64,000 nucleotides of DNA, taken from contig OZ059899.1 of the NCBI GenBank assembly GCA_964057225.1, positions 6,758,001 through 6,822,000 of the forward strand, written 5' to 3'. Source of the DNA: Auanema rhodensis. Lineage: Eukaryota; Animalia; Nematoda. Below, piece by piece: positions 1-64,000 of this stretch. Position 1 is the first letter of the stretch. Each line of letters starts with the position of its first letter. Both the position numbers and the translations under genes were made by a program. Under the pieces are notes generated by a model. It worked only from the letters and a program-made list of their open reading frames with translations, searched no databases and was not told where the DNA came from.

Positions 1-1516
1 ACTTATCCTCAAGAAGTGGTACAGAAGCAGAATAATAGAAAACTCTGAATACATAAATTTTTAAAATTGAAAAAAATAAAATATGCTTACTCATGGTCAT
101 ATTTAGAAGCAACAGTTTCCAAGTTTGAATACTTGGCCTTTCTGACGTGCATCATATGGTTAACTTCATTCATCAATGGCTCGATTTCATCCTGACGATA
201 TCCGGAGTACTTGTGCAAGACAGGGGTCCAGGTGGCGCTCTTAGATTTCATCTTAAGAGCCAAAAGGAAACAAGCAGCAGCAAGTCTAGACTCAGAAGTT
301 CCGACGAACTCGTAGAACAAAAGAGAAGTCTCAAGAATGTAACGAGCCAAAGTCAAAGTAGCCATATCAGCTCGGCAAGTCTTGAAAGTAATTAAAATAT
401 ATTTTGAATAGAAAATAAATATCATACTCTAGCATATCGTCTAACGAAGCTATAACTCAAAGGAGCACCAAGATCATAACCGACAGTTTTCAGTAGCTTC
501 ATTTCCATTCGAATAAGGTCTTCGCGAGTAAATGTCTCATCAGTAACATATAAGAAATCATCAATAAGAGGAGGGCTTCTTTCCTAAAAATTAAAAAGTA
601 ATTGACAAAAAGTAAATAATCAAACATCAAATTTGCTAGCAATGAACAAAGCAGCGCAAGCAATGAGCTGCAGTTCACTCTTGGGAGTGACAACTTCAGT
701 TTCCAAATACAAATCTACAAGTTTAACAGCAAGATACAGAGTTTCGTGGTTGAGTTCAAAGGTTTCTTGGATCTGAAAGATGAGATTAGAATTTAAAATA
801 ATTTTAAAAAATTGTCACCTCAACCATCCAGTCGCACAAAATAGCTCTATTTTCTTTTCTCACAAATTTTTGAGTTTTCATGTAGTCAGAAACTTTGAAT
901 GCTCTCTGAATGAAGCGTTCGTAAAAAAAGTCTGATTATGGTTTAATACTTCTCTGGCTCTTCCATATTTGAAGATATCCAGAGCGAACATGTGAACAGA
1001 AAATGGATCATTTGCACATTCACTGTCAAAATCGTAATTTGGGCACGGATCTTCAACGGGGATCTCAATAACTGAAGCTTCTCTGAAAATAACAAAATTA
1101 ACACGAAATATATCAAATTTACAAACTTGTTTTCGACTTCAAGAACAACACCAAGATCACCAGCGCTGTTAGATCTCTTGCCACTACGTTTGTTAGAAAT
1201 TTGCTTTTTCTCAGCATTAAGAATCTTCTTCGAAGAATCAATTAACACATTAGATATAGCCTTAAAACCGTATAGTAGAAAACTTTAAATAAAATTTAAA
1301 CTTACATTGCTCAAATCACATAAGGCAGCTCTTTTAGCTTTAGGTTCACCCTTCACGACGTTTTCGTCGACGACGGCAGGCTTACGGCCACGCTTAGCAA
1401 GAGCGTCGACTGAACATTAGAACGTAAACAAATCGTATGAATAAAATACCTGGTTTTGTTGGTAAAATCCCAGCCATGATATTATTAGCATTAGTACTGC
1501 GGCTTCTGAGCATCAT
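1..1516 (-). CDS. cyb-3: Cyclin B3, multi-exon; 3' end continues beyond the window start
   Basis: Starts MMLRSRST (ATG 1516). Destruction box RAALCDLSN at ~1306-1332. Cyclin box W..|IQETFELNHETLYLAVKLVDLYL. C-terminal TLTLARYILETSLLFYEFVGTSESRLAAACFLLA and SKYDHE|VFYYSASVPLL match C. elegans CYB-3 as recalled. Confidence 0.95.
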
Positions 1517-1893
1517 CTTCACAGACGTTTATACACACAAGTTATAGTACAGGAACAGATAAAGGTAAGTAAATGGAGCCCAAGGAAAGTTAGTAAGAAG
1601 CCCTGCAAGTTGAACATGAAAAAATAATACTGGTGTCTTAAAGGAACAATTAAAAAAACAGCCGCTCCACTCTGCAGAACTAGTATAAATGAAGTGAACA
1701 GACGCCACAGGGCGTCCAATCCCTCAGATACAGTACCACACGCAACATGATAGAAAACAGTAATATAAAATAATTCTGCTATTGTACTTTATCTGATTGC
1801 TCCTTAGGGCTTTCTAGATCAGTAAACAACCAGCTATTAGAAGAATGTTTGAATATAATGATAAGTTATGGTCATCTACTGTCAACAGGAGGC

Positions 1894-1946
1894 AATTCAA
1901 ATCCCGCCGACGCACGTTAGATGTGCAGGTTAGCGAGCGGCGCGAA
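1894..1946 (-). promoter_or_regulatory. E2F/CHR (DREAM-type) elements upstream of cyb-3
   Basis: Minus strand GGCGGGA-TTTGAA (1896-1908) and TTCGCGCC (1939-1946), ~400 bp upstream of the cyclin B3 ATG. These match the E2F (EFL-1) and CHR (LIN-54) motifs known from cell-cycle promoters. Confidence 0.6.
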
Positions 1947-2298
1947 TGCCAAAAATTTAAAGAGAAGTATCTTTTGACCTCTGTAGTCTGCTGTTTGTAT
2001 CTCAACCATTTTATTATAAAACATTTATTTCTTAACTTTAATAAGATGGAGATAGAGCAGAAGTCAAAGAAAATTATATAAATATATATATTTATGTAAA
2101 TGTAAATGTGTAAATGCATTTGACGTAATATGGATGAAACTATGAACTAATACATATTTTCCAATATTAATAAATTATGGGGCAAGATACAGCCAATTTC
2201 TAAGATATAGAGAAGTTCAATTATGAAAAAGTTAGATCAGAATGAATCTTATCACGAAAGTCAAAGAAAACGAGCGTTAACAGCTTTACACGAATACT

Positions 2299-2439
2299 GA
2301 CCGACCGAGCTACCCAAGCCGGAGTGAGAGACATGCCGGATGAACCGGCCACATGTGATCTGGGTGTGGTGTGGGACAGGTCATCTAGATTGGAAATAGC
2401 CTTTTGGTGTTTATTATGACCCTGGGTCGTTTTTTTTTT
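2299..2439 (+). ncRNA. Candidate ~130-nt structured Pol III-type RNA, family unknown
   Basis: GC-rich island. Terminal stem CGACC(2302)/GGTCG(2425) is followed directly by T10. Internal stems ACCCA/TGGGT, ACATG-CCGG..CCGG-CATGT and GGTCAT/ATGACC. A-box-like TACCCAAGCCGG at 2311. Confidence 0.45.
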
Positions 2440-2586
2440 GCTCATAGCATGTGCTAGAAGGAAGTTACGACTCGATATTATCGGTTAATGTCAAAAGAAT
2501 TGCTAAAAGCTACCTAAAAATGATTGGAATGAACAGGATTGATTTTTGTATTTGGTAAAAGGGCTCCAATAAAGTAGTGAAGTGAT

Positions 2587-5146
2587 TTAAACCCTTAAAC
2601 GGAATAGTGAAGACATCGTGACAGGAGCTGGTTTAATATTAGAATAATAGTCTAATAAAAACTCCTTAGTCAATGCATCGTCAGAATTAGTTTCAGAAGT
2701 ACAATTTGTACAAAGGAATGTAGCGGGAAATTGATATTTTGGATACATTGGATCTTCTGAGTCACGTCCTCTTAATCGAGTATTTACAATGTTATGGGCA
2801 CGCCACAGATACATGAATACATCTTCAGGCGTTTTCACCTAAAAATGTACTGTAAGTTGAAAAAAAAAAGATGATTACTTGAGTCTCCATTCGGAATGTA
2901 TTCGTTGTCATTTTCAAAAAATGATCCCTACAATGATTACATCCAAAGAAATTGCCAACCCAGTCTCTAATAGATTGCAATATTGGAAGAGGTTGGAAAT
3001 CAGCAGCTGAAAAAAAAAGAGAATTCTATTCATCGAAACAAATCTACCTTGCGTAGCTTTAGCTTTATTATAAGCAGTGACTGTTAGTGTGTGGAAAGTG
3101 GTCCATAATCCACAAGTGTATCCACGATACTGTGGAGTAGATCCTCTACAATGATCCCACTCAGCTGACAACGGGAATGGGTGTCCAGCAGCTTCCTAAG
3201 TTATATTTGTTTTTATACTTTACCTCTCATTTGAATTATACCTCTGCTGCAATAAACTCTTTTTGATAGTCATCAATCGAAATTTCGTTTTCTAGTCCTC
3301 GAGTTTCCAAGAAGTCACGCAATCGAGAAAATACTTGAACTGCACGATTTGTCCGATCCAAATGGGTCTAATTGGAAAAAATAAGTACATAGATTAAAAT
3401 ATTATTTTACTTGATTTAGATTCAAATATGCAACTGGAAGATTATCAATCAACAAATTAATGAAGGAATGTAATGCTGTTAAATTGGTGCCAGAAAGAGG
3501 AGCTCCTGTTCTGGCTGTTTCTCTGTATAATGCATACCGCATTGCTTTCAAAATATCAACTTCCGATACATAGTACAGTTTTGCACATCTAATGAAAAGT
3601 ATTTAAACAAAATGAATTGTCAACAAACTTTTCTGGATCCGCTTCGCAAGGATCTGTTTTGTTTTTTCGGCTGCTAAACTGAATTGTCTGAAGATCTGTG
3701 TCGGAGACTGAGATGAAGTTTTCAATTTCAGTCAGTAAAAGTCGTCTAAGTCTGTAAATCACATAATTTACAAAATAATTATTTAACTTCCGTTTACTCT
3801 ACAACAAGAACAGGATTGCGTTCTCCTTTTTTGAAAATAGCCAAGGAAGGAAAATCATTTATACTCAAAGCATCAGTTAATGCATGGTTTTTCAAGCATC
3901 GTCTGGCAATTAGAGTATCTTTATGCTTATGTAAATCGAGAAGTAACTAAAGTGAAATATTTCATGGTTTTATTTCCGAACAAATCATATCTAACCTGAG
4001 CTCCAGTTAAACTGGATTGATGATTTTCAAACACGATTGCCATATATTGAGCTGAAGCTGTTCGACCTTGCCATAAATCTCCATATGTCAGTATGCTGGA
4101 GATTTATAATAAGTAAAAAAAGTAGTATTAAAATGTGGAAGCAATCTATGTCTCTGTTAATTTTTCTACTGCATTTTTGACAGCAATATTTAAGCTTAGT
4201 ACATTATAAGCTACATCAATTTCTAACTACTCTTTCTTTTCTTATAATAAAACCTACTCATTTTCGTCCCAAAGTTTTAAGCTGAAATAAATTTACATTC
4301 TTGGAAAAAAATTTAATTTTTCAAAATGATTGATACGATTCGTTACTTACTCTCCGAGGAAGTCGAAAGTCGGCCAATCATCAAAACGGTTCACAGCATA
4401 ATCATCCATTACAAACTGAATTATAGATATAAATATAATTATGAATTTCTTAAATCAGTTTTCATACCTTCGTTAAATCATCTCTTAATTCAGCTATAGA
4501 TTGATGAGCTTTCATTTGAGTACTTGCCAGAGCTTCTGTTGAGTTTTTCGGGAAATACTAAACATACATATATGTACATATAATTGATTGTTACATCAAT
4601 TTGAATTTTATTATTATTTTTAGTTTCTCGACATATTGATCGGTTGTATACTACCAACAACAAACCTAAAGAGTCCACAAATGTTTTTCTTTTATGTCAT
4701 TGAAAGACGACACATAATACAAAAGACTAAAACAAGATACCTTCATATATGGGAAATATTGTACCCCATTTGCTCGACATGTCGCTTCATTCATGGAATC
4801 TGCGCAATTCATAGCAGCAAGACGAACTACATTTTGCCATCCACGAATATCATTAGCTAAAGCTTTGTAAATAGGAGCAAAGGCACGACAGTGTCCACAC
4901 CAATCCGAATAAAACTGTTATGTAAAATTATATTTTTATAGTTATAATACGTTTTTATACCTCGACCACATACGCAGGACAGTTCTCACCTTCACAAAAA
5001 ACTGTATCATTAAAGGTGGAAGCGTCAAGTTGAATAACGTAGTCTTCAGGTGAATACAGAGTTGGATTGCTTCCTTTAGGAATTATTCCATAATAGGCCT
5101 GTTCTCCAAAAGCATACCGAAACAAAAGTAAGAATATAGGCAACAT
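2587..5146 (-). CDS. Quiescin sulfhydryl oxidase (QSOX; thioredoxin + ERV/ALR domains), multi-exon
   Basis: Signal peptide MLPIFLLLFRYAFG after a TTTCAG acceptor. Thioredoxin motif FYSDWCGHCRAFAP. ERV motifs CRGSTPQYRGYTCGLWTTFH, FFGCNHCRDHF and LWRAHNIVNTRL..EDPMYPKYQFP..CTNC. Confidence 0.95.
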
Positions 5147-5929
5147 CTTGCGAAGCTGAAATATTATCATTAAAAGTACGCTACGCAACCACGAAAGTAC
5201 GAAAATTTATTGCGATGGGATCAAAATCTGGATAAGCTGACAAACAATTTGAGTGCCGAGAAGAAAATGTCAAAGTGACCGGATTCTGGACATATCCTAA
5301 TGATTTAGAAAAGTGTCAAGCCGGTCACAATAGATCAAATGTCAAATTGGATTAGAATAAACAAAGTTTGGAACTATAATTGAGGAACTGTTCAAGAAAA
5401 TAAGGAAAACTGAATTCGATGACTGATCCTTTAAAAATCCAGCTCAAGTGAGAAGGCTGACTTTTGTGACTTTATCATGTGAAGATGTTGAGCTAATAAT
5501 ATCTGGCAATCTATTTTTATTTTGCACATCTCAGTATTATTGATGATTGAACAAACAAATTAATTAAGCAACCATGAGCTAACAACGTTTCAAAATGTTT
5601 CTGACTCAAATAGAACAGCCGTGTTTTTTAAGATATCTATAGAACTCAGATAAACTTTTGGAAAAGCTTTGATGTCGTCCTTTTTTTCTGAGAAAAATGA
5701 ATATGATGGATGAATGAATGACAGAATTTTTTGCGATCGATGAGAATGAATTTTTAGAAATCATGTTTCAATTTTAAAAAATTCAGTTTCTTTCTTTTTA
5801 ATAAGGAAATGTTTCAATTTAGTCTCACATAAAATTCGTAGAATATGTAACAATATGATAGTTTTTTCATTACAGTTATGAGAATGAAAATACGAATATC
5901 TTCTGCTTTTTTTTGCTTAAGAACCACTT

Positions 5930-6777
5930 TTTTTTGTACGAGAACTGAACTTTGATAAGAGAGACGGATGTGTCCAAAGACAGAGGAATGAAAATAATAA
6001 ACTTAAAGTGCTCCGAAGAAATTGAGCTCATAGACAGTTGACATGAAAATTTGAATCCAATTTATAAACTATAATAGGAAATCGGAAAAGAAAATGTCTT
6101 CTAATGTAAACGTTAAAACATAACTTTGATCTTATAGAACTTCGAAAAACGACTGACTGAGGGAAGAATGACTATTACATGATGTGGTTCCAGGATTCTT
6201 TATTTTTGATTCAAAGGGTCAAGAACAAAATTAGATTTGAACTTTGCGAACACTCAGACAATGAATAGTTCTTACATAGAGGTGGACAAATAGTTCAAAC
6301 TTGGCTAGTGAAATTAAAACAAAATCAGAAATATATGAAGACGAACACTAAGAAAATACATAAAGTTCTTTCTAGTCAAACAACACAAGGTGTGAAAAAT
6401 TTAGAGTAAATCTGTAATGTTATTTGCAGATTTTTTTGAAAATAAAGCTTCCAATGACAATCCACAAATATAAATACAGAAGATGATCAGCGACAGAGAA
6501 AATTCCTAAACTGCACGTTGTCCGTGCAGAAACAAGTGGTAAATACATAGATTTGAAATAGATTAAGCCTGAGAGGACAAGCATAGAGCGATGACGAAGA
6601 AGACGAAGAGGAGGAGGAGCTTGACAACCAAGGAGATGAAGATGAAGGGTAGGAAGAAGATGATGACAGAGAAGAACAAGAAGAACGAGATGTAGTTCAA
6701 CTAAAAAGGGAATAAACGATCCTACCGAAAAGAAGAAAGCTTCGAGAATGATTATCGTCGGTTAGAAAAATGTTCAG
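5930..6777 (+). pseudogene. Possible decayed multi-exon gene with an acidic tract
   Basis: Purine-rich blocks bounded by intron-like signals (TTTGCAG ~6429, GTAAAT 6539, CAG/GTTAAG ~6778). Frame SDDEEDEEEEELDNQGDEDEG*EEDDDREEQEERD at ~6587-6692 is broken by one TAG. No continuous ORF. Confidence 0.3.
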
Positions 6778-9700
6778 GTTAAGTTTCGACTTTTGTCACG
6801 ATCTCTTTCAATGAGCAAAGCTAAGCTCTTCAGAAACCAATAGAAATAAAAAAATGTCTGGGTATCAAATAAATATTCGCGTTAAATGTTTTAAATTATT
6901 TACTATACCAACATTTTTGCATGCCATAGATATCGTCACATCTAAATACAATATTTACATCAAATTTAAAATTAGTTTAAACGTGAGCCTTATCTTTTGC
7001 TAAATTTATCTCTCAGCCTCACACGAATAATCTTCTCTCTTTCGTTCTTGGATTTTAAAAGAATTTCAAAAGATGATATAAGCTGCTGACCGGCTCTTTC
7101 TCGCTATTCTCAGCACCAGTTTTTTTTTGCTTCTTGTAGTGAAGTAGGTGTTGATCAGGAAAAAATATTTAAAACAAACAACTTGTGTAGCAGACATGTT
7201 CAAGCTGCATAACTATTCGCAATCATAACTGTTTTCTAGAATTGTCAAATGAATGGTGAAGAAATGAATTTAACTTCAAAAATACTAAGGCTCAAACATC
7301 ATATAGTGGACTGTCAAGATGTCGGTCAAACTATTCTTTTAGATAACAGCTATTTAAACCTTTATGCAGTTCAAAGAACCATCAAGTAAAATTCAGAGCA
7401 TCTGGTACAAAGGTAGACTGGATTGAAGACTATTTGTGTTGAGACTGACCCTTTGACCAAACAAGGTAAGTTTCTCCGCTTCGACATCTAGCTCTCGATA
7501 CCGCTCACCTTTCTTCAAACTTTTATATTGTTTTCTTTTCATTCCTACTCTCTGATCATTTCTTTCTCTTTCTCGTTATCGAGTTAGGAATTTGCTCTAT
7601 TCTTATAAGGCAAAAAGAACTTAAAGTATATATTATTGATCAACGAATGAAAAAGAAAGATTGAAAGGGCATGTCTACTTGAGATGAAACAAGTAGAAGA
7701 AGAAATGAAAAGATTCATAATGTACGCATATATAAAAGGATGTAGTCCGAAGTTTTTTCATGGCCGAGAGGTTGAAATGTAACTTCAAAATAAAAGCGGT
7801 GCATAAAGTTCGGCTCGAATACTTCGCATTTTTCTAGTTCATTTGCTAAGTTTGAAAAAGGTTTTGAATTATTGAACAACATCAATCAACATATAACAAT
7901 GAGGATGTGAATGTCAGAAAGTTGAAAGAAATATGAACAGGAATGAACAATTTCCAATTACTCAACTTTCCTTTTTTTCTGGACACTGAAAAGAAAAATT
8001 AACTCGACGAATATGATCTAGACATGACATTACATGGATCTTAGTAGGCCAAATGAAGAACATCATATGGCTTAAATAGAAATAGGTTTAGTGAAGTCGT
8101 CGATGACGAGATGTTTCAAAACTAAGACGTGAGCCCAGAAACAAACAAACGTTATGTGATGAAAGGGAACGTCTTGGTTGATGGTTAAGAAAAAAGCAAA
8201 AGAAGATGGTCAACTTCTTTCTCTCAATATGTTGAATAAGCACCCACCGAAATAAAGATTATACCATATAAGAAAGAGACCGGTGGGGGATAAGGATAAA
8301 GCAACTAGTCGACATAAAGGCAACTACCACAAATAACAATAAAACAACTTTGTAAATTCAAGTGAAAATCATGTGGACACATAAATCGGTTGATCCATAA
8401 GTAAACGTAACGCGGAACAATTATGATATTTAAGAAACATTCCATATTATTTCACCTCAATACTTATCTCATAATACCATGAACTAGTTAATGATATTGT
8501 AAAGCAACAATTGTAGAAAACAAACCGATATTTTCTTATTTATGATCTCAATGTTTTCACTCAGATACATTAAACCATAGATGTGTACATGACATTATGT
8601 GTTTTAATACTATTGTCACAAGTTTCTTTTTTGTGTGTTGTCTCATATAAAAAAATTCTTAAATAAAAAAAACTGCATGTGTTACTTCCAAGGTATCAAA
8701 ATGTTTTTCTTATGTTTAACAACGTTGGTTTTTAAGGTTGTTAATAATGACTATTGGTAAATAAAAATATTTGTTTTTCAAGACCAACCCTTCATTCCAA
8801 TCATACCAATGCAAAAATGGCAATCGGAAATTTCTTTTTTCATCATCTTCTCAGATGTCTTCACATATTTGTGCTAGTTTGTTTTTCTAATGAAAAAACA
8901 CATGACAAGAGTTTAACAGGCTCGGATAGCAACAGCTTTGTTGTATACAACTCTTATCATTTCTGAGTTTTTCACTCTACTATTAACTTTTACTCTAAAA
9001 AAAATTCAAAAACTAAAAAAATGAACTCTAATTATCTTATAAATTAGCTATTTTTTAAATTAAAGCCTTTGATAAATTATCATGATTTCGCATATATATC
9101 GTTATTTTATTTATTTCTTTCCTCCAAATCTTTTTAGTTTTCTATTATATTTCTAACACTAATAGCATTTTATGACTATTATATATAGATATATAATAGT
9201 TTTACAGTTTTTTCTTTTAAACTTTTATTAATGCAAAACAATTGCTGTTATTCGAATTATCTGGTTTTTAATAGTATTAATTAAATTACTCTAATACAAT
9301 CAAATAATCAATTTTCTCATAAACTTTCATAGGTTCTCTCCTTTTTTGTGATTAATAAGGAACAATATAAACTTGATACCTAATATTTACATACTTAGGT
9401 TTTTAATATATTATTTCCAAACAGTCATATACCAGTTTAAAATTATTAATTCGTTTTTAGTTCACAACAATTTCATAAATTATCAAAATATCAGAATGAC
9501 TCTTGACTCGTACGTGAAAAGCATTTTTTATCTAATACATGATTCTTCTTTATTTTGTTCATATTAGTCTTTGAAACAATTTAATTCATTAAAATATTTT
9601 ATTTCTTTTGAATAATTTTCTGAGTTCACCACGGAGGTAATAACCATAACTGATTAAAGTCGGAAGATAGGAATATTTAATTTGAACAATATAAAGAACA

Positions 9701-10273
9701 TTATAAAAATATTCGATGTAATTAAAAACATAGTAACCCGTAACTTCAGAAGTAATAGTTGCATTTGTGACCCTTTCTTTGTGCTGCATGTTATCACAAT
9801 GGCGAATATTTTCGATTACTGTGTAATTATGTTTCCAATGTATATGGCATTGCTTCTGTTATATTTAGTGGGTACATGATACACCGTTGAAACAATATAT
9901 TTTTCTTCCTTTTTAAGTAAATTTATTAATATTTCTATCTAGACTTTCAATATCTTAATTCAACTAGACTTCTTAAGACCTTTATTTATGTAGTTGCGAG
10001 TCTTGTATAATTACTGGAAATTAATAAAAACTATTTATTGAATGTTAAAATAATCTTTCACATAAACAAAAACAAAAATATTAAGGAAAGACGTTAAAAC
10101 AAATTACACTGTTGCTGCGTATACCACACAAAACTTTTCACGTACAGTTTAAGCGTCATTCTGTGCAGGGTGTCTGCTATCTAAAGCATATATTTAAGCT
10201 TCAAACCTATAAATAATATATTAGTTTTAACTATATTCAGAGTTTGTGTATATAATGCCCCATAATCGAATAA

Positions 10274-12012
10274 ATGTTTTTACGGAATAAAAAACTTCCG
10301 TCATACATTGAGGGTACTCAAGGGAGATATGTTCGACGTGCGAGTCCGCCGAAAGTACCCTCTGTGTCGTGTAAGTTTGATGTTTTATCAATTGAAATCA
10401 GTTTATTGTTTAGCTCATAATGTTGTAAAACAGTCTCCTCAAAGCAGCTCTTCGAAAGATTCACCATCCAAGTCGGGCTCTATTAGTCATAATCACCTGG
10501 GACATCAAAATGATGTTGATAACGGAAATGACTCTGTAGTATCTCTCTTACAGGTGAGCAATATAATTTTGATTAGATAATTAGCTTGGTAAAGCATTGA
10601 AACTGTGCAACGTGTCATACTTTTTTTTTATTTTTTAACTCATTTTATCTTCATATTTGTAACATTCCTGTATTTAAGGCCTATTCTGGAAACGAGCCAC
10701 CTTCATATAATTCATGTGTTAATAATAATTTAGGATCAACTTCTCAACTTCATGTATAATTAATTTAATCGTTTTATTTTTTCAAATAGTTTTTTTTATA
10801 GACTCATCATTCCCATATGCCTGACTATGCGAGCGGGAATCGTAGTCCTCAGCCCGGAGCTCTATCTTCTCATAGTTTCAAGTTAGTATTTATTTTAAAA
10901 AATAATATTTTTTTGTATTAGTGATCCTCGTCGTGAGCATGCACATCGAAAACCTCTAACTACATCTCATAGTATTGGTAATGTTGAATCATATTTGGAT
11001 AACTATGAACCTAGGTATCTTTAAATATTTATGTAATATTTTAATGGACTTTTTTCTTTTTTTAGTAGTAGTACATACATCGTTCCCCAGCAGCGGTTTG
11101 TTTCTTTGCAAAACTTACCTAGTAAAAATATAGGATCTTCTATTATAGGTTAGAACTCTTTTTATTTATGAATTGTATTTGTTTATGGATTTTGGTACAA
11201 TTATGTACATGAATATTAAATTTAGGTGACGACTGTTTAGTTTCGGGTACTCCACAACAAGATGACTTACCGCTACCGCCCAACTGGACAATCGAAGTTA
11301 CACCTGAAGGATTGAGGTACAAACTCAAACATAAAGCTTTTTTAATTATTGAAAGTATTTTGTAGATATTATGTTGATCATAATAATTGCCGAACGCATT
11401 GGATACACCCATTGGCTAAAGAGAGTTTACCACCACGGTGGAGGAAAATATTTCACGAAAAAGATGGGGTTATTTATTACAAGTGAGACTTTCTCATATA
11501 CTATAAATTATTCAAACATTTTCAGTGAGGTTGAGATGAGATCCCAAGTAGAACATCCTGGAATAGCTGCACCAATTAACAGAACTGAATCAATGTTGGT
11601 AGCAAGTCATCGAGCTGAAAGTGCTGTTGCTAATCTTAATATTATCGACTCTGAAGGTTTTTTTTTGATAATTTCTTGAGAGTTTCTTGTATGCTGTGTT
11701 TACAGAAGTTCCCGGGTGGCTACTCTTATATTCGCAAGCAGATTCGAAATTTGATCATCTGTTAGAAGTATAGTTGTTTTCACTTTTTTTGTGTCATTCT
11801 TATATTGCAGTGGGATCTTTTTCATACTAGCCAGTTAGAAGAATTTGAATATATGATGCTAAAATTGTATAAACAGGATGTAATTGAAACTGTTAGGAGG
11901 TATACCTGTTGTGAATTTGAATTAATTTTTTTTTCTATTTAGGTACGAAAGAATGCGAACAATGCTGAATAGAGAAATCGTAAGGCGAACTCAGCCACAT
12001 CCGAGGGAATAA
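10274..12012 (+). CDS. sav-1: Salvador homologue (tandem WW + SARAH; Hippo pathway scaffold), multi-exon
   Basis: N-terminus MFLRNKK..EGTQGRYVRRASP resembles the Salvador N-terminal motif. WW domains LPLPPNWTIEVTPEGLRYYVDHNNCRTHWIHP and LPPRWRKIFHEKDGVIYYN..EHP. SARAH region EVPGWLLLYSQADSKFDHLLEWDLFHTSQLEEFEYMMLKLYKQDV..YERMR. Confidence 0.92.
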
Positions 12013-12420
12013 TGGACAGTTTTATTTTGTACATATTTTTACGAGCTTAATTTTGACCGACATAGTGACAACTCTTACTTTGCAATATTTTTCCTCATAC
12101 TTTATCAACAGCTCAAAGTTAATTTTAGACGCTTCAGATCTTGCCTTGATTTATTGTGATGATAGTGCCTCAATATGTAATAGGACTCATAAAGAGAATT
12201 TCGTAAGCTCTAATATCTGTGCACACTTGAAATTAGAAAAACAATTTATTTCGATTTAGGCACAAGGTATTTTTCTCTAGAACGTATCCTACTGTTAATG
12301 TGTATGTTGAAGATTATGTTTTTGAAAAGACCAAAATCTTCATGATCCACAGATACAAATATCAGTAGGAGTATTTATTTTTTGATATGTTCCTGCTGAG
12401 ATGTTAAATTGGCTATACAC

Positions 12421-14480
12421 TCAAAACATAAGATGTGTCTTGCTCTTTACAGAAGTGATTTTAATTCCTGATCCGCTTTTTTGAACTCCAAGTTTTCGCC
12501 GAACTATATACCATTCTATGACTAAGGCAAGAACAACCAATACAAAACAAAGAAGAAAGACGTGTCTCGCCCACCTAAGATTGTTTTACATTAAAAAAAG
12601 AGTTTTGGAAGCTTTTTACTTTGGTACTGAATGATCTCTCACTTCCCCATTTAGCTCGTGCATTTCTTTAACTGCATACCCAAGGTCGTCTACTAGATTT
12701 TCCATCATAGTTTGTAGAGGCCAACCTGTAAATGCAAAATAGGCTTTTTAAGATGTATTTTCGCATTTGACCGAGGAGGTTTTAAAAGGTAGTGCAAAAC
12801 ATTATCTAAACATTTAAACGAACCTTGAACAAGAGCATTGGTTGCCTCGCTTTGTATGTTACTCAGCACGAATTTCAGTCGATTTTCACCTGAAATGGGT
12901 TTTTATAAAATCTCGACAAGGAAGTTGCTTGTTTGTAGGTATTGGTATTGGGAACTCGTCGAAAGTGGAATATTTCATTGTTTTTTGTTTCCTTACCCGA
13001 ATGTATTCGTACATAAGGAATTTTTCGGGCATCGTTAACCAATCCATCTAAGACAATGAGGACAAGAACATTAGGTTGAGTGCACTTTTCGTCAAGTCCG
13101 AACCATCGTTCATATAATTTCCACGCGTAAACCTAGAACATTAAAAAATGAGACGAAAAAAGTTTAGTAATAAACATTTGTAACGACATTTCAAGTTTAG
13201 TTACAGAACTATTCAGTGTGGATCCCTTTAAGTATAAATGTATATAGTTGAAATTATGATCACAATAGACAAAAAAAAGCATTGTAAGGGGAGGGGATAA
13301 GCCCATTTTAGGTATGCATGAAAACGATTCCATATGCACCAAGACACTGTCGCCAATCTGAAAGATTGCTGACAAAGCTCATTCTCAACGTCTTTTGACA
13401 AATCTTTCGCATTCAAATATTTTTACGTGTAAATCTGAATAGAACATTCGCAATACTGAAAATGGAAGAGGCTAGGAGAGGAAAAAAACAAAAAAATAAG
13501 AATCTCGCTGGAGCGTGTGAGATCATGAATCGTTCTTTCCTCAAATGCAAAAAAAAGATGAAATGTACGAAAATTAGTATACTATGCATAGAATCCGGTT
13601 GTAAAAACAGCTAATTCAGAGTCTGATGACCAATGAAAATTTATATACTTTCAAAAAAAAAAGATTTTTATTAGAATTGTTGAAAAAAAATAGTAAACGT
13701 ACTTTCATGAAGGTTTTTACGCTGGTTACAAATCCGGAAACAATCTCGTTATCTATTAAATTGCATTCATTCTCAAAAAGGCATTTATATTTATGATCAT
13801 TATACACAGTATCAGTGGATGTTGGAGCTTCCAATTGTTTGACTGAAAATGTTTATTTTTCAAAAAACTCTATTTGATGAAAAAAACAAAACAAACCCAA
13901 AATAATGGCTAAAGTAGAATTACCCTGATGGGTCAAAAAAGGACGGTACCTAAATCAAACTATTGACCAAACAATAGAAGCAATTATGTTTAAAACCTTT
14001 CATAAGTTGTTTCTATTCCTGTTGTACTTGAATGAACCAATTGATGATGTAAATCACAAAGAAAGGGTAAATGTGGGAGAGCCATGCATTCTTGCTTGAA
14101 CTGAAAATATTATGTAAGTATTTACTTCTTTAATTTAGATTATCTCAATTTTATTTTTTTTTTGCATTTTTTTCAATGAATCTTTGTTTTGTCTTCAAAA
14201 TCCCGTAATCATCATATAGCGTATTTCGAGCATACAAGGAACTCAAACTGGAAAATGTTCCGGCGAAATCGAATTCAGGAATTCTATTAGGGCGACAAAA
14301 TCAGCCAAGAAGTCCTGCACTCAGGTTTAGATAATAAATGTTCATATTCTTTTGAAGCTATATAAGGCGAAAAGGCCTAAACTTGATTGACCTGCCAGGC
14401 GGAATCCCGTACACTTGCATAGACGCCTCGAAGATGTAGATAATTTGCGCTATTATGAGATATTTAATACACACAAATAG
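12421..14480 (-). CDS. MOLO-1-like TPM-domain single-pass membrane protein; 5' end unresolved
   Basis: Spliced exons give FKQECMALPHLPFLCDLHHQL, STLAIILVKQL and FMKVYAWKLYERWFGLDEKCTQPNVLVLIV (TPM-type pattern). Then TM segment WARHVFLLCFVLVVLALVIEWYIV and a basic tail ending KTHLMF*. Confidence 0.65.
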
Positions 14481-17400
14481 TCCTCAAATCGCGTAATATT
14501 TTATTATAATTGTAATTTTTCCTTATATCATGTGTAAAACGTTTTAGTTACATATGTAATCGTCTTTGAAATCGATGGGCACGGAAGTTTTCATAAAAAA
14601 AAATAGTGATCCGTGACCAACCCGGAAATTCCACATCCATCATCGTAAGCGACTACTACACCGCTTTTAAACCAAATTCGAAGTTCAGAAACAGACAATG
14701 GGCACATATTCATATTATATTACTGAGTTTAAATTATCAGATCTATAAATATCTATTGAGATTTTTGTGAGGTGTCTTATTTTTATTTCAATTTTCTACT
14801 CGGCTACCTCCTAATTTTGCTCAATACTGACTTTTTTCAAAAGGATAAGATATGAAAAGATTTTTTGCTCAACTGCAGAAGCTAATAAAACAAATACATT
14901 TCTAGCACATTTGCAATCGAAGCTTTGAATTCTCGCAGTTGATGATACAAAATCCAATGCTTTCTACCCCGATGTGAAATAGTTTTAGTCATAAGAAAGA
15001 TAGAATGAAAGGATCTTCGCAGAAACCCTGAGTCAAAACGAGCAAATTCCCTAGTGTGTCTTTGTTTCGCCTCAAGCTGTCCTTCATGTATGATATGCTA
15101 TGGCTCCAACAATAGCACCAAAAAGCATTAGGAACGTCATTTTGAACTTAAGGAAGCGCAAGAATAATTAATATTTCCCATCAACTTAACAGGTCATATT
15201 TAATGAAATGTTATTTAAAAAGTAAAACTAAAGATGAACATGTTTAAAATTTGAGAAAGAAATGTTCCAACTTATATCAGTGCAAAACCGAACTGAGATG
15301 GAACCACTTAGCCGTCTCAGTTTTATTCGAACATTGTTAAAAGTTCAATTTGCCTTTTCTTCGAATATGGTGGATTTCATGTTGTTACAGAGTATTGACT
15401 ATAGAAAAGGATGAGCGATCTTTCTACTCATGAATACGAAAAAAAATTTAGTTTAAAAGCATAAAGGTTATGTTTAGCGAAAGAAATGAACTTGAATGAA
15501 ATGTTCATCATCGTTATTCTATGCAAGTAAAGCATGTTTCTACATTTATGTAATTCTTTTTTTAACATTTAATGATATAACTAGCGGGTTAGCTGCCAGG
15601 ATGCTCACTCTTACGCTCTTCCTCTCTCCAGACATCCTACATTCATGCTTCCATTTTTGCTATCGCTCTCTCTGTTTCTCTCTCAATCGTCCTATAACAC
15701 GCTCTACCTCTTCTTAAATGATTAGCGGACTTGAAATTATAAAGGAACATTAGCTTTACGTGACCTTTGACGAAAGCCTTTCATTTTCCTTTTAATTATT
15801 TTTGTCTAGTCTCTCACATGAGGAATGTTAGTTGTAAGAGAAAAATGAATATTGGCTTTTAGTGCTTGATATAAGCCTTTGAGATAAATGTGGAGCTCAA
15901 GACTTCTGGTGAGAAAACATAATAGTGCTTTTTCTTTGTTTTTCATTGCTATCTCTGTTTTCCTGTGTGATTTTTAAGCAATCATCTTTTAAGAAGGCTT
16001 CCTCTTAACCTATTTTTTAAAGAGGAGCTCAAAAACGAGGAGCCAATTGGATTCTTTTTAACGTCTTCTATTTCTTTTTGCTAAACTACTTTGGTTTGTA
16101 TCAGTTTTTGTCCATTTAGTTTCGATGGAGATGAATGACATTAAGGAAAAGCATGTCTTAGACGACCATCTTTTCTATTTTTTTATTCTCTCCATACCCT
16201 GGTTTTTTGTTCGTAGGTTCATTTATTTTCGCCAAAAATAGGAAGAAAACGATTTTTACTTTTTTTTTCACTCTCCTTCAGTCATTTTTAAACAAAAAGA
16301 AAAAAGTGGTTAAAATAGAAGAAAAAGATGATTCAAAACCCTATTTCGAAGGTGGGGCTAGAATTTGTTCCCAGCGCTAAACTGAACATAAATGGAAGGC
16401 GTTAGTAAACCCCTTCGAAATACATGAACAGAGAAATGGAAAACAGGGTTCGTTGTCATATTTTATTGAAGGAAAAGTCGAGTGTTTTTGGCATATTTAA
16501 AGGGTTAGTAGTTGGTCCTATTCCAAGAATAATCTGCATTTTACATGAAACACGTGGAAATCCCTGTGCTAGCTGAGCACCATCAAACTCATTGCAATAT
16601 ATGCCGAGGACAAGAAGCTGCTTAATAATTCATAATTCATTTCGTTTCTATGTAATCAATGGCATGACAGGAGGGAAAGTAGGAAGATGCTTTGAATTGA
16701 ATATCATCGAGAAATTGAATGTGCTCAAGTGGAAGAGAATCAACTGATGCTATATTCTTTCACTGCCAATATTCTCTTCAACATCTTAGAATATTTAAAC
16801 AAAAGTTATTATCTATCATAACATGTGAAGCACAACATTTCATATTTACAATATAATATGTTTTACATCGTGAAAAATAGACAAAAGACTTATATAAAAA
16901 AATATTCTACTTGTTATTTTTGTTTTCAAGATTAAATGACATTCTTAATTGAAACTCCTATTCTTTTTTTCCAATTAGAAAGCCAGTCCACAAAACTAAT
17001 TTCGAAGTCGCAATATCCAAGAGACAAAGTTATTAAGAAGTTTCAAAATGTTATATTTTCATTTGAAAATCTTGAAATTGAATTTGCTATTTCAATGTTG
17101 TTGCTTAAGTGGCCTTCTGAGAGAATTGTTTAAAAAAAAACGTAAATATTTTGCTACAAATAAAAAAAAAAGAATAAGCTTCGTTCAGTTTCAATTTAGT
17201 AACGGAACATACACCCTCATTTTTTGAAGTTTTTAACTTTCATATTATATAGAAGACGTAATGAAGCAGAGAGCGCATAATTAGATTGAATAGACAAAGA
17301 ATTCAAATATTTAGTCTGATTATATTGTTTAATTCTTCATACTACTCATAAATTTTTTTTTGTTAGTTCATTAAGTATTTCATTTTTTGAATTCATAATC

Positions 17401-19109
17401 AGTTTCTTTCTTAAATAGAGTTTGAACGATGGGAAAATTACATGACATTCTTCCCACAACCCAAAGTGAAAATTGCTGTAGTTTATATAATTTTTCAGTT
17501 GAAGAATATACATATTTCTGCCTATATTAACAAAACCTTGATGTGTGATCAAATTTCAAAGTTGGCTATTAAAAGAGCTTGTCCAAATATGGAGCCAGGC
17601 CAGTAGGATTAAGATCAGGACGAAAATGAAAAAAGAGCAAAGTCGAGTCTAGTGGACATGGTGGCCTGTGCTCCCTGGAGAAACTGAAACGGGTGGTTGT
17701 GAAAACGGCATGTCATGAGCTCATTCAATAATTAACTTTGTATGAGTTTCGTTTTAACGCTCATCCATGGTTTTGACAAGCTATTTTATTAGCTAACCTA
17801 TTAGCTAATGAAAGATTACGGCAACAAATACTCCAATACTAGGTTCAACTGGAAAATTCAATCAGAAGGAGAATATGGAAGGGTATAAGGTCGATATAGA
17901 GTCATGGCTGAATAAGAATAAAAGAAAACAATGCACAAGAATCAGATGAAAAGAAATGCGATTCGAGCAAAGGAATAGAGGCAGAAATTCAATGAGGTTT
18001 CGAGTTTTAAAAACCTTTGAGTATTAATACCACAAAAGATATAATTGACATACATTGTTACCTGAGAGAACGCTAATAAGAATATAGTAACTGCTTTTAA
18101 TTTCACTATTAGTTTATCGATATTATGTATTGTATTATGATTCTGTTAGGTTTTTTTTCAAGGCTATTTTGTTTTGTGTCGTGTCTGTTTTTTAGTATAA
18201 AAAATGAAAAGCAAAATAGAGCTGAACAGGAAGGCGATGAAGATGTCAAAAATGCAGTTTTCCCCGCTCTGCTTTTTCTCTCAGAGTATCGTTGCTGGTG
18301 ACGAAAACGAGTCAACTCGTCATCCATGCTTCACCAACTATGTTTGAGCTGCAAATTTTGGGTTTCAATCATATTTGGGGAGATTTAATAATAGAGAGCT
18401 GATGACAAGTATGTAAACTATGATTTCCTTATTCCTATATCTCTAAGAATCTTATCTGATTTATATTCCTATTTCGTAAGTATTCTAATGAAATTCGAGC
18501 ATTTCCATTTCTTTGAATGTTTGTTTCAATTTCGTTTCCTTGTCAATAGCAAGCATCAAAGACAAATCCATATTTTAATTCAATAAGCTTCATTATTGAT
18601 GAATACTTATGATCAAAGCAAATTGGTTGATGAAGTCAGTAATATAAGGAATAGAATACCGAATAAGAATAGGACCTTGTAGTGATAATAGAAAATGAAT
18701 AAAAGTTCCCAAATATGAAAAGAGCTATGTTAGAAGGCTAATTTGGAATTCTGCCAATTTCTAAGAAGACGGCATAAAGTGCCATTTACTAGATGTTAGA
18801 GTGCATACACTTTATTAATGCTTACATCAATCTTATATTATTTGAACTGAACTGGTTTGAGCTCTTTTGAATATTGAGTATTTTGGTCCCCCATCATGCT
18901 ATAGCTCTTACTATATCCCAGGGGGTATTCAGGTTCTCCAGTCAGCAAACGTCTTTACAAGCTTTTGTCTGCTAAGAAACAAAAAGTGTTTCCATTACCA
19001 TTCAGCTTAATTAAGTTATCATAGAACTATAGAGCTAATAGTTATATTTCGTCATAAAATAACAAGAAAAAATAAAGATATTTGAATAAAATAAAGTTAA
19101 AAAATCAAA

Positions 19110-19330
19110 AACTCACAATTGCAGCTGGAGAATATACGGGAGAAGGAAAATCACAAGGACTATAGATAGGAGGTATTACTATCTGACCAGCTTGAGTAGC
19201 TTTGAATATCCAACTCAAAATGAAAAAATACTGGACCATATCTTTTCTGGTCAAATATACAAATGAGGGTTTAGCAACATGAATCAGATCATTTGGAGAA
19301 ATATCATGCTATATTCCCCTTTTGGAAGTA
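19110..19330 (+). mobile_element. Possible decayed non-LTR retrotransposon AP-endonuclease fragment
   Basis: TIAAGEY (19115), FEYPTQNEKILDHIFS (19201-19248) and ESDH (19281) appear in the order of the APE motifs GDFN / PT..LD.IF / SDH. They lie in three different frames with stops. Confidence 0.3.
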
Positions 19331-20195
19331 TGCGAAGGAGGAATGAGAGCGGCTTCAGCTGGCTGCTGCATAATAATTGGCCCCGCCCAATTCTGTCTGC
19401 GGCAAGCGGCTTCCGCAGGGTAAGAGACGTCCAGTTCATCTCGAGAAGCCAAGGCAACCAAATGTATCTCAAGTCACTATGTTTCCTTCATCTGTCAGAA
19501 GGTTTTAAAACACAAATTACAAGCAATGGTTGAGATGGCTACTAGAGACAGAAAACTTTGGAAAAACAAGATGAAATTGATATGTAACTTTCGTGCCATA
19601 TTATTATTTGGATATTTGTATAGAGCGGTTGCGTTCCATTAGAGCTTTAGCACAGAAATTGAATAAAAAAATGTCAACAACAGTAAATTGAATATTTTAT
19701 AATTCAGAATTCAGATTATAAGATCATTACATTAATTTACCCATTATAAGAAGATGAGATCAGCATATAATGATTAAATTGGCAACTCTATAACAAAAAA
19801 AAGACAATTAAACCCGTTGTATTGACGGCTAATATATAATATATAATATATAGACATAAATATTATATAACGATATATGTATATGAAAAATCGACATTTT
19901 AAAATCAATATATGTAGAGACTTAAAAATATACCAAGAAGTTAAAAATGTACAACATTATAAATAGAAAATCAAAAGAAAAAGAAAAAGAGAAATATAAT
20001 ATACATGAGATATGTCGTATTAGCATTCTCATAGAGCTTTTTAATTTTCTAAATTTCATGACAACTAATGTGAACAGAAAACATGGAACATTTGCAACAC
20101 AACTAAAGCATAAACCTGAGATCATGAATATATAAACTGAGACTCATCGAGCATGTATACCGTTTATACCTGCTTTATTCAGTACAAGAAAAATG

Positions 20196-22905
20196 CTAGC
20201 AATCCTCATCATCATTCGACATGCATCTGGATATTTGACGTCCATTATTAACAATAACTGTATTACGTGGTGTTCCAGTTGTTTCATATATTGATGTTGA
20301 CAGGTAGAATGCATTGCAAGCGAATTGAGAAAAATATAGTATTTGAGATATGGCTAAAAAAATCAATATTAACAAAAAATATGTGAAACCATTGTTTTGT
20401 TATAGTTTTTATCATGAAATTTGGCGCTTTTTTCGTGATTCTGATCGAAAGTTATTCGTGACATCAACGTTCTTCAGTTGTTCTCAATTTTTGAAACAAA
20501 GAAATGGATGATTTTGAGGTTATTATTATAAATATTTTTTATTTGTGATTATTTAATATTTAGAGTAGAATTAAAGATATTCTTAGCAAAGCTGAAATAG
20601 CCAGCAATACAGCGTATGATAGGCACGATACAACTCAGGGTTCACCTGCTGCTTTAAATGTTTATATTATTAATATTTCGTTTTATTTATAAATTTGTTT
20701 AGGTGTATGAGCCAGAGAAAATAAGAAATAGATTTTCGGAGAACTTGGAAAGATTGGAAAACGGTATGTCTTTCTAATATTTTTTTATAGTTTTTTTTTA
20801 TATAAAGTTTTGGAAATAATTAACTCTGTCATTAAATTTTTATAATGTTGTCCATATATTTTTAAGATTGGAGACGAAATCGTTTTGATGATTGTTTAGA
20901 AAATGATCAATGGGATGTAAAAGAAAAAATTCTCATGGTTCGTTTTTTATATTTTTTGTAATTGTGTTTTTGGATTCCAGCAGAGACTTGAGCAAGAACG
21001 AGAAATTTTCGAACTACAAAAACTCCACCTTCAACTGAAAATTCAAAAAACAAGACTAGAACTGAAAAGCCTAGAAAAAGAATGTGATTCTGAAGAGAAT
21101 GTTGCTCGCAAAACGCCGTACGTGACTATTAACCAATACAGATATGATCCTAATTCATAATTATAATACTTACGTTCTAATATTGGAATAAGATCATTGG
21201 AACCAGCATTTTCATCTATAGTAAGCCATGCACGCAAAATATGAGATGGTAAATTGAGAACCAAGTTTAAGACCGAAATAACAATTGATCTCATCACCAT
21301 AGCAGCTTTTTTCTTAACAAACTTCTGTCGCTTCTTAGTTCTTCCCTGTAAAGTATGATCCTTATTGTTGTGTTCAAGCAAATATTAAAAACTGACTTGA
21401 CTTGTAACAGATGAAATGGACATAACTAAAGCCATATTATTTCTCAACTCTACGGTATCGGCATCTGTCATTGTGGATGAACGGGATGCTCTGAATATAT
21501 TTTTTGTTTTATCACATTCTTAAACATATTTTAACCTCCGAAAATTGTTTGGTAAGCTGATAGCATATCGTCTTTCATACAGGGAAGTATCAAGCACCGT
21601 GAATGGATTATAACAATGAAAAAGTACAATTCCATCAAAGAATATTCGCAACACAGAAGGTATAGCATAAAACATTGTGATATCCATTAGATGTGCTAAC
21701 TAAAACCAAAAATATAAGTAATATATGTTCAATATATTTAATTTTTATTTTAGCATTATTTGTGAAATACCTTTTTGTTATGCTCCGATATGGATGGGTC
21801 CTCTGTACATATTCTGCCATCGTCAGAATATATTACTAAATACAAGATCCAGACTTCGAACGCGCAACATGACACAGCGAGCGTCCTTAAATGCATTGGG
21901 TTGAATTAATTTTTTTTTCAAATTGAATTTTTGTTGTGAAAAATGAAAAAAAAATTACTTGAGAGCATTACGAGGCTGTCTCCATATAGTCCTATATTTT
22001 ATAGGATGAAATACAGCAGTATATCGAAGAACTGCTAAGGCTAACCATGACCAAACACTAAACGCTGAGGTTGTGTGCATAAGATAAATGTCTATCTGAA
22101 ACGGAATGTTGACATGGCTTATGCAATGTTTTTCTTTGATTCAAGTTTAGAACTTGACCTTCCTATTACTGAGAAACATTTTATTTTCCATTTCTACTAC
22201 ACCAACAGAACCGCTTTGCTTTGCTTTTGCTTGCAAAAGATAATTTATGTAAATTCAACGAGCTGCATGATAATGGTATATGAAGGCTAGTATGAAAATA
22301 AAATGAATCCTGATTTCTTAATATTCGAAAACTTTTTTTTATGCTTCAAAGCTCTTTGTTCACTAAATTAAGCATTTTTTTTCTAAATAATATATGTGTT
22401 TATTCTCAATGTCTTATCTTCAATATAAAGACATCCTCCTCTTTTATAAGAAATTATTTAATATAACTGGGACTTTTCTTCAAAGATCAAAGATTATTAT
22501 GGGAAACTTACTTTACATATTACATCCAAAATAGTGTTATTCATAAAACTTTTATTAATTGAATGAAAAACGGCTTGAACTAGTTGCGCCCATAGTGTAA
22601 TACTGTCACTGACGCTCATGCAAGCTAATGGTAGAGCAGAAGAAGTTTCAAACCGAACAGTATTTTTTCTGAAAAAAAAAATTTAATTTATTTTTCAAAG
22701 CTTTGTGTGGAAGTAAATTTTCTATTTTCTGCAATACTAATAGACAAATAAAGTATTTATTTCGTTTCATCATGATACCTCGCTATTCGTATTAACCTCC
22801 ATAGTACATATCCATTCAAAAGAATACCAGCTATTGGTACAATGATGTAAAGGGTAAAATATGCTGTATGAATATTCATTCCAATGACATTTCTTCTAAA
22901 GATAC
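20196..22905 (-). CDS. Divergent rhodopsin-family 7TM GPCR (peptide-receptor-like), multi-exon; likely ATG 22879, further 5' exons possible
   Basis: TM1 YFTLYIIVPIAGILLNGYVL. TM2 LACMSVSDSITLW. C-K then TM3 IYLMHTTSAFSVWSWLALAVLRYTAVFHP. TM5 DITMFYAIPS. TM6 ISVLNLVLNLPSHIL. TM7 ISQILYFSQFACNAFYL. Stop after MSNDDEDC. Confidence 0.88.
20504..21160 (+). CDS. Nested antisense 5-exon gene encoding a ~140-aa coiled-coil protein, inside the last GPCR intron
   Basis: Exons 20504-20518, 20564-20659, 20703-20763, 20867-20937 and 20981-21160 join through GT-AG introns in one frame: MDDFE SRIKDILSKAEIAS..QRLEQEREIFELQKLHLQLKIQKTRLELKSLEKEC..YRYDPNS*. TCTTCAG acceptor at 20471-20477 upstream of the ATG. 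Confidence 0.8.
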
Positions 22906-24762
22906 CTAAAAATAAAAGAAACATTTAAAATTTCTATATCATAATACATACATACATAAGATATTGTTAAGAATATTATGAACAAATAAAATTATTTAAT
23001 AACTTATAAAGTTAAAATCATTTTTAAAAATATAATGCATGAGATATTGATGAAATTGTTTCTGAGTACTAATAGCTTAAAGTAACAATTATATAAAAGC
23101 TATTGTGCATCCATATGTGCATGTAAATGATACAGATATACAAGAGATAAAAAGTGATATTAGCCAACCATAAATGAAAAAAATGTGTTGAAAATTAAAA
23201 AAATAGTTAGAAACAGAAGAAATAAAAAAGAAAAAAGGAATAAAAAGCTTGATCTTAATTTCAATTATTTTGTTTTTCAGATAAATGCTGTCTTACACAT
23301 TGAACTGACAATAGCTGGCGAAGTCAAAAAAAGTTCAGAAGAATAAATAAATGAAAACATCTGACGAAGAAAAAATAAATTTCAATTTTTGTAATAATTT
23401 TTTGGAATGTTTTCTGTAACTATATCAATGTTTAAAAACAAAACAGAATTATTTCGTGACAAACTAGTGAAATTGGTCTTTGTTTTATCTATTCGAAAAA
23501 AAAAGAAAGAATTTACTACATAGAGCGTTAATTTCAGTATTATAATAAATAAATATAACAGTGAAAAAATTGAAAGTTGTATGGCTTGTTAAGAGATGCC
23601 TTATTCAGATTTTGAGAAGCAAAAGATATAATTTTGCTTTGACTAAACTAAACATCATGAAATCGACATGTGATATCTTCACAAAAGAATGCTTAATAGT
23701 ATATAAAAAAAAGAAACCAATTAAAAGTTGACTACAATGGTTTAATATATCATTTTGGAAAAAAAAACGATACATTTCAGAACTTTCGATTTCCTGACAG
23801 TATTGATTTGTAAAACACAATCAAGTTATTAATAAAAGATGAAATGAAAACAGAACATAATATAAATAGTAATAATAATTATATATTATTTAATAAAATA
23901 AAAAAATAATAATGTTTCAATAGCTATGTTCTTATGAACAAATTGGTCAAAATGTTTACGTTACAACCAAATTAATGACTTGGATTAACATCTGTATAAA
24001 ACTAACAAAGAATATAAATTCAAAAGAACAAAAGGATAAATTACATGCCATAAAGATAATAAAGCTTTGACTCATGAAATAGAGAAGTTGATTGAATTGT
24101 GAGCATCAAATAAAGTTATTATAATATTTAATTGCTAAAGATTGTTGATTGTAACTATATTGTTACTATATTTATACCAAATTCTCGGAACGTACTCATT
24201 TCATATATATATAGAAATAGTGAAAAATAATTGTTTTTATTTTGAACAGACACAAACGTTTGTGATCAAAAAAAATCGAAGAGATTAGCGCTAATCTATC
24301 TGTCAATGATTTATTGCAAAAGTTCAGAATAGAATAAAACTACGAATACATTAACCTCAGTACATCTTTGAATTTCGAAGCAACAACACACTTAAATACA
24401 AACATTGAATTTAGAGGAATAACCTTTAAAAAAATAAATTTGAATTTATTATAATATAAAAATCAATTCAAACGTTTTCTATCACGAGAGTTTTAAGAAA
24501 AAGGGCAAAAGAAAGATAATATAGGATAGTAGTAGAAAGTAGGATATACTATTAAAATTATTATTCTGCCCAATAAACTGTGTTCTGATGATATTTAACA
24601 TATAATTGAAAGAAGGTACTAATTTGTTTCATATCATTTAATGAAGAAAAAAGAACTACAGAAAAAGAATATAATATTTAAATATAAAAATACAAAACAA
24701 CACATTTCGAAGATATTTCCAATTAAAGAAATCGTAACAATAGCTGCCAATTGTACTGTGTA

Positions 24763-24786
24763 TATAGATAGATGGATAGATAGATA

Positions 24787-24832
<46 letters not shown>
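24763..24832. repeat. Compound (GATA)n + (TA)~21 microsatellite
   Basis: Directly visible tandem repeats. Confidence 0.95.
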
Positions 24833-24838
<6 letters not shown>

Positions 24839-24962
24839 TATATATTAGATTAAATTAACGATAAATTACAATCATTGTATTGATAATAAACTCATGTATC
24901 GTTACATCTCATACCCACAATTGGTGCTTCTTATAGACAAGCTAGAGAAACTCATTCATTTG

Positions 24963-24966
<4 letters not shown>

Positions 24967-25020
<54 letters not shown>
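24967..25020. repeat. (AT)~27 microsatellite
   Basis: Directly visible. Confidence 0.95.
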
Positions 25021-25029
<9 letters not shown>

Positions 25030-28000
25030 ATACGTTTTTATAAGCTCAAAAGTATTCTTAATTCAAAACGAAAAGAGATTACAAGTGAAGAACAAGACGA
25101 GGATATGTATGTAGTTTATATATAACACATGTATTAATTAAATTTTTTAAAAAATACAGTGAAATCTTTGTTTCCTTTTATTTCTGACATTTAAAATATA
25201 GTATAAATTTGAAAGGAAAAGTTTCTTTTAAATAGCTAATCTATAAGTAGAACATAGTAGTATCTAAAATAGGTAGAGCACAGGAAGTGTAATGGATATC
25301 TAGTTCATAATTGCTTGTTGAAATAAAAAGAGCAAAACATTAGGTATCCTATTATAATATGAAGTAGTGAAAAAAAATCTCGTGAAAAAATAGACAGAAG
25401 TGTGAAAAGAATGATAGAAAACCTTGTAATGGATTCATGTAGTGCATGTTGAGAATATGCATGAAAAATCTTGTTTCCAGAGGCATTTTCATGTTTTTAT
25501 TGGAAAAAAAACTGTCATATCCAACAAAATGTAAAGATAAAATGAGAGAAAAGTTTCATATAAACAGTGAAAAATAAAAGTAAAAGATGCATAAATGCTG
25601 AGAGGCAAGAGCAGCTGAACAACTTTGCATGTAATAAATCCTTTGTTAACTCTCGTTTTATACGCATACGGTGTTTTTAACTGAGAAGCATTAACACCCT
25701 CAGGTGAAGATGAGGGGAAGGACTTAAATGGAGATATATCAGATCTAAAACTAAGTTGCTGGCTTTGCGTGCTATTTAATCACTTGAACAAGTGGCACTG
25801 AACTGATCTTTCGACCAAAGTCTTTATTATGTGGCAAATGAACTAAATATATGTGATAGATACATTTATATAAATTCATGCATATATATAAATATATATA
25901 TATAGTTATATCTATATCTATATGCTTAAATATGATATATAGATTCAAATATTATAATTTGAAAGAAATATATTTAGTTATTTTAGTATATCATTTATGA
26001 GCATTATACCTATTACATCTAGTTAAGATATACTATATGTTTTATTTTTAATATGTTGATCAATAATATTAAAATTGTATTGAAGAATTGACGAAAAACC
26101 TAAAAATATTTTTTCTTTTTCGATCAGAATAAAGGTTCTTTTGTCTTTGTATCACTGATTTAGCTCAATGATTAGCAATTATTCTTACTCAATTGACAAC
26201 TATATCTTGTCGCTTAATAGACATGGATGTTCATTCATCAAACTCATTTTCGTTTCAGGGAATTTATTATAAAAGAAGATTTATGATATTCTGATGAGAA
26301 TTATGCACATACCAAAGGTATAGAACATGAAATTATGTTCAGACATATTAGCATAATGAACGATAATATGCATATATCTCGTGAAATTTAGGCGAAATCG
26401 TTGTATCATTATTTCATTACAAACCCACGTATTGATCGGTTGCTTTTAATAATTCTTTTAATTTTATTTTACATAAGGTCATGAAAAAAAAGATAAAAAA
26501 ACTCAAAAAATTAACAGTTGGTATTGAATAAAGAATTGAATCAAGTCTAGGTAGTGCTTCTCTAAATGGCAAATATATTACGAAAAAAGAACATAAGGAT
26601 TAAGTCATAGCGAGCTTTGTAGAATTCCCTAGTATCATCTTTATGGTGAGCATTTAATACAAATGTCTGAGTTAATATGGAAAATAGACACACGTTCAAG
26701 AACCGGTAAGGAAGCAAATATGAGGAATAATACATAGTTCGAATAGAAAAATTTCTATAATTGATGATATTATCACAATATCTCTTTTAGACAAATATAG
26801 CAAACAAATTATTTGAACGTATCATGCCTCATAAGAACAATCTAAATATCATGTCCACCATAACATTGCCGCATCAAACAACAAAAACGACAAAGATCAT
26901 GAAAGATTCAATTGGATTGCCTTTGATTTCTGGAGAATTTTTGAATGGTTGAATGGAAACGATGAAAAAACAATATTAGCAACAAAGAAGATTAGAAAAA
27001 ATGTTTCTATAGTAATACTAGACTTTCTTAATGATCTGAATTGAGATACGAATTAGTGAATAAAAACAAGAACTCAATATTATACGGATTTTTGATATAT
27101 TCACGTATATTTGTGTACATTTGTTCGTTATAGTTCAGAAATCCGAGATAGTTCAGTGATGTCACCACTCAATTTCTGATTAAGATCCACTTTTAGACTG
27201 AGAAACATCATTAAATGAATAGTAGGTTCTGTTGTCGTCTAGTAATCTATTATCATGTGTCATGTGCGAGATCCGAGCGGGTAGACGTCAAAGACTTAAA
27301 GGAGGGTGAACGGAAATTATATTTCCTTTTCAAGTATTTGGATTTACACTAACTGGCACGTTTTTCAATTTTTCGCTTACTCATCTCACTTGTTCCTCCT
27401 ATTTTTGGAGGACTCTATCTGAATTCAGTTATTCTATATATGGTTTGTGTTTCGTTAGCGATTACAATTCCAATGCTTTGAACCAGGAGTAAAACGTAAA
27501 ATTAAAAAATTAGCAAAGATTCATTAAATGTGTGTTTATGAAGTGTCATGATTATTGGGATTTATCTTCTTTTCTCAACTTGATTATTCAATTAATGTCT
27601 TTACTAAATAGAAAATTCGAATAATTATAGAAAGTTTAAACAATACTCATAATCTTTAGCTATAAAATTATTTTTATAGATAACGGAAACAATCATATGT
27701 GAGCATAGAAGATTTTGTATTTAAACTTTGAACAGCTAATGTAGATATAAGAGCCAGGTAGAAGCATTTCAATGTGTTTCTGTTTTATAAGAGAAATATA
27801 TACAGTTATTAAGTTAAAGAATACAATTTTTTTGCAGTTTGCTAAAGCTAACTCTGAGAAAACCAAACAACGAATGATATACGTTAAAGGCGAAGATCAT
27901 CTTTTAACTTAATTTCGAAGTTGACAAACCATTACTGGAAAGCGAAAAAACTAAAAAGAAAAGAACGAAATCATGAAAAATGTTGAAAAAAAGATTTTGA

Positions 28001-31000
28001 ATCAGAATAAACGCTATATGTTCAGATGGATTGCTTTGAATGAAGGATTGAGCAGTCTGGTTTTGCAAACTAAAAACATCAAAATATAAGATTTCAACCT
28101 ACATATGACTTTTTTCATGATAACGAAAATAAATGTTTTTAAAATAACAAAAGAGATGTAATATTGAAAATAAAAAAAACTAATTGTGACATAGAGTGGA
28201 AACATAAGCAACACTATTTATTATAAGACGACTAGTAATTTTTTTGAGAAAAAAATGAATACGACTGCATGTGCTCATCTCGAAATTGCCATAATACTTA
28301 ATTATTCAGGTAAGATAGAGTGAGAAGAAGAGATATATATACAAAGCTAGAGAGAAGGACAGTTTTAGACATATATCTGCCACAAGAATAAATATAAAAA
28401 ATACGGATTTCTCTAAAGACACGCTTAGAAAATAGCTTCACATTGGATGCTTGAGAAAAGATGCGTTAATAAATTCTTGGAGAAGTAATCTCAATGAACG
28501 AGACATTCGAACGGTCATTAGATTATATTCTCACAATCACACTCTAACAAGAATATTTTTTAGATTTTGTGAACTCGGACAACTTATTAATTGTCTATAA
28601 GAGAACTGAATAGTTAATGAAAACTCAGTAGATAGAATGTAAATGAGAAGATGAACAAGGAAAAAAGAAGATTAGATAATGTAGATCCACATAGAAAAAG
28701 AAAGATAATGAGCAAATGAAAGAAACTAATGAAGAAGTGTGCAAAAGTATAAAGTGTAAATTCATCTTTTATGCTTTTATTTCTCAAAATCAGTACAATT
28801 AATATTTTTGAATAAAAAATTTTTTAGAAAATTTTGACGGATCTATACTAAAATGCAACCATATACAAAAAGCCTAGTAACTCTTTGTTATTAATGCCAC
28901 TGCCGACTTGATTAGCATCTAATTTTTAAACGAAAAACTTGTAAGCTGTAACTTTGGAAATAAAAACTGCAAAGAAAACGGTGGATATGAGCGTGAAGTA
29001 AACTTAAAACTTTTAGCAAGCTTATTCAAACATTCGCCATTCACTAACGTTTGCTATATAAAAAAGTGAATGACGACGATAAAGAAGACTCGAAGACAGG
29101 TGTCTGAATCCCATGATAAGCTCGGATAGTTAGTAGAAGAAGAAATGCGCAAAGTGTATAACGCGTAAAAAAACTAGCAAACACTTGTTTGAAATGTTGT
29201 ATTGGATTTTTTTGACAGTTTGCCTTATGATATATCTTAGGAGAGCGGTTAAAAATATCGAACTTTTTTTTTCTTCAAACACACGAAAGAAATGAAAGAA
29301 ATAACACAAGAAACATATAAAACTGCATGTATAACATGAATGATCGAAAACATTATGAATTTCAAATCATAGATGTATAAGATTTGGAGATAAAGATATC
29401 ATGATACTTGAACTGCTCTGAAAATTCTGAGAAGGTAGTGTCATTGGCATAAACTTCATGTGAGGATTTAATATTAAAAACTCCCTTCAAATCCTCCTTC
29501 GTTAAGTTTACTGGAATCAATGCTTATTTCTAAACTTTCATCGAAATGGATTTCAAAGCCTTTTTATAGAATAATGGACTGAACTTCGGCCAGAAAGAGA
29601 GCCATCTCGCAGATATCTTCAAGGCATTTCAGAAGTAGAAGAAGTATGTTTAATGAACAGAAAGTAGGAAAATGAGTAGAGAGACGAAACGTGTTAAAAT
29701 CTATTGCCATGGGATATTAAAAAGACTCTAGAATTGAAGAAAAGTGTCGAGAAATGAATCTACACCAACATACACATGAAACGACACGGAAGCAAAAGCT
29801 GAAGAAAGTTATGTTATTTTGCTGACTTCTCATGCGTATCATTTAATTTTTTTGCTCTAAAATTAATAAATTGTCTTTCAAAAAATGAAACGCTAAATTA
29901 ACCGAAAGTATTCTGCACTAAATAAAACGGCTAAAACAAAATGTAGAGAGTGTGTATGTAAAGCAAAGAGATTGGAAAGTAGATGACAAAATCTCAAAAA
30001 GCTCATTGACTTTTCTAGTTGTTCAAGTGGTAAAATTCATTTTGTATAAGCCTTCAATTTAAAATGCTAAATATTATAAATTTTCTTTTTTTTGTTCTGT
30101 CAAGTAAGAATAAATATATCCAGCATCAAGGGACATGACTTATAAGACTGAAGAGATGATCAAAAACGGGCTCTTGTCTTCTTTGGAAATGAATTACGCT
30201 TTGACCTTAACCAACTAAATTCATTCCTTTGTAATTGGCAGAAAAGCACATAATTAAAAGTAAAGCAATCTGCTTTAAGCTCTTGAAGGAACATGTAATT
30301 CCTCAACAGATTACAAGACAGTTAACTATATTAGTTCACCAAATTTAAGAAGAAAATTAAATGGCTACCTGTTGGGTTCACTTCCAGATTTGGAAATGAT
30401 CACGCAATGAAATTAAGAACTGTTCAAAAACCATGAATTAACTTACTTGGTTTTTCATGTTTAGGTATAAAAACTATTGTTTTTGTTATATTTTAAAAGC
30501 ATTAAAAGGGTTGCACATGAATCAACATACCTGTTACATCATATTACAATTAATGAGAGAAAATAGGTATTTCTAAAATAAGAATATGGCAAAATTAGTT
30601 TTTTAAAAAAGCAGGTGAAATAAAAATTATAGTTAATAAGATGGTGAAAAATAGGTATGTAGCTATTTGCAAAGCTGTATTTAGCCTCTTTTTTATTTGC
30701 AAGAAATAACAAATCAAGGTGTATTACGTCGTAGTAAAGCGAGAAATAGAAGCTTCTCATTAGTCAGATTTATTCAAGAAGTTCAAAAATATCCGTGAAC
30801 TCAATAGGTAAGCGCTAAAAGAAGATTCGAAAGAATACTGATCCATATACGGAACTGAATATTCAATGAAACTAGAATAGCTTATAAGAGAAGGAAGTGA
30901 GAAGTAGAAGATGTTGAAGTGAAAAGAATGAGAAAAAATGAATACAAGAGCACTGATAGACCTTGCGTTAAGCAGATCAAATTCTTCTAAAGTGTGAAAT

Positions 31001-31491
31001 TCTCATTGCGCGGTGATCAGAAGAGGGGAACAATGTGAGCACTCTAGAAACTCTTCGGTTTAAATCACAAGGTCTACTATAAGAAACCTTTCATTCCAAT
31101 TCTAGCTTCATTGAAAAATAATCTAGTTTAAATTAATTATGAGAAGCGTTAGGTTAGTGGAGAAAAACAAAACGAAACTATAAAGATGTTTTCAAACGAT
31201 ATTTTTCAGCTATCATCATAAATAGGAGAATCATGCTATCCTGCGACAACTTCTTAAAAATTTTTTTCATTTCGGTCAATAGAAGATAAAAGTTTTTAAG
31301 TTAAGAAGCGGTCTCACATTTAATCGTGTCAACGGGGTCAAGCGTGAGCTCTAATTTAGTAAATGATTGCAACCTAGGAAAAATGGCTTAAAGGTTCTCT
31401 GATCAACATTTTAGACAACGAATTAAAATGTCAAAAGCTCAATTAAAGTAGTCGTATTGTTGTGCACGAGCTCATCAAAGATATTTGTTAT

Positions 31492-31522
<31 letters not shown>

Positions 31523-31545
31523 GAGAGATAGAGAGAAAGAGAGAG
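31492..31545. repeat. Imperfect (TA)n followed by (GA)n microsatellite
   Basis: Directly visible. Confidence 0.85.
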
Positions 31546-32391
31546 GTATATATAGAAGAACGAAGAACGCTAAGTACAACCATATTTCACTATTAAACAG
31601 TAAAAACGTCCTATAACACCTAGTAAGCATAACTAGGCGGTTTTGCATTATTAATCAGTTCTTTAAAAAAAACATATTAGTGATTAGTTAAACTATATTG
31701 AACTTCCAAGACAAAACTATTTCGTTTTCTCACAAAATTGGATCTAAACAAAAGGAACTTTCAACATAACACAAATTCAAAAAAATTAAGCTTACTTGAT
31801 TTTGGCATGGAACAATGTCTAACTTTTCCAAAACGCTCTTTTATTGATCAGATGTTCTAACATCGTCTTTAGAAATCGGATATCTTGAATGCAAAGAAGT
31901 CTCTTTTTGTTGCACTAAGTCATAAAAAAACTTAAATAGTTTTGCTGAAAATTGGAGAATCAGAGCAAAACATGAATGAAATAGAATCACAAAATGCTAA
32001 ATGTCCAATAACTGAAGGCAAGCTTGCTGTTCTTGCTACCAAAAAATGCGGAGACGTATGAACCATGTTGCAAGTTGTCAAAACTGTGAAGAACATAAGA
32101 TTGTAATGGGAATATAGTGGATGTTTAAAGGTCGATTACTTCGTACTCTGGACCTACTCTCAGGCATGATGGAAACTAACAACTATTTTCCAATATTAAA
32201 CTTTAATAAAAACGAATCTATTTTTTTATGAATAAACGACTTCATATTATATGTCAACACGAATGTTCTGAGTGAACTTATTTAATATAAAAAATAAGAA
32301 GAGATTATTTATAAAAAAATGAATGAGTTTTTTTTTCAGGATGAATATAACTCAATGTATTAATCATAATATAATATAACTAAATAATACA

Positions 32392-33381
32392 TTAACTATT
32401 CTCAACGAATACGGTATCCTGCTCATTCAATACCTGACCACATAAGTCAGAATAATCCAGTTGTTTTCCAAGTTCCACATGATAAACGGATAATACCTAA
32501 TATTAGAACAAATTTGAATATATCAAATGAAAACTGACCCCAGAAAACTCTGTGTGCTTCTTAGTAAAACAACTGATTGCTCTTCCAAGAGTCCAACTTT
32601 TACCAATCAAAATAGGCTCCCTTCCATTAGCCCACTCAACAAAAATTATTAGTTGCTCATTAGGACCAAGATCAGATTTATTGTTTAACTTTAATTTCAT
32701 TAACGCCACCTTATCCATTTTAGCTTTCTGGGCATCAGTCAGTTTTATATTCTAGAACAAAATGTAAAAAAAGCTCACGAATATCAAAACCTTTTTAGGG
32801 TGTTCTACATTGACTGCTCTAGAAGAAAATTCTTCTGAATGTACACCACAAGCTTCACGAATAACTGCCATCTTTTCCGCAACTTCTTCTTTTTTATTTT
32901 TGGGAATATGTGCACAACAGTGTTCATCTTCATGACGATGTCTAAAAATTGTTAACAAATTGATAAGCCAAAATAATTTTAGCTAACTTTAAGCAGAAGT
33001 TCAACAGACATAAAGAACAAACTATTTTGATGCTTTCTGCATTCGAGCATCCCTGAAGCTATGTTATACAATATTTTAATTTTAAGTTACCTCTTTACTA
33101 CAAATAAAAGGACGGACGGGTGCACAATTACTTGAACCTTGCTTCTCATCATACTGCTTAGTATCATCACACCCATGAATAAATCTATGATCGGAACTAA
33201 GAGTACTTTTAACTTTGTTAGTTACAGAAACTCTTACCAATAATAGCCTTCACATTTTTTACACAAGTAAGGAGTAAAATCTGAACTAAGCTTATGAAAG
33301 TTTATATTTCATTAAAAAAATACCAAGTTTATTACAAGAATTCAAAGCACAATTTTTTCCTACATCTGGTAACTCCGCCAT
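32392..33381 (-). CDS. ZFAND1: AN1-type zinc finger protein 1 (ZFAND1/Cuz1-like), multi-exon
   Basis: First AN1 finger MAELPDVGKNCALNSCNKLDFLLLTCVKCEGYYCSDHRFIHGC. Second finger C..GC..CSLCLLNFCLKHRHEDEHCC. KVALMKLK and WTLGRAI in the ubiquitin-like C-terminus. Confidence 0.88.
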
Positions 33382-33761
33382 TCTGAATTTGAATTTAAAA
33401 TTTATGATTGAATTTGAAAAAAAAAGATGAGTTTTTATAATCATCATTTTCTTGCACCTGTTCAAACAACCAAACAAATGGAACTTAACTTATTTTACTT
33501 AACTTATTTTCATATGGGATAACGGTTAAATATAAGTATTGTGTTTTTAACATCAGAAATTATTTTTAAAAATTTGTATATGAATTTATTTTTCATTAAA
33601 TAAATATTGCTTATAATATCACTATATACATTTTCTGAAATTTTCTCCACGTAAGACGTGATGATGGTGGCTTTCGTTTGCGTACTCAATGAAGTCATAA
33701 AATCTAGGTAAACCAGCTTATAGAAAGATTATAGAAAATCCTCAAACACTAATTCATTAAA

Positions 33762-34589
33762 CTATTTATAAGAAACATCAATGCTATACGATCGGGTTCT
33801 TCCAAGAGGAGTCTTGCCAGGAGGGACAATTATCCGAGTAGAAGCTTCAGTCTAGAAAAGCACAACTTTTTCATTTTCAATAAATGTTGTTTAATTACCT
33901 CAACCATTTCGTCAATTATTGGAAAAGGATTTTCATATGCGTATCTATCAGTACTCCGAGGGGCTAGAGGCGGTCGTTCTATATTCGATGTAACCACTAC
34001 TTCCGCAATTTCAATTTCGTCTTCGTCTTAAAATATTCTCAAGTTTAATGTACTGAAGGAACTTATAATGAATTGCTATTGCCGTTAAAATAGTACCTAT
34101 GCTGAACCTTTTTCTAATGGACGGATGTGATGATATAAGTTTGTGGGATATGTTCGTAATTAAATTACTTGTTGCGGAAGGACATTTTGGAATAAGTCTA
34201 GAGCAGACAAATAAAAACTGAAAAAACAAGTGTAAATGAACCTGCAAGCATAGCATCCACAGCAACAGCATAACCAACATCCAAAAAAGAATGTCATCAC
34301 AAAAAGAAGAAGTAGCACACTTAGCCAATATCGACTATCTCCTGTAAATGGGCTCACCTTCTATTCTTAACACAGTTAAATGAAAAACCTTTAATTAACG
34401 GCTCATTTATCTCATCAACAGCATCTAGCAAAACTCTGAGAACTACAACAATCCCAACATTTATCAGTGTCATCTGAAATCTAAGATTTTAATTTCAAAA
34501 TAATTTTTTAAAAAACCCACCAAACACAATGAGATAAACACGCAAAGAACGGTGCTTTCATTTTTTTCGTTTCCTTTTTCAGCAAGCAT
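33762..34589 (-). CDS. Uncharacterised ~190-aa two-TM protein with a juxtamembrane Cys cluster, multi-exon
   Basis: Six exons splice in frame: MLAEKGNEKNESTVLCVFISLCLMTLINVGIVVVLRVLL..YWLSVLLLLFVMTFFFGCWLCCCCGCYACR..RKRFSI..YAYENPF..RTRSYSIDVSYK*. Confidence 0.7.
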
Positions 34590-34959
34590 AGAGTTTATAA
34601 CACAACTTCAATATTAATGGTAGTTTTCATTTTATTTGAGTAGATCGATATCAAACTGAATTCTCAATAGCATTAGGTAGTAATCCGAACAACTGATTTG
34701 TATGTAAATCTGACCAAATTTTCACAATTACGCCTCATTGGAGAACAACTAAATTTCGTTACTGTATGCTTAAGCATTTTGTTTTTATTTATAATATGAA
34801 ATAACAATAGTGAGCAAAGGTTTTCTTAAATAGTTGTCTAAAACTATTTCTAACTTAAGTATACTGTAACATAGTAAAAGTACGATGCAGTATCATTCTT
34901 CATAAATATAACTGTAAACTATCGTTATAGAATATTTATATACATCATATCACACGAGC

Positions 34960-35000
34960 TTCAAAATTTTTCATTTCGCGCCATTCTTAAAATTCAAAAT
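34960..35000 (+). promoter_or_regulatory. E2F site flanked by CHR-like hexamers in a divergent promoter
   Basis: TTTCGCGCC at 34974-34982, with TTCAAA at 34960 and ~34994. It lies ~150 bp upstream of the exportin ATG in a 540-bp head-to-head gap. Confidence 0.55.
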
Positions 35001-35129
35001 TTTTAAATGTCGAGCAGTTTCTTTTTGTGTTAGAGCGCTTTCATTTTATTAAAAGTCATGTAGCATTTTCTTAACGTGAATGAATTGTCTTTAATATATC
35101 ATAAAAAATTAAAGTGAAAATTTTAGAAA

Positions 35130-38100
35130 ATGAATAGAGAAGGTATTCAAAAAGTTATTGAAACGGTTTGCTTGATAAATAATCCCTCAACAAGTAATGA
35201 TGACAGGATCGCGGGAACTAAGGTTTGTCTAAAAATAAAAAGAGAAAAACCAATTCACTTCAGGCTATTGAATCATTAAAAGAGGGTAATCCTGAAATTC
35301 TTGCCGAAGTTGGTTTTGAGCTTGTTGCTTTAAATGAGAACTTACTTTCTCATGTAGGATGGACTTTTATTGAAGAAATTTTAAGGTTTTTTGTGAGGTC
35401 TATAGTTAAACAGCATGTTTTTCAGGTATAAATGGAATTCAATTCCCGTAGAATTTCGTGTTAATCTCAGGAATAAAATTCTTAGTTATCTGGAAGTTGG
35501 GCCGATTCAAGTAATACAATTTTTATTAATTTTATTGATGCTCTATTTAGCCAACAATTGAAAGCACTGCTCGAAGTGTGGAAGCTATGATGGAGCATGA
35601 ATGGCCTCAGAATTGGCCTGAATTATTCCCTCAGTTACAGAAAATGAGCACGATGAGTAAGCTCAAATATTAAAAAAAAAAGGAATATTTTAATACAGGC
35701 TATTTACATTGTTGCACGTCTTTTGCAATTTTTCGACGGTTGGTTGAGAATGTTGTTACGTTATCTAGTGTCGCTGTAAGTAAAATAACTTCCCATCTAG
35801 TCTATCTTTCTATTACAGTCAACACCTCGTCGTAAAGATATGTATAATGCTATAATACATTACTTACCCGATATGCTTGCAATGTCACTAGAAAGGATTG
35901 AAGCTTGCCAAAGTTCTTTGGTTAATCAGGAAGTTTCATTAATTTTGAAATCCGTGATCAGTTTTTTAGCTGAAGTGATTGCTATTAATAAGTATCAATT
36001 AAAATTGTTTTATGTTAGATCTGTGAATGGGCTCCATCTAACGTTCTTGATCCTGTCGCTGACCGTTTAGTTAGATTAATAGTCTCACACTTGAACACTG
36101 CTGAATTGAACATATACGAGATCGCTGCACGTTGTTTGGCAGCTTTATCTATTCGAAAAAAGTAAACAAAATTTTAAACCTTCGTCATAGTTTAACTTTT
36201 TTTGTAGAGAAAAAACCGAGAATGTTGTAGCTGCTTTCTTTCAATCAGAAGTGATATCCGCTATTCTAACAACAACAAGCAGAGCTGCCGAAGTAGCGCA
36301 TTCCAATGAAAGTCATTATTTATACTTGAAGGCTCTATGTGATTTATTAACATCTATCGGAAGTAGTATCTGAATTTATATTCTTACTATATTTGTACTG
36401 TTTCAGACAATCTTGCTAAAGTTTGGTCCGAAAAAAATTCACCACCTAACTTCGATGTTTTTCTTTCAGCGATTAATGCTTTTTTTCATCATTCTTCTTT
36501 GGTAATAACTTTTGTAATTCGCTTTTTTAAATTAATTATTCAGTATTTGAAATTAGAAGCAATTGAAGTTTTTGTAATTCTGTCACAAAGTTCCCTTTCT
36601 AAAGATCCAGCGTTTAGGAACGTTATGGTGGATGTTGTTGAGCATTTACCAGAAGCTTTATTGAGAGTATAACATATTTAATGTTTTTTTCACTTAATAT
36701 AATTTATGCAGCAAGGCTATCCTAGTGATATAACAAAATCTACTGCTCGACACTATTCGCATATGGATTTTGATGATGACAATGAATGGAGTACCAGCTT
36801 CATCAGTTAGTGTTCTTGTAGTTTTATCTTAAAGTAGATTATACCATGGTTATTTCAGAACTTAGAGAGAAAATCAGGGTTCTTATAAAACAGAGTTTGC
36901 CTTTTCATCTCAACCAGTACTTCCGTATTTTCAATGAATGGATATTTCAGAAGATTATTTCTAAAACTCCTAGTAAAAAAGCGTTTATTTATAGTTCTAT
37001 TTTATTTTATTTTATAGTTAAAAGTGAGGATTGGGATCCAATGCAAAAATACGCTAAAATGGTTATTCAGACTTCTCTAGAAAGCAAATTAGTTACGGAT
37101 GCAGTGAGTATCGCCTGAATTTTTAAAAAATTTATCCTGTATTTGTTAGCAAATAATTCACCAGCTCAATCGTTGGAGTGAGCAACTTTTACAACATATT
37201 GCTAGAACTAATGATTGGGACTTTGCTAGCGAGGTATAATAATGTATCTACCCAATGTCTTAAACAAGTATTAAGGTTCTGAGCATCCATTCAGCCTTTC
37301 TACCTCTATATGAAACGCATGGTGATGATCTTGTTAAATACATATCTGTTTTGAAACATTGTTTATTGTCTTCTAAGTGTCATAAAGTGCTTAATAGACA
37401 CTGTATTAGTCAAATTTTGAGAGTTGTTTCTTTATTTCCCACATTTTTCAAGGTTTGTCATTCCCAATTTTCATCTGAAATAATTTTATTTTCTACAGAC
37501 AAACATGAACTTAATGGTCACCTTGTGTGCGGATGTTCAAAGCCATATCTCCGAAATGCAGATGGCTCAACTTATTCAGGTTTTTATTACATATCTAAAA
37601 GATTTATAATTTAATATTATAGGTTTTGGCTGCGTTATCAAATCTTGTCGATGACAACACTACCAAGATGGAATTGCTACGGTTTGCTGTGTCGAGTGCT
37701 GCGGAATATATTATTTCAGTGGCGAAGTATGTAATGCGTTTCCAACATGCTCAATTTTCAATTTTTTCTAGTGATGTCAATTCCTTGGAAGATTTTATTT
37801 CGTTTAATGGATTTAATAATCCACCTCCAGAAGACCCTGATACTTCAAATAGACCAGATGTAGAACGTAGAAAAATGGTACATGGCTATCTTTAGGCTCA
37901 TTATTGTTATTGTTTTTAGCTTCGCTGTAATTTGTTTGCATTAGAAGGTGTACTAATGCAAGTGGAGAAAAATTCTCCTCTAAAAGAAGTGATCAAATCT
38001 CTGTATCCAGCAATTTTTAAACTTTCTAAATTTATCTTGGAGATAACATCCTCTAGTTCAGTAGCGAAAATGCATGAATCATATAAAGATATTAATAAAA

Positions 38101-39622
38101 TGACTGCTGCTGAGAAACAACAGATATATTGCAAGTTTTAATTTCAATTGCTCTTCTTTATTTTTTCTTCTCTTTTAGCACTTATGAATGAAGGAATCGA
38201 AAATCAAGTTGGTAAATCAGTAACGGATACAAGAGAGGGATTAGATATAAATCGACAATATATTACATGTCTTTCAGAAAATTGGTAAACATTTTTTTTA
38301 ACATTTAATGTAATAATGCTACTCCTTATAGTGTAAATATAATTTCTTATACATCTATGAAGTTTGGTGAAACTTTGTATTATGACCCAAATTTTGAACA
38401 ATATCTCAACAGTACTGCTATAGAAATATCCAAATTAGATATATTCCGTCTGCGTCTTTGGATCAAGAAGGGATGGTTTGTCTTTCGTTTTTTTTGTTTA
38501 TTTCTTGAACGTTGTTTAGGAAAAATCTGATATTCTACTGTCCACCAGAACGTAGATGTACATTTGTAAATTTAGTAACTCAAATCGCTGAGCATTTACA
38601 AACATATCTTACCCAACTCTGGAATCAAATAGCATCAATTGATTATGGTTTGTGACATACTACTGTTTTGGTTTTATTCTATGTTTCAGATGCATCGGAA
38701 GTAACCCAAGAAGAGTTGTTCAACGAGCATCTCGCTTGTGTTATAACTAGAGAGTACGTTGTTCTTCTTAGGTTGTTCTATCTTGGACAAGAAGCGGCTC
38801 CTGTAGTTGATGAAAAAGGCCACATTACAGTTGGAGCTTTAGGAAACTGGCTGTTAGAGAACAAGGTAATTATAACAATAAAAAATATCCTATTTTATAT
38901 TTTAATAGGTTGCTTTGGCACCAGTATTATTCACTTCTTTTTCTATTCTCACTTGGAGAGACACTATTGCTGCTATTCGTATTATTCCCGTTTGTAGAGT
39001 TTTTGTTGATCGAGTAAGTTTCTTATTTTAGTATGCGATGGACTAATTTTTATTTAGCTGTCGTCTAGTTACGATGATCAAGTTGCTGTAGCCATGCTGT
39101 TTTCTAGCATACAATCATTACAAATTCATGGACCAGATGAAGTCGCAGGCCCCTCTTTACTTGGGCTTATATTTCATATCTATATAACTTTAGTAAATGA
39201 TAGTTATAGTTTTTTTTTACTATCAACTTTTTTCAGAGAAAGTTTTCTAATTCCTTTCCTGGTGTGTTGCAACAGGTTCCAGAAGCAAGCGCCCAGGATG
39301 TGGAAGTTTTTGATAAAAAGGTACATATTAGATTAACTTTGAGAAAACATTAATTGCTCTTTCCAGATTCAAAGGTTGATAACAGGTGAAGAAATAATGC
39401 AGGAAAAGCAAAAAAGGGAAATGTTAAAAAAGTTATTGCGAGGCGTAATTTCGGTAAGACTAAAATACTTTCAATAGATATTATGTTCAATTTTTCTAGT
39501 TAACTACAAGTGAATTACATAAGCGTCCAGTATTTCTGAGACCTTTGGCAAAATTGGAAAAAAAAACGAAAGAAGAATACGTCCCTGACTTTTTAGCGAT
39601 TGCTGAAATGTTTGGAGCCTAA
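35130..39622 (+). CDS. XPO5: Exportin-5 (XPO5/Msn5)-like karyopherin, many short introns
   Basis: N-terminal NPSTSNDDRI..HVGWTFIEEILRYKWN..MMEHEWPQNWPEL. C-terminal LIFYCPPE, EELFNEHLACVITREY and LQIHGPDEVAGPSLLGLIFHIY..LR parallel recalled XPO5 motifs EWPQHWP, LVLFCPPE, EEQLVRMLTRE and LQMHGQH. Confidence 0.8.
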
Positions 39623-39880
39623 GTTGTGTTAATTTTTCACTAATCACTTTCTGTGAATGCATTGTTTTATGTTTTTCCCTAGTCTGCATATTCCTATGAT
39701 TTCTCTACGTTATACGGTGTCTCATTCACTCAAATTGCTGCTTTATAATTTATTTTGTCATGAAAATGAAGTTTTTTCATTTTGAACCAAGAATTCACCT
39801 TTTACATGTTTCAAGCATCATAATACTTTTAAAACAAAAATTGATATACTCTATGAAGTGCCTAATATAGAACAAATGTT

Positions 39881-42566
39881 ATGCGAACTTTCACTCGTTA
39901 TGGTCTAATTGGTCTTCTAATTATTATTGGATTATTCTATCTCAATTTGAAAAATGGTAAAAGGAAAGCTTCAACTGCGCTAGATATTTCATTCTGGACC
40001 GATGATGCTAGCCCTGTTTTATCTCAAGAATACAGGTTGGACAATCTTTAATGTTCAAGATGCTAATGATTTTTCAGAGATGATACTTGTGATATGTTTA
40101 AATGTTTTAATTTTAGTAAATGCTTAGGAAACTTTAAGAAGGTATTTGAAATGAAAGCCTTTAGTATATTTGAAAAATTGAAAGGTCCTATTTGTAGATT
40201 TACGTTTTACCTAATGAAGATGGCCAAATCATATCCCCAGCGTATAAAAAAATTTTATCCGCTTTAAAGGAGAGTGCATTATATACCAATAATCCAGACG
40301 AAGCCTGTTTATTTGTTTTATCTATCGATACTACTGATAGAGACCGTATTAGGTATAATGATTTAATCTACAAGTTTGTACACGTCATTTATTTTTAGCG
40401 AAAACTATGTCTCTGATCTGGATTTACTCATCAAGAAGTTACCGGCAAACCTATGGAATGAGGTAGTTTAATCATTTTTACTGACGTTATATTATTTTTC
40501 TAGGGCAGCAACTTCATTGTTTTTAATTTGTACCATGGAACTTTCCCAGATTATTCCGATCATAACTTGGGATTCAAAACAGGAAAAGCTATGATAGCTA
40601 GAGCATCTCCGAGTGTTCAAGTATGTTTAATTTTTTTCAACTTGATCTTAAAAGTTAATCATTTCTTAAAGAGTTTTCGTTATGGTTTTGATGTATCATT
40701 TCCTCTATTTCATGCTGTTCATGACCTTAGATCGAATGTTGAGGTATATTTTTTACTAATTCTTCTATGTATAACCATGCATTTAGAGAAACATTGATTT
40801 TGAACCCCTAGACCAATTGCTTGTATCTTTCAAAGGAAAGCGTTATGTATACGGTATATTTCATCACCCATGAAAAGAAAAATTTAATTTTTAAGGTATT
40901 GGTTCCGAAACCAGAGATGCTCTTCATCATTTGCACAATGGTGAAACAATTGCTATGGTAACAACATGCAAACATAATAATGACTGGAAGGTTTTGTTCG
41001 TTATCAAACATTTAATAATCTTGGCATTTAAGGAACATCAGGACAGCAGATGCGAAATGGACAATAAGGAATATGAAAAATGGGATTATGTTTCAACGAT
41101 GACAAATTCTACTTTCTGCTTGACTCCACGAGGTAGAAGATTAGGATCGTTCAGGTTTTTGTTAATGATGAGTTGTTTATATGAATATGGTTTAATTCAG
41201 ATTTTTGGAGGCTCTTCGAATTGGCTGTATTCCTGTTGTTCTTTCTGACGATTGGGTTTTACCATTTGCGGAAGTTATAGATTGGACTGAAGCTGCTTTG
41301 GTTATAGCTGAAGAAAACGTTTTACTGGTAAGATAAATGATATATTGAGTATTTAAAACCAAGGGCTTCAATAACAAATATGATGATTGCTGTAAGGATT
41401 CATTTTAGGTCACTGATTTGCTGTACTCTATTCCTCCTGAACGAGTTATAGCTATGAAACAGATGTGTCATTACCTATATAATCGATATTTTAGAGATGT
41501 AGAAAGCATAGCTTTAACTACAATACAAGTATGAGTTATTAGTAGATCATGTTAGTTATTGTAAATTCAGATAATATTGGATAGAGTACGATTAGCTCAA
41601 AGAGAACTTTCTTTTGCCCAATCCTCATCTCTTTCTACTCATCAAGAAACGTAACTTTTTTTTTAGACGATAAATAATTTTTTTTTCAGAGTTTTCACCA
41701 CTCTTGCTATTAAAGCAGCTCCTCGGTCTTCTCGAAAATTGCAACATCTTGTTAACATTTTTTCTCAAACAATGAAAATCACAAATGTAACCGGCTTCAT
41801 TTGGTTATGTAGAATTCAAAGAAAAGCATTTCCAGATTTTCATAATATGGCCAGAAATTCGGGGTGTTCCTCCACATGGTGCCGATTTTGGTACTACGCT
41901 TATTCCTAAATTTATAACCAATCTAGAGGTAATATAAATTGTTTTTTATTTTAATATTAAACATATAGATTGATCAAACTTTGAAAGGAAAAAATATCAC
42001 TAAAACGCAGGTAATTTATGTCGACGAACTTCTAGATTTAAAATCTAATGATCTGGAAAAATTGAAATACTATATGGAAAATTTTCCAAACAGATTAGTG
42101 GGCTTTCATGGATTAGATGTTAATGTGAGTATGAAAAGCTTTCGATGTTTTAACAAGCAAACTTATAGATGGAAAGGCAAGAGCTATTGCTTTCCACGAA
42201 GTTTAATGCACTTTTTCCATCGCTCATAGCATTCCACGGGTAAGATAAATTATTATATAATTTGAAATTGAATTTTGTATACTACAGGATATATGCCGAA
42301 TACATACGTGCAACTGTACCCAATGAATTCATCAGTAATTGTTTTGGTCCGTCAATCAATGTTGTTCTCTCCGAAAAAACGCTCAAACCACCAATAGTTA
42401 TAAAAGGAATGAAACAAGAAGATTGGATGCAAATCAGACCAGAGGCTGAATGTTGGAAAAGGGTTCGTTTCGTTCGGATCCTTGTTTTCAACCGGTTAGC
42501 TTCTTTTAGGCAACAGAAAGATGGGTCAAACCTCCAATATTCTATTCAGATCTTCAATATGAATAA
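39881..42566 (+). CDS. rib-1: Exostosin-1 (EXT1/tout-velu) heparan sulfate polymerase, multi-exon
   Basis: Type II anchor [23 protein letters not shown]47 motifs [51 protein letters not shown] and [44 protein letters not shown]. Confidence 0.93.
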
Positions 42567-42660
42567 CTTAACTTGACAAAATTGAAATAAACATAAGAAT
42601 TGTACATATTTTTATCTGCTAAAATGATTTCATAATAAACATCCAGTTCTAACCCTAAAT

Positions 42661-43032
42661 CTATTGTTTGTTGGCGAGCTCTTTGATGGCAGACAAAACA
42701 CGGTCTTTACTGACGTCTTCAAGTTGTACAACTCGTTCAACTCCATGCTCGTATCTAATGTAAAACGGAATTGAACACAATTATATAAAAGTATAAACCT
42801 AGCAAACACTCGAGGAGCTATTCCAGAAGCCTCACGAATCAAGATTGGAAAGTTGGGGTTCGCCTTCTTAATCGCAACATAGTCACTCTCAATAAAAGAA
42901 CGAACACCAGCTAAATAAAAAATGTTGGAGCTCAAGAAACGCTGAAAAATACTCACCTGAAGCGGGACTTTTCTGGCAAAGATGAATGCGAAGCTCTCTG
43001 AGAGCTGTGCCAGCAAGACGAACTCCAGACAT
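42661..43032 (-). CDS. NDUFA2: NADH dehydrogenase 1 alpha subcomplex subunit 2 (CI-B8), 3 exons
   Basis: [76 protein letters not shown] acceptor abuts the ATG. Confidence 0.95.
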
Positions 43033-43315
43033 CTAAAAGCCGTATATAACTTAACGTTGAAAAATATATAGAACAATGATAACCAAAAAATTGTAAATAA
43101 AGATAAAATAATTCAAAGCGATTTGATAAAATGTGAACACTACGAGAGGGCCGAAGTCGGGGAGCTGACGCATTCGAGGTGCATGTTAATTTTCCAGAGA
43201 ATGCGCAAGATTGATTTGAGGTGAAGCTCGCTCAATATAGCTCATGTAGATTCTATAAATTCTAATAAATCTTCAATAATTAACTTATTTTCTTTTAGGA
43301 ACAAAACAGCTTAGA
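43033..43315. promoter_or_regulatory. Compact bidirectional promoter (NDUFA2 / apm-3)
   Basis: 283 bp between divergent ATGs, with a GC-richer core at ~43135-43235 and an acceptor-like TTTTAG before each gene. Confidence 0.65.
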
Positions 43316-45005
43316 ATGCTAAACAGTCTTTTTATAGTAAATGCGTCAGGGTTTGTCTGATTTAAACGTATTTGACGAGTACATCTATTTTTTTCTAGGG
43401 ATGTAATATTAGAAAAACACTGGAAAGCTGTAATACATAGATCTATATGCGACTATTTTTTTGATGCACAGAAAAAGGTAATTATTTTATATTTTTTATG
43501 ACGTTTTATTCCTATACTGATAGGCTAGTTCACCTGAAGATGTTCCTCCTATTATATCTACTCCGCATCACTATCTTATAAGCGTATACCATAATCAGTT
43601 GTTCCTGTTAGCTGTTACTACCACAGAAAGTTTGATTTTTTTCGTTTCATCTTATTAGGCTATTTAGCACCACCATTAATGGTTATTGAATTTTTGCATC
43701 GCGTAGTTAACACTTTAACTCAGTACTTTGACGAATGCTCAGATTCCTCTGTGAAGGAGAATTGTGTTATGGTTTTCGAGGTTAGCTATTAATTATATTT
43801 TTGTTTAAATATGTTCTTCAGCTTCTCGATGAAATGCTGGATAACGGGTATCCATTAGTAACCGAACTTAATATTCTTCAAGATTTAATTAAGCCTCCTA
43901 ACTTTTTGCGCAATATTGCTAACCAGGTATAATATATTGGTTTTAATATTAATCGAATTTTATCGAATTACAGGTAACTGGACGTACGAACCATTCAGAA
44001 ACGTTACCAACAGGTCAATTGTCTAACATTCCTTGGAGAAGACAAGGGGTGAAATACACAAATAATGAAGCTTATTTCGATGTTATTGAGGAAATTGATG
44101 CAATCATAGACAAACAGGGCTCAACAGTTTTTGCAGAAATCCAGGGATCTGTAAACATTTTCAGAACATATTACGATAATAATTCTACTTTAGATCGAAG
44201 TAATGTGTAAACTTTCTGGGATGCCAGATCTAACAATGACTTTGGTTAACCCCCGCCTTCTTGATGATGTATCATTTCACCCATGTGTAAGATTCAAACG
44301 TTGGGAAGTAAGTTCATAATAGAAACATTTCCATGCTATACTTGTCTATACTATTGCAGAATGAGCGCGTTCTTTCATTTGTTCCTCCTGATGGAAATTT
44401 CCGATTGTTGTCATATCACATTGCTACACAAAAGTAAGCACTATTGCTAGATTAGATATGTATTATGATTATTAGCATGGTTGCCATCCCTATATATGTC
44501 CGCCATTTTATCACCTTGAAAGGAGGAAGTTCTAGTAGATTAGAGCTTACTGTTGGGCCTAAGCAGAGTATGGGAAAAATAGTAAGAATAACATTTATTC
44601 TTACGTTTTATCTTTTTCTTTAGCTAGAAGATGTGGTCGTTGAAATGATAATGCCTAAATCTGTATTGAATTGCAATCTTATTACAACTCATGGCAAATA
44701 CTCGTTTGATCCTACGACTAAACTTTTACAATGGAATATTGGCAAAATTGAATTAGGAAAACCCCCTTCTCTTAAGGGCCCCGTGTCGGTCTCAGGTACT
44801 GGCGCCATTGAGTCCCCACCGTTGACTGTAAAATTCAAGATCAATCAGCTGGCTGTATCAGGTATGTAAGATATAGTTTTCTTATTCTTAAGAAGTATTT
44901 TTAGGTCTTAAAGTTAATCGTCTTGACATGTACGGAGAAAAATACAAGCCTTTCAAAGGTGTGAAGTACATAACAAAGGCTGGAAGATTCCAAGTTAGGA
45001 CATAA
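43316..45005 (+). CDS. apm-3: AP-3 complex mu subunit, multi-exon
   Basis: MLNSLFIVNASGDVILEKHWK, PPLMVIEFLHRV, LLDEMLDNGYPLVTE, IPWRRQGVKYTNNEAYFDVIEE, LLDDVSFHPCVRFKRWE and KYKPFKGVKYITKAGRFQVRT*. Confidence 0.97.
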
Positions 45006-45286
45006 TTATTCTTGCGCATAGTTTATTTATTTCATTTACATTCTGCTATACTTTTTTCAATGTGTCGTGATTAGAGGCGAACATTCCATTTTGATCTTTC
45101 TCTGTATATAAGTTGTAGAAAACTTTCTTAATCTAATTTAACACTTACGAAAAGTTTTATCTTTGCATGAATAAATGTACCATTTTTATTTTGAGCATTT
45201 CTTTCAAGGGCGTTTTTTATCGCCACCATATGGTTATTGACAAATTTCTTTGCAATACGTTTTTAAGTCAGAGCTGTTTAAGGGAA

Positions 45287-46373
45287 ATGTTGGCTAGAAA
45301 TCGTTCACTAATTAGCAGATTTTTACATACAACTACAAGAATATGCTGCGAAGCAGAAAAAAAGGCTGTTCCAACCCCAGAAGAGGTAATCTACATTCAG
45401 TGCATGATAAAATGCTGTTATTTAAAGGCTGGCTGGGCATTTAATCACATAGAACGTAAGAAAGGAATGTATAAGCCACAGCATAGCGTTGAAGAACAGA
45501 TTGCTTTTATGCATAGTAAAGGTTTTTCTTAATTGTTGTAGTTTTGGTATCATAGAATTATGTTAAGCTTACCATGAAGCGTATAAAGGAATGCCCGTTC
45601 ATCGTTGGTATAAAAGAAATATTAAAGTAATATAGTTCGTCTTCTTCTCTGAGTGTAATCATTGGTTTAGGGTCAATCTATCATGCAACCTACTCCTCGA
45701 TTATTCTGCATTGATCGCCACGGTAGATTTAATGTTAATCATGCTTGTCCTGTACGTTGTTATTAGAATATAATATGAGATATCTGCTTTATTTTCAGAT
45801 TTGTAGAGATGAATATCTTTTCTTTGATTATAGAAATCCCGGCTTGATCGAACAATTTTTGTCAGGTATGGTGATTTCTTTTGAACTTTTTTATTTGTTT
45901 CTATTTTTAGAAGGAACTGATCAACCTATTGATATTTTGAAAAGTGGATTATGCAGAGAACAATATGCATTGTTGAAAGCTCAACTTTTAAAAGCAAAAG
46001 AACATGGTAGGATAGATATCAGATTTTAGTAAATTTCAGTTATGCCCAAGATTTTTTCTCTTGTCAATGTTTTCGATGTTGTCTTTTTATCAAATGCTCT
46101 TTCAGGAACTATTACCTTTGGAATCGAGTTTAGAAATTTCGATTATAGACAGTGGTACAAGACATGGACTGCCGAGCCCAAAGCTTCTGTAAGTTTTTTA
46201 AAGTATTATAATGCATTTTATATGTTTATTTGTAGGTGGATAGAGGTGGATTGAGAATTCAAGACGTTCATACAGATCCTCTTGTGGAATTCCCAACATT
46301 TAAGAGAGACAAAGACAATGATTGGGATCAATGGTGGCTAAGATATGATAAATTTGCCAAAAAAGCCAAATAA
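45287..46373 (+). CDS. mrps-18B: Mitochondrial ribosomal protein S18b, multi-exon
   Basis: Mitochondrial targeting-like MLARNRSLISRFLHTT. EQIAFMHSKAYHEAYKGMPVHRWYKRNIKGQ, CPICRDEYLFFDYRNPGLIEQF and GLCREQ motifs. Confidence 0.9.
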
Positions 46374-46554
46374 ATGTGATCTGAATTGTATAGATTGTAA
46401 TAGGTAGTCTAATATTTTGCTTCCGTTGTTATCATTTTGTTGTTATAAAACGTTTTTCTTTACGTTTGTCTAGTTCTAGTCGGAAAAAAACGAAGTTAAA
46501 ATCGTATTATGTCTCTTATTATGATTTAATGAATTCACTGGAAAGTCTTTTCAG

Positions 46555-48213
46555 ATGATCTTAAATTTGTTGTTAATTTTGTTATTTTCAACATTTGCGT
46601 TATTTGAAGCTGAAGAGGTTTGTTTTTATGTGCACAGTTAAGTTTCAAAGATGTTCCAGAAATTACGGTTTCCTCCCGAATCGATAACAAAGGAAAATAT
46701 TTTATCTGAGTATGACAAGATTAGTGACGACGAAGTTTCTCATTTTTCGGGAGCGTCTCTAGCATACGTTACTCCCGTATATTTAACTTGTTACTATCTT
46801 TAACATGACTGATTTTATATTTAGTGGAATAACAAAGGATATGATTTGGCAAAAGAAACTGCAAATAAGCTTACTCATATCTCTCCGGTGTGGTTGCAGG
46901 TATGATAAAGATTTTAAAAAATTGCCATTGAAAACTTCAGCTTAAACCACAAGTAAGTGATCGTAGCTGTTTAATTCGAGGAGATCATGATCTTGATCAA
47001 GGTTCTTGTCCTTCGTGTTTGTTTCTTACCAATAAGCTCGTTTTTATTCTAGGTTGGATAGCTGATCTCCGTTCCAAAAATCCAGAAATCAAAATTGTCC
47101 CTCGTGTATTATTTGAAGATTGGAGCATTGAAGATTTGCTTGATATGATGGAGTAAGGCGCTAAATTTATTTATAACCAAGGTTAAATCAGTAGCTTAAT
47201 CAATCTTTTAGAGATGAAACTTGGAGTAGATCTTGCATGACAGATATGATCAATTTCCTTTTGGTATTTCCCCATTAGTCTGTGTTATATTGTTCTTGAT
47301 TTTTTAGCGAAATCGTCTGGATGGAGTTGTTCTTGAACTTTGGAATTTCGCGTTGATTCACTCTAAAGGCAGAGCTGCACCGTAGATTTGAAATTTAGTT
47401 GTTAGGAAAAAGTATTATTTTTCTAGATCAGTTATAGAGTTTATTAACTCTTGGGGAGATTTTTCCTTTGAGAAAGACTTACAAACAATTGTTGCCGTTG
47501 GTGCACCCCTTCATACTGAAAAGTAAAATTTAAATATTTGAAAACAGGCTTTATTTCGAGATTATAGCCAACCAAACGGAATGTTTACTGCAGCTCATTT
47601 ATATGCTCTCGCACCTCATGTGGATTATATTCACGTTAGTTTGTTGTTCTGATCATGTACTTCTGAATTTTCTTTTAAGATGATGACCTATGATTATCCG
47701 GCAAAAATTTTTGACGGGGTAGCTCCTTATAATTGGGTCAAAGCTGTAAAATTTCAAGACTTTTAAGAGATATAAAAATATTGTTTTGCAGTGTATTGAA
47801 TATGTGCTCGACGGATCTCAGGTTTTGGCAAACAAGTTAATGATTGGAATTAACTTTTACGGTATTAGATATAGTACGAAAAATCCAGGCAATATTTTAT
47901 ATGACGAGTAAGTTGGAAATTTACTGATATATGCAGGTTCGGGTCATTCCAGATACATAAAGTTATTGAAGACGCAACATTATACGTTAGAATGGGATCA
48001 TAAGAGTCAAGAGCATCTTCTTAAAAACAGGTATGTTTCAGAACATCTTGAAACCTTCATATGTCCAATAATCTAAATTCAAGACCAACATATGTATATT
48101 ATCCATCTCTTACTTCTATTGAATTGCGTCTTAAATTAGCTGAAGAATATGGAGTCGGAATAGCTATTTGGGATTATGGACAAGGTTTTAACTACTTCAC
48201 CCAAATCCTTTAG
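46555..48213 (+). CDS. CHID1: Chitinase domain-containing protein 1 (non-catalytic GH18), multi-exon
   Basis: Signal peptide. [52 protein letters not shown] and [22 protein letters not shown] lacks the DxDxE catalytic motif. TTTTCAG directly precedes the ATG. Confidence 0.92.
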
Positions 48214-48571
48214 GGCTTCTACGGACAAGCAAACGGAATTCTTAGCTTCCAATTATTTATTATTTATTCTGTGTAGTCGGGTCAATAACGAGAAAAACGT
48301 TAACATTTATTAATCTGCACTTTTTACATAAAATATTTAATAGAATTCTGTCTGTCAAGTAAATTGTAAATATTCGATTCAAAAGGAGCAATCCGTTATC
48401 GCAAAAATTGAAGTTTTAAACAAATTAGATTTTCATTGAAAGCAAATTATGCGTGAGTAAATCAACTCAAGAATAGGTTATCCTGGGAAAAAACTTTGGT
48501 CAAAAAATTAATAATTGAGATTGAGAAAAATTGATAAAAACTTTGTCTTGTATGAACTGTTCTCACGAAGA

Positions 48572-49561
48572 TCATGATGATAAACCTTCATAAAGGGATA
48601 AAGCATGAACTATAGAAGGATCAGCTTTTGCTCCTTCTTTAAATTCATCCAGAGTTAACTGAGCGTCATTATTCTGAACATTTCTCTGTTGTAATATATC
48701 AGATATGTTTCTTATTATACCTTATCCATCATTTTAAAAATACGATCTACACGCTTTTCCGGAGTATTTTCATCATCTGGCAGTTTTGCTGTTGATCCAA
48801 CCATTTTATAAATTGCATCAACGATCGATAGCATTTCATCTCGTGTTATAAAGCCATCATTATCCAAATCGTACAGTTTAAAAGCCCCTGTAATAAACAA
48901 AATTAGAATCACACAAGTATTACGGTGACTCAGGTACTGAATTATCACCAAAGAATTATAAAAACATACAATGGAGTTTTTCATCCAAATTTCCGCGTGA
49001 TGTAATTGACAACGCACTGATAAATTCGTGAAATTCTATAGCACCGTCCTATGTAAATGAGAATTTCATAGAAAAATGATAACTTTCCTTATGACTCACC
49101 TTATTTTCATCGAACACTTTGAACACAAAAGAAGCGAAATCTGATGGATCCCCTTGGGGGAAAAACTGCTTATAGATTTTTTGGAATCCCTAAACTCGAC
49201 AAATGGAAAAGAACTTCACTAAGATATGTAAATGAAACTTACAGCTTCAGTGAGCATTCCATTGGGGCAATCCCTAACGAAGCCCTTATACCACTGTTTA
49301 ATTTCTTTTTCAGTAACTAAAAAATTTTTAAATTTTAAAAAGACAAAAAAAGTTATTAGGGAAATTATAGGTAATTAAATACAGTATCTTGTGTTCGTTT
49401 TAATATTTTTTAGATTAAAACAAATATTTTTTAATAAAACTACATAAATTATAATTTAAGAACAAATGTTATAGATGTAGAAGTTAAAAAAACTTACAAT
49501 AAGTTCTCTGGGCAAGAGCTTTAATTTCTTCTGTTTTCAATTTACTACCACTTTTACCCAT
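48572..49561 (-). CDS. ncs-1: Neuronal calcium sensor 1 (frequenin), 6 exons
   Basis: MGKSGSKL myristoylation start. [22 protein letters not shown] hands [25 protein letters not shown] and [13 protein letters not shown]. Ends SLYEGLSS*, as recalled for C. elegans NCS-1. Confidence 0.97.
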
Positions 49562-52500
49562 TCTGCCATTAGAAAGCTAAACCAAATTGAAAAATGCTGA
49601 AAATTAAACGATATACAGAAGTATGCCATTGAGAAGTATGTTTCGTACATAAGAATACGAAGCAAAAGTTTAAATATTTCAACTTAAATAGAAGGAAGAA
49701 TAGGTACTTGTATCAAGAGGATATGCTGGAGAGCTATGATCAGCTGAGATAGCAAATGAGCCTTTAAGTTATTAGCTAAGCCGAAGTAGGAAAAAGAGAC
49801 TCTTTGGATTGCAAAACTTCATAACGTTTCATGACTATTAATTTAATTGAACTTTTTTTGAGAAATATGAAATATAAGAACAAGATACAACAATAAAATG
49901 AGGAGGTGTGACCAACATGTATCTTATTGATTAGTATTGAAACGATTTGTAGCGTTGAAACAAGATTTTTTAACCTTTTCTTTCAGTATCAGGACAAAAT
50001 TTGTCATTTATCAATTAACATTGAAGAAACACGAAGCAAAACGCTGAAAATGAAGTTTAATATAATGTGCTTCAGCGTAACCATGACAACGGATTGACTA
50101 GTTGAAGTTGTAGCAAACGGAAACGAGCTAAGATATGTAAGTATGGAGGGCATATTCAATTTCCGGAAAAGAAAGCAAAGTTAATGATTGCAATAACTAT
50201 AAGATCTTTTTTCGTGATGTTTTTCCCTGCCAAAAGTTTTTTCTGGGAAAGGATTATACATAACGTCATTGAACCGCAGCATTCAACCTAAAAATGTGTT
50301 GACGATTCAGATGGCAGAAGCGAGGGTGGACGACAAAGCGATATCACATTAGAAGTTTGCAGAAGAGCCCAGGGCAATTTCCGCATTTGAGACTGTTTTT
50401 CGTTCAAATTCCCCGTGATTAGTATGATAGACCCTTTCTTTAGAGAGCAGCAGGACGAGTTTCAAATGAAGAATATTTAAAGAGGAAGAAAGTTGATGAA
50501 TGAAAGAAGGTGGTATCGAATGAAATAATGAAGGAGGAAATTTAAACGATAGGAAAGGAGAAGTAGTTTCAGGAACAGCTACATACAAAGGACATCAAAC
50601 CCATTTCGGTCTATTTCATTTTCAAGCCACTATACAAGAGAGAAAAAGGCAAAATTCATGAGAAAGACATACACATACGCGATCATCAGACGTCTATAAT
50701 GTTTTTTTTCCTGATCGGATTAACCACTTTCTCTTTGCTTTGAAGGAGTAGGCTAGTAATATAATTATCAACTTAGACTCGGGCTTAAACTTGTTTTGGG
50801 TAAAACTAAAATCATATATTAACTAAGATAACCTAAGGATAAAAGTATGCTCATGAAATAAAATATGAAAATATTTATATATTTGTGTATACCATATTGT
50901 TGCTTTAAGTTTATTTATGTATTATATTGTCTAGCTGTTGATTAAATACGTGTGTAAGTATGAGAGCATGAAGGAAAATGCGGCAAAAAGCAAATATTGC
51001 AATTCCAATTCTTTGTTAAAGTGTAAAAAAATACTTAAACTGAGCTTCCTACGGAGAAGACACATATATAAAGTAAAAACGAGAAAAGTGATTTGTGTTT
51101 CAGATAAAATGAATTTTATAGAATTTATTGGCTTCCAAATAAGTTGAAAGATGGGTATGTACGAAGACTAGCACCGGTGGTCCGCCTCTACTATCTACTT
51201 AGAGAAATAAGCCAAATAGAATAAGGATGACGAAAAAGGCGGTAGTTCTTTGATCGTTTCTTAACTACACGTGCCAACTACAAGTGTGGACAGAAAGGAA
51301 AAGAACAGATAGGATTGTAGAGCTAGCAGTCCTCTTGTGTAGGAGAAGATATCTTATATCAAGTTGAGACTTCAACGACATGAAACGACGTCTAAAAAGT
51401 TCAAAAGAGAGTGAATGATGATCCTCTAACCTTCAACGAGTTGGAGTACACGGGTTTAGATAGAATAGTTGATAGAAATAGAGTGAAAATGAAGAAGAAA
51501 AGAGAAATGGATTGAATTGAGAGGGAAAAGCGAAGATGAGAAAAGCTTGAGCACCAGCATGATGAAGATGTGGGTGGACAGAAAAAGAACGCGACATTAA
51601 AACTTGTTAAAAAAGAATTTTTAATTGGCTAAACACAAAAAGTAGATGAACTGAATAAGTAGAAAGATTATGTATATGTGAACAACTAAATCGGAAAGTC
51701 TATGTGTTCACTTGGTCTACTGGGGATAGTTGAAACTCCATGAAAAGCACTACGCCTTCAATAAACCAAGAAAATCTTGTTATAACATAACCTGGCTGTT
51801 GAATAGCGAAGCTAAGAACCAAACATGTATCAAAGAAATAAGTTTGCCATGAGCATTAAAACGAGAAAATCGTAAAATTTAAACATTCAATCACAAATAT
51901 TTTTAGTAGTAGTTTTAATTAAAAGTTTATTTTCGCTTTATTTCCATATGACTGAGGATGTAACTTTTGCCATGTCTTTGGGAAGTTATCGCAATATATC
52001 TTTGAAAGGACATTAAATAGCAAATAGATGTACATTCAAAACCAAAAAAAAGTTGGTATAACTTAAAATAACATGAAACAGCCACGAAAGTGGCTGAAGG
52101 GTTTGAACTAACCAGACGTTTATAAAATGATGAAGAATTCTGCAGATATTGAATGTAATCTCGTAAATGGAAGGAATTGTTTCTATGAGAAAACTTAAAT
52201 AAAGGTGTAGCAAATGAAAGAAAGAAGGAGAGTATGTATGTATGTGCGATAGTAGGCGTTACTGGTGAGAAAACAATAAGCCCGTAAGAGTAGGTATGTG
52301 TATCAGGTGCCAAGTTCATGAATATCTCTATTGACAGTCTTCTTTTTGACTGTTCGTCGAATACAGCCTGTCTCCGTAGTCAAACAAACTACTTCTGGAA
52401 GCTGACGACAACAAACGAACCACAATTAGATCGGCTGAGAAGCACAGAAGATGTTAGCAACTTGACAGACCATCCAGATGACGTCGTTGTTACAAGGACA

Positions 52501-53201
52501 AATGTGAATGACGGAGCTCAGAGGAAAACGAGGCTCTTGGGATTTCACTGATTTACGATTCAGCTCAAACGAGCAGCGAAAAAGATATTTGGACTTATTT
52601 CTCTTATTTTTTTTAGTGAATTCTCTCATTTATCTGTTCAAAAGACAGAAAGTTTTCTGATGTTTATGCTTTTATTAGGGATAATATTTGTTTTATAAAG
52701 AAAATTTGAAGCAGCAAAGCTCTGATATATTTTATTTGAAAAAAAAACAGCTCTGATGAATTTTGTTGTTGATTTGGCAAACTTATTGAATTTATATCTT
52801 CATGAGAGGCAGGCTTGTACGTCTACATTTCGATTAATAGTATAATCTCCTTATTCTCGATTATTTTCTCTGATTTTATCAAATAAATATGAATGATTAA
52901 CTATTATGAAGCAATATTGTATTAGCTAAAAGATTAAAAATCTTCAGGAAAATCGAGAAAACACTTAAAAGAAAAATTAGAAAAAAAACTATTTAGAAAG
53001 ATACAAACTAGTATCCATTCAAAATTGTTTGTTTTTATTTTCAATTATTTTATAAAAAAAATGTTTAGTTATGTATTAATCAAGTTTCATTACATACATA
53101 TATATCATGTGTATATAGAAAACAAAGGTTTTACGGATTATAAAATAAGCAAAAGAAGGACAAAGTGTACTAACACGGGGAAGAGAATTCACAACAACAT
53201 G

Positions 53202-53225
53202 TATATATATATATATATATATATA
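53202..53225. repeat. (TA)12 microsatellite
   Basis: Directly visible. Confidence 0.9.
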
Positions 53226-56200
53226 TCAAAAGTGTTTTCATTCAAATACGTTTGAACTTGCATTGATTAATCAAAAAACTTGAATATAAGTACCATACTA
53301 TCTCCAAGAAGAAGTTGAATGGGTTGCGGAACAAGATTATAAGTTTCATATCTCAAAAGCTAAATGGCCAATTACAAGTAGATTTGAAATTAGTGATTCA
53401 ATTATTTTCTTTTCTTTAAATTTGGAAAAATTAAATTGGCTCTTGCTAAAGGAATACGATTTAATTTTCTTGGAATGATTTTGAACTTAAGTGGAAAAAA
53501 CTTTTACTTGATACTTGAATACAAGAAGTGTATTTGAAAATTCAAAAAGCATATACGAAGTGACGAATTCGATATATTCTACAATGGTTAGAGTTGCCTT
53601 GTGTATGTATATTATATAAGGAGATAAACGAAAATTAAATTATATCTGTTTATAGAATTGACGATATAATGAAGAACATATCCATACATATATAGATGTA
53701 GATTATGTGTATATTGAATATATATATGTATGTATGTATACATGAATATAGATAGAAAGACTATTCTTTAAGTAACACAAAGCTTGCTGAGCTAATCATA
53801 CTCAGATATACATAAAGATTTTGGCTTTTGTGGAGGTAGTAAGAGAAGCCACACAATATAATTTCGAATAAGAAGAAGACTGAGAATATGATGAGCTATA
53901 GATATCGAGAATGTTATGAAAGTAGAAGAAAAATATATTAGAGAGTTTTAAAATGAGCTTTCCGTTACTCGCAGAAATAATTTTATAGAATGGGAGCATT
54001 GGTATTTATATTTTTGTTGCTACATTCAAATATTGAAGAAAATAGAGGATAGAAGAAGGAGAAAAACTAAATATAGTTGGGAAAATAGAGTGAGAAAGAG
54101 AGACCAAGTAAGCAGTATAAAGGAAGGTGTGAAAGCTGGATGATAATTCTGAGAGAGATTAACTTATAAACCCAGATATCTAATAGTTGAAGAGGCATAG
54201 ATTAGGAAAGCTTGGAAAAATCGTCATAGCAACCAAACTGATTGATGTTTCATATTATTCATATCGAAGTCTCAGTTTCACTAAAGTAATAAATTAATAA
54301 AAAAGGTAGAAACCATCAACAAAAAAATTGAACACGATTAACATGCTATGTTTTTGTTTTTTTATTTATTCCGTTTGGCAATCTAAGCTTCGGAAGTAAC
54401 TGGAGAGCATGATTTAGTATTATGAACAAAAATCTGTTGATAATCTGAGAATGGCATGACTAAAACAGTCAGCTAAGATTGGAAACTGATTAGAAGCCAA
54501 AATATAGAAAATAATTTGTTAAATGTTCCACATTCTTTAAACTATAGCTGTGCTCAAAGCGAATGAAAAACATAAAAGCCATATTGAGATTATTGGTTCA
54601 CCGTTAACGACAACAATAAATTCTTGGAATATTTGTTGATGTTGTTGATAAGTTGTAGCAAAACGTTTGGTGAAGAGGAGCAAAGGAGATACATGTTTAG
54701 TCAGACTGAGGATCAAACTTCCTCGATTCAGTTTGCTTTTCAGGCTTCATTGTCTTCAGAATCATTGGATGCTAGTGCGGAAGCGTAGCTCAGCCATTGA
54801 AGCCCTTTTTATTCTCCATCTCCAAGTCATTGAATAGCTTCACGGCATAAATAATTGTTTTCTCAAATGCTTAATTCGGCGAATACATATAATATACGAA
54901 AGCAGAATGAATAAGTACAAAAAGTTCATTTTTTTGCTTTGCTAAATATAAGAATGTCTTAAAATCATTCTTTTAGTTTTTTTTCTATTCATTTCTTATA
55001 GATTCACCCTTTAAATTGAACGGAAAAAGAAATGAATTTTCAAAATTTATCATTTATTAAAAAGATATTGATTATTAGTGAGAAAGGCGATGAGCAAACC
55101 GACGTATGACATATTTTCTTTAAAACTAATGTAATGACGAACCAGATCAACAGGTAATTTAGGTATCCTGCTGTCGTGAGCGAAAAAAAAATATAATCAG
55201 AAGTATAAATGCTAAAAAAAGTACAAAAAAATTAAATTTATCATAACTTCTATATAATTCTTAGCATTTATGGAATTTCCGGTATGTCATAAGGAAACAT
55301 GACGTTATAAGAACGAAAAAACATTTCATAAGACTATTTTTAACAACTGACAGAAAAAAAAAGAATAAGATTTCTAAGATCACTTAAGGATTTGTCCTTT
55401 TATGTGCTCAACCGCTCAACATCTTGCTAATATGAAAAAATGATTCATTATATTCATAATATTCCAATATCCTTATGATACAAGCTACTCAATATATGGT
55501 TATATTCAAAGAATCTCATATGTTAATGAGGATAGAATAAAGAATTATACTAAGAATAAAGAATAATGCTCGTTTATTATTTTTCTTTTTTTTTTCTTTA
55601 CGAAAAAACATATAATAAAGTTTCTGTGTTTGTAATATGAGTTAACTAGTAGAACCAGAAATTGAAGAAGCTATTCGTACTTCTAATTAGTCCGTTTAAT
55701 AAGATTCTGTCACCAGATGCTTTTCTCGGATATCCGGTATAGCAATAAGCAATGAAGAATAACCGAATGAACATAGTAGAAACAAAGAAAAAAATTAAAC
55801 GCGAACAAATTTCAGCCATTATATTCATAACAAGGCATTCAATACATTGAGCTTTTTTTTATTTTATGAAATATAGTAAGACTTGTTCAACTTATGAGCA
55901 AAAAAGATTAATTTTTAAAAGTAAACTACAGCACTCTTATCTTAATTTTTGGCAGATGAATTTAAATAATTACGACAAAGATAAGAACATATCCCTACAA
56001 CTTGGTGAAATTTAAAAATGAAAAAACAGAACTTGGTTTTTGTTGCCAAGAAAGTGTAGTGGGGAGGGCTAATCTTTCGGCACTCAAACAATAACGACAT
56101 TGATGACCTCAATTGTTTTGAACTATGAAGAGATTGATAGTTTTGAACAATTTCTGATCTTTGTTCAAGCAATTTATCAGAACTCAATGGACACATCAGT

Positions 56201-59200
56201 GAATCATATCATGAGCAAAGTTCTAGCTAAATTTAGGTGCAAGTAAGAGAATTTTTTTGAGTAAACATTTTAACAAAACTGCTGTAAATTATTTAAAAAT
56301 GTTTTTGAGCTCATTTCTTTTGGTTGACAATTTATAAAAAAAACAAAATGTCTTATTTGTGGCAATAAAATATTAAATTGAAATATGATATTATTAGGCA
56401 TAAAAATAAAAAAATAAATGTTCTAGTGATCTCTTTTGCATTCAAGTATGATATAATTTAAATATATTAGCTAAAATGTGCTTAACTAGCGACGTTATTT
56501 CAGCCTACTTACAAACAGTCTATAATGGCAAAATGTTTTTAAGATTTATGAAGAAAAAAATAATCCTTGTGTTGGATGTTCAGTTATATTTTCTCAAAGA
56601 TCCGTGTGAACTTAGTTTTGAGTTAAAGACAAAACTAGAAAGTTTATAGAACAATTGATATAGAGAAAGAGAAAAGGATAAAAGAGGATTTAATAGAAGG
56701 AATGAGAAGCATAGAGACTGAAAAGATGCAGAAACAATGAATTGATAGATACATATAAGACCGCGAAATTGAAAACCTGCGCTTGACATTCACGTGCAAA
56801 TTAAAATTGTAAAATCCCATGGAAATATCACTATTCGTAATTTCCATGGGGGGATCTTTCCTTATGAAATTGTCAGATTTAAAAAGTATTTTTGTATACA
56901 ACTCATCTAGGTATGCAAGTTATCTAGCAAAATAGTAAATCTTTTCTTTTTTTAAATCCTCTTGACGTGGTGAAGCTAGAATAACGAAAAAGAAATAGAC
57001 GTGAGTCAGTGAGTCGAGCTCGATTCTGCTCATCTCTGATGCTTATAGTATGTCCGTCACGGATATCTGTTTCATTCTGGGTGACTGAAGCATGCTTAGG
57101 CTGACATAAATGTCTGGAAATGTTAGTTAGTATAGATATTTAACTTGTGAATAGAATTTTTACGAATGTACAAGTGTAAAAAAAAGGTTTTTAATTTTAC
57201 ATATGTATGTAGTTATAGATATTTTTAGAAACTAGCAATAGATGTGTATATGTATAAACAAAAACATAGTATGTATATTGTATGTACATATGTATATAAT
57301 AAAGGTATTTATCAGACAAAAAAACCTTTTTCTTTGGTGAACAATTAAGGTTGTGATATATTGAATTTGAGCAACTGAACAATCGAACATATATCACATC
57401 CTATGCACAAGAACAATAGAATGTGATTCAGAAGAAATCGAAAAATTGAATACATAAAATAGATGAAATGAGAGTTAAAAAACAATAAACAATCAACAGT
57501 TCAGAGTATAGAGAAATCTTCGTGAAACAATAATATGAAATATGATTCAGATTTTTTGTCTAGAATTAAGAAGACTTTGATGAATATCAGCCCGTATTAA
57601 GAAAAATAAGATAGTTGAATAACTTTTGAAAACAATCTAGCTGTATAGAGCATAGAATTTGTATTATATTTTAGTTCGTTTGAAAATGAAATAAAGGAAT
57701 GATATAAAATAAATAAAATGAGAATGCTATTCGCAATTTTAAAAGCTGCTTTTTAAATTTTTGAAGAAACATTGAGCAAAAAGGTGTAGACAAAAGGAAA
57801 AAAGACGTGGCTTTGACAACCTTTTAGGAAACGAAAAGCTTCCAAGCAATTCATATACATAACAATTACCTGTCGTGCATGTTATTTACCCAGAAAGGAG
57901 GAAGAAAAATGAGAAGGAGATAAGATATAGCATATTCATGAAAACCGTAGAATTTTTAAAAAGTATTAGTGATATTATGAAACTTCATTAACTTGGAAGT
58001 CAACTTTTTTGCCTTCCGACTCATTTAATCATTAGCACAAGCATACCTAATGTGTCTTTAGTTGAAGCTTTCTCATTGAATTATATTTTTCAGCTTTCAA
58101 TATAGACGGATTTTTCTTTGTGGGACAGATTAATAAGATCTTCCGTTTTCATAATTAAAAAGGATATATTCGATTCTAATTCATGAATAGTTTACTTGGT
58201 ATGTAGAATATCACGTCATATATTCAAAAAAGAAAAATGAGAAAAGCAAATCTTAAAGTTTTTTTAGCATACAACGGGATCTCTAGTTCTGTACCAAAAA
58301 GTTTAATTTATTTATTTCGTAATTATAGAATGGAGTTAAACAAATCTCAGAGTTTGTTTGATTTGATATATATATATATGACATTGGTTTATTGAATTAT
58401 ATAAACTTTCGAAAGAAGGAAGAAAGACAAATTCAATCAGAAAATATAATATAAGATAGAACATCTAAAATCCTATGTTTTAACGTCTATCATGCAACTA
58501 CAAACGCAGTTTTGCAGTCCAATCAATTTAAATGCTTTTCTCTTCTGAATATCAGCCTGTATAATATTTATGCTTTTGATGTTAAAAAAGGTTTTCAAAA
58601 CATTTTTTAGTTTTTTCCAAGACCAATCCTGACTGTGAGAAAATAATATTTTCTGAAATTTCAATCCAAATTATTTTAGGTTTGTTGAATGAATGAATGA
58701 ATGTGGTCTCAGAGCACATAAAAAAAGGAATTTTTGCAGATTTTTTGGTTTGTCCTGAACAATGGTATATTAATGCCATATAATGACATAGAGAAGAGAA
58801 CAATGTATATTAAAATATAGCTTGAAGATGAGAAATTTTGCAGTTTGTCTTTATACGCTTTCTTATATTCAGTTCCAATGTTTAGTTTGATAAAAGCTTT
58901 ATTTGGAAATAAAGAAAAACGTGAATGATACGTTTAAATTAAGGAGGAAAGATACTTCAAGATAATAAGCACACATAATGACTGGAATGAAGAATACAAT
59001 CCATGTAAGTTTCGAACAATGAAATAAACCGAGAATGACAGTACAAGCATATCAGAGCATAACGCAAATTATAACATATATCACAAATAAATAAAAAAAA
59101 ATAAGCAGATCTTTAAGGACGACAAGACAAATCATAGACTCGGCACAGTCAAATGAAAAATTTTAATATAATATGAACATTCTTAAAGAATGCAAAGTTT

Positions 59201-59525
59201 TCACAGCTAATGTCATTAATGTTTTTAAATCTCAAAGATTCTCTAAATGCCAGGCCAAAAGTTGAGCAGGGAAATAACACTATGATTAGTGTTGCAAATT
59301 TTTCTATAAAACAAATCTCAAAGTAGAGTACATACCACAGAAATAAGCTGATAGGTTCGAAAGGATACACAATTGAATGGGAACAAGAATGAGATATTTA
59401 AAAAAGATGCAATATTGTCAACTCGTATAATACACCAGTAATGACGACATTGTTCAACTAGTTTACGAATCTAGCGGGAACTTATCTTATAGACTGAACA
59501 AATTTCTTGACCTTTTTCTGTTAAA

Positions 59526-61454
59526 TCAAAGCATAGAATTATTAACTCCTGACGGGCCTTCTTCTGATGGACCCTGAACGCGCGACCGAGCGAAATCTTC
59601 AAAAATAAGATCGTCGTAATCAACAGGACGCCCGTTTACTGGAGGTTGACTGTAAAAATATTTATGTAGAGATTTTCAATACTAAAAACGTACACTTCAT
59701 CATTTAGTTGAATCAGATCAATATCAAGAGGATTTGGCTCACAAGGTTGAGGTGGTAGAGTAACAACGGGCCGCTCCTGAAATATAAAAATTATTTTGAG
59801 AGAAATCTTCTAAAGTTCTAAAAAGAATTATAAAGAAACAAATCGGAAAAAAACATACCCGTTTTTCAGGAGTTTCGGCAGGTTTCGCGTGAGTTAATGT
59901 AAACGGAAGTTCAGCAACGAGCTCTCCACCTCCTAATTTACTTCCGAATCCAGCAATGGTTGCACGAATTTTAACCTAAACTCGTTACAATAGAATATAA
60001 TACAATAGTTGAATTATTACCTTATACTGGACACAAATTCCAAGATTTTCCTTAGATATTCCAGTCTCCACTCTTAATATAAAACTTTATTAAAATATAG
60101 TAGATACAGACATACATTGTGCTAGAAGCAAGATTTGTGTCTTCATGTTTTAGTTGTCCATCCAAGGCTAAACCCCTCTTATCTTTATTATTTTTCAGAA
60201 GAGGACACAATGAATAAACCTTGGACATTGTTCCTCCAGCTCCTAAAGGAAAACCCTCGCTGAAAAAAAAAATACAAATTAGAACATAAAAGTACTGATA
60301 TACTTGCTGTCAACTCTTGCAACTTCACATGTATATGAAGCAGTTGTGAATAGGCAAATATCAGCCACTTGCACTACACTAATCTATAAATTGTATTTTT
60401 AAAAAAAAAGAAACTTTATGAAATCAAACCTTCATCTTTTTCACAGTTTTACTGCTGTTATTCTGTAGATGAACATTCACTGCTATGGACTCTCCATGGT
60501 AATAAGTCTATAAGTATACGCAATAAAATTTGATTCAAATAACTAAGATTACTTCTTTATCTAGAGATGCTTCCATGTGGAGTAAGCCAGGACTCATCAT
60601 GAACTCTTTACAAACTTCAACCGTAGGCTGTGGTCTGGGCTCATATGGAGCATACGTTAGTTTCCTGATGGCTAGCCTAACGCTACTTAATGACCTAGAA
60701 AACAAAATAGTATTAATTGCAACATGTGGTTAAAAAAACGGACTGTTTTTTAGATTTCTCATTGACGGCATCTGGGCCCCCGACCACAGTTTTCAGTTCA
60801 TAGTCTACACCACATGGTTTCCCAGTATCACCTGGCGCGGGCTGTAAAGGAACGACTTTTAATGGTGCAAAAGGTTCAAGACATACTTGTAAAGTAACAC
60901 TGCTTGCACTTCTCGGAGGAATCTCAAACCAGAAAGGAAAAGCGTTTGGACCTAACTTTTTCATTAACCGTTCTTGTAATCGAGTCAAGGTTCGTTGATT
61001 TGATTCAATTACAGGAAAAACCTAATATCAATGAGATTTGAGAAAATTGGAAAATAATAGTACCTGGAACGATTGAACAATCAAATCTTTACGAAATGTT
61101 AATCCTAGAACGTCCAGATCTTCTCTACCATAGCGAAAAGCTGCCAAAAGGTTCGCAGTAACTTTTTTCTCCTCTTTGATATATTCTTCATCGATTAACA
61201 CCATTCCATCTAAGAAAGAAAACAATGATAATAACAAAAAACAATACTAACCTATTAAGTCTACATAGTCCCCTCTATCGATGAAATCTCGCTTTCCCAA
61301 ATATGTTGTGATCTTGCCATTTGGACTGGCTTTTTTGAAAACCCTGCAAGATATTCTTAACAATGAAATTGTTTCTTCATTTAGTGAGATGAACAAACCT
61401 TGTTCCGCCTCGTCGATCATCATCGTTTCCAGGAGGCCCACCCATGCTAGTCAT
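59526..61454 (-). CDS. arr-1: Beta-arrestin, multi-exon (start at ATG 61454 or in-frame 61445)
   Basis: [72 protein letters not shown] and [19 protein letters not shown]. Clathrin box LIQLN and AP-2 motif [12 protein letters not shown]. Confidence 0.97.
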
Positions 61455-64000
61455 TTGTGCGACTTGGCCTCGTAATGGCAATACGACTTACTCTTTTCTA
61501 CTACAACAAAGATACAAACGCCATTCTAAAAAAAGGAACATAAATCAAATAATTATGTTAAAGAAGGACAAAATAGAAGATATAAAAAACAAAAACGGTA
61601 ATAAGAACAGATAATTATATGATATTACAAAATTTTTAAATAATTGCATGTTTCTAGCTGAATCACTTATTTCATATAAGCGATTAACAACTGCGAACTA
61701 GAAGTATCTGGTTGTATTTCTCAAGAAAAAATATGAAACGAAAAATACAGCATTGAATATACAAAGATATTCACGAGAAAAATCATACGACTACTACATC
61801 CACGTGTCTTTCGATTAAATTGGCACAAATTAATAGTATAAACAGAAGATAGTTAGTTTTTGAAGCGCAAATTCGCAAAAAAAAATGTTTTTGTGACCTT
61901 ACAAAAGCGGAGTGAATGTGTTCACTATTGTATGTAATGCGCATCTTTTGGAAACGAGACAGAATGGAAGTAAAATATTACGTTGGGTTCTGTGCCGTTT
62001 CTACTGCAGGAATCACATGCTTTCAAGTGCACCTTATAATTTCATGACTACACAATCCGAGGAGAAGGAAGGAAACTTGGTTGATACGAGCTCTTACAAC
62101 TAAAAAAAGGACACAAGAGAAAGCCTAAGGCAAAGGTCTTGCATTGAATTGAATAAGAAAGAAATATCCCAGCTATACGTATTCACAACGTATGCAAAGA
62201 AATCAATAATAAATTACAAAGAAAATAGTCGCAAAGAAACATCAAGGAAAATTATTGCGCGAAAGTATATATACAGACTAATGAATAGAAAAATAATTAG
62301 GAGCAATATCTCAAGTAACGAGAAGACTTAACGCCATGGTTTAAAGGAAATCGATGGAAACTCCTATCATTAAAACGGGAAGAAAAGCAGCACAAGGAAG
62401 AGTTGACATATGAACATGAAGGGTTGTGTTTTGTCGTTATCGCCTTCAGACTAGGACAATTTAGTTGCAAATATGAAAAAAATAATATTGAATGTAATAC
62501 AAAGAGGGAAGAAATGAAATGCAGTTTTCGATCAATCCTTCTTACATTCAATAAATAGTTCATAAATACTGTCTATTTTGCTATAGAATTTGTAAGAGCA
62601 AAAATAACAAACTTACACAAAGTTGTAGCGAGTTAGTGAACGTTGAACATTTAAAACAGCGCAAGTTCCAAAGTAAAGCTGAGAAATAAGAGATTAAGGG
62701 AAATAGGTGAGTAGGAAATTGTAAGAGTATTTGTAAAGGTAATCGAGCGAAAAAGCAAATAGAAACAATCAATGTTCGGCTTTCATATATGAAAAGCATT
62801 GATGATAAACTTTTTGCGCTTCAAAACATTATAAGGTCATCGTATTTTTTGATCATTTATTAGAATACATGCAGTGCAACAAGTCTAGCAATAGAGTGAG
62901 TAGGCACAAAACGTCGAAATCAATTAGAGAACTCAATTATATGGCATCGCAATAAATTCAGTAAAGAATAGAGAGTCGGCAACAGACTCACTAGGTGACT
63001 GACGGTTCAGTAGGGCAAATTTGATATTCGTGGAAAGAATGACTCCATATGGTGAAATGGATCGAAAGAAGAGCCACAAACGTGGGTAATACGCTTTGAA
63101 CTCAGAAGCATTAAACAACACGTTTAGAATACGAATTGAACGAGCCGTGTTGTCTAGAATCCAGCAAACATAATATGAACGACTGACTACAATGAAAAAC
63201 AACAATATCTATAATCAAAAGAAAGCAAACCAGTCTTAACACGTGGGCGATTTGAATAAACAGCGCGTCTAATAATAATACAGTAAAAAATAGTTTGAGA
63301 TCAAGCTGAATTTTATAATAATTTATAACAGCTGTAGAAGAGTAACAATATAATTATGAATACTTGATTTAAAAGAACCAATTGAAGCAAAACAAGAAAG
63401 AAAGCCAAAGAACTTCGATAAAACTTGGTTAACATTTCTTCTCATTGTGGATCTAAACGGTAGGGGAGATGAATGCTGTACGACCTGACTATACCCCCAG
63501 GCGAGCGTCCATTTCATTCATTCGCGTTTGGTGGGCGGGCGTTCACTTTAGCATTAGAGCAGTATATTACTGAGAAAGAAGAATAACGTGAAGTCAAATT
63601 AGCAGCTGTTGATCTTCTTTAGTCCTTTGTGATTTTGTTTAAACTTTTAGATTCTCTAAGATTATTCGTAAACATATATATTGGGAGAGGGTAAAATTGA
63701 CGGCTGATTTCTCTATAATCACATTAAATATTTGTTGTAAATAAATGCTTGTTTAATCCAAAAAATTATCAATATTCATAAGATTTCTATATTACTACTA
63801 ACATTTGAAAACGAATAAAGTATGTAATGTACTCCGAACTGCAACCGACCGCATCTACTCATTTTACTTGACAAAATGAGCAGGCTTTGACGTGCCTTGA
63901 CGTGCTTTCATCAGAGTTAGACTGATGTCGTTTTCTCATATATTGCTAATATATGGGTAACATTTGTGAAAGAACGAGACATTCATATCAAGTAAATAGC

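Follow-up and report, generated by a model that had tools for sequence, protein, structure and literature searches.

A spliced antisense gene, very probably protein-coding, nested in the last intron of a putative class A GPCR gene of a clade V nematode

Introduction

Opposite-strand nested genes are well documented in nematodes. In Caenorhabditis elegans 567 opposite-strand nested coding gene pairs have been described, with ceh-10 inside polq-1 as one example (PMC12274878). In the same species a nested gene can alter the transcription of its host, inducing a short host transcript (PMC12274878).

Here we describe a nested gene in a window of 64,000 nt (the whole stretch of DNA that was analysed, to which all coordinates refer unless another locus is named). 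The window very probably harbors a real protein-coding gene with a transcript of its own, which seems to be absent from the protein collections searched and lies antisense in the last intron of a putative class A GPCR gene of a clade V (rhabditine) nematode. As in other nematode opposite-strand pairs, the host splices the nested gene out together with the intron. Unlike strict nested pairs, the gene fills most of a small intron of only 820 nt, and it is not strictly contained because its 3'UTR almost certainly runs into the neighboring host exon. In contrast to ceh-10/polq-1, the nesting was not seen in the other nematodes examined. The locus also resembles convergent cis-natural antisense pairs, in that the mature transcripts of the two strands very probably have at least 30 nt in common (21174-21203); here, however, it is an internal coding exon of the partner (the exon of transmembrane segment 6, TM6) that is overlapped, and not its 3'UTR. 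Like nematode orphan genes, the nested gene is small, acidic, of low complexity and expressed, and it has no detectable relative in very large protein collections. Five exons and a well-formed frame set it apart from typical young de novo genes, and its orphan status derives from piecewise searches. What is less common here is that the geometry forces an antisense overlap onto an internal coding exon of the host, and that no relative can be recognized.

Results

The host gene is located on the minus strand and comprises eight exons that encode a product of 380 residues. Its last intron (20354-21173) measures 820 nt and is bounded by a minus-strand GTAAGT donor and a TTTTTAG acceptor, while the other introns range from 45 to 416 nt. 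On the plus strand of this intron, five exons and four GT-AG introns (45, 43, 103 and 43 nt) join into an ORF of 140 codons (20504-21160). The coding part of exon 1 (20504-20518) consists of five codons and opens with the first ATG of the transcript. It is followed by intron 1 (20519-20563), exon 2 with 32 codons (20564-20659), intron 2 (20660-20702), exon 3 with 61 nt (20703-20763), intron 3 (20764-20866), exon 4 with 71 nt (20867-20937), intron 4 (20938-20980) and the coding part of exon 5 (20981-21160), which holds 59 codons and the stop codon TAA at 21158-21160. Only 13 nt separate this stop from the host exon that begins at 21174. Intron 4 ends at the upstream one of a tandem pair of CAG acceptors (CAGCAG at 20978-20983), and a candidate acceptor 5' of the ATG, TTCAG, ends at 20477. 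The GC content is 0.35 in the nested exons, 0.16 in the nested introns and 0.36 in the host exons. A mechanical ORF list of the window contains exon 3 alone, and the omission of exons 1, 2, 4 and 5 is attributed to the lack of an in-frame start codon in those exons. The first-pass annotation had proposed this architecture, i.e. the 820-nt host intron, the five exons with their intron lengths, an ORF of about 140 amino acids, the acceptor 5' of the ATG, the tandem acceptor and the short distance between stop and host exon. The sequence agrees with it exactly on each of these points, the upstream acceptor being present as a sequence motif.

RNA evidence was drawn from four public runs of a single study (here X1 to X4) in the form of assembled contigs, with the strand of a transcript deduced from the splice-site dinucleotides of the contigs and not from stranded reads. 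These runs contain about 40% of the words sampled from the stretch. Contigs in both genes skip introns with canonical ends and are therefore transcripts. Every one of the four predicted nested junctions was recovered exactly: 20518/20564 in two runs (X2 and X4), 20659/20703 and 20763/20867 in all four runs each, and 20937/20981 in three runs (X2, X3 and X4), all with GT..AG ends. The splice across the whole host intron (20353 to 21174) is contained in contigs of three of the four runs and shows CT..AC ends on the plus strand, so that nested and host junctions lie on opposite strands and the nested coding sequence falls entirely within one host intron. At the tandem CAGCAG the upstream AG is the only one used in the contigs. 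The contigs of the nested gene are separate, beginning at 20439 and 20454 without any joint to upstream exons. The contigs thus bear out what was initially suggested from the sequence, i.e. that the last intron of the GPCR gene holds an antisense gene that is transcribed and spliced on its own.

Two contigs show a different structure. One from X1 (20923-21150) is colinear across nested intron 4 and represents a retained intron, pre-mRNA or genomic DNA present as a trace in the library. Another, found in all four runs, matches the window rightwards from 21030, while leftwards at least 255 nt are absent from the 64-kb window. Neither strand shows splice-site dinucleotides (GT/AG) at the 21030 break, and an in-frame stop occurs in the foreign part; this contig could reflect a word common to another transcript, a segment duplicated elsewhere or an assembly chimera.

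The nested contigs start at 20454 (X2) and 20439 (X4), i.e. within about 100 nt of the last host exon, and the nested mRNA begins there or farther upstream. The 5'UTR, as far as it is reached by contigs, spans 20439-20503 and includes an in-frame TGA at 20459-20461 as well as the unconfirmed TTCAG acceptor. Left of the first nested junction the contigs hold 78 letters (X4) and 63 letters (X2), all colinear with the genome. Since they read through the TTCAG acceptor in this way, they lend no support to a spliced leader at 20478, bearing in mind that leader tips of 22 nt are easily lost in assembly. Just 5' of the contig starts, 84 nt upstream of the ATG, lies a perfect E2F-type site, TTTGGCGC (20420-20427, plus strand), which hints at cell-cycle or germline expression. 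We regard this site as a lead only, because the pattern TTTSSCGC occurs five times on both strands of the 64 kb versus 2.7 expected.

No plus-strand gene lies directly upstream of the nested gene; the upstream neighbors are on the minus strand. These neighbors, together with the in-frame stop before the ATG, dismiss the idea of a downstream gene of an operon or of additional exons of an upstream plus-strand gene. Likewise, a retrocopy is ruled out by the four introns, and a role of the host intron as carrier of a non-coding RNA is not backed by any Rfam match in the scanned region (19000-24000), which includes nested intron 3. On the minus strand, about 680 nt downstream of the 3' end of the GPCR gene, a highly expressed gene (contig depth 17-103) has its first exon at 19117-19332. 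This exon starts with a sequence resembling a signal peptide and terminates at a GTGAGT donor (19116).

At the opposite end, the X2 contig is colinear from 20980 to 21203 at a depth of 60, compared to 8-10 for the host contigs, and at 21203 its assembly graph joins the spliced host path. In X3 the contig continues to 21345, the far boundary of the host exon, and its additional stretch may have been merged with host reads. The first hexamer past the nested stop that resembles a poly(A) signal is AATAAG at 21187. The minimum 3'UTR accordingly covers 21161-21203, of which 21174-21203 is antisense to the host TM6 exon; contigs thus enter this exon by at least 30 nt, although they are strand-blind and could merge reads of both genes. 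Given the 13-nt gap, the position of the first hexamer and the colinearity of contigs to at least 21203, an antisense overlap of the nested 3'UTR with the TM6 exon is near-certain, as had been anticipated, and the nested transcription unit is not wholly contained in the intron.

The host product is, judging from its sequence, a putative class A GPCR. Its TM3 exon alone matches 7tm_1 with E=1.7e-4 and 21.6 bits, the cut-off of 30.5 being one for the whole protein, and includes the motif LRY. In the orthologue of Teladorsagia circumcincta, 7tm_1 is found in the upstream half, and this orthologue is annotated as a G-protein coupled receptor. The TM6 exon (21174-21345, minus strand) is defined by junctions and translation and is 72% and 71% identical to fragments of Cooperia oncophora and T. 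circumcincta, respectively. The last coding exon (20196-20353, minus strand) encodes TM7 and the C-tail, ends with a stop at 20196-20198, is followed by a 3'UTR to about 20009 and shares about 80% identity with T. circumcincta. The second longest host intron (22096-22511, 416 nt, minus strand) is devoid of transcript contigs in all four runs, so that nothing points to a second nested gene there.

Orthologous loci were retrieved with the TM6 exon from C. oncophora and T. circumcincta, and a second search found an orthologous host fragment in Dictyocaulus viviparus. All three strongylids share an intron at the identical codon position (after ...LE/VE, GAAC|GT). This intron measures 4543 nt in T. 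circumcincta (including a 712-nt gap of N) and at least 2.1 kb in C. oncophora, where the contig ends within it. In D. viviparus it has 389 nt without gaps and is hence shorter than the nested coding sequence of 423 nt. A local tblastn of the full 140-aa nested protein against 52 kb of these orthologous loci returned nothing below E=1, whereas host exons in the same databases gave E=1e-10 to 1e-26. On this comparison the host receptor and its intron are old, but the nested gene is either absent from these strongylids or diverged past recognition. The nesting itself was thus not detected in any of the three relatives; the idea of an orphan or fast-evolving gene fits a protein that is undetectable in the orthologous intron and its flanks.

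The predicted nested protein (140 residues, 16.9 kDa, pI 5.1) has a high content of E, L, R, D and K. Neither a signal peptide nor a hydrophobic segment was recognized by eye. AlphaFold2 folds the exon 5 piece into a single helix over piece residues 2-43 (about 83-124 of the protein); the first 30 residues reach a pLDDT of about 97, and confidence is low for the last 16, in line with a disordered tail. In the heptad register a=81, seven of eleven a/d positions are occupied by L, I, V, M or F, and the d positions read L84-F91-L98-T105-L112; the leucine heptad run noted earlier is therefore a fair description. We infer that the product is acidic, soluble and mostly helical. Its C-terminal helix (about residues 81-116) may form a short coiled coil or zipper for oligomerization or docking. 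With short leucine-zipper and coiled-coil proteins it shares one long, confidently predicted helix in which about 4.5 heptads have hydrophobic a/d positions; unlike them, it has no basic region or named domain and carries charged residues at two a positions (R88, K95).

Searches of protein collections were run exon by exon, the longest piece being 59 aa long and of low complexity. Among exons 2 to 5, each compared separately with Pfam, exons 2 to 4 gave no match, and exon 5 produced two matches, both below the cut-off (DUF1374 with 14 bits versus 21; Pro-NT_NN with 13.2 bits versus 25.3). An exhaustive HMMER search of exon 5 against 1.84 billion protein representatives yielded no match at E<=0.001, so that the nested protein itself and close relatives of exon 5 are absent from that collection. 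A word-index protein search with exon 5, which is blind to proteins longer than 103 aa, gave no candidate. The ESM Atlas, queried with exons 5 and 2, returned nothing, PDB sequences gave coiled-coil or low-complexity matches at chance level only, and metagenomes scanned for exon 5 and for the TM6 exon of the host gave no match. A tblastn search for a paralogue of the nested gene within the window was negative as well. These results accord with the initial impression that no family is recognizable, although a distant known family could be missed by searches with single exons.

Discussion

The decisive support for the nested gene comes from RNA and not from the sequence alone. When the 820-nt intron was shuffled and up to four GT-AG introns (40-110 nt) could be chosen freely, the best ORFs reached 69-144 aa; by itself, the nested ORF is therefore not clearly beyond chance. 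This outcome, together with the lack of a homologue showing purifying selection, speaks for a reading in which the GPCR locus produces a spliced antisense long non-coding RNA whose ORF is fortuitous. Once the junctions are fixed by RNA, the picture changes substantially. The longest ORF of the mature 516-nt transcript has 140 codons, and none of 2000 dinucleotide shuffles of this transcript attained that length (mean 34, maximum 127 codons); on its antisense strand the longest ORF is 9. In addition, the ORF opens at the first ATG of the contig (20504) with an in-frame TGA upstream (20459-20461), it extends over all five exons and occupies 423 of at least 516 nt, the GC content of the exons is coding-like and the product is predicted as a confident helix. 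We therefore consider a non-coding transcript highly improbable. The orphan status of the protein, in turn, might be an artifact of exon-by-exon searching if the protein belonged to a conserved and named family of small coiled-coil subunits. Pieces of 20-59 residues from small coiled-coil proteins are hard to match, a threshold of E<=0.001 against 1.84 billion sequences demands a high score from a 59-aa query, the word search could see no protein above 103 aa, and the five exons argue against a very young gene. On the other hand, annotated strongylid proteomes are part of the collection in which exon 5 found no match, no piece had a Pfam match above noise at E<=10, and the full-length protein found nothing at the orthologous loci. 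Membership in such a family is unlikely in our view, albeit a good deal less so than the non-coding reading.

Our preferred explanation remains a protein-coding gene of ordinary kind. It would be transcribed by Pol II from a compact promoter of its own, situated in the roughly 100-150 nt between the last host exon and the ATG and containing the E2F-like site. Transcription would proceed towards the host TM6 exon, and the host removes the whole nested gene along with its intron. The small helical product would act as an oligomerizing or adaptor subunit rather than as an enzyme, and the gene would be lineage-restricted or evolving fast. Cross-talk with the host, which the first-pass annotation had raised as mutual regulation by transcriptional collision or by dsRNA/endo-siRNA, may conceivably arise from colliding polymerases or from the antisense overlap at the 3' end. 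A working sense-antisense module, in which the nested 3'UTR base-pairs with the GPCR mRNA at its TM6 exon or in which converging polymerases collide, such that one gene lowers or reshapes the other, draws on the overlap forced by geometry (with contigs colinear to at least 21203) and on the C. elegans precedent of a nested gene altering host transcription (PMC12274878). Both transcripts are, however, present in all four bulk samples. Contig depth, which reflects expression poorly, lies between about 3.4 and 60 for the nested gene and between about 2.7 and 10 for the host, i.e. it varies about 17-fold and within about 3-fold, respectively, with no reciprocal trend. The nesting is, moreover, not conserved in Dictyocaulus. 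Taken together, such a module is improbable. Even more speculative, and in our estimation slightly less probable still, is a scenario in which a lineage-specific coiled-coil gene has come to occupy the last intron of a neuropeptide-type GPCR, with its 3'UTR antisense to the TM6 exon. Transcribed in dividing or germline cells, perhaps under E2F control, it would silence or truncate the receptor in these cells by means of dsRNA, endo-siRNA or polymerase collision. If true, it would constitute a newly evolved on-off switch for the receptor.

Nested arrangements are common in nematodes, and the present case is consequently sound but ordinary and changes little on its own. It adds what is very probably a real and expressed gene that simple ORF tracks overlook and that is not found in the public protein collections searched, and it corrects the picture of this GPCR locus. 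Since the nested 3'UTR must, by all appearances, run antisense to one of the receptor's coding exons, this locus offers a compact natural case for testing interference of nested genes with their hosts.

Two peculiarities concern existing gene models of the orthologous receptor. The annotation of T. circumcincta (locus 588-14831) divides the orthologous GPCR into two models of 167 aa and 94 aa. The C. oncophora model reads past the donor of the TM6 exon into the intron, and its product therefore ends in intron-derived residues.
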